64,000 nucleotides of DNA from an uncultured delta proteobacterium (GTDB taxonomy: Bacteria; Desulfobacterota; Binatia; UBA9968). The DNA is taken from assembly GCA_963771465.1 (NCBI GenBank), contig CAVYTU010000015.1:736001-800000 (forward strand). Direction: 5' to 3'. The notes beneath the pieces are model-generated. The model made no database searches, was not told where the DNA came from, and was given only the letters and a program-made list of their open reading frames with translations. Shown one piece after another: positions 1 through 64,000 of the stretch. Numbering within the stretch: position 1 is the first letter of the stretch; every line of letters begins with the position of its first letter. The position numbers and the translations under genes are program-made.

Positions 1-156
1 GGTCTTCGTTGGCGTAGCTTAGAAAAATCTCAGCCATATGAGGTCAATTATCACCAGCGCGCAAGCGTGACTCTGCACTGTCAAACGGTAAAAATCGCTA
101 TGAAATGTGATTGTAACAGATCGCACGCTATTTGTAATTGAAATCCGCTTGCCCGG

Positions 157-1140
157 CTACGGTTTCCACCCGCTCAATTTCAATTCTTCATTGGTCTTGC
201 GGACAAAGCTGAAGTCGAAGACATCGGCGAGCTTTAGATCTCTTTGCGATTTGACCGCTAACTTCATTTCATCGATCATCGGTTGAAGAATTTTGGCTTC
301 GCTGGTGCCGTCGCGCACGGTGAGTCTGACTTCTTCGTCGTAAATGGCTGCTGCCATCTCGCGATCCTTGATGCGCAGAATGTCCATCGAATATTTGATC
401 GCGGCGTCGCGCTTGGCGAGAAAGAAAGCCAAGCCTTTCATGCTCGCGCGCATGAAACGGGCGATCTTCGCCGGTTGCTGTTTGATCTTTTCTTCCGAAG
501 TCGCCAGGCCGCCCTGTATCGTGTTGACGTACTCGCCCGCCGACGTGAGCTTAACGAAACCATCTTTCTGAGCGCGCAAACTCGCCGCCGTGTTAAACAG
601 CGTCGCTTGGATCGCCTTCGCTTTCAGCGCCGGAAAGCGCACGTCGTCGCCACCCATGACGACGAGATTGGCATCCTTCGCCGGGTCGAGACCGTTCTTC
701 TTGAGAATCTCGCGCGTCACCACCGCCAGGGAACCTTCCGGCGACATGATCGCCACCGTTTGACCGCGCAGTTGCGCGATGGACTTGATATTCGGCAAAG
801 CGATCAAGTCCCAGCCCGGCTTGTCTTGAAACACCGCGAGGATTTTCACCGGCACGTTGCGCGCTACCGCCGCCAACGCGCTGCCCGCGTTGGTAAAAAA
901 ATCGATCTCGCCCGCCAGCGTCGTGCGAATCGCGATCTCGCCGCGAATACTCAGGAACTCGACGTTGATCCCTTCTTCCTTGAAATAACCCTCCTTGTTG
1001 GCGATCATCAGACAAAGCACCGACGCCGAAATCGACGGATGCGCCACCCGCATGTTGTCGATGGCCCAAGCAGGGTTGATGTTGGCAGACAGGATCACCA
1101 GAGCCAACCCAAGCAACCGAACGTTGCGCGGTAACTTCAT
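157..1140 (-). CDS. ABC transporter substrate-binding protein, NMT1/SsuA/TauA family
   Basis: 327 aa ORF with signal peptide; 'KEGYFKEEGINVE' and 'IKSIAQLRGQTVAI' motifs; AGGAGG RBS upstream. Confidence 0.85.
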   Translation of the reverse strand: MKLPRNVRLLGLALVILSANINPAWAIDNMRVAHPSISASVLCLMIANKEGYFKEEGINVEFLSIRGEIAIRTTLAGEIDFFTNAGSALAAVARNVPVKILAVFQDKPGWDLIALPNIKSIAQLRGQTVAIMSPEGSLAVVTREILKKNGLDPAKDANLVVMGGDDVRFPALKAKAIQATLFNTAASLRAQKDGFVKLTSAGEYVNTIQGGLATSEEKIKQQPAKIARFMRASMKGLAFFLAKRDAAIKYSMDILRIKDREMAAAIYDEEVRLTVRDGTSEAKILQPMIDEMKLAVKSQRDLKLADVFDFSFVRKTNEELKLSGWKP

Positions 1141-1322
1141 GCGAATCCTCCTTGTCGGAAACCGTTTAATCCCGCATACCCAAAGCGCCGCCGATTGGCA
1201 AGCGATAATTATTGCTCCGAAGCCTTTGCAACTCTTTGCGGGTATAATCTTCTCGTGGTTTGACCGCGTCCCAACAACAGTGATAAATCCTCGACCATCG
1301 ACTCGATTCTAAGGAGTTCCCG

Positions 1323-2804
1323 ATGGCCAACTCAACTCGACAAACGGATGTCGTCATCATCGGCGGCGGCGGCGCGGGGATCCCCGCGGCGATCGAAGTG
1401 GCCCGCGCCGGCGGCAAAGCGATCGTGTTGGAAGGCGCGGCCGAATGCGGCGGCACCGCGGCAATTTCCGGCGGCGGCTGCTGCATCGTCGGCACGCCGT
1501 TGCAAAAATCCCAAGGCATCGAAGACACGCCGGACATGGCGTTCGAAGATTGGATCAAGTGGGGCGGCGGCCAGGCTGACGAAGTGTGGGCGCGTTACTA
1601 TCTCGAACATACATTGCACGATCTCTATCATTGGGCCGAAAGCTGCGGCGCCAAGTGGGTCGACATGAAAGTTCAGGAAGGCAACCGGGTACTGCGTTGG
1701 CACAGGCCGGATAATAACGGACTAGGCTTAATGACCGCGCTGATTAAAACCGCCGAAAAGATTCCCAACATCACGATCATGACCTCGACCAAAGGCGGCA
1801 ACCTGCTCACCAAAGACGGCCGAGTCTGCGGCGTGACGGCGATCAAAGGAAACGAAGCCGTCGATATTCACAGCAAATCTGTCGTCGTCGCCACCGGCGG
1901 ATTCAATTCGAACTTGGATATGGTTCTCGAACATCGTCCCGAGTTCGAAAAATTTAAAGTGATGGAAGGCTCGGGCTTCGGCGCCAAAGGCGAAGGCCAC
2001 AAGTTGATCCGAGAGCTCGGCGGCTACTTCACCCACATGGACTGCATCTGGTTTTACGTCTACGCCACGCCGGATTACCGCGATCCGCAGCAGCGGCGCG
2101 GTTTAGTTTTCCGCATGGTGCCGGGCTACATTTGGTTTAACCAGCAGGGTAAACGGTTTCATAATGAATCTCTGACGGGCGGCGCGTCGGCGACTCCCGC
2201 GTTGCTGGCGCAAACGCCCCCACACGCTTGGGCGCTAGCCGACACGCCGATGTTGGCAAAGATCGACGTCGCCGATCCATATTATCGCCGCGGCGATGTC
2301 ATCGACCGGGCCAAAGTCGAAGAGCTTTTGCATAACTCTCCGTACATAAAGATGGCTGACAGTCTCGAAGATCTCGGCAAGCAGTGCGACTTCGAGGACG
2401 TGAAAAACTTTATCGGCGAAGTCGAAGAATACAATCAATGCTTCGCCGCCGGCCTCAAGAAAGATCCGAAGTTCGGCAAGGCGCTCAATGCTTCGAAGAA
2501 GTTCGACACGCCGCCTTATTACGCGATTCAAATTTTTCCCTTGGCGCGGAAAAACTTTGGCGGCGTGAAAACCGATCTGCGCTGCCGCGCGCTGAATAAA
2601 TATTTCGAACCCATCCCCGGTCTTTACGCAGCGGGGGAAGTTTCCGGCATGGCCGGCGGCCACATCAATGGCAAAGCCGGACTCGAAGGCACCATGCTCG
2701 GCCCGTCGATCTTCAGCGGCCGCGTCGCCGGCGCCTGGGCGGCCCATGAAGCCGGCTTCGGTCCCGGCTTCGTCGGCAAACCGAACCGGCCGGAGCTGGA
2801 CTGA
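1323..2804 (+). CDS. FAD-dependent oxidoreductase (fumarate reductase/flavocytochrome c/3-ketosteroid dehydrogenase flavoprotein family)
   Basis: DVVIIGGGGAG dinucleotide motif, GGTAAISGG, VVVATGGF, IPGLYAAGE; AGGAG RBS. Confidence 0.88.
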   Translation: MANSTRQTDVVIIGGGGAGIPAAIEVARAGGKAIVLEGAAECGGTAAISGGGCCIVGTPLQKSQGIEDTPDMAFEDWIKWGGGQADEVWARYYLEHTLHDLYHWAESCGAKWVDMKVQEGNRVLRWHRPDNNGLGLMTALIKTAEKIPNITIMTSTKGGNLLTKDGRVCGVTAIKGNEAVDIHSKSVVVATGGFNSNLDMVLEHRPEFEKFKVMEGSGFGAKGEGHKLIRELGGYFTHMDCIWFYVYATPDYRDPQQRRGLVFRMVPGYIWFNQQGKRFHNESLTGGASATPALLAQTPPHAWALADTPMLAKIDVADPYYRRGDVIDRAKVEELLHNSPYIKMADSLEDLGKQCDFEDVKNFIGEVEEYNQCFAAGLKKDPKFGKALNASKKFDTPPYYAIQIFPLARKNFGGVKTDLRCRALNKYFEPIPGLYAAGEVSGMAGGHINGKAGLEGTMLGPSIFSGRVAGAWAAHEAGFGPGFVGKPNRPELD

Positions 2805-2824
2805 AGCAAGGGCGTCTCCAATCC

Positions 2825-2848
2825 GAAACGATTTGAACGACTTGAACG
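2825..2848 (+). repeat. Short intergenic 9-mer tandem repeat (TTGAACG core)
   Basis: gaaacgatttgaacgacttgaacg; same family at 6520-6554 and 13564-13604. Confidence 0.6.
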
Positions 2849-2874
2849 ACACGCATCATCTGCCTGGAGCATAA

Positions 2875-5298
2875 ATGTCGAATGCCGCTGAACAAATAGA
2901 AGATGTTAAGCAAGTGCGCGGTTATTGCGCGCTTTGCACCGCGCACTGCGCGACGATCGCCACTGTGAAGAACGGCCGTGTAACAAAACTTGATCCCGAT
3001 CACGATCATCCCAACGGCGGTGTCATGTGTCTCAAAGGCAAAGCCGCGCCCGAGCTGGTCTACAATTCCGATCGCCTCAATTATCCGCTCAAGCGTACCA
3101 GGCCCAAAGGGGACACCGATCCCGGCTGGCAGCGTGCCACTTGGAACGAAGCGCTCGATGACATCGCGAACAGATTAAAAATAATTCGCGAGCGCGACGG
3201 CGCCAAAGCGATCGCGCTGGGCAAAGGCACCAAGAGCGGCACCTCGGTCGATGACGTCGAGCGGTGGCTCGGCCGGTTTCTCTATCTTCTTGGCAGTCCC
3301 AACTGGATGTCGACCACCCATGTCTGTAACTGGCACAAAGACACCGGCTTCAGCTACACCTTCGGATCAAATATCCCAACTCCCGATCTCGCGCACAGCA
3401 AAGCTTTCTTGCTCTGGGGTCACAATCCCAGTTCGACTTCGCTCATCCTCGCGCACGACATCGTCCAGGCGCGCTCGCGCGGCATGAAAACCGTCGTCGT
3501 CGATCCGCGCCGCATCGGCATCGGCGCCAACGCCGACATTCTTTTGCAGCCGCGCCCCGGCAGCGACGGCGCATTGGCGCTGGCTTTGATTCACTGCCTA
3601 CTGGACGAAGGATGGTATGACGCGGGCTTTGCGCGTCAGTGGACCAACGGAACTTTCTTGCTCGACTCTGTAACGAATAAAGTTCTCACCGAAGCTGATC
3701 TCACGCCAAACGGTGATTCGAAAGTTTATGTCCTATGGGACGAATCATCGAACAAACCGGCGCTCTACGATTCAGCCACGGGACTTCATGAACGAGACGG
3801 CGTGTTGCCTGCCCTCTTCGGAGTGCGAACGATCAAAGACAAGGACGGCAAAAATGTTTCCTGTAAACCGGTCTTCGAACGGCTCGCTGACATCGCGGCG
3901 GAATTCGCGCCGGAACGTTCTGAAAAAATCCATTGGGTACCGGCGGACAAAGTCTGGCAGACCGCACTACTGCTAGCACACAACCGTCCGCTCAGCATGT
4001 ACATGTGGAACGGCGTCGGCCAGCATACCAACGCAACCCAAACCAGCCGCGCCATCGCATCGCTTTACGCCCTGCTCGGCGACTTCGACCACCAAGGCGG
4101 CAATGTGAGTTTTCCGAAAGTTCCGATCAACGATGTCGGCGGCAAAGAGTTTCTGCCGAAAGAGGCCAATGCGATCCGCGTCGGCCGCGAGCGCAAACCG
4201 CTCGGGCCGCCGGCCAAGCCCGGCAACTGCGCGCCCTACGATATTTTCAATGCGATTCTCGACGGCACGCCGTATCCGATCAAAGCGTTGCTCAACTTTG
4301 GGTCGAACACGGTGATGTCCAACGCCGACTCGCGCCGTGGCCGAGCCGCGATGTGCGCGTTGGAACTTGGCGTCGTCGCCGATCTGTTCATGACGCCGAC
4401 CGCCGAACTGTGCGACTACGTATTGCCGGCGACAAGCTTTCTAGAAATGTCAGCGCTCACCACGGCATTCGAACATCGCCCCAACGGCAAAACTCATTTG
4501 CAGTATCGTCGTGGAGTCGTCGAACCATTATACGAACGGCGCTCCGACACCTGGATCATTTTTGAATTAGCCAAGCGCATGGGTTTCACCGAACAATTTT
4601 TCGACGGCGACGTCGAAGCCGGCTACGCCCACGAGCTGCAACCGAGCGGCGTTTCCCTCGATCAGTTGAAGCAGGCCGAGGGCGGCATCTCGCTACCGGC
4701 CGAGCCGACCTACGAGAAACATGCAAAGAAAAATAAAGAAAACGCACCGCGCGGTTTCGCCACGCCGTCAAAAAAAGTCGAACTCTATTGCCATCCCTTT
4801 GCAGACAACGGGATTTCTGCCATGCCGGAATATATCGAGCCCGCGCTAAGTCCCATCAGCCGGCCGGATATTGCCGCCGAGTTTCCTTTGATATTGACCA
4901 ACGCCAAGAACACAAACTACGTACACAGCCAGCAGCGTGCGCTGCCAAGTTTGCGCAAAACGCTGCCCGAACCGAGCGCCGACATTCACCCGGAAACCGC
5001 GCTTCGCTATGGAATAAAGAACAAAGAATGGATGATCGTCGAAAGCCCGCGCGGCGCGATCAAAGTGAAAGCACGGGTGACGACGAATATCGTCGGCGGC
5101 GTCATCTGCTGCCAACATGGCTGGTGGCAAGCATGTAAGGAATTGGAACTGCCAGGCTACAACGCCTTCGAAACCAGCGGCGCTAATCCTGCGATGCTCA
5201 TCGGCACCGACCTCGCCGATCCCGTCAGCGGCTCGCTACCGCATCGCTCCTACCTCTGCCGAGTGCGACCAGCGGAATACGAAACTGACCGCAAATAA
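2875..5298 (+). CDS. Molybdopterin (bis-MGD) oxidoreductase, DMSO-reductase superfamily, acetylene-hydratase-like subgroup
   Basis: N-terminal CxxCxxxC...C [4Fe-4S] motif (CALCTAHC...CLKG), WGHNP, DLFMTPTAELCDYVLPA, C-terminal HPETA...HGWW domain; no Tat signal. Confidence 0.88.
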   Translation: MSNAAEQIEDVKQVRGYCALCTAHCATIATVKNGRVTKLDPDHDHPNGGVMCLKGKAAPELVYNSDRLNYPLKRTRPKGDTDPGWQRATWNEALDDIANRLKIIRERDGAKAIALGKGTKSGTSVDDVERWLGRFLYLLGSPNWMSTTHVCNWHKDTGFSYTFGSNIPTPDLAHSKAFLLWGHNPSSTSLILAHDIVQARSRGMKTVVVDPRRIGIGANADILLQPRPGSDGALALALIHCLLDEGWYDAGFARQWTNGTFLLDSVTNKVLTEADLTPNGDSKVYVLWDESSNKPALYDSATGLHERDGVLPALFGVRTIKDKDGKNVSCKPVFERLADIAAEFAPERSEKIHWVPADKVWQTALLLAHNRPLSMYMWNGVGQHTNATQTSRAIASLYALLGDFDHQGGNVSFPKVPINDVGGKEFLPKEANAIRVGRERKPLGPPAKPGNCAPYDIFNAILDGTPYPIKALLNFGSNTVMSNADSRRGRAAMCALELGVVADLFMTPTAELCDYVLPATSFLEMSALTTAFEHRPNGKTHLQYRRGVVEPLYERRSDTWIIFELAKRMGFTEQFFDGDVEAGYAHELQPSGVSLDQLKQAEGGISLPAEPTYEKHAKKNKENAPRGFATPSKKVELYCHPFADNGISAMPEYIEPALSPISRPDIAAEFPLILTNAKNTNYVHSQQRALPSLRKTLPEPSADIHPETALRYGIKNKEWMIVESPRGAIKVKARVTTNIVGGVICCQHGWWQACKELELPGYNAFETSGANPAMLIGTDLADPVSGSLPHRSYLCRVRPAEYETDRK

Positions 5299-5378
5299 CG
5301 CAAAAGATAGGTCGGGTTTGAAACCCGCCCCCCCTGCAAATCCCGATTCATATTTTGTGATTTTTGCGGTCTTTGCGG
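5289..5378. repeat. REP-like composite palindrome between convergent genes
   Basis: ccgcaaataacgcaaaa ... cgggtttgaaacccg ... ttttgcggtctttgcgg; related copy at 48958-49017. Confidence 0.6.
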
Positions 5379-5441
5379 CCGATGCAACTCGTAGTTTCAG
5401 CGACAAACCGAAAACAGTTGGGCCAGCTTTCTCGAGACCGA

Positions 5442-6503
5442 CTAATTTCCCGCCAAGATTTTCTGGAATTTCTGCCGAATGCGCGAATGCTCCTCGGCGT
5501 TCTTGACGACTTCGGACACGGAGTACGCCGTGAATTTGACGCCGCGCTTTTCTTGCTCGGCGATGAATTTCTGCATAGGCGTTCCCTTCACAAAATGCGA
5601 GCTGCTGCGCTCGGTTTTGTACAGGAGATCTTGTCCGTCCTTGCTCAAAAGAAAAGCCGCTAGCAACGTAGCCGCATTGGGGTTGCGCGAGTTCGCCGGC
5701 ACCGTCACGTACCAGTAGGAAAGAATTCCCGCGTCGCGAAATACCTGTCCGTCCACCGGGCCGCCTTTTTCTTTGGCTTCCTGAGGTGCGGCGAGATCGC
5801 AGTTGAAAACCAGCATGGCGAACTCGCCGGAAGCGATCCGTTCATCCTCGCCGCAGCGAATCAGTCCAGCCACTTGCTTGACGAATTTGTTGAGAAAACC
5901 CGTCGCCTTCTCCTCGCCCCAGATCATCGCCAGCCGGTCGAACGACGCCGCGTAGGGCGTCGAAGCGATCTTGCCTTTCCATTTAGGCAGGAGCGTGTCT
6001 TCGAGTCTCTGCGGCACTTCCTTGGCGCCGACCAGTTTGGTGTTGTAACTAAAGCCCGGCGTGCGCGTGGTGACAACCAAGACTCTGTTGTCGTAATCGA
6101 TCATCGGCGCGGTGATATGTGGAAATGCCTTGGTCCATTCGATGCTTTTGAGCGGCATGCGCGCAACATGATTTTCCGAACCGACGAAAAGATCGCTCGA
6201 CGAGGGTTGGCCGGCTTTCGCTTCCTGAATGATCCGACTGGCAAACTGCGGCATCGCCGGCCCCGGAGTAAACTTGAATGGCAAATTCAATCCATAAGTT
6301 TTGTTAAATGCCTTCTCCATGGCGTCGGCGCCTTCGATGCCGCCCATCGTCCCGGTGCCCCAGCTGAGAATGAGCTGGCCTTCCTTCTTTGCGCCATCAA
6401 TAAGCTGCGGCAATGTCTGAGCGGAGCCTTTGACGGGTGTCACCATCAGCCCGGCCATTATCAAGCTCATAGCTAACAACCACAATCTCGATTTCACCAT
6501 CAC
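5442..6503 (-). CDS. ABC transporter substrate-binding protein (Fe3+/thiamine-type, AfuA/FbpA family)
   Basis: Signal peptide, 'LIDGAKKEGQL', 'YNTKLV', 'PKWKGKIA', 'NPNAATL'. Confidence 0.82.
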   Translation of the reverse strand: MMVKSRLWLLAMSLIMAGLMVTPVKGSAQTLPQLIDGAKKEGQLILSWGTGTMGGIEGADAMEKAFNKTYGLNLPFKFTPGPAMPQFASRIIQEAKAGQPSSSDLFVGSENHVARMPLKSIEWTKAFPHITAPMIDYDNRVLVVTTRTPGFSYNTKLVGAKEVPQRLEDTLLPKWKGKIASTPYAASFDRLAMIWGEEKATGFLNKFVKQVAGLIRCGEDERIASGEFAMLVFNCDLAAPQEAKEKGGPVDGQVFRDAGILSYWYVTVPANSRNPNAATLLAAFLLSKDGQDLLYKTERSSSHFVKGTPMQKFIAEQEKRGVKFTAYSVSEVVKNAEEHSRIRQKFQKILAGN

Positions 6504-6560
6504 GATTCTCCTCGTGCCCGAAACGACTTGAACGTTTTGAACGGCTGAAACGGTGCGATC

Positions 6561-7523
6561 TTATAACTCCATCCGCTTGCCGAGGCCGCGCTTCACCGCC
6601 TCTTCATAGAGCCACGCCGCGAACGCCATATCACCGTAGCCGCCTTGGGATTCACGGAAGATATTGATCTCGTCGTCATTGGCCCGGCCGATGGCTTGGC
6701 CGGTGACGAGTTCTCCCAACTCCGCGATTCGGCTCCAAGAGAGTTTGCCTTCGGCGGCGAGCTCGACCAAAGGCAACGCCGCCGACCTGTCGCCGTAGTT
6801 GCGCTCCTGCTCTTGGCTGCCGACGACGATGCGATTGGCTTTCAAATGCAAGCCGCGGCCGAGCTCGGTCGGTTTCCCCATGCTGCTGACATGCGTGCCC
6901 GGCTCGACCCAATCTTCAGGAAAGATCGGCCTCAACGAATTCGTCGCCGTGAGAATCACATCCATGCCGCGCACCGCCTGTTCCGGTTCGTCGACACCGC
7001 GCACGGTGATACCGAGCAGTTGCGCCGCTTCTTGGCAAAACTTTTTGCGCCGCTCGGGATCGCGGCTTGAAACATACATCTCTTTGATCGGCCGCACCGT
7101 CAGCAGCGCTTTGAGAATGCCGAAGGCATTTCGACCGACGCCGAACAAGCCGAGCTTCTTGGAATCCTGCCGCGCCATATGTTTGGCGGCGATCGCCACC
7201 ACCGCGGCAGTACGCAACGTACCGAAAGGAAATCCCATGAACGATAACAATTCGCCGGATTCCGTATCGAACAATAGCGCATACATTTTGTCGCCGCCGC
7301 CCAGTCCGCTGTTTGGCCCCAAGCGCACGCCGACGCGCCGGTCGCCGAGCACCGCGCCCGAGACGACCCGCAAACCTTTATTCGCGCCGACGGAAATATG
7401 ATAGGGTGCATGCGGCACCACCAGACCGTTGGCTTGTTGCCTATGCGCATGCTCGATCAGCTCGATCGCTTTGGTCAGATCGAGCAACGGTTTCAGTTCA
7501 TCGCGGCTAAGCAGTAACGGCAT
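6561..7523 (-). CDS. Ornithine cyclodeaminase/mu-crystallin family protein
   Basis: LRTAA, GLFGVGRNA, DVILTAT, GTHVSSMG, ELGELVTG...GR motifs. Confidence 0.88.
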   Translation of the reverse strand: MPLLLSRDELKPLLDLTKAIELIEHAHRQQANGLVVPHAPYHISVGANKGLRVVSGAVLGDRRVGVRLGPNSGLGGGDKMYALLFDTESGELLSFMGFPFGTLRTAAVVAIAAKHMARQDSKKLGLFGVGRNAFGILKALLTVRPIKEMYVSSRDPERRKKFCQEAAQLLGITVRGVDEPEQAVRGMDVILTATNSLRPIFPEDWVEPGTHVSSMGKPTELGRGLHLKANRIVVGSQEQERNYGDRSAALPLVELAAEGKLSWSRIAELGELVTGQAIGRANDDEINIFRESQGGYGDMAFAAWLYEEAVKRGLGKRMEL

Positions 7524-7647
7524 TCATTTCTCCCCGATCATTTTCGCAACGTGCCCAGTTCCGAGGCACCGACAGACCGTCATGCGAACTTTCAACAATG
7601 GGCAGGCATTCCATCTAAAACGTCACCTGAGCCATTCTTCCACTCAC

Positions 7648-8667
7648 TCACTTCGACGCCGATGCCTTGTAAAAGCCGTCTTTCTCCAGCTGTGCGACAA
7701 ACCGGGTGTCGAGAAAGTCTTCCGGCTTGGCGGTCTTTGCTTTCGGCTCGCTCGGCAGCAACTCGCCGATGATCGTTTCCATTCCCCTGCGGGTCACGTA
7801 GGGAACCGTTTCGATGTAAGCGCGTGCTTCGCCGTAGGTCGCTTCAAGAATCTCGGGATCTTTGATGCGCGCGTACTTTTGGATCGCGCGGATGCCAGCG
7901 GTCTTGTTTACTTTGAGCAACTGCACGCCTTCACTGTAGCCACGGATGAATCGTCGGGTCATTTCCTCATTCGCTTTGATAAACGAGCGCGTTGAGCCAA
8001 TGGCAACGGAAACATATTCCGGTCCATCCTTGGTGAGGTCCACCAATTCGTTCAAGCCCGCTTTGCGCGCGCGGAAGTTGGTCGGCGGCGACAGCGCGCC
8101 GGCATCGACTTGGCCGGCAATGATGGCGGTGAAAATATTGGGCACGTCGACCAATTGCAGCATCTGATATTCCTCAGGCTTGATACCGGCTTTACTCATC
8201 ACCCACAGCGTCACGCTGTGCGTCGACGAGCCGAGCCGCGTGATGCCGATCTTTCGTCCCTTCATGTCAGTGAAATTTTTGATCTCCGGACGCGCCATAA
8301 AAGAAAAAACTAAGCGATTGGCCACGCCGGCAAGAATGACCACGTCGGCGCCTTTCAGCGCCGCTGTCACCGAATTGCGCCCGTCCATGTAGGAATAGTG
8401 GAGCTCGCCAGCGAGCATTACTTGAATCGCTCTAGACGTCGACGGAATATGCACCAATTCAACTTCAAGACCATACTTCTTAAACAAACCTTCTTCCTGC
8501 GCCACCCAAGTTCCGCTCATATTGCTGGCGAACGAAGTCCAGGCCACCCGCGCCTTCATCTGCGCTCGGCTATCGAGCGGTGACAGCAGTGTAAATCCAA
8601 GGACGATTAGCGCCGCAATCCAATATCGCAACCGAAGATTCATCAATAGTTCTAGCGATGCGTTCAT
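7648..8667 (-). CDS. ABC transporter substrate-binding protein, NMT1/SsuA family
   Basis: 'WVAQEEGLFKKYGLEVELV', 'KGRKIGITRLGSST'; true start may be an internal Met near 8643. Confidence 0.85.
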   Translation of the reverse strand: MNASLELLMNLRLRYWIAALIVLGFTLLSPLDSRAQMKARVAWTSFASNMSGTWVAQEEGLFKKYGLEVELVHIPSTSRAIQVMLAGELHYSYMDGRNSVTAALKGADVVILAGVANRLVFSFMARPEIKNFTDMKGRKIGITRLGSSTHSVTLWVMSKAGIKPEEYQMLQLVDVPNIFTAIIAGQVDAGALSPPTNFRARKAGLNELVDLTKDGPEYVSVAIGSTRSFIKANEEMTRRFIRGYSEGVQLLKVNKTAGIRAIQKYARIKDPEILEATYGEARAYIETVPYVTRRGMETIIGELLPSEPKAKTAKPEDFLDTRFVAQLEKDGFYKASASK

Positions 8668-8840
8668 AGATCTGACCGAGAACAGTTCGTCGATTTGCGT
8701 TTTCTCGATCAGCTGGAAAAGAGCGGAAGAACCATAGAAATATAAAATTACAATTTGCCGGCGGGCGCCAACCGATCCCTTCCCCCTCGCGACAGGTTAG
8801 GATAGGGGTGCTCACTCAAAGCCCCAAATCGAAACAAATC

Positions 8841-9839
8841 CTAGTTCGGCAGCCAGCACACTGCCGCAATTTCACTCAATTCTCTTCTTAACTTCGTCCA
8901 TGATTGCGCACCGTCATCACTGCGATAAAGATAACCGTAGCGACTGGCGGCAAAAATTGTATTCGGGTCATCCGAATTCGTCCCGAACGTCCACATGGTT
9001 GAATTGGGCTCCTGCGGCAGCGGCAAAAGCTTCCAGCTTTTACAAAAGTCGTCGCTCTGCGCGATGGCGCCGGACGTTCCCGGCGTGAAGTCGCCAAAGC
9101 CCAACAAGATTTTCTTCGGGTTGGCGGGATTGACGGCTATGCCGCGCAGATAGTTTTCTTTGCGCGGATATTCCCACGGCAGACACTTTTGCATGTTGCG
9201 CGGCTCCCAGCTTTTGCCGTTATCGGTGCTCGCATAGATCTCGCGATTGACCATAACGAAAACGGTTTTCGGCGGACCAACGGTTACCGCGACGTTATGA
9301 ATGTCGAGCCGGCCGGTGACCTCGACGATGCTCCAGGTATCGCCACCGTCGCTGCTGTGCCTGGCGCCGTCGACTTCGAGGCTGGCCCAAACATGGTTCG
9401 GCTCCAGCGGATCGACGGCGATGCCGGTAAACCTGGGCGTGCCCACCGCCTCGCATTCCGAAGCCACTTCCACGGGCCGCTTGTCCCAGCTCCGGCCGCC
9501 GTCCTTGGAACGAAACATCATCGCCGGCGTCGGCGTGCCGGTACCGACGAACATGTTGTCTGGATTCACCGGGTCGATGCCGATCGCCCAGACATAGTGC
9601 GGATTGAGCGCGGAGTCGATGTACTGCCAATTGGCGCCGCCATCCTCGCTGCGATAGAGCCCGCGCTCCGTGCCGGCAAATAGACGCTTGTGCTCTTTTG
9701 GGTGCATGGCGATGCAACGCACCGACGCTTCGTAAGCAAATCCGCGCCGCGGTCCGATGCGCGCCCAAGTTTGGCCGTTGTCCTCGCTGCGCATAATGCT
9801 CTGGCCGATGGTGCCGACGACGATCGTTACGTCCTTCAT
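8841..9839 (-). CDS. BNR/Asp-box beta-propeller protein (sialidase/VPS10/YCF48-like)
   Basis: Multiple SxDxGxxW Asp-boxes (SEDNGQTW, SEDGGANW, SKDGGRSW, SSDGGDTW, STDNGKSW, SDDGAQSW). Confidence 0.85.
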   Translation of the reverse strand: MKDVTIVVGTIGQSIMRSEDNGQTWARIGPRRGFAYEASVRCIAMHPKEHKRLFAGTERGLYRSEDGGANWQYIDSALNPHYVWAIGIDPVNPDNMFVGTGTPTPAMMFRSKDGGRSWDKRPVEVASECEAVGTPRFTGIAVDPLEPNHVWASLEVDGARHSSDGGDTWSIVEVTGRLDIHNVAVTVGPPKTVFVMVNREIYASTDNGKSWEPRNMQKCLPWEYPRKENYLRGIAVNPANPKKILLGFGDFTPGTSGAIAQSDDFCKSWKLLPLPQEPNSTMWTFGTNSDDPNTIFAASRYGYLYRSDDGAQSWTKLRRELSEIAAVCWLPN

Positions 9840-10077
9840 AATACCTCCTAAAAAGATTTAAACGTTTTGAGCCGCATTGATCGAGGTGTGACCCTGGAGG
9901 AACGAAGGCACGGCGCCAATGTTTCATCTTGGATTCGACGCTCGGCACGATGTTTGACCTTTTCGCTGGTGCCCTCATAAGCAACTCTGTCCGCGTACAA
10001 CCCCAAGGCACAACTGATTTGCCTTCGTTCCGGAAGGGTTGCACCTCGATCGCAGTGCTACCGCGAATAAATCGAGG

Positions 10078-11058
10078 CTAAACGTTGACCCGATGCAAAT
10101 CCCTGGTCCGCGGTCCCGCCGCCGCTCCAGTTGGGAAAATCCCATCGAGGCGCGCCAAATCTTCATTGCTGAGTTTGATCTCGGTCGCCTTGATGTTTTC
10201 TTCCAAGTGCGCGCGAGTTTTATTGCTCGGGATCGGAATCACCTCACGTCCCTGCGCCATCAACCAAGCCAAAGCCAACTGCGCGGTGGTACAGTTTTTC
10301 TCGCGCGCCATTGCTTCGAAGCGCGCTAACAGCGCCAGGTTTTTTTCCAAATTGCCCGCTTGAAAGCGCGGATGATTGCTTCGGCCATCGCCGTCGCTCA
10401 TGTCTTTGGCATCGTGCACCGCGCCGGCAAAGAAGCCGCGGCCCAGCGGCGAGTAAGCCATGAAGCCCATGTTGAACTCGCGGCAAGCCTGCACGTTGCC
10501 GCCCTCGGGATCGCGCGACCAGAGCGAATATTCCATCTGCAAGGAAACGATCGGATGAACTTTGCGCGCGCGCCGTATCGAGTTGGCGCTCGCCTCCGAC
10601 AAGCCGATGTAACGCGTCAATCCGCGCTCGACCAGTTTGGCCATCGCGCCAACCGACTCTTCGACGGGAATATCAGGATCGACGCGCGACATGCAGAAAA
10701 CATCCAACGCATCGACGCCCAGACGCTTGACACTCTGTTCGCAATTCTGCGTCAAGTATTCCGGCGTGCTGCCGCTGCGATTGCCACTCGCGTCGGGCGC
10801 GCGCGGGCTGCCCGACTTGGAATGAATCACGATGCGCTCGCGCCGGCCTTTGAGCGCTTTGTTGAGCAACTCGTGATTATGTCCCTGACCATAGCTTGCC
10901 GACGTGTCGAGAAAGTTGATGCCGAGATCGAAGGCTTTGTGCAGCGTCGCGATCGATTCATTATCATCCGCCGGTCCATAGGCGCCGGACATGCTCATGC
11001 AGCCCAACGCCAAGCGCGAGACTTTGAATTCCGTAGAGCCAAATTGAACGTATTCCAT
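10078..11058 (-). CDS. Aldo/keto reductase
   Basis: LGCMSMS, GINFLDTSASYG, IGLSEA, QMEYSLW, AYSPLGRG, AQLALAW. Confidence 0.92.
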   Translation of the reverse strand: MEYVQFGSTEFKVSRLALGCMSMSGAYGPADDNESIATLHKAFDLGINFLDTSASYGQGHNHELLNKALKGRRERIVIHSKSGSPRAPDASGNRSGSTPEYLTQNCEQSVKRLGVDALDVFCMSRVDPDIPVEESVGAMAKLVERGLTRYIGLSEASANSIRRARKVHPIVSLQMEYSLWSRDPEGGNVQACREFNMGFMAYSPLGRGFFAGAVHDAKDMSDGDGRSNHPRFQAGNLEKNLALLARFEAMAREKNCTTAQLALAWLMAQGREVIPIPSNKTRAHLEENIKATEIKLSNEDLARLDGIFPTGAAAGPRTRDLHRVNV

Positions 11059-11229
11059 GCTGACCTCCGTATCGCGCCCAGAGTTAGCGCAGGTGGAAGG
11101 AAGAAGTCAAACTTCTTACCTTAGATTAACCGCTAGAATCGAATTTGCGATAACTGACCAGCTCGCCGTCGTCCTAACCCAGCCAAACCGCGAGTGACGT
11201 TAATATAAACCGCAGTGCAACACTCCCAA

Positions 11230-12258
11230 TCATTTCCCCAACAGCTTCTTCATTCGCTCGATCACCTCAGTATCTTTCGTAATCACTTCCTTGGCGAGCC
11301 GTTCCAGTTCCTCACCCGAAGTGTACTCAATATCGATCCGACGTTTCTTCGCGTCCGCCAACACTTCCGGGTCGCTCAGCGTTTTCATGAACGCTTCGCG
11401 AAGAATCTTCACCGGCTCGGCCGGAGTCGCCGGCGGCAAGACGTAGGGACGGCCGAATCCATTGGACGCGATCAACAAATTCGCCAATTTTTTGATCTGC
11501 TCCGGCGCTTTGAACTCATCCAATATCTCGTAAACCGTCGGCACGTCCGCGAGACGCGGATCGCGCTTGCGATGGGTCTGCACGATGGCGCGGGCAAAGC
11601 CGGTCTTACGCCAGTTGGCGTAAAGGTCGCCGGTGAACCAACCGGCGATGGTAAACGCGCGGCACTGAACCTCGTTGCGCTCCGCCGCAAGATCGATCTC
11701 CGGTCCGCCGGGGTAGCCGCTGATAATGTTGAATTTGGCGCCGATGCCGTCGTTTAGAAGCGTCGGCAGATAGTGACTCGTTGAACCGGTGCCGGTGGAG
11801 CCGCACTTGAGTCCGTCCGTAGCCTTGCGCGCATCAGCCATGGTTTTGAACGGCGCGTCGCTACGGAGGTACATCATGTCTTCCGAGCGATCCGGGCTGC
11901 CGACGTAAATATACTTCGACCAGTCGAACTGGACATCTTTGTTGCCGCCGAGCTGGTTGAAATACAGCGCCGCGTTAAGGGTACCGAACGTCAAGCCATC
12001 GGGCTTCGCCACCGAGTAAACATAATTCGCGCCGATGATATTGCCGCCGCCAGGCATGTTCTGCACCACGACCTCAGGCTTGCCTGGAATATGTTTACCG
12101 ATGTACTGCGCCACCAGCCGTCCATAAAGATCGTAGTTGCTGCCCGCAGTGCTGCTGACGATAAGCCGCAGGGTTTTGCCCTGATAGTAAGGAGTCTGCG
12201 CCTGCACGACAGAAACAAGGGCCAAAGAAAAAAGAAATAGTCCGCCGAGACATCCCAT
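11230..12258 (-). CDS. Tripartite tricarboxylate transporter substrate-binding protein (Bug/TctC family)
   Basis: YQGKTLRLIV, VQNMPGGG, AKPDGLT, GYPGG..IDLA. Confidence 0.87.
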   Translation of the reverse strand: MGCLGGLFLFSLALVSVVQAQTPYYQGKTLRLIVSSTAGSNYDLYGRLVAQYIGKHIPGKPEVVVQNMPGGGNIIGANYVYSVAKPDGLTFGTLNAALYFNQLGGNKDVQFDWSKYIYVGSPDRSEDMMYLRSDAPFKTMADARKATDGLKCGSTGTGSTSHYLPTLLNDGIGAKFNIISGYPGGPEIDLAAERNEVQCRAFTIAGWFTGDLYANWRKTGFARAIVQTHRKRDPRLADVPTVYEILDEFKAPEQIKKLANLLIASNGFGRPYVLPPATPAEPVKILREAFMKTLSDPEVLADAKKRRIDIEYTSGEELERLAKEVITKDTEVIERMKKLLGK

Positions 12259-12482
12259 CGGTTTCTCCTTTTCCGCGTGTAGAGCTGCTAACCGAACGTC
12301 GTAATATCAAGCCGCCGAGCCGAGTCAAGCAAAAATTTTGCGACCGCGACGCCGATCGCATCAAGCGCACGGTCGGCCGACCGACATCGTCACGGATGAT
12401 TAACGCTAAACTTGGTCGAGAAACGCCGCCCACTGCCTGATACGAAAATCACCAGTTGAAGAATTCGAGCAGGAAGTATGCT

Positions 12483-13559
12483 TTACATCTCACGCGCCGC
12501 CGGCATCACTGCCTCAGCGCACAATCGCATGGACTGCAACACCTTGTCCTGCGACAAGCTACCCGAAGCGATGTTGAGCATGAGCTGCTCGGGATGCATC
12601 GCGTCGACGTAGAATTTTAGCTTTGCGAGGCACTCTTCCGGCGTGCCCCAAACCGCCATGACGTTGGGGCCTTCCGTCTCAACGGCTTGGCGGGCTTTTT
12701 CCGGCGTGCAGAGTTTTTCAAAAGCTTCTCGCGACGTGCTCTTGGTGGTGTAGGTTTGAATCTGTTCAGCTTGTACCGGCCGGCTCAGCCGGCCGCGCAG
12801 AAACACCTCGGCCTGGCTCGACAGCGCAAGCGCGCCGTTCGCGGTCGCTTCTTCGCGGTCGCGCGCGACATGCAGGTGAATGCCGAGCACGACGTCGCTG
12901 TTCCTGCCAGTCGGCAAGTTCTTTCGATACGTCTCGGTCAAGCCGCGCACGAGGTCGAACGGAATACCGAGATATCCAGGCTGAACTAGACCTTGGCCGA
13001 CTCGACCGGCGAAGCTGGCGCTGTCCGGCGTCGTCGCCGCAGCGGTGTAAATCGGCGGATGCGGCTCTTGCACCGGTGGCGGGCTGAGTTTGAAATCGCG
13101 TATCTGCCAGAATTTGCCGTCGAGCTTCTCAATGTAATCGCCTTTAAAACACTCGACGAGCATGCCAATGCCTTCTTCGAAGCGCGCACTGCTCTCGGCG
13201 GGATTGACGTTCATGCGATTGATCACCCAGGGATGGCCGCGGCCGATGCCGAGCATGATCCGTCCCTCGGTGAGCAAGTCCGCCGCCGCGACTTGGCTCG
13301 CCAACATCGCCGGATGATGGATGGGCATGCTGATGATACCGGTGAGAAAGCGAATGCGCCGCGCCCGCTGCGCCGCGGCAACATATAAACCCAAGGGAAA
13401 CGGCGAGCAGGAAAATAAATCCTTGCCGTAGCTCTCCGTGATCGAGAAAAAATCATAACCAAGCTCATCGGCGACCGCGATCTGCTCCAGCACATCGGCA
13501 TAAGTCTGCTGCTCCGACTTTCCGGGATAAGAGAATTCGGTAAATAATCCAATCTTCAT
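12483..13559 (-). CDS. LLM-class (luciferase-like) flavin-dependent monooxygenase
   Basis: ADELGYD, HHPAMLA, GRIMLGIGRG, PVQEPHPPI. Confidence 0.88.
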   Translation of the reverse strand: MKIGLFTEFSYPGKSEQQTYADVLEQIAVADELGYDFFSITESYGKDLFSCSPFPLGLYVAAAQRARRIRFLTGIISMPIHHPAMLASQVAAADLLTEGRIMLGIGRGHPWVINRMNVNPAESSARFEEGIGMLVECFKGDYIEKLDGKFWQIRDFKLSPPPVQEPHPPIYTAAATTPDSASFAGRVGQGLVQPGYLGIPFDLVRGLTETYRKNLPTGRNSDVVLGIHLHVARDREEATANGALALSSQAEVFLRGRLSRPVQAEQIQTYTTKSTSREAFEKLCTPEKARQAVETEGPNVMAVWGTPEECLAKLKFYVDAMHPEQLMLNIASGSLSQDKVLQSMRLCAEAVMPAAREM

Positions 13560-13610
13560 GTTCGCAACGGTTTGAACTGCTTGAACGAGTTGAACATTTT
13601 GAACTGCGGC

Positions 13611-14564
13611 TTACGCGCCGATCACCATCGTCGTACCGACGCTGTTCGGCGTAAATGCTTGGGGAAATTCCTGCGCGATCAGATGCGTTGCCTTCCAGCC
13701 GGTGCAATGCTGCGGCACGATGATGCTGGGATTGAATTCCTTCAATGCTTGCACGGTCGGTTGAATGATCGGCTCGAAAATCGGTCCTGTGAGATGGAAG
13801 CCGCCGATGACCGCGTGGAGTTGGTTCACACCAGTCATTTCCCGCGCGCATTTCAAAGTATTCACCACACCCGCATGGCCACAGCCGGTCAGCACCACGA
13901 GTCCTTTGCCCGTCACATTCATCACGATCGCCTGATCGTCGTGAATCCACGGATCGGGCTGCCACTTGCCATCGATCAGCGCGACTTGATTGGGACTGCC
14001 TTTTTCGAACGGCGTCGTGCGCGGAATCTGTCCAGTCACCAGCGCGTGCTCGCCGATCAGCATCGTCGGCCCGCACTCCTCGATAATCTCGACATCTTCG
14101 GCTTCGAGATCTTTCTTGCTAGGCGGAATATGCTCCGACTCGTGGCCGTCGCCTTGGATATTCTTACGCTTCAGGTACGCATCGGGGTGCAGCACGATCG
14201 GCACTCGCGGTCGACCAAAGCGTTTGATGAAACCGATCAAACCGCGCGTGTGATCGGTGTGGCCATGGCTTAAAACCACGGCATGTAATTCGTTGCCTTT
14301 GACCTCCAGCACATCCATGTTGTGCAGCACGCCGTCGACGGTGACACCGGTGTCGAAGAGAAAGGAATCCTTGTTGCCGCTGGAATACGTCGTCACCAAC
14401 ATCGACACGCCATGCTCGGCGCGCAACTGCGGCCGGCTGTGCGCGTCGCTGGCACGTTTATGACGCTTGGCGATGGGCGTGTTGCCCATCAGCACATCGA
14501 TGGAGTTGTCCATCACGCTGAGGATTTCCACGCGGTCGACGGGTTTCAGCGGCACCATCGCCAT
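13611..14564 (-). CDS. MBL-fold metallo-hydrolase
   Basis: AEHG, FDTG, SHGHTDH, GCGHAG, GGFHL, HCTG; start placed at ATG 14564 after an AGGAG RBS. Confidence 0.88.
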   Translation of the reverse strand: MAMVPLKPVDRVEILSVMDNSIDVLMGNTPIAKRHKRASDAHSRPQLRAEHGVSMLVTTYSSGNKDSFLFDTGVTVDGVLHNMDVLEVKGNELHAVVLSHGHTDHTRGLIGFIKRFGRPRVPIVLHPDAYLKRKNIQGDGHESEHIPPSKKDLEAEDVEIIEECGPTMLIGEHALVTGQIPRTTPFEKGSPNQVALIDGKWQPDPWIHDDQAIVMNVTGKGLVVLTGCGHAGVVNTLKCAREMTGVNQLHAVIGGFHLTGPIFEPIIQPTVQALKEFNPSIIVPQHCTGWKATHLIAQEFPQAFTPNSVGTTMVIGA

Positions 14565-14572
14565 TTCGTCTC

Positions 14573-15409
14573 CTATTTCACTTCGTAGAGAAATGGTTTC
14601 TTGAGCATCCAGTTTACGATCTGTTCCACGGTCTCCGATTCCTTGCCGAGAAAGCCATGCTGACTGCGCGCGTCGCAAGGCCCCGACTGCGGCGGCGGCC
14701 CGCCCCACACGGTGATCAGCGGATATTTTTCCGATAGCCGAGCGGCATCACCGTAGGGCGTGAAGCGGCATTGATCGCTGACATGGTGTGCGAATAGAAG
14801 CGGAATGGGAATCGTCGCGAAGTCGAATCGGCTAAGTCCGGGGCCGGGCTCTTTGCTGTTTCGCCCAACCTCGCGAAATATCGATCGCTGTGAGCACAGA
14901 CGCCAGCGATATTCGTTCCGGAAACGCGCGCCGAGCGCAGCCGCTGAGATCGTTCCACGGCTCGTTCCGATCAGGAAAACACCGCAGACGCCGGGAAGCG
15001 CTTGTTGAGATCAGCAACGACCGCACTAATGTCCGTGAAATGATCGCCGCCAAGCCGGAATTCGTCCGTCATACCCCAGCCGCCTTGCTGATCCGACGGC
15101 GCGTCGATGATCGCCGCGATCAACATCGCTCTTGATGAACTCGCTGCGGCTGCGGACCAGAAAGTTACCTCCAGCGAATTTGACCTGGCCGCCCTCGTTG
15201 CGCAATTGAATCGTACCGCCAGAGCCAGCAAACAAAACCGCGATCGCTTGCAGCTGTTTCGCGGCGCTCGGTCAGAAAATAGGACTGCGTGACTTGGGCC
15301 GGGTCGGCAACATGACGATCTCCTGCGCGTAAGCGGAACATGCGCCAACAGTGAGTGGCAACACACGGTGCAAGGATCGCTTGCCGACGGCATGTGTCAA
15401 GTCACACAT
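14573..15409 (-). CDS. Alpha/beta hydrolase, frameshifted
   Basis: Joined fragments read QEIVMLPTRP...VLFAGSGG...GNFLVRSR...DAPSDQQ...GTSRG (nucleophile)...QHGFLGKE...NWMLKK*; several indels. Confidence 0.7.
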
Positions 15410-15411
15410 CG

Positions 15412-16323
15412 TTACTTCTTCACCGCCTTGTACGCCGCGTCGATGTAGAGACCTAAACGGTCCTGGCCACTGCCAGTCGGCGTACTCTGGCATCTTAAGT
15501 TCTGTCTTGATCTCGGCGAGAGATTTCCCCTGTGCCGCCATCTCGCCCACCCGTTTGAGCAGCAAGGTGTAAAATCCTTCGTACTCGTCGAAGGTTTTCG
15601 TCGTGGTTACAGGACCATGGCCGGTAACAACAATTTCCGGGTTCAATGCTTTCATTAGCTTATAGCTGGCGAGCACGTCAGCGATCACAACCGACGGCCG
15701 AAGATTTAGAATCCCTCTTACGTATAGCCGCCGACGCCGCGAACAGCACGCGCTCTTTCGGCATCCATATGGCTGTGTCGGCAATCGCTGTGGACATTCT
15801 TCAAATAGATCAATTCGAAAGTCCGCTCGCCGAGATTGATCGTCATCCGGTCCTTGTACTCGATATGCGGCACGATCAGTCTCTCGCCCTTGACCGCTTC
15901 ACGCAATTCGGCAGACTTCATTGCGAGAGTTTCGGCGCGTTTGGGATTGTACTCCTTTCGCATTGCTGCTCCCGCTCCAGTGTGATTGATGACCGTCGCC
16001 GGCGGCGAAAAGACGTAGTGGTTGGCGGTGTGATCGCCATGGGTCTCGGTGTCGATGAGAAATACAATCGGCTTATCGGTGACTTTTTTGATCGCCGCCA
16101 ACATGTTGCGAGAATGGATCGGGCTACTGCAGCTATCGATCATCACGACGCCTTCCTGAGTGACAATAAAGCTGCACGTCGTCGTGGTCGCGTCCGGTGC
16201 GAAGACATAGATGCCGTCTTTTACCTTGGTGAAACCCGGTCCAAGATCCTGCGCCGAGGCGGAGAACACCAAACCTAAGCATAGCAACGTAAAAAGATAG
16301 GCTAGCTTGAAATGGTTTTTCAT
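15412..16323 (-). CDS. MBL-fold metallo-hydrolase (cyclase-like), frameshifted near 15780
   Basis: Signal peptide, 'TETHGDH' and 'NVHS'; C-terminal 'VVTGHGP' continues in ORF 15272..15784. Confidence 0.78.
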
Positions 16324-16497
16324 GGTTTTCTCCTTTGGAAATTATTTAATGTCCAGCAGGCTACGCGAAACTCCGCTAAATCGTCAAGCGGCTGCTGACA
16401 AAGGATTTGACCGCTAGCAAGACTTTGTACTAAGACTCCGGCTGCACTCTCACTGGAACGATTCCGAGCGGACCGTTGAAACCGTAGGAGGCGAACG

Positions 16498-17526
16498 ATG
16501 AAGAGTATATTTGCCGCGCTGTTGTGGCTATTGGTCGGTATTGGACCAGCGCTCGCCCAGACGCCATACTTTCAAGGGAAAACAATTCGTATCGTCACCG
16601 GCTACCCTGCTGGCGACGTGAACGACATGTGGCCACGGCTGATCACGCAACACATGGGCAAATACATTCCCGGTAATCCGATTTTCATCGTGCAGAATAT
16701 GCCGGGGGCGAGCTCGATGATCGCCGCCAACTACGTCGCCAGCGTGGCCAAGCCCGACGGGCTGACGCTCGGCTGGATCGCGCCCACGCTTTACTTCGAC
16801 CAACTGGTCGGGCGCAAAGAAGTCCAATACGATTGGGCGAAATACACATTCATCGGCTCGCCGTCGCCGAGCGATCATTTGCTCTACATGCGTGCCGATT
16901 CGCCCTATCAAAATATCGAAGATATCCGGCGCCATGCGGAGCCGCCCAAATGCGGTTCCGGCGGCGCCGCCGGCACGGGCTTTTATTTGCCGAAGTTGCT
17001 CGACGAAACCCTCGGCACCAAGTTCAACATCGTCTTAGGTTACCAAGGCGGCGGGCCCATCGACCTGGCGGTGGAAAAAGGTGAAATCCATTGCCGCGCC
17101 ATGACGATCGAATCATTCTTCGCGCGGGAGCCATTTCACACCTGGCGCAAAAACAATTTTGTCAAAATTCTGGTTCAGTCTTCAAAGAAGCGCGATAGCC
17201 GGTTGCCGGACACGCCGTCGATCCACGAGCTGATGGATCAGTACAAGACTCCCGAACAATCCCGTCGAGTCGCGACAGTGATTCTCGCCGGCGGCGCCTT
17301 TGGCCGTCCGCTGGTCGGTCCCGGCGGTGTGCCAGCGGATCGCCTAAAACTATTGCAAAGCGCGTTTCTCAGCGCGCTGAGAGACCCGGCGCTGAAATCT
17401 GAAGCCGAGAAACGCGGCTACGAGTGGGACCCGGTGAGCGGTCAGGAGCTGGGGAAATTGGCCAAGGAGGTGATGTCGCAACCGCCGGCGGTGATTGAGC
17501 GAATGAAAAAAGTTCTCGGTCAATGA
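16498..17526 (+). CDS. Bug/TctC family substrate-binding protein
   Basis: FQGKTIRIVTGYPAG, QNMPGAS, AKPDGLT; paralog of 11230..12258. Confidence 0.87.
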   Translation: MKSIFAALLWLLVGIGPALAQTPYFQGKTIRIVTGYPAGDVNDMWPRLITQHMGKYIPGNPIFIVQNMPGASSMIAANYVASVAKPDGLTLGWIAPTLYFDQLVGRKEVQYDWAKYTFIGSPSPSDHLLYMRADSPYQNIEDIRRHAEPPKCGSGGAAGTGFYLPKLLDETLGTKFNIVLGYQGGGPIDLAVEKGEIHCRAMTIESFFAREPFHTWRKNNFVKILVQSSKKRDSRLPDTPSIHELMDQYKTPEQSRRVATVILAGGAFGRPLVGPGGVPADRLKLLQSAFLSALRDPALKSEAEKRGYEWDPVSGQELGKLAKEVMSQPPAVIERMKKVLGQ

Positions 17527-17547
17527 GCCGATTAAACTCGGCACAAC

Positions 17548-18336
17548 TCAGGATTCCATAAATCCATGCTTTTTGAGAAATGCGAACACGTGCGCATCGA
17601 AGGTCGCCGGATCTTCGAGACAGCAGGCATGGCCCGCGCCGGCGATCGTTCGATGCTCGGCGCCGGCGATGCGTGTGCTCATGTCTTGGCTGCGTTTTAA
17701 AGAATTGTCGAACTCGCCGTTCATGATCAGCACCGGCATTTTTAGCTCAGTTAAACGTGCGGTCAGGTCACGGTGCTGCAGCGCGTTAAAGATCTCGGCG
17801 ATCGCCGGCGCGTTCAAGCGCGAATCCATTTCGGTGTGCATGCCGAGCAAGTATTTGCCCAAAGGCGATTGCGCAAATTCCTTGCTGACCAGATCGGTCA
17901 AGTGCTGGATGTGAAACTTCTCGACGCCTTGTTGCATGTAGCCGTCGATGCGGCTCTGATAACGGTTGCCGGGCATGCTGCTGCAACCGACTAGAATCAG
18001 CGCCTTGAAAATCTCCGGATGATCGAGTCCCAGTTGCAGTCCCATTACACCGCCGACGCTGACGCCGGCAAAGATCGCTTCGCGTGCGCCTTCCTGGCGG
18101 CACACGGCAACAACGTCCTCGCACAGATCCGCCACGGTAATCGGCATCGCCGGCTTGTCCGAGTAACCGTAAGCGCGCAGATCGATGTTGATGACTTTGA
18201 AGTAAGTCGAAAAATGCGCCGCTTGATAGACGAACATGCGCCGGTCAAACGGATTGGCGTGCATCAAGACAAAGGGAAATCCTTCGCCGGACACTTCGTA
18301 ATAAGTCTTAACGCCGTTCCTGGTGCTGTAGGGCAT
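17548..18336 (-). CDS. Alpha/beta fold hydrolase (enol-lactone hydrolase-like)
   Basis: DLRAYGYS, GVSVGG, GEFD, AGH. Confidence 0.85.
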   Translation of the reverse strand: MPYSTRNGVKTYYEVSGEGFPFVLMHANPFDRRMFVYQAAHFSTYFKVINIDLRAYGYSDKPAMPITVADLCEDVVAVCRQEGAREAIFAGVSVGGVMGLQLGLDHPEIFKALILVGCSSMPGNRYQSRIDGYMQQGVEKFHIQHLTDLVSKEFAQSPLGKYLLGMHTEMDSRLNAPAIAEIFNALQHRDLTARLTELKMPVLIMNGEFDNSLKRSQDMSTRIAGAEHRTIAGAGHACCLEDPATFDAHVFAFLKKHGFMES

Positions 18337-18368
18337 GTGAGCTACGTGGATTAATGAAAAATTCTATC

Positions 18369-18447
18369 TCACCACGAAGGCACGAAGGACACGAAGTGTT
18401 TGGAAAATTTTATCCTTTATCTTCGTGCCTTCGTGCCCTCGTGGTGA
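18369..18447. repeat. Palindromic intergenic element (CACCACGAAG...CTTCGTG...GTGGTG)
   Basis: Long imperfect inverted repeat; closely related copy at 50841-50915 and a half copy near 49042-49060. Confidence 0.75.
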
Positions 18448-18477
18448 AAATTAACCGTTCGCATTCACCGGTTATGT

Positions 18478-19305
18478 TCAATCATTGGCGTGCGCCGCGA
18501 ACGTCGCCGAGTCTTCGTTGGTAATTTGCAAACGGAAGCCGCTCGGTTCTCTGAAGTAAGTGCCCAATTGGTCATTGCGGCGTCCCTCGCGCTCGCCATG
18601 ATCGTCGCGCTCTTCGATGCCTGCCGCGTGGAGCTTGTCGACGATGGCGCGGAAATTCTCATTGGTGACGTTGAACGCAAAGTGGCGGCCGCGCCAAGTC
18701 GCCTTGGTCACATCGCTGAGCTCGCTCACCTGATTGAGAATCACGCATTGTCCCGAGGGCAAGGTGAGCGTTGCCATGCCGCTCTTCGGTTCCTGCACGG
18801 TGCAATTGAGAAATTTCCGATAGAATTCTGCGCTCGCTTTCAGATCGGTGGAGTCGAAGTGCAGATGATGCAGCCGAGTTTTGGCGATGCCGTTGGCTGG
18901 GGTGATCTCGACGAAGTTGCCTTCGGAATCTTGGAAGACCAGACCTTCATTCCAGCAGCAACCCAAAGAGTCCTCGCTCTGAATGTCGCGCACGAACGGG
19001 CTCGCGGCGCGTATTTTCGCCGCCATAGATTCGTATTCGCCCGCCGGCACCTGAAAGGAATGACGCGGAAACGAGTTGGCGCTCTCTCGTTTCGGCAGGA
19101 CGTTCTTACCTTGAGAAAATAAGCCGACATGGTTCTCGCCAAGCTTCATGAAAATGCGCGTCATATTCGGCTCGTTTTGACTCTTCAATGTCCGCGCGCC
19201 CATGACCTCGGTGTAAAATTTTTCGGCCCGGTCCGGCTGCATCACCGCAATGACAAAATGATCCAAGTGATGCACATCGCCATTTGCTTTTGTATGATCG
19301 CCCAT
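18478..19305 (-). CDS. Two-domain VOC (glyoxalase/dioxygenase) family protein
   Basis: LDHFVIAV..., LHHLHF..., HFAF, DSEGNFVE; start at ATG 19305 after AGGAG. Confidence 0.82.
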   Translation of the reverse strand: MGDHTKANGDVHHLDHFVIAVMQPDRAEKFYTEVMGARTLKSQNEPNMTRIFMKLGENHVGLFSQGKNVLPKRESANSFPRHSFQVPAGEYESMAAKIRAASPFVRDIQSEDSLGCCWNEGLVFQDSEGNFVEITPANGIAKTRLHHLHFDSTDLKASAEFYRKFLNCTVQEPKSGMATLTLPSGQCVILNQVSELSDVTKATWRGRHFAFNVTNENFRAIVDKLHAAGIEERDDHGEREGRRNDQLGTYFREPSGFRLQITNEDSATFAAHAND

Positions 19306-19327
19306 AACTCTGACTCCTTTCTCTCGA

Positions 19328-20425
19328 CTATTTATGATCCAAATCTCCTTGCGTTGCGGTTTCGGGAAACACAACGATCTTTTCCTTGGGTAAATGGACT
19401 ACAATCGCGCCCGCGGGCTTGGCATCGTCAGGCAGCGTCTTCGCCAGCAACCGTTTGTCTTTGATCTTCACCTCGGAGGTCGCTTGATCGCCAAGAAACG
19501 TTGTCGAAAGCACCGTTGCCGCAAACCGATTCTCCATGTCGACCGCGGCCGGGACCAACTTTACGTCTTCCGGGCGCACACCGACGACGACATTTCCTTC
19601 ATACTGCCGCGAGGCCTGGATGACAAGTGTACCGATCTCGGTCTCGACCCGACCGCCGGCGAGGGTTTGCCCGCGTAGCCAGTTTATCGAACCAAAGAAC
19701 TCGGCGACCAGCGCATTGGCCGGAGCGCGGTATAGTTCGAAGGGATTACCGATCTGGAGAATCTCACCCTGCGCCATGACCGCGATACGATCGGCGAGCA
19801 CCATCGCCTCGACTTGATCGTGGGTCACGTAGAGCACGGTAATGCCCAATTGGCTGGTCAACTTCTTGATGTTCGTGCGCACTTCTTCCCGGAGCCGCGC
19901 ATCGAGATTACTCAATGGCTCGTCCATTAGCAGGAGTGCGGGATTCACCGCCAATGCCCGCGCCAGCGCGACCCGTTGCTGCTGTCCACCGCTAAGTAAA
20001 CGCGCCGGGCGGCTCTCGAAGTCGTCCAATTGGACCAAACTGAGCGCGTGGCGAATCCTCGCGTGCGCCTCGCTCTTGGGCAGACGGAAACGGCCGTGGG
20101 TCAATACCAAGCCAATATTTTCCGCGACGGTGAGATGCGGCCAGATCGCGTAGGATTGAAACACCATGCCGATGCCGCGCGCTTCGGGCGGTTCGGCGAT
20201 CCGTCTGCGGCTGGAAAACATGACTTTGCCGTTGAGCGAAATTTCGCCGGCGTCCGGTTTTTCCAGACCGGCGACGCTGCGCAAAAGCGTGGTTTTACCC
20301 GAGCCGCTCGGTCCGAGCAACACGAAGAACTCGCCTTTGCTCACTTCGAGATCGATACCCTGGAGCGCCGCCACGACGCGATCGCCGGAGTGAAATTTTT
20401 TGCGTAAGCCGACGATCGAAATCAT
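19328..20425 (-). CDS. ABC transporter ATP-binding protein (FbpC/PotA family, TOBE domain)
   Basis: GPSGSGKT, LSGGQQQR, LLMDEP, VTHDQ. Confidence 0.93.
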   Translation of the reverse strand: MISIVGLRKKFHSGDRVVAALQGIDLEVSKGEFFVLLGPSGSGKTTLLRSVAGLEKPDAGEISLNGKVMFSSRRRIAEPPEARGIGMVFQSYAIWPHLTVAENIGLVLTHGRFRLPKSEAHARIRHALSLVQLDDFESRPARLLSGGQQQRVALARALAVNPALLLMDEPLSNLDARLREEVRTNIKKLTSQLGITVLYVTHDQVEAMVLADRIAVMAQGEILQIGNPFELYRAPANALVAEFFGSINWLRGQTLAGGRVETEIGTLVIQASRQYEGNVVVGVRPEDVKLVPAAVDMENRFAATVLSTTFLGDQATSEVKIKDKRLLAKTLPDDAKPAGAIVVHLPKEKIVVFPETATQGDLDHK

Positions 20426-22122
20426 CCGGCCTCCGTAAACCGCGTGCGCCGGCCAAAATAGAGATAGAGAATCACCACAGGCAGCATGAAGGCGAGGACA
20501 ACGAGATTGGCCGCTGCCGCTTGATTGAGACTACCGCCCAACCAAAGGCCCCAAACGATCATCGGCAACGTCACATTGCCCTGGCTCGTGACCAACACCG
20601 AAGCCATGGTCAGCTCGCGAAAGCACAACAGCGCCATCCACAGCCAGGCGTACACCAACGCGGGTCTTAGCAGCGGCAAAAGTATCTTTCGCATGACGTG
20701 GTAGAGCGGCAAGCCGCCGACAAACGCCGCTTCTTCCAGCTCGGGATGAATTTGTGCCAGCGAATTGTTGATGATGCGGGTTGCGAAACTGATGCGGCTG
20801 ATGGTGTAAACAAAGATAAGGATGGTCAGACTGCCATAGAGCGAAAAAACGCCGGGCAAGAGAAACAGCGCGGCGAACACCGCGGCGATGGCGAGAATCA
20901 GGTGCGGCACGGCGTGGGGCAGGAATGCGACGGCGTCGAAAGTGAGGCGCCACTTCAATCCCGATCGCAATACCGTCCAGGAGATCGCCAAGCAAACGAT
21001 CAAAGTCAACGTCGGCACCGCGATCATCAAGATAACTGTGTTCCAGGCGCCGTGCAGCAACAAATTCCACGGCAGGCCATAAAAATTTCTGAGCGACACC
21101 TGTTCCAGCGCGGCCCACGACGGCGGCTGAAAGAATCGCAGCAGCGATGCCCATAGGAGCAACAAAAACGGCAACAGCTTGGCGACGATGAAGTATGTGC
21201 CCAAGAATATCCAGGCCAACAGCCAACCCTGTTTGCCGAGCTCGATCAGCCGCGGCCGGTAGCCTTTGCCTGTGACAACGGCATAGCGATGAGAAAAACG
21301 CAGCGTGCGAAAATAGCCCCAACTCAATAACAGCGCCAAGACGACGAGAATGCTGCTCACCGCGCCGGCCATACCGTAACTCGGCAGCTCTTCCTGGGGC
21401 TGAATTTTGTAAAAGATAAACGTCGAAAAAGTGAAAATCTTATTCGACATACCGATAATCGCCGGCACTTCGAAGGCCGAAAGCCCGATGGTAAATATAT
21501 AAATCGACGCGGCGATGATTCCGGGGAACGTCAATGGCAGCGTCACGTAGCGAAGAGTGCAAAATATTCCCAAGCCGTGCACCCGCGCCGCTTCTTCCAG
21601 CGCCGGGTCCATGGTGCGGTAGGTCGCCACGATCATGATGAACGCGATGGACGATAAACCTAACCCTTCGACCCAACCCATGCCGAGCAGTGACGCGATG
21701 TTGAACGGCGGCTGCGCCAAGCCAAACCATTCCATCAGCAGTTTATTGACGATACCAATGCGGGGATGGAGCAGAAATACCCAGCCCATGGAGGTAAAAA
21801 ATGTCGGCACCAGTGCGCCGATGGTCATCAGCGCGAAGATCAAGTTCTTTCCCGGCAAGTCGGTGCGCTCGACCAACCATGCGATCGGCACCGCAAAGAG
21901 TAGTGAAATCAAGACTGTGGTCGACGCGAAACCGAGCGTGTTGAGCAGCGTACGATAGGTCGACGCATCGGTGAACAGCTCGCGATAGTGTTTGAGCGTG
22001 TAGACAACCGGCTCGCCCGGACTGCCCTGCCAAAACCCCATCCAAAAAACGATCAAAAGAAACGCGATCACCGGCACTAAGCCGATAGTGGCGATCGAGA
22101 CAAAAAGCCAGCGCCCTTTCAA
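20422..22122 (-). CDS. ABC transporter permease (FbpB-type, duplicated TM domain)
   Basis: Hydrophobic; two EAA loops (LEEAARVHG, LEEAAFVGG); overlaps the ATPase start. Confidence 0.9.
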   Translation of the reverse strand: MKGRWLFVSIATIGLVPVIAFLLIVFWMGFWQGSPGEPVVYTLKHYRELFTDASTYRTLLNTLGFASTTVLISLLFAVPIAWLVERTDLPGKNLIFALMTIGALVPTFFTSMGWVFLLHPRIGIVNKLLMEWFGLAQPPFNIASLLGMGWVEGLGLSSIAFIMIVATYRTMDPALEEAARVHGLGIFCTLRYVTLPLTFPGIIAASIYIFTIGLSAFEVPAIIGMSNKIFTFSTFIFYKIQPQEELPSYGMAGAVSSILVVLALLLSWGYFRTLRFSHRYAVVTGKGYRPRLIELGKQGWLLAWIFLGTYFIVAKLLPFLLLLWASLLRFFQPPSWAALEQVSLRNFYGLPWNLLLHGAWNTVILMIAVPTLTLIVCLAISWTVLRSGLKWRLTFDAVAFLPHAVPHLILAIAAVFAALFLLPGVFSLYGSLTILIFVYTISRISFATRIINNSLAQIHPELEEAAFVGGLPLYHVMRKILLPLLRPALVYAWLWMALLCFRELTMASVLVTSQGNVTLPMIVWGLWLGGSLNQAAAANLVVLAFMLPVVILYLYFGRRTRFTEAG

Positions 22123-22172
22123 CGGGAATTACCTGCCGAAAAAAAGCATCTGAAGCATCACGGCGTGAGACT

Positions 22173-22586
22173 CTAGGCGCGATAGATTTCCGACTCGGGC
22201 GGTATCTCCATCAGCTCGATGCTGTTGCCGTCCGGGTCTGAGATAAACGCGATGCGCTGCTTGGCGCGGCCGATAAATTTTCGTTCCGGCGTCACGCTCA
22301 GCGTCGCCAGGTGCGCCAGCGCCTGTTCCAGGTTATCGATCACCAGGCAAAAATGAATGTAGCCGATCGGGTCCGGCGGCGATGGCAGGATATTTTTCCC
22401 GCCGGGAAAAAGCTCGACGCACTGTCCTTTGGCGAACTCCAAGAACATCAGCTCCGGACGATCGCCGCTTGGAGCGACGCGATAGATCACTTTCGCGCCG
22501 AAGGCGTCGCCGTACCAACGAATACTTTTTTCTACATCGGCGACTTTGAAAGCCACGTGGCCAAATCGAACCCCGTCAATCGCCAT
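22173..22586 (-). CDS. VOC/glyoxalase family protein
   Basis: GHVAFKV, HFCL, DPDGNSIELME. Confidence 0.87.
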   Translation of the reverse strand: MAIDGVRFGHVAFKVADVEKSIRWYGDAFGAKVIYRVAPSGDRPELMFLEFAKGQCVELFPGGKNILPSPPDPIGYIHFCLVIDNLEQALAHLATLSVTPERKFIGRAKQRIAFISDPDGNSIELMEIPPESEIYRA

Positions 22587-22821
22587 ATGAATTCTCCACT
22601 TCTATTAGCATTCTTATGCAATCAGTCTTGCGCCAAAAGTTTCCATTCGGTGGCGCCGTCCGCCCATCTTGAGATGCCGAATTGGCACCTCAAGTCATGG
22701 ACTGTGATTTACTTTACAGCCATAGGGTCCGGCGATCTTAAGCAATAAAGCCACCAAACGGCAAGACCAAAACGGTCTGCGTGGTCGGTTAAGAATTGGC
22801 GGACGGTCGTGCTAGGGTTTT

Positions 22822-23170
22822 CTACAACCCGACTGCTTTCAAAGAATAGAAATCAATGCAGTTGTCGCGCAGGATTAGTTTCTTTACCCGCTCCGAAAGA
22901 TCTTTCCGCGTGCGAAAGTGGGGAATGTCGGCTAAGAATTGATCCAAGGTCGGGCGCTCATGCGGAAAATCTGACGGGTAGAGAATCTTTCTTTCCAAAC
23001 CCAAACCGACGACGTAGGAAAGAATTTTTTCTTCCAGTTCGCAGGAAAAATAAATCGAACCGTCCTTGACGTACTCGCTCGGCGCTTTGGTAAGCAAAGG
23101 CGCCTGCTGCGGCAGCTTTTCATATTTCTCGTCGAGCCGTTCCATCATATAAGGCACCCAGCCGGCGCGT
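22822..23170 (-). pseudogene. 3' fragment of an amidohydrolase-2 family gene, 5'-truncated
   Basis: AGWVPYMMERLD...PSEY...YPSDFPH...ILRDN motifs; in-frame TAA two codons upstream of AGWVP; N-terminal metal-binding region absent. Confidence 0.75.
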
Positions 23171-23472
23171 AGTTAGGGATCATTCCAACGTTCATTCACT
23201 TACCCCAGAGTAAAGACTGTGAGCGGATGCTTTTCACTATTCGATAGAGACTCACAATTTAAGCCTTGACAAGATTTGAGGAACGCAAGAGAATCCCTCG
23301 CGGTAACATGAACTTGCATTACCATACTCCTCCGTCGGGTATTAATTTTCCCCTGAAATATTGCTTCCATCTTTCGTGGCACACTCGACATCGTCGTCAT
23401 GCCAAACAACCCACAGTAGGGTGCGGCACTATACTCCTCAATCGTCAGGATCGTTAAGGCGAAATTCGGAAC

Positions 23473-26450
23473 ATGGGCAATCGTAGAGCGCTATTAATCG
23501 GTCCTCACAAGTACGGCGAAGGGTTCGCTCCCTTGCCGGCGGTAAAACATGACGTTGAACTCATGGGTTCCGTACTGGAGGCCTCTGGATATGAGATTGA
23601 GATTTGTCCACAAGATACACTCAGCAACACCGCCACGTTGGACCAAGCCATGCGTGATTTCTGTTCCACCGCTGGCCCGGAAGATACCCGGATTGTGTAT
23701 TTTACCGGACACGGGATACGCGGAGATGATAACGTGGATTCGATTGTTCCAGCGGGAACGACTCGAACGGCCGCGTTTTCCAGTGCGAGTCAGCGGGTAT
23801 CTACCGACCTCAGCAAAACGGTTGCCGCTTCGAAAGTCGGACTTGTGCTGTTCATTATCGATGCCTGTCGTGACAAAGAAGACGTTCCGATAACAAAGGG
23901 CGGTGCCGCATGGGCCGATCCGGAGCGGCTAGCGACACCAGAGGAACATCGGTTCGTCAGGTTTTTAGGCTGTGCCGCTAACGAGGTCTGTCAAATTCTA
24001 CCTTCCGGCTCAGATGAGCCGTCTTTGAGCCTCTTCACAAAGGCTTTTGCCGAAAGCATCTCGGAGTCAGACTGTGTCTCCCTAGAAGAGCTATTGCCGC
24101 ATGTCGAGAGGCGATGTACCGAGCTGCGATCCCAAAGCATCTCTCTGCAACCTCAAAAGCCCCGATTGAGCTATGGTGAGCTTTCAGTCGAAAAACAAAG
24201 GATGCTGCAAAAGCCCATCTTTGACCCCATCGGTCGGGCTGCTCTATCGACCATCTGGGAATCGTTCGATCCCAACAAATTTCACTGCCTCGTAGTTCTA
24301 TCTGAGTACGAGCATCAGAGAGTCTCCGCGCGAGGATTGGAGGATCTCGTTCGTGACGCGATCTCGGGAGAAACCGGCGAGAGAATCTGGAAATCCTTTC
24401 AAACCGCTTGCAACCTTCGGATCCTTGTCTCGGGCAGGCGGAGGACATTGTCTGACGCATACGACCCGTCAGCGGTATCGTTTGGCTCCTTCTCGGTCCT
24501 CGACGCATTTGCAAGCGCCGAAGCTCTCGATAGGGCGGTGCGCGCCATCGTCGAAGCCGATCTCGTTATTTTCGACGTCACCGGTTTCGAGCCAGGCGTG
24601 ATGATGTTCGTCGGGATCCGGTCTGCCTGCTGTAGGTCGCTCAGCATCTGCAGCCACGGAGGCGCATGGAAGGAAGGGAAGCCGCTCGAAGTGCCGTTTA
24701 ACTTGCAGGACCTCAACATCAATTCGCACACGCGCCCCGACGATCCTTCGGCTGGTATGGATCCCGTGGTGGAGCGATTCGTGCGTCGAGTCGAGACCGG
24801 CTTTCATCAGGTAGCCAAACACCCGCGCTATCTGGATCTTCCGGCTTACGACGCATTGAGGCAATTGGGATCGCCTTACGAAGCTTCGTCCACTATTGAT
24901 GTCAGCGATCGGATACTCGTTCTTTGTTCGTATTCGGCAGAATATTGGGACAATTGGGGGGACGTAAGTTCGCGCCTCAAACGGGTGCTCTCAAACAAAA
25001 AGAATTACAAAACGAAGATCGAAAGAATTATCGATTATGGCACGCCTCAGCTGATTTGGCAGGGTCTATACGAGCAAATCCGCCGGACCGCCGGTTGCGT
25101 AGTTGATTGGTCGGAATACAACGCTTCAGTGTTTTTGGAACTCGGCATCAGGCTAGCAGTCAGCGAGTGGGGAGCACTACAGATCATCGATGAAAGGTAT
25201 CTTCCCGGCGGAACAAAAGCGCCGGCATTGACTCAGGTCGAAAAAATGCGCCGCTTATTTAATCCGATTGATATCGCATTCGGGTTAACTCTTCGGATGC
25301 TATTGAAAAGGCATGCGAGGCTCTGCTACAGCGGACTCCGCACCTGGACGAGAACGCCGACTACAACCGCATTCACCGCGTATTGCTTCCGGTGATCGAA
25401 GAAATACAGGAGGCGCAACCCGGGCTCGTCGACGAGCTTAAAAACAAAGCTGACGCTCTCCATCACCCGCAGCAGGGGCGCATGGGAGCACCGCAGATCC
25501 TGTTCCACCGCAGTCGGATCGTGAAACAGAACAGCGAGAAGGCTGCTCTGGAACTGCGCATTGCTGCGTGGCTCTACCTCGAGCACCGCGTGAAAGGCAC
25601 AAGGGTTAAGGAAGATGCCTCTTCACGAAAGCTGTACCACGATCTTGGTCGCACGGTGATCGACGCCATTTACGATCTTGGCGACGATGAATCTTTGCGC
25701 TGGCTGAATTCATCGAAGACCGTCTGACGCAAGTTGTAGAAACCGCCAGGGAATGGCAGGAGCAGGCAAAGTCGTATCGAAAGAAAGGCGATGCCCTGCG
25801 CAAATTTGGGCGGGAAAAGGCTGCCCAGGATGCATATCAGGCTGGAGTTGCAGCCTTAACGAGCGCGCTGCAAATACTTCGCCCAGAACCCGATCCCGTG
25901 TCGTCAATGATTCTCCCTTTGAGTGGAAAGCAGGAAGCGGCACTTGACGAACTTGTCGAAACCTACGGTGCGCGAGGCGGTATGCTGTTACGCCTAGGAG
26001 CTCCAAAAACAGGCTTTATCCAGCTACCTGGCAGGTGCCGAACTTGAAGAACGATTTGCTCGTTCCGGCACGTATAATCGCTTGCAAGCGATCAAAACCG
26101 CATTGCTTACGGGCGACAAACACTTGGAACAGCTTGAATCACAAATTCAGACGCTCGCCACACTGATCGAAACGAACTACGAACGAAAATACATTGAGCG
26201 ACAGCGGTTGGCATGGGCAGATCTCGGCGATTCCTTCGCCTTGCTCGGCAACCCGGACGATGACGCGCAGGGCCTACACGACTTTCATAGCAAAAGCTGA
26301 GATCAAGTCCCCGGAAAGAACACTCGATGTGCTGAAGGAAATTGCGGTAAAACTCGATGAGTCAAAGGATCCTGATGCAATGCGACTGCGGTTAGCATCG
26401 ATGTTTTGGATAGCCGGCTAGCCGAGAAGAAGTTCTCTCAGGAGGCTTAA
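23473..26450 (+). CDS. Caspase (peptidase C14) domain + two DRHyd/NDT-like domains + TPR region; frameshifted, possibly split into two genes near 25730
   Basis: RALLIG, YFTGHG (His), IIDACR (Cys); ADLVIFDVTGFEPGVMMFVGIR and CVVDWSEYNASVFLELGIR; after indels the reading continues ...AEFIEDRLTQVVETAREWQEQAK...ETYGARGGMLLRLG...TYNRLQAIK...AWADLGDSFALLG...SQEA-TAA abutting the next ATG. Confidence 0.75.
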
Positions 26451-27704
26451 ATGAACGAAACTGACGAACTGTCACAGGCTATTTCGAACACATGGGACCA
26501 GATAATACCGTTACTTGGCGGAGATCGCGAGCTCTTCGAGTGTCAGCTCACCACACTTTTGCGCCGGCTCGATGCTACGGTCGACCAGGGACAAGCTGCA
26601 GTGATCCGATCAATTATTGATTTATTCCAGAAATATGATGCTGCCCACAAACTGCTCCTTAAAGCGATAAGCCAAGCCACTTCCCATCGAAACAAGGGGG
26701 CGGGCGTCCAGGCAGGATTTGTGAAGAAGGATCGGCACTCGATCGTACCAGTGTTCTACGGCACGGATCGCGCCATATCATCAGATACTTCCGTGTCCTC
26801 TCCGGCCGAACGCGGCGATCTAACGTTCGGCATCGCCGACGTGAGTATACCGGATGATCATCGAATGGGAGAAATCAAAAGCCTAACCTTGAAGCTACAA
26901 TTTCGGGAAGATCCGAATAAACACATCGTTGTGCTCAGTCTCGAACCTCTATCGGCCACTTCGTTCGCCGAGCGCGCACGCAACACCTTGAATCGGAGCG
27001 CCAAGAAGGAGGTTCTGCTTTTTGTTCACGGTTACAACGTCAGTTTCAGTGACGCAATCGCCCGCACAGCACAGATCGCCTACGACTTACATTTTGAAGG
27101 CATTCCAGCGCTTTACAGTTGGCCATCGGAGGGAGCGGTACTTAGGTACGCGGTGGACGAGACGAACGTCACCTGGTCTCGCCCGCGGTTTGCGGAGTTT
27201 CTCGCCACAATTAAAGAGAAGTTGGGAGCTGAAACCGTCCATATCATCGCCCATAGCATGGGGAACCGTTTGGTTGCCGAGACTATCGCTACCATGCCAC
27301 CTGCCGCTTCGAATCGAGGTGCTCGCATAAGACAAATCGTGTTCGCGGCGCCGGACATCGATGCCGCGACTTTCAAAGATTTAGCGATTGGCTTTTTGAA
27401 TAAGGCCGAGCGTTTCACGTTGTACGCGTCGTCAAATGACAAAGCTCTCATGATCTCTCGGGGGATTCATAAACACCCACGGGCAGGTGATTCAGGTGTC
27501 GATCTTGTCGTTCTTGACCCCCTCGATACAGTCGACGCGACAGCCATCGACACCAGTTTGTTAGGACACTCCTATTATGGCGATAATCGATCCGTAATAA
27601 CGGACATCTTTGAATTGGTTCGGCGTGGCACGGCGCCGCATGAACGGTTCGGACTCTCCGCCAAAAGCAAGTACGGCGCACGCTATTGGTTATTCAATCC
27701 ATAG
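26451..27704 (+). CDS. DUF900-family alpha/beta hydrolase (esterase/lipase) with an ~80 aa N-terminal helical extension
   Basis: VFYGTDR, FVHGYN, YSWPS, IAHSMG nucleophile, AAPDID, HSYY; ATG directly follows the upstream TAA. Confidence 0.88.
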   Translation: MNETDELSQAISNTWDQIIPLLGGDRELFECQLTTLLRRLDATVDQGQAAVIRSIIDLFQKYDAAHKLLLKAISQATSHRNKGAGVQAGFVKKDRHSIVPVFYGTDRAISSDTSVSSPAERGDLTFGIADVSIPDDHRMGEIKSLTLKLQFREDPNKHIVVLSLEPLSATSFAERARNTLNRSAKKEVLLFVHGYNVSFSDAIARTAQIAYDLHFEGIPALYSWPSEGAVLRYAVDETNVTWSRPRFAEFLATIKEKLGAETVHIIAHSMGNRLVAETIATMPPAASNRGARIRQIVFAAPDIDAATFKDLAIGFLNKAERFTLYASSNDKALMISRGIHKHPRAGDSGVDLVVLDPLDTVDATAIDTSLLGHSYYGDNRSVITDIFELVRRGTAPHERFGLSAKSKYGARYWLFNP

Positions 27705-27887
27705 CCGAGCCGGTATTCGCAACGTTATCAGCGTCCGAGCAACTGGTCTTCCTCCAAGCATCGCGAGGCACTAACACATACATTTAGGAACCGACTCAAC
27801 AATCGCAAGCGTTGATGATAAATATAAACGTGTCTCGTCTCTCGATTTGAAGTCCTTCAAAGCAAAACCGACCTGGTTTTCCGCTAT

Positions 27888-29900
27888 TTATTCCAGCAGC
27901 TTTCGCGCATCGAGATGGACAAACGTAGCGCCCGCTATCTTGGGCTCGTTTAATCGTGTCTTCGGTACCGCCTGGCGCCATCGCCCGTGGCGCCGTTCCA
28001 CAACGCAATCAAAGTCAAATGATCCTGCGAAATAGAAAGCGCGTTGTGGAGCATCCAGAGATTGGAACGCTGCCAAATATCGTAATCCTTCTTCGCCCGA
28101 AGCCAGCGGGGCAATCGATCTGAATCGGAAAGAATCTTTGGCTTGAGTTTGTCGTAGAGGCGATTGAAGCGCTCGACCCAATCCGGCCCGCTGTCGCCAC
28201 CGAGGCCTTAATGTAATCGCTCTTTCGGCAAGCACCAGGTACATCTGGCTTGGTAATGTTTAACTCTTCGCAGACTTCGTGAAACAGAATATCGCCGCCG
28301 GACGCGCCGCCGGAAATACCGAGTAATTTCCGTCTTTGATCGCTTCTGCCTCCTTGTCACTGCTTCGAAAATCATCGCCCGCGCCTGCTTCTCCTTTAGC
28401 CGCAGGAAAGCGCGGGCTTTGCGATCCGGAGCGTCGATCGCGATGGCCAGTAAACAAAATCACTCGCGGCGGCGGCTTCCTGATGGCTTTGCACGGCCAC
28501 CGGCGCGATACTTTCGAGACCCGCTTGAATATTTTCCTTTAGAATTCCCGAGACGCTGATAAAGCAACAGTTGCCGTCGCACGGCATCGCGCGCGTGATC
28601 CGACGCATCGGTGAGAGCTTTGTTGTAAGCCTGCGCGACCCGATTCGGTCGTCGTGGAGGTCAAACAAATCAGATCCGCGGTGCTGATGTCGACCCACAC
28701 GTCGGTTTTATCAGTGCGCTGCAACGCGACTTGTTTCGACTCGATCGCGAGCCGAACGCCGGCAGCGAGATCGTTGCGCAACTCTTTGAGCTTCTGCAAT
28801 CTTTGTTGGCATCTTCTTCAGAATCGAAGTTGTCTTGCCAGATGGTTGCTTGACGTTGAGCCAACTCAACCATCATCGTCACCATCGCCAAAGCGTTCAG
28901 GCCCGAGTAAAAATGATTTCGGTCTTCGATAAACCCGGCGCGGTAAAGCTCGAAAGATTTCTCCAAATACTTCGAGGTCAGAGCCGCCTTCTGTGCGGCG
29001 TCAACATGTCGTCAAATGTCGTCCAGCTCTGCTCCCATTGATTCTTGGCGTTTCGCCCTATCAACGCACGAATTTCCGCGCGTCCATTCGCGGAAATCTC
29101 TTGGTTTTGCAGTGCCCGTTCGACGGCGTGATCGGAGCTGACCAGATCGCCAAGGCGTTGAAAGATCGTTCCCAGCATCGTGTTGGCTTCCACGTCCATG
29201 TCGTCATACTCGCGCACCGCCGTCCAAGTGACCTTGGCGCCAGGCCAGTCTTTGAGGCGAAATTGAGCGTTGGCCGATCAGGCGCAAGCCGGCAATCTGC
29301 CAGGCGAAGCCGTCGACCTCGGCAGCCAACAATTGCAGATCACCGCAATTTCTTCGCTGCCTCGACCCGTTCGATCTCTTCGCGAAAATCGAGCGGAACC
29401 ACCAAAACATCCTCCGGATCAGCTGGCTTCAAGGCGGGCAGCAATTGATAAATCGGGCTGTCGGCTTTTTGCGAATCCATAGTGAGTTTGAGCGCCGCAG
29501 CAAGAATGTCCACAGCCCCGCCAGTTGATTTGGATCGTAGACCAGATAACGGTCGGTTTTCAGATCGAACGGCACGTCAGTATCCTTGGCATCACGTTCT
29601 CCCGGTGTGAGCTTGTTTGGATTTGATAAGAAACGTGCGTTTATCGCGCAATGCGTGACGAATGCCTAGTTCGTAAAATGCATTGGCATTGTGTATCGAG
29701 ATGTCGGCAATCACCAGATCGGCGACGAGCAATTGCTCGAACATATCGGTTCGAATGTTGCCTTGCTGTATGAATTCGACGGTGGTGCCGCCAGTCAAGC
29801 CGGCCTGCGCCATTGCCGGGCGAATGAGATCTTTTTCGACTTGATCAAAGTTGATGCCGCTTTTTGTGCCGAATGGACGAACGATAAAAACGTTCTTCAT
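27888..29900 (-). CDS. DRHyd/NDT-like + TPR (TPR-S-like) + SLOG domain protein, frameshifted
   Basis: N-term VFIVRPFG...DMFEQLLVADLVIADISIHNANAFYELGIRHA...VPFDL; middle EANTMLGTIFQRLG, RALIGRNAK, HFYSGLNAL; C-term ILFTGH..PRFP, GISGGASGGDILFHE, WQRSNLWML, IALWNG..GDG.GGT; GAGGAG RBS. Confidence 0.78.
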
Positions 29901-29967
29901 GGTCTCACTCCTCATTCCGCTTAGCCGAGCATCTGCGTCAGTCTTGAGAATTGGCCCCTAATTCCAA

Positions 29968-31146
29968 TTAGCAACCGACGAGATCGAAATTCGACGGAAA
30001 ATCCTCGCCGCGAACTTGCTGCTTTGCCGCCCGCGCGCCGACTTCTTGCAACGTTGCCATGTTGGCGGGATCGTCCATCGCGCTCAAGGTTTCGAGCTTG
30101 TGCATGGGGCAGAGCCATACCAAGCGACGTCAGCGAATCACCAGTTAGCAAACATTGTAACGCAGATAAGTGATCAGCGGCGCCGGCGCGATCGAATCAT
30201 TGCGCAAGTCGCCCATCTCCCGATCGATTTCGCGCGCGGTCCGGCTGCGCGACATCCACTGCAGCAAGAGTTCCATCAGATCGGCGCAATCATCCATCAC
30301 CGAGAATCACGCCTTCAACGCATTGTCCGTCGGCCAAGATTGCCGGCGCAATTTTCGGGTCCGCGGCTGCCAGTGCCGACGGAAACCAGCAAGCAACTTG
30401 TCGGCGCCCATCGGCCAACCAATACGGTAGCCATCGAAAGTCGCATACATAACCGCCTGAAGCGCGGGATTATTAAACGGGCTGACGCCGCCATCGACGA
30501 ACTCGCCTGACGGATCTTGCTGATCCAGTTGCCCTGGAGCGATTACGATTTTTTCCGGATTGAAATAGCGCGGCGCCGCCGTGGAAGCGCGCACCACTTG
30601 CCAGAGTGGATATTCGGAATTGGCGCACGACGCTCTGATTCGGTCGCACATCGTAATACCGGCCGCGCGGATTATTCGAGATCGGCCAGGGGCTGCCGCT
30701 ATCGAGTCGCTTGGTGATCACCAGCAACCCGGTCTGCAATCGACGCATCGCCCATTGTCGTATTGGCTGCCATAGACTTCTTTCAGCTCTTTGATCAGTT
30801 GCGCTTCGTCATAGAACGCCCGGACATAGCCGTCGCGAAACCAGCTTTTTTGAAACACTCTTTGCCCGAGGTCGATATACTTTTTGATGATCTCCGCCAC
30901 GCCATGCCGCAGCGCCAACGCCGCCGCAATAATCGCACCGGTGGACGTGCCGGCGATCAGATCGAAATAGTGAGCCAAGCGAAAATCATTGCTGCCACCG
31001 TGCCGCTGTCTGAGCAGCGACTCGATTTCGGCGAGATACGATAAAGTGAGAATACCGCGCAGGCCGCCACCGTCCAAAGCTAAAATGCGCTTCGGGCCGG
31101 CGTCGTTGAAAAAATGTTCGTCACGGTTTCGGATTTTGTAAGCCAC
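29968..31146 (-). CDS. Patatin-like phospholipase, frameshifted
   Basis: DGGGLRG, GTSTG, RASTAAPRYF, FVDGG..PFNNP; C-terminus ...QVRGEDFPSNFDLVGC-TAA; AGGAG RBS before a GTG start. Confidence 0.85.
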
Positions 31147-31321
31147 AGCCGTCTCCTTAACTTTGATGCCCTTAGAATATCACTCTTTGAAATTGTTGCG
31201 CAGCTCAATTCCATCGTCAACGGATCATTTCGATTGACACAGAGCACGTGCGGCGGTATGGAAGTCACGGTTTGATTCGGATGAAGCCAGGAGAAGCAAA
31301 TCGGCAAGGAGGACATATTCA

Positions 31322-32728
31322 GTGAATGCCTCATCACCCACGCGCGGATTGATTTTGGCTTGCTTGATCGCCACTTTTGCGATCGGTCTGGCCGAAGTTT
31401 TTGGCCAGACTCAAATTCTTGGCGGCGCCAAAGAACACCAACCGAGTTATGGTGAGCTGCAGGACTTCACGATTCTCTCCTACAGCGATCTCGACGGCTG
31501 GGATCAAGCCGCCGAGTTTCGCGTCAGCAAGGACGGCAAGCACGCTTACATTTCCAATTATCAAGGTTTCAGCATCGTTGACGTAAGTGACCCGTCAAAA
31601 CCGCGTGTGATCTCGAAAGTCAAGAATGATCCCAGCGTGCAGAGCCAGTACATTGATATCCTGGGAAACACTCTAGTCATAAACCAGGACGGGGTTCGCG
31701 ACGAGAAGATCAAAACTTGGGCCGGCGGTATTCGCCTGTACGATATCAGCGATCCGACAAAGCCGCGCGAAGTGGGTTTCTTCAAAACCGACGTTACGCC
31801 GCGGCGCGGGGTCCATGGGTTTTGGCTCCACGAGGATCCAAAACAAGGAAAATTCGCATTCCTCGCGACGACAAAGGAAGGTTACTACGACAATATTCTA
31901 ATGATCATCGATATTAACGACCCAGCCAATCCAAAAGAGGTCGCAAGATGGTGGTTTCCGGGTCAGTGGACCGCAGGAGGTGAAAAACCCGGCGACAACT
32001 GGGTCGAGCCTGACCGCGGGTTACGTGAAGGATTGCCCAAGATTTGGGTCGCGCTGCACGATATCACGACTTACAAAGACCGCGCCTATCTTGCCTACCG
32101 CGATCAAGGCGTGATCATTTTAGACATCAGCGACATGCGTAAACCTACCATGATCAGCCAGATCAAGTGGTCGCCACCTGAGGAAGGCAACACCCATAGC
32201 ATCGGCATAGTTATTCCTTCCCACGGCGGCCGACCCGATCTCATCATCGCTACCGACGAAATCAATTCCGTCAAGCAATGTCCGTTTGGTTATATGCACG
32301 TCATAGATGTTCGCTATGAGAAAAATCCGGTACAGATCTCAACATTTCGCCTTCCCCTGAACAAAACATGCCCACCGGACCGTCCCGGCCGCCGTTTTGG
32401 CATTCACGATATCGAGCGCATGGTGAAGGGCAATATCGTCTTCAGCGCCTGGGAAAATTCCGGTTTCTGGGCCATCGATATTTCTGATCCCTACCATCCC
32501 AAGGCCGCCGGCCATTTCGTGCCGCCGGTGTTTCGCCGCGCAAATGGCGACGCCGGCCACGCCGACGATGTATTCGTCCATGAAAACGGTTTGGTCTTCG
32601 CCAGCTCTTCCGATCCCGGCGGCGGATTTTGGATCATGCGACACACTCCCGGCGTCAAAGGCACGGTCGCCTGGACCGACGACAATAAAAATGTGACCGT
32701 AAAGTATGACAAGCGGCCGGAGAATTAA
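31322..32728 (+). CDS. Secreted LVIVD-repeat beta-propeller protein
   Basis: Signal peptide; repeats SIVDVSDP, LYDISDP, IIDINDP, ILDISD, AIDISDP. Confidence 0.85.
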   Translation: MNASSPTRGLILACLIATFAIGLAEVFGQTQILGGAKEHQPSYGELQDFTILSYSDLDGWDQAAEFRVSKDGKHAYISNYQGFSIVDVSDPSKPRVISKVKNDPSVQSQYIDILGNTLVINQDGVRDEKIKTWAGGIRLYDISDPTKPREVGFFKTDVTPRRGVHGFWLHEDPKQGKFAFLATTKEGYYDNILMIIDINDPANPKEVARWWFPGQWTAGGEKPGDNWVEPDRGLREGLPKIWVALHDITTYKDRAYLAYRDQGVIILDISDMRKPTMISQIKWSPPEEGNTHSIGIVIPSHGGRPDLIIATDEINSVKQCPFGYMHVIDVRYEKNPVQISTFRLPLNKTCPPDRPGRRFGIHDIERMVKGNIVFSAWENSGFWAIDISDPYHPKAAGHFVPPVFRRANGDAGHADDVFVHENGLVFASSSDPGGGFWIMRHTPGVKGTVAWTDDNKNVTVKYDKRPEN

Positions 32729-33136
32729 TCACAAGCTCGTCATCCATCCTGTTTGTGCTCAATGTCTTTCATGCCATGGCTGCTTTTGCCGGCCACGGTG
32801 TGGAAGACACCATCGATATGATTCCCGCCGAACGGGTGAAGCAGCTGTTGGATGCCGGCGAAAAGTTAGTGTTCATCGACATGCGGCCGGCCAAGGAGTA
32901 CCAGCAAGACCCGCTTGCCCGGCGCGCGCTCTCTGCCGATCGCTGAAGTGGCCAACCGTTTCAGCGAAATTCCCAAGACCGGACGCGTGGTGCTTTATTG
33001 CGACTGCAAAACCTACGATATCGCCGATCGCGCCGTGTTTCTGGAATATCGCGGCTATCGCAATATTTTCGTCATGCCTGAAGGTTACTCCGGCTGGGTA
33101 AAACGCGGTTACCCGATAGAAACCGCGCGTCACTGA
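32706..33136 (+). CDS. Rhodanese-like domain protein, frameshifted
   Basis: FIDMRPAKEY...PGARSLP...VVLYCDC...EGYSGW spread over three frames. Confidence 0.72.
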
Positions 33137-33179
33137 CATTTGGTTAATGGCTTGACGCGCGATCGCTAGCGCGAATCTC

Positions 33180-33689
33180 TCACAAGAACACGCTGATATT
33201 CTTCGCGTCGAGCACGGCCTGGTCGAGAATGATTGTGCGGCGGGCGATTTTGAAGCTGCCGCCGGAGCGCCGGAGAATATCCTGGCGTGCGCCGACAAAG
33301 ATATCTTTGTCGGTTTCCATACGAGTGCGGTAGAGGAGAAAATTGCAGTGAACTTCGATTTCGTTGCCGTCGTCCTTCTTAACCCGCACGTTGGTAATCA
33401 GGTGGCGCGTGCGCGACGGCGGCATTTCAGCCCAGGCGACTTTCGAGTACGCCCGTTCGACTCTGATTTTGAGACTCGTGATGTCATCGTCGAAATAGTA
33501 GCCTTCGCCGGGTTTGGATAATTCCTCAACCACGTCGCTCGGTCTTTCCATCGTATTGTGGCGAAGCGGCATCCAGTAGCGCACGTCTTCGGTGAGCAAG
33601 TTGAACCACTCGCGCAACTTGCGCTCGTCCAAGAGCTCGGCTTCGAGATAATAGAAATCTTCGATCTGGCGACGCAGCTCGCTAGCCAT
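33180..33689 (-). CDS. Aromatic-ring-hydroxylating dioxygenase beta subunit
   Basis: EAELLD...YWMP, PPSRTRH.ITNV, G.RQDILR, C-terminal NISVFL. Confidence 0.92.
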   Translation of the reverse strand: MASELRRQIEDFYYLEAELLDERKLREWFNLLTEDVRYWMPLRHNTMERPSDVVEELSKPGEGYYFDDDITSLKIRVERAYSKVAWAEMPPSRTRHLITNVRVKKDDGNEIEVHCNFLLYRTRMETDKDIFVGARQDILRRSGGSFKIARRTIILDQAVLDAKNISVFL

Positions 33690-34965
33690 TTTGCCCGCTC
33701 GTGATTTCGCCCCAGTTTTTCGCTTCGAGCATTTTCGCCCAGTGCATATAAAGGCTCAATTGGTTGTTGTCGCTGAAGCGGCTCTTTACCGTTCCGGGTA
33801 GTTCGAGTTCGATGGGCGGCTCGTTGCCGCTCATTTGATAATTCGCCGGAAAGCGCTGGCCGATTAAACTACGCGCCGCGCCGGTGACTTGAATCCAGTT
33901 GTCCATGTCGTCCTGCTCGAACACGCCGCTCGGACTGAAACGATACTGCGAGACAAAACGCATCACGTCTTTGATCTTCGGCGGCGCCGCTTTATCGACG
34001 ATCGCCCAACTCCAAATCTCCATCTTGTCCGGACCGCGCGGCTGCCAGACTCGGATCGTCCGTGTGAGCCAATGCACCGACAAGTTCGGAAATACGGTGC
34101 CAGCCGAGGGTGAGATTTTTCGCGCACGCAAAGGCCCGAGCCGATCTTCGATCTCGGCGGCGTGTTCTTTCATGTAGTCGGCCAGTTGATCGTCTGGTTG
34201 CGCAAACCACGGGCCACCGTCCGGCGGCGTGAGCCAGGAGACGAGAATGTGGCCATTGTCGCAGGCGATCTGGCAGCCTTGGTTCCATTGTCGCGTCTGA
34301 CTTGTCGTCGTATCGATGCCGAGCTCGCGTGCCGAGCCGTGCGTCGAAGCGATATGATAACCGTCGCCGCCGAAATTTTCCGCGGCGGTTTTCCAGTTGG
34401 CATCCACGATCCAGCGGTGCGGCCCGCTAACTTCCGTTCCCCCTTCTCTGCGGTCGAGCAGAATATCGAGATACCAAGCCATATCGCCGAGATAATCCCG
34501 CAGCGCCGGCGCCTCGGCATCGAAGGTCGCGAAGATCAGTCCTTGGTAACTGTCGATCTGCGCGGCGGGAATCAAGCCCCACTGCGAGCGATCGAGATTG
34601 CCAAAGGCCTCGACCATCGGCACCAACGCCAGCTTGCCATCCGTCGTGTAAGACCAACCGTGGTAGGAGCACTGAAACAATTTGGTGTTGCCGCGGTCGG
34701 CGCGACATACCCGATTGCCGCGATGGCGGCACATGTTTAAGTGTGCGCGCAACTGACCGTTCAAATCGCGCGCCAAAATCACCGGATCCTCGCCCATGTA
34801 GCGGGTGACGAAATCGCCGGGCTTCGGAATCTCGCATTCGTGGCCAAGATATAGCCAGCAGCGCGCGAAGATGCGCTCGCGTTCGAGCTGATAGATCTCC
34901 CGATCGGCAAAAATCCTGCGATCGATGAGACCGCCTTCCGGGTCGACAAGTGATTTGATGTTCAT
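33682..34965 (-). CDS. Rieske aromatic-ring-hydroxylating dioxygenase alpha subunit
   Basis: CRH...CSYHGW Rieske motif, ENFGGDGYH...TH, EQDD; start at ATG 34965 after GAGG. Confidence 0.93.
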   Translation of the reverse strand: MNIKSLVDPEGGLIDRRIFADREIYQLERERIFARCWLYLGHECEIPKPGDFVTRYMGEDPVILARDLNGQLRAHLNMCRHRGNRVCRADRGNTKLFQCSYHGWSYTTDGKLALVPMVEAFGNLDRSQWGLIPAAQIDSYQGLIFATFDAEAPALRDYLGDMAWYLDILLDRREGGTEVSGPHRWIVDANWKTAAENFGGDGYHIASTHGSARELGIDTTTSQTRQWNQGCQIACDNGHILVSWLTPPDGGPWFAQPDDQLADYMKEHAAEIEDRLGPLRARKISPSAGTVFPNLSVHWLTRTIRVWQPRGPDKMEIWSWAIVDKAAPPKIKDVMRFVSQYRFSPSGVFEQDDMDNWIQVTGAARSLIGQRFPANYQMSGNEPPIELELPGTVKSRFSDNNQLSLYMHWAKMLEAKNWGEITSGQNG

Positions 34966-35118
34966 TTCGGCACCTCGCTTACGCCGGGAGCCTGCTCGGT
35001 GATAATAACTGAGCCGCCATTCTGTCAAGCCAGTGTCCAATTACCAAGCGAATTCGCCAAAAATAACTTTGCCGCACCGGCTCGGCTGATGCTATAAACG
35101 AAAGAAAGGAGAACTACC

Positions 35119-36651
35119 ATGGGCGCACATCCAACGAACACCAGCCGGCGGCGATTTCTGCAACGGAGCGCGACCCTCGGACTCGGCGCGATGTTCGCGC
35201 CTGCCATCGAGCGAACCGCACTCGCCGCATCTAAAGACCGCGTCGTAATCTTTCAGGGCGTCGGCCTGGATTCGCTCCATCCCTACGGCTATAGCGGTGG
35301 CGGCATAAGCAACCTCTGGCAGCACCTGATCGAGCCGCTGGTCGCTATGGACCATCGCCGCAAAGAATATGTCGGCGTGCTCGCCGAGTCATGGGAGTTT
35401 CAAGGGAGAAAATGGGTTTTCAAGCTCAAGAAAAACATCCGCTTTCATAACGGCGCGCCGTTCACCGCCAAAGACGTGGCCTATTCCATCGAGCGCATGA
35501 AAACCGACAAGCGCAGTCTTCAAGGCGGCGACATCGCGGACTTAGAAGTAGAAACCCCCGATGACTTTACCGTCGTCTGCACCACAAAGAATCCTCACGC
35601 GCTGCTGCTCGACCGACTCGATACCCGTTACATCATCAGCAAAGCCGCCGCCGAAAAATACGGCGACCAAGCCGACACCTACGCCATCGGCACCGGCCCG
35701 TATAAGTTTGTTTCTTGGCAGCGCGGCGGCAATCTAGTCTTGGCGCGCAACGACGACTATTGGGGCGCCAAAGCGGAAGTTAAGGAAGTTATCTTGAAGG
35801 GCGTAAAGGAAGAATCGGCGCGCGTCGCCGGCTTGCTTTCCGGCCAGGCCGACGTGGTCAGCAATCTGCCCATAGAAGAAATCGACCGCGTGGCGAAACA
35901 TCCGCGCGCGCGGGTCGAAAAGGTTCCCGGCTTTCGCATGTATTTCCTGGTGATGAATGTGACGTTCAAGCCCTTCGACAACAAGCTCGTGCGCCAAGCG
36001 ATCAGTCACGCCGTCGATCCGGCGATGCTAATCAAACATATCTTTGCCGGCAACGGCGAAGTCCTCAACGGTCCAGTGGCCTCGAACATGATCGGCTTTG
36101 ACCCAGCCGCCAAGCGCTATCCATACGATCCGAAAAAAGCGCGTGAACTACTCGCCAAGGCAGGCTACCCCAACGGCCTAGAGCTCAAGCTTCATTTCTC
36201 GCCCGACCGTCATCTCAAGGGTCGAGAAGTTTGTGAGGTCATCGCCAATCAACTGGGGAAAGCTGGCGTTAACGTCGAATTAGTCGGCCAAGAGTACGCC
36301 GTCTACTGGGGCAAAGATGGCGTCAACGGCGGCAAGCTGCCCTTTTACTACGCGGGCCGCACCGCGCCCGACGCCGATACTCTTTACGATCAATACTTTC
36401 ACACCGGCGTCACCAAGCGTGTCGGTTATAGCAACCCGGAAGTTGACAAGCTCATTGAAGAGCAACAGCGCATCGCGGATCAGAAAAAGCGTGTGACCAT
36501 CTTGCAGCAAGCCGGACGCATACTCATGGATGACGCGGCCTTCGTGCCGCTCTATACACTCTCGGAGATTTACGGCGTAGCGAAAAACGTTAACTGGAAA
36601 GGCACACCGGACAACCGCATACTCGCGGCGGAGATGAAGATCAGGGGTTAA
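35119..36651 (+). CDS. ABC substrate-binding protein family 5 (DppA/OppA-like), Tat-exported
   Basis: SRRRFLQ Tat motif, LAESWE, FHNGAPFTAKDV, GTGPYK. Confidence 0.9.
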   Translation: MGAHPTNTSRRRFLQRSATLGLGAMFAPAIERTALAASKDRVVIFQGVGLDSLHPYGYSGGGISNLWQHLIEPLVAMDHRRKEYVGVLAESWEFQGRKWVFKLKKNIRFHNGAPFTAKDVAYSIERMKTDKRSLQGGDIADLEVETPDDFTVVCTTKNPHALLLDRLDTRYIISKAAAEKYGDQADTYAIGTGPYKFVSWQRGGNLVLARNDDYWGAKAEVKEVILKGVKEESARVAGLLSGQADVVSNLPIEEIDRVAKHPRARVEKVPGFRMYFLVMNVTFKPFDNKLVRQAISHAVDPAMLIKHIFAGNGEVLNGPVASNMIGFDPAAKRYPYDPKKARELLAKAGYPNGLELKLHFSPDRHLKGREVCEVIANQLGKAGVNVELVGQEYAVYWGKDGVNGGKLPFYYAGRTAPDADTLYDQYFHTGVTKRVGYSNPEVDKLIEEQQRIADQKKRVTILQQAGRILMDDAAFVPLYTLSEIYGVAKNVNWKGTPDNRILAAEMKIRG

Positions 36652-36678
36652 TCGGAAGGCATCTGTCTGAGCAAAAAT

Positions 36679-36927
36679 TTATAAAATAATCTCCATGTCC
36701 CGGCGGCTCTTTCGTATTTGGGCCGAGTGCGGTTGATGACCAGCGCCATCAAGCCTCCAAGTACAAGCGACTATCAATAACCAGGCACCTCCCGATAGAG
36801 TAGGTAAAACACCAGACGTTGCGACCCCGGCACCAAGCAGGCCAAAAATCACGACCGTCAGCGTGTAGATCGACCAGCTAATACAACGATCTGGAAATTC
36901 AGGTATATCTAGATTTTCAGCGGGCAT
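36679..36927 (-). CDS. Small hypothetical membrane protein
   Basis: 82 aa with two hydrophobic stretches, 11 bp downstream of the SMP-30 gene; no recognisable family. Confidence 0.3.
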   Translation of the reverse strand: MPAENLDIPEFPDRCISWSIYTLTVVIFGLLGAGVATSGVLPTLSGGAWLLIVACTWRLDGAGHQPHSAQIRKSRRDMEIIL

Positions 36928-36938
36928 AACGAGCCGAG

Positions 36939-37859
36939 CTATTGGTTCATCGGAGACAAGCGGAACGCTCCAATCCCCGGTGTTTTGACCCCGAGTTTGC
37001 AGAGTGAACCTCGCGGGGTGAGATATAGCGTGCGAAAGTCCGGTCCGCCAAAAGCGAGGTTGCGAACTACGTCCGGCATCGAAGCGATGCCGATTACCTC
37101 ACCGGATGGAGCGATAACCCAAATGCCGCCGGAGCCGACGCAAAACACTCGACCCTCGGTATCGACTTTGATGCCGTCGGGGACGCCGGGATCCGCCGAA
37201 GACATATTACAGAACACACGGTTGTTGCTTAGGGTCCCATCCGCGGCCACGTCAAAAGCTCGGATGCGCCGATGTGTACAAACCTCACCACGCTCCGCCT
37301 CCTGGAAGCAGCGCTCGTCCAGCCGGCTAATCGCTACGTACAGAATCGACTCGTCGGGCGAGAACGCCAGCCCATTGGGGTATTCACACTCATCGGTGGC
37401 CAGGTGCACGCGCCCCGCTGGATCGATGCGAAATACACCGGAAAATCCGATCTCCCGCAGTTCTGCTGAAACGCGCAGCCCGGGGTCAGTGAAATAGATG
37501 CTGCCGTCGGAACGGCACACCACGTCATTGGGCTTATTGAATCGCTTACCTTGCCAACGCTCGGCAATGGCCGTGACGGCGCCATGTTCGTCCATGCGGG
37601 TAATGCGCCGGTGATCGGCGCCTTCGCACATGATCAGACGGCCGTAGCGATCCAGAGTGCACCCATTACCCTCTCCGGTATTCTCCCGCACTACCGTTAC
37701 CGAACCGTTCGAGTCCCAACGCAAAAGCCGGTTCCCCTCCAGATCCACAAAGGTAACATACCCTTCCGCATGCCAGAGGGGTCCTTCGGCGCGGCCCCAG
37801 CCAGATGTGAGCAAATTGGGCTCAGTGGATTCGAATATATCCGACAGACTTTCCGGCAT
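36939..37859 (-). CDS. SMP-30/gluconolactonase/LRE family protein
   Basis: EGPLW, PNDVV, PNGLAFSPD, PDGIKVD; own GAGGAGG RBS before ATG 37859; in frame with the upstream ORF in this assembly. Confidence 0.85.
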   Translation of the reverse strand: MPESLSDIFESTEPNLLTSGWGRAEGPLWHAEGYVTFVDLEGNRLLRWDSNGSVTVVRENTGEGNGCTLDRYGRLIMCEGADHRRITRMDEHGAVTAIAERWQGKRFNKPNDVVCRSDGSIYFTDPGLRVSAELREIGFSGVFRIDPAGRVHLATDECEYPNGLAFSPDESILYVAISRLDERCFQEAERGEVCTHRRIRAFDVAADGTLSNNRVFCNMSSADPGVPDGIKVDTEGRVFCVGSGGIWVIAPSGEVIGIASMPDVVRNLAFGGPDFRTLYLTPRGSLCKLGVKTPGIGAFRLSPMNQ

Positions 37860-39389
37860 CCTGCGCCTCCTCAGATTCCGACCTATACTAATTTCTTCTT
37901 GTCGCCGTGGGTGGGAGTGTAGGTATTCCTGGAGCGCGCGCCCCAAGGTCGCCGCGTGAATTCCATTTTCTTGGAAATTGTCGGTAACATGCTGAAACGC
38001 CCATAGCGCCGCATCACGATAGATCTCTTCACCGGTCGCCCCGGCAAGCGCGAGGAAGAATGAAGCGGCAGCACCGTTTTGTTCGATCAAAGTTAAACGA
38101 AGCTTGAGCGAAGCCGAATCCTGCGCACGAATATCGTAGAAACCGCCGGCGGGATTTTTCAGTTCTGCTAAAATGAACGCCGCCATCTGCTGCGCGCGAT
38201 CTAAATACATACCATCGCCGGTTGCGTCGTGAGCACGAACAAGCGCCATGCCCATCTGCGCTTGATCCTGAAGTAGGCCCGGCACATGCGGCGCGCCGTC
38301 GAAGTAGTGAGACATCCCGCCGCTGTCGCTGCGGCAATGCTGCCAGAGAAATTCCAGCGCGATCAGCGCCCGTTCGCGATAAGCCGGCTTTTTTAAAAGC
38401 TCCGCGGCATCGAGATACGCCGCGCTGACGATCGCATTGGCATCGGTGTATAAGCAACGGTCGATTATGGTAAAAAATTCTCCGCCTGCGGCAACCGGAT
38501 TTTCATTGCGGAGAAAATCTTCGCAACCGAAAAATGCGCCGCTCGCTGGATCCAAGAGCTTGGCATCCAAGTACTGAATGATCTCTTCGGCCATGCGGCG
38601 AAACTGCTCCCGGCGCGTGACACGATAGACCGCCAGACAATTCGCCAGCAGGCCGGCCTGTTCCATAAGCAATTTTTCCCGATGCGGATGGCTCCAGTCA
38701 GCATTGGAAGAAGTTCGAAAATAAGCGCCGCCTTCATGATCGTAAATCTCTCCGGCGCGCATGCGGCCGAGAGTGAGACAGACTTGATCGAGATATCGCT
38801 CATCTTTGGTGGCCTCGTAACGCTCCAGCAGAAAATCATTGACCGTCGGATGAATGAATTTCTGGACGCGATCGTAACCGCCGTTAACCCGATCGGCGAG
38901 TTTCATGATCGTCTCGGCAATTTCGTCAAGCGCGGCCAGATTGATCCCAACCGCCGGTTCTGCGCTAACGGCGGTCGACACCGGCGCCGATTCTTGCGCC
39001 GTTGTGGGCTTCTGCTGATAGGCGAGATAAACGCGAAAGAGAATGTCCTGGAACTCGGCCGGCGGCAGATAGTTGACGACGCTCAAAAGTTCGCCCTCCG
39101 GCGTCATGAACGCAATCGTCGGCCAGCCGTGGAAGTTATAGCGGGCGTCGACGTCGGGCCGTTGGGCGTTCTCAACCCGCAGTGAAATGAAGTAGGCATT
39201 GAGCAGCGCGATATTTTCCGTATCGGAAAACGCCTCTTCGTCCATGCGCTGGCAGTAACGGCACCAAAACGCCGCGAGAAAAAGCATCACCGGCTTGTTC
39301 TCGGCGCGCGCGGCGCGAAACGCCTCATCGCTCCATTCCTGCCACGGAATCACATGCGCGCGGTTCGGATTGGGTGAGAAACGAAGCAT
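37860..39389 (-). CDS. Thioredoxin-like DUF255 + (alpha/alpha)6 domain protein (YyaL/SPATA20 family)
   Basis: WQEWSDEAF.AA..ENKP, WCRYC, RPDVD, GWPT, PH.EKLL. Confidence 0.85.
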
Positions 39390-39526
39390 AAATTCGCCTT
39401 CTTCAGGATAGCTTTAATCAGTCCATATCATCGATTCCCGCGCCGCTGAAGCGGTCAGTCCAATCGATTGCGTTGACAAGCGTAGCCACCAAGAATTAGA
39501 TTGGTTCAACTGAAAGCGAAGCCGTT

Positions 39527-40807
39527 ATGCAACTAACTCTCGCGCGACATCCAATCACAGACATCCGCTTCGGCACATCGACCTGCCTCGACGGCAGCGT
39601 GCTCGTCGTCGATGAAAAAGCTCTACGTGAGATCGTGCTTCAAGATGCGTCGCTGGCCGGAGTCGATTTCGCCATCGCCCGACCGGGGGAGAGTTGCCGC
39701 GCTGGACCGATCTTCGACGTCGTCGAGCCGCGCGCGAAGGAACCGGGAATAGGATCAGACTTTCCCGGCATAATCGGCGCGCCGACGACCGCCGGGATCG
39801 GCACGACTCACGTGCTTACCGGCGCAGCGGTTTCGGTCCTGGGGGAGATGAGGCCGGACCCAACCCGCCCGGCCACCGGGCGTCTACTGGAAATGTCCGG
39901 TCGCGCCACCGAGGGCAGCCATTATTCGACGCTGCAGCATCTAGTAGTTTTACCGCACACGAAGCCGGGCCTCGCGCGCCAAGCGATTTTGAAAGCTTAC
40001 CGTATCGCCGGCGTTAGAGCTGCGATTTATCTCGCCCAAGCGGCGCTCGACCACACGCCTCAGTCGCTGCATACTTTCGATCCCATCGGGCCGTTGGAGC
40101 CGGGACGAGAAGGATTACCGCGGGTCGCTTACATCGGCCAGATCTTTTCGCGTCAACGCCGGCCCGCGGTTGACGAACCTATCCTCTACGGGACAAATAC
40201 CGAAGGCATGCTGCCGCTGTTGCTCCATCCCGACGAATGGCTCGATGGCGCGCTGTTGCCGTCGCTCAGTTCATGGTTTGGCGGCACCGAGACCTATTTT
40301 TATCAGAATCATCCGGTCGTTCTCGAACTGTACCAACGTCATCACGCGCGGGAAATAAATTTCGTCGGCACGGTGGCGACCGTCGCCGGCTCGGAACACT
40401 TCGACCGCCAGCGTCAATGCCACGCGGCGGCAAGTCTGGTTAAATGGACTTTGAACGCCGACGGCGCGGTGCTGACAAAATACGGCGGCGGCTTGCCTCA
40501 CACCGACTTGGCTGAAACCGCGCGGCTCTTGGAAACCATGGGTGTAAAAACTTCTGTATTGGTTACCGACGCGGCGCGCGACCGCAGAGTCGAGTCTGCG
40601 CTGTTGTTCAACGTCCCCGAAGTCAACGCGATCGTTTATAACGGCGGCCACGGCACCGAATATGAGATTCCTAAAGTCGATCGAGTCATCACATCGTCCC
40701 CAGAATTAATTGAATTGCTGGCTGGACCGCTGAATGTCCGTGCATCGGAAATACTCGGCGTCACCAATCAACAAGGCGCATCGCGTATGAGATCGTTGGT
40801 ATATTGA
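39527..40807 (+). CDS. Glycine/sarcosine/betaine reductase component B proprotein-like (GrdE/GrdG/PrdA family)
   Basis: IARPGESCR...DVVEPRAK, G.G.THVL.G, LLHPDEWLDGA, YQNHPVV.ELY..H, DGAVLTK.GGG. Confidence 0.85.
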   Translation: MQLTLARHPITDIRFGTSTCLDGSVLVVDEKALREIVLQDASLAGVDFAIARPGESCRAGPIFDVVEPRAKEPGIGSDFPGIIGAPTTAGIGTTHVLTGAAVSVLGEMRPDPTRPATGRLLEMSGRATEGSHYSTLQHLVVLPHTKPGLARQAILKAYRIAGVRAAIYLAQAALDHTPQSLHTFDPIGPLEPGREGLPRVAYIGQIFSRQRRPAVDEPILYGTNTEGMLPLLLHPDEWLDGALLPSLSSWFGGTETYFYQNHPVVLELYQRHHAREINFVGTVATVAGSEHFDRQRQCHAAASLVKWTLNADGAVLTKYGGGLPHTDLAETARLLETMGVKTSVLVTDAARDRRVESALLFNVPEVNAIVYNGGHGTEYEIPKVDRVITSSPELIELLAGPLNVRASEILGVTNQQGASRMRSLVY

Positions 40808-40814
40808 GACGGCG

Positions 40815-40882
40815 TTGAGGCGGTAGGCATGAGGCGTGAGTAAGAATCCGAACTCATGCCTCGTGCCTCAAGCCTCATGCCT
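40815..40882. repeat. Intergenic 7-mer repeat palindrome (AGGCGTG/CTCATGC)
   Basis: gaggcggtaggcatgaggcgtgag...ctcatgcctcgtgcctcaagcctcatgcct; related tract at 42950-42993. Confidence 0.55.
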
Positions 40883-40899
40883 ATTCGAAGGAGTTTAGC

Positions 40900-42185
40900 A
40901 TGCGAGTCGTTCATTATCTGAACCAGTTTTTCGGCGGCATCGGAGCGGAAGAGCATGCCGGCGTAGGGCTGGAATTTCGTGACGGCGCCGTCGGCCCAGG
41001 AAAGCTCCTTGAGCAACAGTTGGGCGACGGCGCCAGAAGTGTTTTTAACCATCGTTTGCGGCGACAACTACGCCGTCGAACATCAAGAAGAAATTACCGC
41101 CGCGGTGTTAAGAAAACTCGGCGCCACCGGCGCCGATCTTTTCGTCGCCGGGCCTTGCTTCGATGCCGGACGTTACGGCATGGCGGCGGGCGCCTTGTGC
41201 GCCGCCGATTCAGTCGGAGCTAAAAATTCCTGCCGTCACGGCGATGAACGAAGAAAATCCCGGCGTCGATCTATATCGCGAAGCGGTCCATATCATCGAT
41301 TCGGGAACGAGCATCACCAAATTGCGCGAAGTGGTGGCGTCGATGGCAAAGCTTGGAAAAAAACTCGTCGGCAAAGAACCGATCGGCCTACCGCAAGAAG
41401 AAGGCTATTTGCCGCGCGGCCTGTTGCGCGATCAGTTGGGTAGCGAAACCGCCGCGGCGCGTTTGGTCAACATGCTCCTGGCCAAAATGCGCGGCGAAAA
41501 CTTCCGGTCGGAAATGTCCCACACCGCGTTTGCGCCGGTGCCCATGCCCGCCGCCATAAAAGATTTATCCAAAGCCAAAGTCATGCTCATCACCGACGGC
41601 GGTTTGGTTCCCAAAGGCAATCCCGATCGTATCGAAGGCACAGCGGCAACGCGCTGGGGCGCGTACAACATCAAAGACAGCGATAACTTGCGCAGCGAAG
41701 ACTACGAAGTCTCCCACGGCGGTTACGACACGCGCTTTGTCCAGGACGATCCGGACCGCCTTGTGCCGCTCGACGCCCTGCGCGAGATGGAACGGAGCGG
41801 CGTCATCGGCAAGCTGAACGATGAATTTCTCTCCACCTGTGGGCGCTCCAATCCACTTTCGAACACACGCCGGCTCGGCCGCGAGATGGCCGAAAAAATT
41901 ATTAGGGAAGGTATCGACGCGGTGATCCTCACCTCCACGTGAGGCACCAGCACTCGCAGCGGCGCTGCGATCACAACGGAACTCGAAAAAGCCGGCATCC
42001 CCGTCGTACAAATCACTTCCGCTCTACCCATCGCAAAAATGGTCGGCTCCAACCGCGTCGTATTAGGAACCGGCATCGTTCACGTCACCGGCGACGCCAA
42101 GCTAGCGCCCAACGACGAAAAGGAATTGCGCCGCAAACTCGTCCGGCAAGCACTCGACGCGCTGCAGTCGAACGAAAAGCGCTAG
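40900..42185 (+). CDS. grdB: Glycine/betaine/sarcosine reductase family selenoprotein B; Sec at UGA 41940-41942; two frameshifts near 41035 and 41205
   Basis: MRVVHYLNQFFGGIG, AGPCFDAGRYG, AMNEENPG, GGLVPKGNPDRIE, HGGYD, VILTST-UGA-GTSTRSGA; frame continues as a GrdB C-terminus to TAG 42185. Confidence 0.85.
41954..41970 (+). promoter_or_regulatory. Putative bacterial SECIS hairpin
   Basis: TCGCAGC-GGC-GCTGCGA, perfect 7-bp stem starting 11 nt after the UGA, loop begins with G. Confidence 0.65.
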
Positions 42186-42437
42186 TGGTCCCTGCGAAAT
42201 GACCCCGAGATAGTCGCAAATTGCGGCCACCTGAATTCGCGCCGCTGCTCTCAAGCGAGCCAATGGCGGCAACACTCGACAACCAAAGCTCCGCGCGCTC
42301 GCCCGATCTCTTGAGACCGCATCCATCTCGTTATATGACTGTGCGGACTGCACTTCTCTGTGCCGGGTTGTTGCATCCAACGGCGACGCCTTGTGCGAGA
42401 TCAGTTCCACCAACTTACTGACGGAGGAATCACAAGC

Positions 42438-42938
42438 ATGGCTGCTGAGGCCCAGTACGCAGCGCTACCGGTGAGCATTACGGTCAACGGCGTCAAGCAC
42501 GACGCCTTGATCGAACCGCGCACGCTGCTGGTTTATTTTTTGCGCGAGCATTTGAATCTAACCGGCACCCACGTCGGCTGCGACACCAGCCAATGCGGCG
42601 CCTGCACGGTGCACTTGAACGGCCGCGCGGTGAAGTCCTGCACGATTCTTGCGGTGCAAGCAAACGGCGCTGAGATCAAAACCATTGAAGGTTTGGCCGA
42701 CGGCGACAACTTCCATCCGGTGCAGGAAGGATTTCGCGAAAAGCACGGTCTGCAATGCGGCTACTGCACGCCCGGCATGATCATGACCGCGGTGCATTTG
42801 CTCGAAACCAATCCCAATCCCACGGACGATGAGATCAAGCACGCACTCGAAGGCAATCTCTGCCGCTGCACCGGTTACGTCAACATCGTCGAGTCGATCA
42901 AATGGGCGGCGGCCAAAATGCAGGAGGCCGGAAAATAA
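42438..42938 (+). CDS. Xanthine dehydrogenase/CO dehydrogenase family small [2Fe-2S] subunit (CoxS-like)
   Basis: [27 protein letters not shown]; GGAGG RBS. Confidence 0.92.
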
Positions 42939-43013
42939 TGACGCAAACACTCAAGCTCACAACTTCACGCCTTATACCTCACACCCCATGCCTACTTCAG
43001 AGGGGAGGCGAGA

Positions 43014-43883
43014 ATGTTTCCCGCTAACTTCGGCTACGTGGCGGCGCGCACCGTCGAGGAAGCGTTATTACTTCTGACCAAACATGGTGAAGAGGGAAAG
43101 CTGCTCGCCGGCGGTCACAGTCTAATCCCGGCGATGAAGCTCCGGCTGCAATCGCCGCAGATGTTGATCGATCTCGGCACCGTGCCGGGACTGCGGGGCG
43201 TGCGCGCCGACGGAAATCAGCTAGTCATCGGCGCGCTCACCGTTCACGCCGATGTCGCATCATCCGATCTCGTGCGTAAACATGTGCCAGGGCTGGCCGA
43301 AGCGGCGTCGTTGATCGGCGACGTGCAAGTGCGCAACCGCGGCACCATCGGCGGCAGCGTGGCCCACGCCGACCCGGCGGCAGATCTGCCGGTTATCTTA
43401 ACCGCGCTCGACGCAGCCTTCGTCGTCCAATCATCGTCCGGCAACCGCACCATCGCCGTCGACGAATTTTTCACCGACTTTTACACCACCGCGATCAGCG
43501 CCAATGAAATTCTCACCGAGATCCGAGTACCGCTTCCTGGCGCCCGCTGCGGCACGGCGTATGCAAAATTGCCGCACCCGGCTTCCGGCTATGTGGTCGT
43601 CAGCGCCGGCGTATTGGTCACACGCCAAGCTTCCGGCTCTTGCACCGCCGCTCGTGTGGCGATTGGCGGCTTAGGCAGCGGTCCATGCCGTGCCATCGCC
43701 ACGGAAATCGAGTTACAAGGAAAGCCGCTGACACCACAAATCATCGCCGCGGCCGCAGCGAAAGCCGCCGAAGAAACCGACCCTGTGGAAGATTCCTACG
43801 CTAGCGCGGAATACAAACTTCACGTCGCTACGGTCTATGCGCGCATGGCGATCGAAGCGGCGCTGGAAAGAGCAAGAAACTAA
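43014..43883 (+). CDS. Xanthine dehydrogenase family FAD-binding medium subunit (CoxM-like)
   Basis: AGGHSLIP.MKLR, QVRNRGTIGGS.AHADPAAD. Confidence 0.92.
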   Translation: MFPANFGYVAARTVEEALLLLTKHGEEGKLLAGGHSLIPAMKLRLQSPQMLIDLGTVPGLRGVRADGNQLVIGALTVHADVASSDLVRKHVPGLAEAASLIGDVQVRNRGTIGGSVAHADPAADLPVILTALDAAFVVQSSSGNRTIAVDEFFTDFYTTAISANEILTEIRVPLPGARCGTAYAKLPHPASGYVVVSAGVLVTRQASGSCTAARVAIGGLGSGPCRAIATEIELQGKPLTPQIIAAAAAKAAEETDPVEDSYASAEYKLHVATVYARMAIEAALERARN

Positions 43884-43892
43884 GGCAATGAC

Positions 43893-43968
43893 CGTGTTCG
43901 TGATCGTGGCTCGTGTTCATAAGAAACAAATCTCTCGACAATCTTAACGAGCACGAACCACGATCACG
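43893..43968. repeat. Intergenic palindrome of CGTG/CACG 6-mer units
   Basis: cgtgttcgtgatcgtggctcgtg...gagcacgaaccacgatcacg. Confidence 0.55.
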
Positions 43969-43986
43969 TTTCTTGAGAGGAAAACC

Positions 43987-46302
43987 ATGTCAACCGAACA
44001 CGAAGTTATCGGACTCATCGGCGCATCGCCCAAACGGGTCGAAGATCCGCCGTTGATCACCGGCAAAGGCTGCTACACCGACGATATCCATTTGCCTGGG
44101 ATGCTTTACCTAGCATTGCAGCGTAGTCCGTACCCGCACGCGAAAATCATTTCCATCGACACGAGCAAAGCCAAAACCATGCCGGGCGTAGAACTGGTCG
44201 TCACCGGCAGCGATCTCAGTGAAAAATTAAATCTCGCGCCGTCGCAGGTGTTGCCGAACATGAAGATCCCGGCTCATCCCGTGCTGGCGCGCGGCGCGGT
44301 TCACTGTGTCGGCGTGCCGGTTGCAGCGGTCGTCGCCAAGACGCGCGCCCAGGCCGAAGACGCCGCACACGCTATCGAAGTGGAATACGAAGCGCTGCCC
44401 GGCGTGTCCAACGCCGAAGACGCGCTCAAGCCCGGCGCGCCGCTGGCGCACCACGATCTCGACAGCAACATCTGTTACACCATGACCAAGAACGGCGGCG
44501 ACGTCGATAAAGCCTTCGCCGCGGCAGATCATGTTTTCACCATGCATATCGCCAGCCCGCGCCAAGTGGCGTTGGCGATGGAACCGAGAGGCGTCGTCGC
44601 GAGCCCCGATCCCTTCGGCAAAAATTTGACCGTGTGGCTGTCGACCCAAGGGCCGCACCGCGCCCGCGCCGAAATCGCCGGCGTGCTCGGCTTTCCCGAG
44701 CATCGAATTCATCTCATCGCGCCCGATGTCGGCGGCGGCTTTGGCAGTAAAGGTCCGGTCTATCGCGAAGACATCATCGCCTGCCATCTCGCGCTCAAGT
44801 TGCGCAAGCCGGTCAAATGGATCGCCACCCGTAGCGATGATTTCATCACCACGATTCAGGGCCGCGACCAGGCGATGACATCCGAAATGGCGTTAAGAAA
44901 AGACGGTAAAATTTTGGGCCTCAAAGTCAAAGTCGTCGCCAACCTCGGCGCTTATCTTCACTCCAGCACCGCCGGTCCGCCGCAGCGCATGATGGGCATG
45001 GCTTGCGGCAGCTATCAGATTAAAGACTGCCGTGTCGAGATCGTCTCGGTGTTCACCAACACCTGCCCCACCGGCCCCTATCGCGGCGCCGGACGACCCG
45101 AGTCGGTATTGAACATCGAGCGGCTGCTCGACAAAGCCGCCGCGGTGCTCGGCATGGACCGCTTGGAAATACGCCGGAAGAATTTCATTCAACCCGATCA
45201 GTTCCCCTACACCACCGGCACCGGCGTCGAATACGATTCCGGCGATTATGAAAAGCCGCTCCGCGAAGCGCTCAAGATTTCCAACTACGACGAACTCCTG
45301 CGCCAGCGCGATGAGCGGCGAAAAAACGGCGAACTGGTCGGCGTCGGCTTCTCGACATTCGTCGAACCGAGCGGCGGCGCGGGCTTTGAAAGCGGCACCG
45401 TGCGCGTCGAACGCACCGGCGAGATCACCGTGCTCACCGGCTCGAGCTCGCACGGTCAAGGACATGAAACTTCGTGGGCGCAAATCGCCGCTGAACTCAT
45501 GAAGACAACCATGGATCATGTGACCGTTCTCCACGGCGACACCCATGTGAGCCAGCAAGGCACCGGCACATTTGGCAGCCGCAGCGCGGTGGTCGGCGGC
45601 GGCGCTCTCGCCACCGCGGCTGAGCGGGTGATCGACAAAGGCCGACGCATCGCCGCGCATTTGGTTGAAGCCGCGCCGGAAGACATCGTCCAAGCCGACG
45701 GCGGTTTTGCCGTCAAAGGCGTGCCCGACAAAACCGTCACTTGGCGCCAGATCGCGGCGGCCGCCTATGGCGGCAGAGTCCCAATGGGAATGGAAATCGG
45801 CCTGCAAGAAACCAGCTTCTTCGATCCCAAGCGCGAAGCCTGGGGCTTCGGCACCCATATCGCGCTGGTCAGTATCGAGCGCGACACCGGCAAGTTCAGC
45901 ATCGAAAAGCTCGTGATGGTCGACGACTGCGGCGTGGTGATCAATCCGATGATCGTCGAGGGACAAATTCACGGCGGCGTTGCTCAAGGTCTCGGTGAGG
46001 CGCTGCGCGAGCAGATGCTCTACAGCGACGACGGCCAGGTCGAAACCGGCACATTCATGAACTATGCGATCATGCGCGCCGGCGACATGCCGCCGATGAT
46101 ACTCGGCGAAACCATTACGCCCAATCCCTTCAATCCCTTGGGCGTCAAAGGCGTCGGTGAATGCGGCACCAACGGCGCCCCGCCAGCGGTGGCCAATGCG
46201 CTGATGGACGCGCTTGCGCCCCTCGGCATCGACCACGTCGACATGCCCTACACCGCGCCCAAGTTATGGGAGTTGATTCGTAAGGCGGAAGGAAAGAATT
46301 AG
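43987..46302 (+). CDS. Xanthine dehydrogenase family molybdopterin-binding large subunit (form II CoxL-like)
   Basis: GGGFGSK, PYRGAGRPE, HGQGHET, GTFGSRS, EGQIHGG, GVKGVGE. Confidence 0.92.
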   Translation: MSTEHEVIGLIGASPKRVEDPPLITGKGCYTDDIHLPGMLYLALQRSPYPHAKIISIDTSKAKTMPGVELVVTGSDLSEKLNLAPSQVLPNMKIPAHPVLARGAVHCVGVPVAAVVAKTRAQAEDAAHAIEVEYEALPGVSNAEDALKPGAPLAHHDLDSNICYTMTKNGGDVDKAFAAADHVFTMHIASPRQVALAMEPRGVVASPDPFGKNLTVWLSTQGPHRARAEIAGVLGFPEHRIHLIAPDVGGGFGSKGPVYREDIIACHLALKLRKPVKWIATRSDDFITTIQGRDQAMTSEMALRKDGKILGLKVKVVANLGAYLHSSTAGPPQRMMGMACGSYQIKDCRVEIVSVFTNTCPTGPYRGAGRPESVLNIERLLDKAAAVLGMDRLEIRRKNFIQPDQFPYTTGTGVEYDSGDYEKPLREALKISNYDELLRQRDERRKNGELVGVGFSTFVEPSGGAGFESGTVRVERTGEITVLTGSSSHGQGHETSWAQIAAELMKTTMDHVTVLHGDTHVSQQGTGTFGSRSAVVGGGALATAAERVIDKGRRIAAHLVEAAPEDIVQADGGFAVKGVPDKTVTWRQIAAAAYGGRVPMGMEIGLQETSFFDPKREAWGFGTHIALVSIERDTGKFSIEKLVMVDDCGVVINPMIVEGQIHGGVAQGLGEALREQMLYSDDGQVETGTFMNYAIMRAGDMPPMILGETITPNPFNPLGVKGVGECGTNGAPPAVANALMDALAPLGIDHVDMPYTAPKLWELIRKAEGKN

Positions 46303-46334
46303 CTGGCAGGAAATAGGCGATAGTGAAGACAAAG

Positions 46335-46372
46335 GGGGCTACGGTGTCATACCGTAGCCCCCTTTATTTTTT
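46335..46372 (+). terminator. Rho-independent terminator
   Basis: GGGGCTACGGT-gtcat-ACCGTAGCCCC 11-bp stem followed by TTTATTTTTTT. Confidence 0.88.
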
Positions 46373-46533
46373 CACGGCGTCGATGCTCATACCGAACGCA
46401 AGTGAAGGGAGTCAACTTCTCGCCACGCTCGAAATAACACAACTGCGACATTGACATCCGTCGGTCTCATCGATTATCCCGAACTTCAGTGTCGTCGCGA
46501 ATTCCTGTTTCGGACACCGAGAGGAGATCGGTC

Positions 46534-47502
46534 ATGTCTACACGAACGCTTCTGCCAGTGGTTATTCTCACTTTTCTGTTTTCTAGCGAAGCGCGAGCAC
46601 AAACGACCGCTCCGGAAAAAGTGGTCGTCAGTTATCCGAGCAAGTCGATCACCAACTTTCCGATCCTGGAAACCGGTCAAAGAAGAGGTTTCTATCAGAA
46701 AGAAAACTTGAGCGTGAACCTCGTCTACATGCGCGGCGGTATCGATATTAAGGCGCTGCTCACCGGCGACGCTGACTTTGGCACGGGCAGCACGACGGCG
46801 GTCACAGCGTTTGTTGCTGGCGCGCCGTTGCGCGTGATCATGAGCATGAATTCCTTCGTCGACCAGGCACTCTATGCCCAACCGAAGTATCGGAACCTCG
46901 CCCAACTCAAGGGTCAGTCCATCGGTTCGCTCAATCCCGGCGGTTTGGTCGACACCCTACTTAGAAAAATCATCGCGCAAAACGGCCTCTCACCCGAGCG
47001 CGATTTCATTATTCTCAATATGGGCGGCACGCCCGAACGTTATGCCGCTTTGAAGTCGGGAACTCTCGCCGCATCGATGCTCAGTGCCCCGCATAGCTTG
47101 CGCGCCGAAAAAGACGGCTTTACGCGCATCGCCGTCACGCGGGATTATGTCGACGTGCCCGGAACGGCCTTCGTCGTCCACGCCGACAAGATCAAAAAAC
47201 AACCGCAAATGGTCAAACGATTCTTGCGCGCTTCGTTGCGCGCGATGAACTACATTCGCGAGAACCGGGCGGACACGACGCAGATGATCGTGCGCGAATT
47301 TGGCATGGATCAAGAAATCGCCGGGCTCGCTTACAAACAATTGCTCGAATTACTGAGCGCCGACGGCAAGAATCGCGTTGAAGGTTATCAGCTGCTAGTT
47401 GACTACGCCCGCGCCGCGCAAAAAATCGACCGGCCGATCCACGCCGCGCAGATGATTGACGAAACTTTGCTCGATGAGATGATGCGGGAAGGCGCTCGAT
47501 AA
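46534..47502 (+). CDS. ABC substrate-binding protein, NMT1/SsuA family
   Basis: Signal peptide, 'RGFYQKENL', 'LKGQSIG', 'GGTPERYAAL'; GAGGAG RBS. Confidence 0.85.
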   Translation: MSTRTLLPVVILTFLFSSEARAQTTAPEKVVVSYPSKSITNFPILETGQRRGFYQKENLSVNLVYMRGGIDIKALLTGDADFGTGSTTAVTAFVAGAPLRVIMSMNSFVDQALYAQPKYRNLAQLKGQSIGSLNPGGLVDTLLRKIIAQNGLSPERDFIILNMGGTPERYAALKSGTLAASMLSAPHSLRAEKDGFTRIAVTRDYVDVPGTAFVVHADKIKKQPQMVKRFLRASLRAMNYIRENRADTTQMIVREFGMDQEIAGLAYKQLLELLSADGKNRVEGYQLLVDYARAAQKIDRPIHAAQMIDETLLDEMMREGAR

Positions 47503-47594
47503 AGAAACGAGACAGATAGAGAAATCCGGCGGGAAGAGGCGATCTCCATGGCAAATCTATCGACCGACCGTGCAACTTCTGTTAGTCTTGCGAC

Positions 47595-48035
47595 GTGAAC
47601 TGGCAAGCTAATCTTCTTTCGACCACTGAGCAAATTCGCGACCTGATCAATCACAGCAAACGTATCGCTGTCCTCGGCATCAAGACCGACGCGCAGTCCG
47701 ACCAGCCGTCGGTTTATGTGCCGCAGTACATGCAGCGCGCAGGCTACGAAATCATCCCGGTGCCGGTTTACTATCCGGATGCGACGATGATTCTTGGCGA
47801 GAAAGTTTTTCGCAGGCTTGCTGATATTCCAGGCGACATCGACATGGTCGACGTCTTCCGCCGACCGCCGGACATTAACGCTCACGTCGAAGATATTTTG
47901 GCGAAGCAGCCCACATCAGTTTGGTTTCAGTCAGGCATCCGCAATGATAGCGCGGCCGAGATATTCGCCAAGGCGGGAATCAAAGTCGTGCAAGACCGTT
48001 GACTGATGGTCGACCACCGGCGGTTCGCCGGTTAG
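47595..48035 (+). CDS. CoA-binding protein (YccU family) with an in-frame UGA at the conserved C-terminal Cys position
   Basis: IAVLG, GYEIIPV, DMVDVFRRP, VWFQSGI, VVQDR-TGA-LMVDHRRFAG-TAG. Confidence 0.8.
48016..48032 (+). promoter_or_regulatory. Putative SECIS hairpin
   Basis: ACCGGCG-GTT-CGCCGGT 7-bp stem 13 nt after UGA 48000-48002; loop starts GU. Confidence 0.5.
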
Positions 48036-48059
48036 ATGCCATTTAAAATTCCGTGTTCG

Positions 48060-48923
48060 CTACGCCGCCAATTTCTGCGCGTGGAGTTGTTTGGCGATGA
48101 ACGTTTTGATCTGTTCGTAAGCGCGCTCGGTCTGCGGTCCCGGCTTAGCGACCCACCGGTGCTCACTGCCCTTGAATACCTCGAACTCGCAGTCACCGCC
48201 TGCTTCTCGATAGGTAGCGACAAAACGCTCTTGCACGGCGGGCAACACGTTGTCATCTAACTCACCTTGGAGAATATACATCGGCGGCATTGAGACCTTC
48301 TCACCGCGCTCGAGGATTTTCTGTGGGTTGCCTTCGTGAATGCTCTCCCACGGGTTGAAGTAAGTCTTGCTGTTCTGAATCATTTCCGCCCACTGCTTGC
48401 GCTCCGCCTGCTGGTAGCGCGCGAACGGGTCGCTCACTGGCGAGCGCGCCACGACATAGGGCAACGTTGCATCGATTTTGGGCGCTTCCGCCAAAACATG
48501 CGCGTTATAGCGGGGATCATGCGGCCGCAGCGCAACGAGTTCGATCTCGTGGCCGCCGCTCGAGCTTCCCAGTGCCGCGACGGTGGCCGGATCACCGTTC
48601 CATTCCCGCGCCTTCGCTTTGAGCCAACGAACGCCGTAGTTTGCATCTTGCACCGAAGCCGGATAAGGCGCTTCAGGCGCGCGTGTCAAGTCGATGGCGA
48701 CGACGAGCAGGCCGCTGCGCGCCAAACTTTCGTCCATCGGCTGATTGGCGGTTCGGTCTTGATTATTCCAAGCGCCGCCGTGGAGGTCGAGCAATGTCGG
48801 GAACGGCCCGCCACCCTGCGGCTGATAAATCCGCGCCATCAACTGCCGAGTGGGGGTTTTGCGAAACTCGATATCCCAAGTTTTGATCTCGAATTTGTTT
48901 GCAGGATTATAAGTTGTCGCCAT
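48060..48923 (-). CDS. Alpha/beta hydrolase (HSL-like esterase)
   Basis: HGGAW, GSSSGG, GELDD, SEH; start ATG 48923 after GGAGG. Confidence 0.87.
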   Translation of the reverse strand: MATTYNPANKFEIKTWDIEFRKTPTRQLMARIYQPQGGGPFPTLLDLHGGAWNNQDRTANQPMDESLARSGLLVVAIDLTRAPEAPYPASVQDANYGVRWLKAKAREWNGDPATVAALGSSSGGHEIELVALRPHDPRYNAHVLAEAPKIDATLPYVVARSPVSDPFARYQQAERKQWAEMIQNSKTYFNPWESIHEGNPQKILERGEKVSMPPMYILQGELDDNVLPAVQERFVATYREAGGDCEFEVFKGSEHRWVAKPGPQTERAYEQIKTFIAKQLHAQKLAA

Positions 48924-49069
48924 GTTTGCTCCCTCCTTAGTTCTGCTAGCCAGAAGAGCGGGCTTCAAACCTGCCCTTTGTTACATTGCCAAAATATTCT
49001 TTGCGCTCTTTGCGATTAAATTCCGCTTCCGGCTTCTCTTGCTTCGTGCCTTGTGGTTAATTCTCTAAC

Positions 49070-49642
49070 TCACGGCATTGCGATCACCTCGCCGACCTTC
49101 CAAATATAAAGCGTGCGCGACTCGGCGTAGTCCGAGGTTCCGTCGGTCGGCGGGCCGACATTTTCGATGCGCGTCGGCTTCCAGTCGTCGATGTCGAAGT
49201 CATGGGCAACGACGCGCGAGCCGGGTTTCAATTTTTGCAGCTTTGGCTTGAGCGCGTTGTTGAACCATTTAAACATATAGAGCGTCACCACTGTCGCTTC
49301 GGAAATATCCACCGTGAGACCGTCCTGGGCGCGAAACTCGACGAGATGACTCACGCCTTCCTTCTCTGCGTTTTCCCGCGCCTTGGCAACTAGCTCCGGA
49401 TTCAAATCGATGCCGACGCCCTTAATGCCGAATTTCTTCGCCGCCTCGATAACGATCCGACCGTCACCGCTCCCCATATCGTAAAGAATGTCGCCTTTCC
49501 TGATTTCCGCGACCTCGATCATCTTGTGCACCACATGCATCGGCGACGGCACGAAAGGAATCGAGTCTTGCGCCAAACTCGCCCGACTCGCCGTCACCAG
49601 GAAGCCAACAACTATAAAGAATTTAGCAACGCTCCTGATCAT
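49070..49642 (-). CDS. Class I SAM-dependent methyltransferase (with signal-like N-terminus)
   Basis: PFVPSP, YDMGSGDGRI, ATVVTLY, LKPGSRVVAHDF. Confidence 0.87.
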   Translation of the reverse strand: MIRSVAKFFIVVGFLVTASRASLAQDSIPFVPSPMHVVHKMIEVAEIRKGDILYDMGSGDGRIVIEAAKKFGIKGVGIDLNPELVAKARENAEKEGVSHLVEFRAQDGLTVDISEATVVTLYMFKWFNNALKPKLQKLKPGSRVVAHDFDIDDWKPTRIENVGPPTDGTSDYAESRTLYIWKVGEVIAMP

Positions 49643-49810
49643 GTATTCCTCCAGGTCTATTTTTTCGCGCGCCCCCCAAGGACGGCATTTTATGCCGAGC
49701 CTGCCGCGACTTGTCAATGGCAAAGCATGCTTTCAAAGAATCCTGGACTGGGCAAACTCTTTGGGGTGTGGTAGAGGAGCCGAAGACAAGATCGGACGGG
49801 AGCAATTGCG

Positions 49811-50830
49811 ATGACCGGCAACACCAGATGGCAGTTCGTTAGTGTACTCATCGCTATCGTTCTAAACAGCGCGAATGCCCGCGCCGCCGCGCCCACTCCC
49901 ATGCTCGTCGCCTACGGCGGCCACAATGAAACCATGATCCCGATCTGGGTCGGCGCCGAAAGAGGATTGTTTCGAAAATACGGCATCGACCTGCGCGCGC
50001 TGCAAACCCGCAGCGGACCGATCATGATGGCGACTCTCGCCTCGGGCGGCGCGCCACTGGTGTGGTCGGCGCCGAGCAGCGCGCTCAGCACCACGGTGAG
50101 CGGTTTGAAGCTCGGCTGCTTCAACGTCGGCAACAACCGCGTGCCGCGCGAAGTCATCGCCCGCAAAGGCATCGAGTCGCTGGAAGATTTGCGCGGCAAA
50201 ATCTTCGGCGTGCAATCGATCGGCGGCGGCTTTTGGCTGTCGACGATGGTCGTCCTCGACGCTCTCGGCATCGATCCCGACAAATACAAACTCAACATGC
50301 GCGTCATCGGCGATACCGCCACCGTGACCCAGGCGCTCATCACCGGCAACGTCGACGCCATGGTGGTGCCGTACAGTTACTCCGACATGGCCAAGCGCGC
50401 CGGCGCGCGCTCCCTGGCCGACGCGGGAAAATTGAACGTCGTCTATCAAGCCACGGTCATGTGCGCGCAAAAGGAATCCAGCGCCATCGGCAATGACGCA
50501 ATGATCGCGCTGACCAAAGGCGTCGTCGAATCGCTGGTCTATATTCTCGATCCAACCCACAAGCGCGACGTGAGCGAGATCCTTAAAAAGAATCTACGCT
50601 TAAGCAGAGATGAAGATGTCGAGGCGTCCTACCGAGTCGCACGCCTGCAAATGCCGGACATCGATATTGCGCTCAACGTCGAAGCCTGGCGCACCGTCAA
50701 ACGCATCGTCAGCAAAGTCAATCCCAAAGTTCAGGAAGTCGACCTCGATCAAGTCATCGTCAACGGCCCCGTGCAGAGTTTGGAATCGAGCGGCTTCCTC
50801 GCCGAGATGAAGAAAAAACTGCCGCGATGA
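49811..50830 (+). CDS. ABC substrate-binding protein, NMT1/SsuA family
   Basis: Signal peptide, 'ERGLFRKYGID', 'DLRGKIFGVQS'. Confidence 0.83.
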   Translation: MTGNTRWQFVSVLIAIVLNSANARAAAPTPMLVAYGGHNETMIPIWVGAERGLFRKYGIDLRALQTRSGPIMMATLASGGAPLVWSAPSSALSTTVSGLKLGCFNVGNNRVPREVIARKGIESLEDLRGKIFGVQSIGGGFWLSTMVVLDALGIDPDKYKLNMRVIGDTATVTQALITGNVDAMVVPYSYSDMAKRAGARSLADAGKLNVVYQATVMCAQKESSAIGNDAMIALTKGVVESLVYILDPTHKRDVSEILKKNLRLSRDEDVEASYRVARLQMPDIDIALNVEAWRTVKRIVSKVNPKVQEVDLDQVIVNGPVQSLESSGFLAEMKKKLPR

Positions 50831-50840
50831 CGGGATACTA

Positions 50841-50915
50841 TTCACCACGAAGGTCACGAAGGTTTCGGAAAATTAATTATCTGAACTTCGTGCTCTTCGT
50901 GTCCTTCGTGGTGAA
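50841..50915. repeat. Palindromic intergenic element, second copy
   Basis: ttcaccacgaaggtcacgaag...cttcgtgctcttcgtgtccttcgtggtgaa. Confidence 0.75.
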
Positions 50916-50981
50916 AAAAAAGTTTGACGACTCAATCAAACGACACAAGTTGTAAAAATAGCCATTCAAAGGAGAACCATC

Positions 50982-52697
50982 ATGCACGGCGGACAAGCGA
51001 TGTTGAAAGCGATCGAACGGAGCGGCGTCGAGTTTATTTTATCTTCACCCGGCTCGGAGTGGCCGCCGGTGTGGGAAGCGCTGGCCGAAGCCGCGGCGCG
51101 CGGCGCGAAGAATCCGAAGTATATCAATTGCCGCCACGAAGCGGTCGCCGTCGCCATGGCGGCCGGCTACACGAAGGTCACTCATCGGCCGCAGGTCGTC
51201 ATGCTTCACGCCACCGCCGGGCCGTTGAATGCCGCCATGACTCTGCGCGCGGCGCTGCACGAGCGCACGCCGATGGTGATTTTAAGCGGCGAGATCGCCG
51301 CCTACGGCGAGAACACCAAGGTCGCCGACCCCGGCGGCCAATGGCTGCACGATCTCACGGACTTGGGCGGGTCGCCCGATCTTTTACGCGGATGTGTCAA
51401 GTGGGCCGACCGCATCTCGTCGGCGGAACTGCTCGGGCCGACCATCGAGCGCGCCGTGCGCATCGCCATGGAGCCGCCGGCTGGACCGGTGCTGATCGGC
51501 ATTCCGTTCGAATGCATGATGGAACAGGTCAATGATCTGGATCATGGCAAAGCCAATGAAGTGGTGCGCGCTCACACGGTGGACGACGCCAGCATCGACA
51601 AAGCGTTAAATCTCATCGCCGCGGCGAAAAATCCCATCGCGCTCACCGAACATGTCGGCGGCGAGCCGCGCGCCGTGGAGCGTTTCGTCGAGCTGTGCGA
51701 ACTATTCGCCATCCCGGTGATGGAAACCTATCGCCCGGCGTTTATGAATTTCCCGCGCACTCATCCGCTCTATCTGCATCACGATGCCAAACAAGTTGAG
51801 GCGGCGGATTTGATTCTCATGGTCGACGCCGTGACGCCTTGGTATCCGGCGAGCAAGACGCCGAAGAACGCCAAAGTGATTTCCATCGCGGATGAATTTC
51901 CCAACTCGCGGCTGCCGTACTGGGGTTATAACGTCGATCTCGCTCTGGTCGCGCCGCCGGTATCGACTCTCGGACAGTTGGTGAAAAAGGCCAAAGCATC
52001 GGAACAAGTCGCCGCCAATCGCGCTAGTTATGAAGCGCGGCTGGCGCGCACGCGCGCCCAGCACGATAGTTATTTCAGCAAACAGAAAGAGGATGCAGAA
52101 AAACACGCTGGCGATACGCCCATCGATCCGCGCTGGGCGGTTCATGCGTTGGGACAAGCGCTTCCGGCGAACGCAGTCATCTCGGAAGAAACCACCGTCT
52201 ATCGCAGCCTGATTCAGGAAGCGATTGGACGCGAGCAGACCCAATCGTACTTCGCACGGGTCACCGGCGGCCTCGGCGTTGGTCTGAGTTACGCGCTGGG
52301 CGTCAAGCTGGCAATGCCCGACCGGCCGGTCTTCGCCCTCATCGGCGACGGCGCATTTCACTACAACGCGGTGCCGTCCTGTTTGGGCGTCGCCGAAGAA
52401 TATCGGCTGCCGATCCACTGCGTGGTGTTTAACAACGGCCGCTATCTGTCCATGGAAACCAGTTTGATCAAATATTTTCCCGACGGCGCGGCGAAACAAA
52501 CCGGCGTCCACTTCGGCGCGGAAATCGGTCCCCGGCCGGATTATCAGCAGTATGCCAAAGCTCACGGCGGCTACGGCTACCGGGTGAACTAACCCAGCAA
52601 GAAATCAAACCCGCCATCGAGCAGGCCTTGAAAGCGAGAAGCCGATGGCAAACTGACGGTGATCGATTTGGTGCTGAGCGATTTCAATCCGCGATGA
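50982..52697 (+). CDS. Thiamine pyrophosphate-binding enzyme (acetolactate synthase/benzoylformate decarboxylase family), frameshifted near the 3' end
   Basis: RHEAVAVAMA.GY, GDGAFHY...NN TPP motif; tail resumes as ...KPAIEQAL...DLVLSDFNPR-TGA. Confidence 0.88.
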
Positions 52698-52781
52698 CGT
52701 GGTCGCATATATCACTTGGTGGCTGAAAAACCTTTAGAAGGTTATTTGGATTTTCGATGAAGGAGAGATCGGAAAAACGTA

Positions 52782-53048
52782 TCTCGCGCAAAGGCGCAAT
52801 GAACGCCAAGGTTCGGAAAACTCGAAGCACAAAACCCGAAACTCGAAACAAATCCAAAATGATGAAAAATCAAATTCAAACTAACTCGATTCGGATTCGA
52901 GGTTTTGGATTTTCCGGATTTGTGATTTATTTTGACCCGGTTTGTTTCGGATTTAGATAATCGGATTTCGGATTTTGGTTACGTGGTGTCTTGGCGCCAG
53001 CATAGAATTTTAGGCTTTATCTTCAATCCAAAATCGAAAATCCAAAAT
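52782..53048. repeat. Composite low-complexity palindromic element (AATCCAAAAT/ATTTCGGATT units)
   Basis: A-rich left arm and T-rich right arm with repeated cgaaa/tttcgg; flanked by cgccaag...cttggcg. Confidence 0.6.
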
Positions 53049-53058
53049 AGGATAGGGA

Positions 53059-59060
<6,002 letters not shown>

Positions 59061-59145
59061 TCCCGCAAAATTAACCACGCGGGTCGAATCTGCGGTTGGC
59101 AAACGATGAGCGGCCGTTAGCGTCAAGTATAATCGCTGGGGAAAT

Positions 59146-60027
59146 TTAGCTCGCCAAACCGACCGGCGCGGCGCTGTCGCCTTGGGCGACAGCGCGAATG
59201 GCGATTTCGGCGCCAAGCTCCGAAGTAACGGCGTTGCCGCGAAATGCGCCCGCCACCGGCGCCGCTAGCAATGGAGTTCCCGCCGCGGCCAACGCCACAT
59301 GGCGATCGGTGACCGCAACGCCCAGGCTCGGATCGTAACCGCGCCAGCCGGCGCCCGGTAAATACACTTCACTCCACGCTGCCAAGTACTGCAATTCGTT
59401 ATCCGCGCCGTTGATCCGATAGCCGCTGACATAGCGCGCGGCGATACCGACGTAGCGGCAGGCTTCGATGAAAAGCACGGCCATATCGCGGCAGGAGCCG
59501 CGTTTACGCAGGAGGGTATGCTCGGCGCCCAGTTGTCCACCGGGCTCGGGTCTAGTCTGCTGGCAGCACTCATAAATTTCCCGATTGAGCGCGCTCAGAA
59601 AACGCAGAGTCTTCCATTCGGTCTGGTTGGCGATTTGGCGCGCAAAGCGCTCGACCAAATCGCTATCGCCGAGCCGCGTGACATACGGCATCACGTAGGG
59701 CTTGATCAGGTCCATGTAACTGATCGGCAGCCGGTCAGCCCGGTCGGCGAGGATGTAGAGAAACGGGTTGCGGTATTGAGTGCATACCTTGGCCCGGCTC
59801 TCGATGACAAATCGCTCGGTGAGCCCCTCGAACCAAATATTCGAGACCACGTTGCCGTCAAGGTCTACGCTGTCCGAATATCCCGCCGGCCGTGGCTGGA
59901 CCTGCGAGTGGAAGTCGATCAAATTTTGCAAGCCATCGCAGCGCGGACGCACGCGCAGTTGATGCGGCTCCAGAAAAACCGGGCGGCTATAGGTATAAGT
60001 GGTTTTATGGCTGATTTCGAAATACAT
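59146..60027 (-). CDS. Transglutaminase family protein (N-terminal bacterial transglutaminase domain)
   Basis: H.T.Y.Y, GSCRD, ARYVSGY, YLPGAGWRGYDP. Confidence 0.9.
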   Translation of the reverse strand: MYFEISHKTTYTYSRPVFLEPHQLRVRPRCDGLQNLIDFHSQVQPRPAGYSDSVDLDGNVVSNIWFEGLTERFVIESRAKVCTQYRNPFLYILADRADRLPISYMDLIKPYVMPYVTRLGDSDLVERFARQIANQTEWKTLRFLSALNREIYECCQQTRPEPGGQLGAEHTLLRKRGSCRDMAVLFIEACRYVGIAARYVSGYRINGADNELQYLAAWSEVYLPGAGWRGYDPSLGVAVTDRHVALAAAGTPLLAAPVAGAFRGNAVTSELGAEIAIRAVAQGDSAAPVGLAS

Positions 60028-60072
60028 AGGTAAAATTTCCTGCTTGTTGCGCGGAACCCGTTCCCCATCCGC

Positions 60073-61053
60073 TTATTGACCAACTCGATCCGGCGACCGC
60101 GATCCGACGGGCCGGAGCGCGAAAAAGGTGTCGTAAATACACTGATCGACGTGATTCAACTTGGTCTGAAACGCGTCGAGAAATTCATGCGGTCCGCGCG
60201 CGACAATCTGGCGCGTGTCGGTATACGCCAACTCGGCGCGCAACTGGCCAAGGCGCTGCTCGGCGGTATTACGAAACATTCCGATGGGCGTGCCTGAAAT
60301 CGCGTGCAGCGAATCATTGGCGCTCGTCAGGCAGTAGTGAATCGAGCGCGGAAACTCATGATCCAAGACGAGAAAATTGATAATCTGTTCAGGCGCGATG
60401 TGGCCGTGGCGCTTGCGATACATTTCCAAAGCGCTGGCCGACCGCAACACCGCGGCCCATTGAATATCGTCCAACGGCGTACCCACATCGCTAACTGACG
60501 GCAGCAGCATGAAGTATTTTACATCGAGCAACCTCGAGGTTTTATCGGCGCGTTCGAGCAAACGACCCAAACGATAGAAGTGCCAAACTTCGCCGTGCAA
60601 CATGGTGGCGTCGGTAATACCGTGAAACAGTTGGCTAGCCTTTTTGACGTCGCTAAAAAAACTCGAAGGCGACATCATCAGTCGCTGGTTCGAGGCCGCC
60701 GCGTTGACCATCAAATAACAGCTGTTGACCTGCTCCCACATCTCCGGCGAAATCGACTCGCGAATCGTCCGAGCATTCTCCCGCGCCGCGCGCAGGCAGG
60801 ACACGATCGAGTTTGGGTTTTCCCCGTCAAAGGTGAGAAACTTGATCACGTTGTCCCGCGACGCCACGGAAAAGTTCGACAAGAACACGTCGTCGTCGCC
60901 GGAGATGCTCACCAGCGGATGCCATTGCTCCCGCGAGCCAATCGGCAGATCGAGCATCATTTGCAGGTTGACGTCGATGAAACGCGCGACGTTGTCGGCC
61001 CGTTCCATGTATCGGCTCAACCAGTAAATCGAATTGGCGACTCGGCTTAGCAT
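60073..61053 (-). CDS. Alpha-E domain protein (DUF403)
   Basis: MLSRVA..YW..RYMERA, ARENAR, LERAD.T.R, FPRS. Confidence 0.92.
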   Translation of the reverse strand: MLSRVANSIYWLSRYMERADNVARFIDVNLQMMLDLPIGSREQWHPLVSISGDDDVFLSNFSVASRDNVIKFLTFDGENPNSIVSCLRAARENARTIRESISPEMWEQVNSCYLMVNAAASNQRLMMSPSSFFSDVKKASQLFHGITDATMLHGEVWHFYRLGRLLERADKTSRLLDVKYFMLLPSVSDVGTPLDDIQWAAVLRSASALEMYRKRHGHIAPEQIINFLVLDHEFPRSIHYCLTSANDSLHAISGTPIGMFRNTAEQRLGQLRAELAYTDTRQIVARGPHEFLDAFQTKLNHVDQCIYDTFFALRPVGSRSPDRVGQ

Positions 61054-61089
61054 GATTGCGATTCTAGAAGTTCCTCGGTGGCGCGCCGT

Positions 61090-62523
61090 TCATGGCTGCA
61101 GTACCCAGGTGTCCTTGCTCCCTCCGCCCTGTGACGAGTTAACCACCAAGGAGCCCGGTTTGAGCGCGACCCGGGTCAATCCACCTGGCATCACGTAGAT
61201 GTCGCTGCCGTAGAGCACATAGGGACGCAGATCGACGTGACGGCCGACGACGCGGCCGTCGGCAATCACCGGCACCCGCGACAATCCCAAGGTCGGCTGG
61301 GCGATATAGTTGCGTGGATTCGCTTGAATGCGCCGGGCAAACTCAGCGCGTTCATCGACCGTCGCGTGCGGTCCCACCAGCATGCCGTAGCCGCCCGACT
61401 CGTTGACCGCCTTGACCACAAGTTGGTCCAAGCTCGCCACCACATAAGCTAGTTCCTTAGGCTCGGCGCAGACATAGGTCGGCACGTTGGGAATTAGGAT
61501 CTTCTCACCGAGATAGTACTCGATGATCTTCGGCACATAGGCGTAGATCGACTTGTCATCGGCGATGCCCGTCCCCGGAGCATTCGCCAACGCCACGCGC
61601 CCGCTCTTATAAATCTCCATGAGCCCCGGCACGCCGAGCAAGGAGTCCTCTCGAAACACTTGTGGGTCGAGAAAATCATCGTCGATACGCCGATACAGCA
61701 CATCGACGGGTTCAAATCCGTTGGTGGTGCGCATCATGATCCGGTTATTGACCGCTACCAGATCGCGCCCTTCGACCAATTCGACGCCCATTTGTTGCGC
61801 CAGAAATGAGTGTTCATAGTAAGCCGAATTGTAAATGCCCGGCGTCAGCAGCGCGACTTTGGGCGAGTCCATCGCCGCGGGAAAGAGTGACTGCAGCGTC
61901 GACAGCAGGCGACTGGGATACTCATCCACCGGCCTAACGTGCGACGCTTCGAAGACCTCGGGAAAGGTCCGCTTCATGATGCGGCGATTTTCCAGGACGT
62001 AAGAAACGCCTGAGGGACAGCGCAAATTATCCTCCAAGACATACATCTGGCCGTCGCGGTCGCGCACCAGATCGGTGCCGGTGATATGGCACCAGACCTC
62101 TTGCGGCGGATTGAGTCCGACGCATTCTTTGCGAAAAGAGCTCGCCGATTGGATCAGGTATTCAGGAACGACTTTGTCTTTGACGATTTTTTGCTCATGA
62201 TAAATATCGTCGACGAATAAATTGAGGGCGTAGACGCGTTGCTTCAAACCCTTTTCGAGCCAATCCCACTCGGCTGCTTCGACGATGCGCGGGATAACAT
62301 CGAATGGAAAAATTTTCTCGGTGGCCGCGCTATCGCTGTAAACGTTAAAGGTAATACCGTTCTGCAGCAGCAGGCTTTCAGCGGCAGCTTGGCGGGCGAG
62401 CAGCTCGCCGTCCGGCAGTGACTCGATCCGCTCTTTCAGCAAACGCGCGCCAGGCCGAGGAGTGCTGTCGGAGACAAACATCTCGTCATGAAAATCAGCC
62501 GTATCGTAATGGGCAAATTTCAT
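61090..62523 (-). CDS. Circularly permuted type 2 ATP-grasp protein (DUF404/407)
   Basis: GITFNVY, LEDNLRCPSGVSY, YRRIDDDFLDP, NSSQGGGSKDTW. Confidence 0.93.
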   Translation of the reverse strand: MKFAHYDTADFHDEMFVSDSTPRPGARLLKERIESLPDGELLARQAAAESLLLQNGITFNVYSDSAATEKIFPFDVIPRIVEAAEWDWLEKGLKQRVYALNLFVDDIYHEQKIVKDKVVPEYLIQSASSFRKECVGLNPPQEVWCHITGTDLVRDRDGQMYVLEDNLRCPSGVSYVLENRRIMKRTFPEVFEASHVRPVDEYPSRLLSTLQSLFPAAMDSPKVALLTPGIYNSAYYEHSFLAQQMGVELVEGRDLVAVNNRIMMRTTNGFEPVDVLYRRIDDDFLDPQVFREDSLLGVPGLMEIYKSGRVALANAPGTGIADDKSIYAYVPKIIEYYLGEKILIPNVPTYVCAEPKELAYVVASLDQLVVKAVNESGGYGMLVGPHATVDERAEFARRIQANPRNYIAQPTLGLSRVPVIADGRVVGRHVDLRPYVLYGSDIYVMPGGLTRVALKPGSLVVNSSQGGGSKDTWVLQP

Positions 62524-62596
62524 AGCCGATGCCGGCGCGAGCGCAAAGCCGCTGTAACCTCCGTAAGTTAACACAAACGCAGCGCCTTTTGTCCAC

Positions 62597-62612
62597 CGCA
62601 ACGACCATGCCA
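62597..62612 (-). promoter_or_regulatory. Sigma54 -24/-12 promoter for the ATP-grasp operon
   Basis: TGGCATG-GTCG-TTGCG, exact GG-N10-GC spacing, ~75 nt upstream of ATG 62523. Confidence 0.7.
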
Positions 62613-62925
62613 TGACAGCGCGCGAGATTTGCGTTGGTTAATTGCCTGCGTGTGCGGCGAACGACTAATTTTTCGGCACTGGGCTGCCTGACCTTTGGTC
62701 AGCAAGCGCCGCCGGCTAGTTGGACAATGAGTTATAAAAACCGCGCAATTGACATCTCAATCGAGCCGCCGGACGTCTCCTAATCGGGTGTGGAATCCTC
62801 TGTGACCAACTCTTACGCCGCTTTTTTAAGCGACCGCTGCTTAGTTTTTGGCATTCGCAGCGATCACTGGTGGTAACCGCCCTGCGAAACCCAGGGATAT
62901 TGAGGAAAATGGCGTCTCGTTATGC

Positions 62926-62941
62926 TGGTACGTTTTCTGCA
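62926..62941 (+). promoter_or_regulatory. Possible sigma54 -24/-12 promoter for glgP
   Basis: TGGTACG-TTTT-CTGCA, GG-N10-GC spacing. Confidence 0.5.
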
Positions 62942-63084
62942 CAGGATTTTCTCCGCAGGTTTTGCGGGCTGATGGGTGTCACTAGTGATTTAGTAATCTG
63001 ATCAGGAAAACTTGCACAGCGGCCTCATTTCTCGAATGGACCAAAACGCCGCGTCAGTCAGCGCGCGCACACCGGTGAACGCAA

Positions 63085-64000
63085 ATGATGCCAAAAGAAA
63101 TCCGGCCCAACTATATCGCTTACTTTTCCATGGAAGTTGGCCTCGATTCGGCGATGCCGACATACAGCGGCGGGCTCGGTGTTCTCGCCGGCGACACATT
63201 GCGCGCCGCCGCCGATCTTAACCTGCCAATGATCGGCGTGACGCTCCTACACCGCAAGGGATATTTTCGCCAAACTCTCGACCGCAACGGCAATCAAACC
63301 GAGAGCCCAGTGGATTGGGACTACGAAGAAGCCTTGGAACCGATGGTGCCGCGCGCCTTCGTGCCTATCGCCGGAAGGGCGGTGGTGGTTCGTGCCTGGC
63401 GTTATGTCGTGCGCGGCGTCTTTGGTCATACGGTGCCGGTCTATTTCCTCGACAGCGGGTTGAAGGAAAACTCTCCCTGGGAACAAAGCTTGACTGCGGC
63501 GCTCTACGACGGCGACACGCGCCATCGTCTCTGTCAGGAAATCGTTTTGGGTATGGGCGGCGTAGCGATGCTCCAAGCCCTCGGCTACAAGAATGTTAGC
63601 ACGCACCATATGAATGAGGGCCACGCCGCGTTTTTAACCTTGGCCCTTTTGGAGCGCGAAGTGGCGCGCGGCGATTTGACCGCGGTGACGGAAACCGATA
63701 GCGAGGCGGTGCGCCAACGCAGCGTATTCACCACTCACACTCCGGTGCCGGCCGGTCATGACCAGTTTGCCGTCGACCTTGTGCGCGAGGTTTTAGGCGC
63801 CGAACGCTTGACCGCCTTGGAAAAGCTGCAGTGCATTGATAACGGCATGCTCAATATGACCTATCTGGCGCTGCATATGTCGCGTTATGTGAACGGCGTC
63901 GCCATGCGCCACGGCGAAATATCCCGCGACATGTTTCCCCATTATGCCATCGATTCGATCACCAATGGCGTGCATGCGCTCGACCTGGACCGCGGCGCCG
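63085..64000 (+). CDS. glgP: Alpha-glucan (glycogen) phosphorylase, partial, runs off the window end
   Basis: IAYFSME.G....PTYSGGLGVLAGD, HMNEGHAAF, FTTHTPVPAGHD, ITNGVH. Confidence 0.92.
   Translation, partial: MMPKEIRPNYIAYFSMEVGLDSAMPTYSGGLGVLAGDTLRAAADLNLPMIGVTLLHRKGYFRQTLDRNGNQTESPVDWDYEEALEPMVPRAFVPIAGRAVVVRAWRYVVRGVFGHTVPVYFLDSGLKENSPWEQSLTAALYDGDTRHRLCQEIVLGMGGVAMLQALGYKNVSTHHMNEGHAAFLTLALLEREVARGDLTAVTETDSEAVRQRSVFTTHTPVPAGHDQFAVDLVREVLGAERLTALEKLQCIDNGMLNMTYLALHMSRYVNGVAMRHGEISRDMFPHYAIDSITNGVHALDLDRGA

Follow-up and report, generated by a model that had tools for sequence, protein, structure and literature searches.

A probable selenocysteine-containing form of the CoA-binding protein family PF13380 in a soil lineage of Binatia

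The PF13380 (CoA_binding_2) family comprises small proteins of bacteria and archaea with no known function, and we know of no biochemical function established for its structurally solved members. One of them, PH1109 of Pyrococcus horikoshii, is reportedly covered by a structural paper together with CoA, and the Escherichia coli relatives are presumably those labelled YccU. A literature search on the role of the conserved cysteine in PH1109, TT1466 or YccU returned nothing usable. Proteins use selenocysteine (Sec) almost exclusively at catalytic redox positions, and therefore Sec in place of the PF13380 cysteine would be strong natural evidence as to which residue of this family is active. The prototype of the bacterial SelB-dependent SECIS element is that of E. 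coli fdhF. In spores of Bacillus subtilis, the putative CoA-binding protein YneT carries CoA disulfide-linked to Cys126, within TVIMDLC126IK (PMC8127865). For selenoproteins, a 2026 review counts 119 prokaryotic families and subfamilies (PMC13188914).

The gene described here lies in the window, by which we mean the whole 64,000-nucleotide stretch of DNA that was analysed. The open reading frame from 47595 to 48002 closes with ...AKAGIKVVQDR followed by TGA, and the same frame continues as LMVDHRRFAG up to the TAG at 48033-48035. The original prediction had described this split frame, a perfect 7-bp hairpin with a GUU loop 13 nt downstream of the TGA, and a UGA standing opposite the conserved Cys of the family; all of these were found as described. 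From the sequence evidence set out below, the gene is very probably a genuine selenoprotein gene in which UGA is read as Sec. In the proposed mechanism, the UGA would be decoded as Sec by SelB and tRNA-Sec under the direction of the hairpin, and Sec would take the place of the conserved Cys in the DRC motif of the family. The coordinates of all features are collected in Table 1.

Table 1. Positions of the candidate selenoprotein gene, its parts and other features discussed in the text (window coordinates unless a contig is named).
Feature	Position	Strand	Basis or detail
CoA-binding candidate selenoprotein gene (complete)	47595..48035	+	Translation with TGA=U; PF13380 match
UGA codon, predicted U136, at the Cys place of the DRC motif	48000..48002	+	Aligned to Cys in 1IUK, 2D59 and 2DUW
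Ten codons past the UGA (LMVDHRRFAG), predicted last alpha-helix	48003..48032	+	Synonymous variation, identity drop, model
SECIS-like hairpin	48016..48032	+	ACCGGCG 48016-48022, GTT 48023-48025, CGCCGGT 48026-48032
TAG, predicted true stop	48033..48035	+	Sequence; in relatives, conservation stops at this codon or 1-4 codons beyond
Three-gene Mo-hydroxylase set (2Fe-2S, FAD and MoCo subunits; CO-dehydrogenase/xanthine-dehydrogenase type)	42360-46302	+	
GRDB-family gene (glycine/sarcosine/betaine reductase B-like)	about 40900-42240	+	Three successive frames
selA-selB-selD locus, outside the window	G000 contig C14:197541-201637		

Translated with TGA as U, the gene begins at a GTG (47595), carries Sec as residue 136, ends at the TAG and gives a product of 146 residues. 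This read-through product matches the PF13380 profile with 114.5 bits against a cut-off of 22.8 (E 4.9e-33), and the match places residues 22-141 on profile positions 1-115 of 116 and spans the UGA. Its best matches of solved structure are TT1466 of Thermus thermophilus (1IUK, E 3.4e-27) and PH1109 (2D59), in which U136 is aligned on the Cys of DRC and of NRC, respectively; in the printed alignments DR-U-LMVDHRRF pairs with DR-C-LMVEHKRL and with NR-C-MMREHERL. An AlphaFold model of the 146-residue protein, computed from a 32-sequence alignment with U entered as C, in which the Cys column at U136 is invariant, reached a pLDDT of 96.3. The model superimposes on 1IUK, 2D59 and 2D5A with TM scores of 0.84-0.86 (0.86 to 1IUK and 2D59) and an rmsd of 1.5-1.7 Å, and its remoter structure matches come from ADP-forming acyl-CoA synthetases and succinyl-CoA synthetase, in each case from the CoA-binding domain. 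By profile and model, the product is a single-domain putative CoA-binding protein of PF13380 and has the predicted Rossmann-like CoA-binding fold seen in TT1466 and PH1109. In the model, residue 136 is flanked by the last strand (130-132) on one side and by the N-terminus of the last helix (137-145) on the other, and thus the ten codons past the UGA encode a structural helix of the fold.

The TGA recurs in related genomes. High-identity orthologs were found in 19 congeners among the 61 related genomes searched, with one TGA inside the match in 18 of the 19 and none in the remaining genome, G028. The position of the codon was confirmed in 17 loci, including that of the source genome (G000), plus G026; in G019 a frameshift breaks the gene in two. 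The genome behind one row, L026, is flagged as unpublished (G005), and the counts hold without it. Two other genera of the source family have Cys and not TGA, and in a second family of the same order 4 of 13 orthologs have TGA at the same column (G053, G051, G059 and G050) and nine have Cys. The expectation of the original prediction that TGA with a continuing downstream frame would be seen in independent genomes was thus borne out. Contigs taken as one genome per species gave 9 TGA and 71 Cys among 80 loci, and the motif was present in 78 of 80 metagenome loci fetched (TGA in 49, Cys in 29). Pooled and de-duplicated, the fetched loci comprise 69 distinct TGA sequences, of which 65 are of the genus type and 4 belong to a second clade, and 105 distinct Cys sequences; the Cys forms spell the codon TGC or TGT, and TGA is present in 65/65 of the distinct genus-type sequences. 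Public records of the close relatives are named as Candidatus Binatia, Candidatus Binatus or Deltaproteobacteria MAGs. A phylum-wide sample contained a match at E <= 1e-30 in 9 of 401 genomes, with TGA in G000 only. Among the best 150 representatives at 50% identity, 70 have Cys at the motif and 3, each belonging to the genus type, end in ...VVQDR. Fragments make up most of the remaining 77, together with a few in which the motif around the Cys is a variant one; an additional Sec lineage was not found among these 150.

A TGA inside a conserved frame might also be an error of sequencing or assembly, or a recent nonsense mutation that has left a pseudogene. The assembly, a MAG, is contaminated to 6.29%, and the GRDB-family gene 6 kb upstream has two frameshifts, both of which fit this explanation. 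However, the same TGA is present in all 69 distinct sequences mentioned above, which come from many assemblies and metagenomes, and purifying selection goes on past it. It is also kept in contigs of two other public runs that span the codon, so that the reading of the site on which the original prediction depended is upheld. A contig of a DNA run from another study covers 47834-48031 with zero differences, and an RNA library from a third study yielded a 430-nt contig over 47922-48300. Of the 15 differences in the latter, one is a synonymous T>C at 47999 and none lies at 48000-48002. These are assembled contigs and not raw reads, and origin from an RNA library is no proof of transcription. Two runs reach the codon; X17 covers 47657-47874 only, and X5 has no listed piece across 48000-48002. 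We consider the chance that the TGA is an error or the mark of a pseudogene to be close to negligible.

Alternatively, the TGA could be a genuine stop that ends a 135-residue protein without the last helix, with the hairpin serving RNA stability or termination where two genes converge. The next gene, on the minus strand at 48060-48968, is indeed convergent, and public gene calls all end at the TGA: at least 106 of the best 120 protein clusters (90% identity, one large collection) stop at ...QDR, the other 14 being full-length Cys forms, and the names given to these clusters in the source are “CoA-binding protein”. Taken with the read-through product, this count means that public annotation truncates the protein to 135 aa. 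On the other hand, a stop at this codon would deprive the product of a confidently modelled helix that is conserved from Thermus to Pyrococcus, and the amino acids typical of the family are preserved in the ten codons past the TGA.

The pattern of codon usage around the TGA bears directly on this alternative. In the 65 distinct genus-type Sec sequences, each of the four codons ahead of the UGA is represented by 2-4 synonymous codons. Past the UGA, Leu+1 is encoded by CTG, CTT, CTA and CTC, Asp+4 by GAC and GAT (plus one Glu), and Gly+10 by all four GGN codons (plus one Arg). These three positions lie outside the 6-bp conserved core of the stem and their changes are almost purely synonymous, which indicates that the stretch past the UGA is translated. 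In the stem, the codons of the Sec forms are frozen, with His CAC in 65/65, the two Arg as CGG in 65/65 and 64/65, and Ala GCC in 64/65. The 50 distinct Cys forms that have the same His-Arg-Arg use CAT (26) and CAC (24) for His and six codons at each Arg. The 19 distinct GTDB-derived sequences have a third-position identity of 0.675 over the 150 nt that precede the UGA and of 0.889 over the ten codons that follow it, and their overall nucleotide identity drops from 0.96 to 0.49 past codon +10; conservation ends at the second stop codon and not at the TGA. The changes that do occur in Sec forms are mainly in loop positions 2-3, where TTC becomes TCC, TCA, TCG or TAC (Phe to Ser or Tyr). One stem change, GCC to GTC, keeps the pairing as G-U, a few single changes break a pair, and no compensatory double change in the stem was seen within the genus. 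Synonymous change outside the stem together with frozen codons inside it is the pattern expected of a coding SECIS element, and, as judged from these alignments, the codon, the downstream frame and the hairpin are demonstrably under selection.

Outside the stem, the third codon past the UGA (Val GTC, 48009-48011) is GTC in 65/65 Sec forms, and all four Val codons occur in the Cys forms. The invariant GTC may reflect an extra context requirement for recoding.

The hairpin has 7 perfect pairs and a GUU apical loop, and its onset is 13 nt past the UGA. Its conserved core consists of 6 bp (CCGGCG at 48017-48022 with CGCCGG at 48026-48031) and is invariant in 64-65 of the 65 sequences, the outer A-U pair being confined to this genome and part of the genus; the first base of the loop is G in 64/65 genus-type Sec sequences. 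GC-rich hairpins follow about 1-3% of TGAs by chance, which is compatible with a genuine stop: by loose SECIS criteria, a perfect hairpin of at least 7 bp stands after 18 of the window's 1940 TGA trinucleotides (0.9%), and one of at least 6 bp after 64 (3.3%). The 81-nt fold has a z-score of -0.15 relative to shuffles. The hairpin is thus only mildly unusual by itself, and its weight as evidence comes from its conservation. An Rfam scan of 47800-48200 with E up to 10 gave two chance matches only and no SECIS family; the numerical criteria of bSECISearch served for comparison with the hairpin. A mini-hairpin upstream, with the UGA in its loop, was considered and dropped as a conserved element, as codon -1 is CGC in 52/65 sequences and breaks the pairing.

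The terminator, which the original prediction had named as one of several findings that would count against it, fares poorly here, because the hairpin is not followed by a T-run, no terminator is called at it on either strand, and the stem is frozen at synonymous positions in TGA forms only. Moreover, G028, the congener in which Sec machinery was not detected, has TGC rather than a stop at this codon. A genuine stop is therefore very unlikely, and we return to the reading of the UGA as Sec.

A hairpin of their own, GGUCGCC-GGC-GGCGACC, is present in the four second-clade Sec genes; its onset is 16 nt past the UGA and its loop begins with G. Their frame continues past the UGA as LMV[E/D]HRSPAAT[F/V/I]P and then stops. 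The sequence of this hairpin is quite different from that of the genus type, while its shape and place are similar, and the hairpins of the two clades may be independent inventions rather than a case of covariation. In a quick maximum-likelihood tree of 112 distinct rows (7 duplicates dropped, the U/C column masked), the two Sec groups are in separate clades, with an SH-aLRT support of 99 for the second. Within the genus, the Sec forms are intermingled with Cys forms, for example P0002 (94% identity), and the strongly supported branches of this tree force at least three changes between Sec and Cys.

The source genome contains the complete machinery for Sec insertion, as the original prediction had supposed. 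A tRNA-Sec (76.7 bits) is located on contig C13, and selA, selB and selD are adjacent on contig C14, all above curated cut-offs; ARAGORN found no tRNA in the window. The selD gene has an in-frame TGA of its own (...KAAGU AAKLGP...), and the hairpin downstream of this TGA has 8 bp and a GUU loop. SelA is present in 56 of the 61 related genomes. TGA serves as the stop of 6 of the 14 Pfam-supported neighbouring ORFs, so the genetic code is not reassigned.

G028 (locus L017) alone among the congeners has TGC at this codon, and the loop of its hairpin is CUU instead of GUU. In this genome (92% complete, 90 contigs) no selA, selB, selD or tRNA-Sec was found above the cut-offs, and in G004, which served as a control, all four were found. 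Because selA, selB and selD form one locus, effectively two loci and not four are missing from the incomplete G028. The combination is an apparent case of loss of the Sec trait paired with replacement of Sec by Cys, as far as the sequences of G028 indicate, and such a pairing is what one would predict from loss of the trait. G009 carries TGA, and only a fragment of selD, at a contig end, was found in it.

These data also bear on the explanation that the UGA is read through with a residue other than Sec, for instance through a near-cognate tRNA (tRNA-Trp or tRNA-Cys) or a different kind of recoding, with the hairpin acting as a stimulator of read-through only. The 3-nt loop, which is smaller than the loop of E. 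coli fdhF, is in favor of such a reading. It sits badly, however, with a genome that has the complete Sec machinery and whose selD hairpin has the identical GUU loop, with a site that is a conserved Cys and thus makes a classic Sec/Cys pair, and with the substitution of TGC for TGA in the one congener where the machinery was not found. We therefore regard non-Sec read-through as highly improbable and selenocysteine as very probably the residue encoded by this UGA.

The surroundings of the gene were surveyed in 198 flanking ORFs, 100 of which were scanned against Pfam. A convergent alpha/beta-hydrolase gene (BD-FAE/Abhydrolase_3) is located downstream in 13 of the 20 loci of the source family (L011-L030), and a MoCo large-subunit gene lies directly upstream in seven congeners and in one other genus of this family; the upstream observation concerns the Mo-hydroxylase set of the window and loci L020-L027 and L030. 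The adjacency of the Mo-hydroxylase and the alpha/beta-hydrolase may reflect synteny or a functional link. Among the 100 ORFs scanned with Pfam, no operon partner was found, and no neighbour is common to the second clade or to other phyla.

The original prediction had also taken a grdB gene 6 kb away as a sign that the organism decodes Sec. A GRDB-family gene is indeed there, and as an argument for Sec decoding it is weak, because this copy has two frameshifts. They are implied +1 shifts near 41035 and 41205. The gene has an in-frame TGA at 41940-41942 with an open frame past it (...LTSTU GTSTRSGAAITTELEKAGIPVV...), and 11 nt farther on a 7-bp hairpin with a GGC loop, UCGCAGC-GGC-GCUGCGA, was recognized by eye. 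At least four other, intact paralogs are present in the source genome, and broken copies were also seen in G004 and G028; the broken gene could be a pseudogene or the product of assembly indels. Also in the window, on the minus strand at 36939-39389, is a gene for an 816-residue protein with an N-terminal thioredoxin-like DsbH/DUF255 domain and a C-terminal SMP-30/gluconolactonase-like propeller.

A redox or nucleophilic role for residue 136, which the original prediction had implied, can reasonably be inferred. The residue at this position is the sole Cys or Sec in 107 of the 112 distinct sequences, and the 146-residue source protein has no Cys other than the Sec position. There is consequently no intramolecular resolving thiol, and the partner sulfur must come from outside the protein. 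Together with the CoA mixed disulfide of YneT and the place of the residue at the strand-to-helix junction of the model, this suggests that the Sec or Cys is most likely a redox-active nucleophile. In the chemistry we propose, Sec136 would form a reversible Se-S bond (S-S in the Cys forms) with the thiol of CoA in the Rossmann-like pocket. By analogy with YneT, the protein could then be a CoA-specific thiol-exchange or carrier protein and not a passive binder, a possibility to which we give somewhat less than an even chance. Its possible roles would include stripping or transferring CoA from CoAlated proteins, or the handling of CoA disulfide or persulfide. Extended to the family, the proposal would make the PF13380 proteins, among them YccU, YneT and TT1466, a CoA-specific thiol-redox family that cycles via a CoA adduct and in which an upgrade to Sec has happened at least twice independently; we put this forward tentatively. 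The soil lineage of the window would be one in which the catalytic residue was upgraded to Sec.

Recoding of UGA as such is a known phenomenon, and the value of this case is that it points to the active residue of PF13380, a family whose function is not known and in which one residue is now marked as chemically active. The Sec form and the CoA adduct of YneT together lead to a directly testable hypothesis, namely that this residue makes the reversible bond to CoA described above. The truncation of these proteins at the UGA in databases matters for the annotation of Binatia-like soil genomes.

The original prediction had placed the protein outside the classical selenoprotein families, and this fits the 2026 catalogue, in whose Table 1 there is no entry for PF13380, CoA-binding, YccU or YneT (PMC13188914); the three mentions of “CoA” in that table belong to unrelated families, and the supplements of the primary surveys could have an entry. 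The deep-Sep paper contains no mention of “CoA”, NCBIfam assigns the protein to no family and has no matching selenoprotein model, and literature searches for CoA binding with selenocysteine and UGA, and for Binatia with selenocysteine, found nothing in the collection searched. The Sec form of PF13380 is very probably a real selenoprotein family, apparently absent from the catalogues that were checked, and it would add a family to them.

A catalogued selenoprotein that is likewise tied to CoA thiol redox chemistry is the FAD-dependent oxidoreductase of CoA-disulfide reductase type in Table 1 (TIGR03385, motif UGxP; PMC13188914). It differs from the protein described here in its unrelated flavoprotein fold and its motif, and has no sequence relationship to PF13380. 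Like the source protein, YneT is small (135 aa) and putatively CoA-binding, and its Cys126 matches U136 (KVVQDRULM) only in motif (V-[VI]-x-D-x-C/U-[IL]) and in how far it lies from the C-terminus. In contrast to the source protein, it has Cys in place of Sec, and its CoAlation was observed in spores, a context that is not relevant to the source organism (PMC8127865).

The closest described proteins are TT1466 (1IUK/1IUL), PH1109 (2D59/2D5A) and the Klebsiella protein 2DUW, which the source protein resembles in family, fold, size and C-terminal helix, and with which it shares the motif DR-C/U-LMV-E/D-H. All of these solved members have Cys, whereas the source gene has a UGA and a SECIS-like hairpin. 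In comparison with known bacterial SECIS elements, the hairpin is similar in that it lies in, or at the end of, the ORF shortly past the UGA and has a G opening its apical loop; it differs in its short stem of 6-7 bp, its 3-nt loop, the absence of a bulged U, and a 3' arm that ends 1 nt before the stop codon. The loop opens 20 nt past the UGA in the source gene; the corresponding distances are 23 nt for the second clade and 33 nt for the selD gene of the same genome, whose hairpin presents the same GUU loop as that of the CoA-binding gene.
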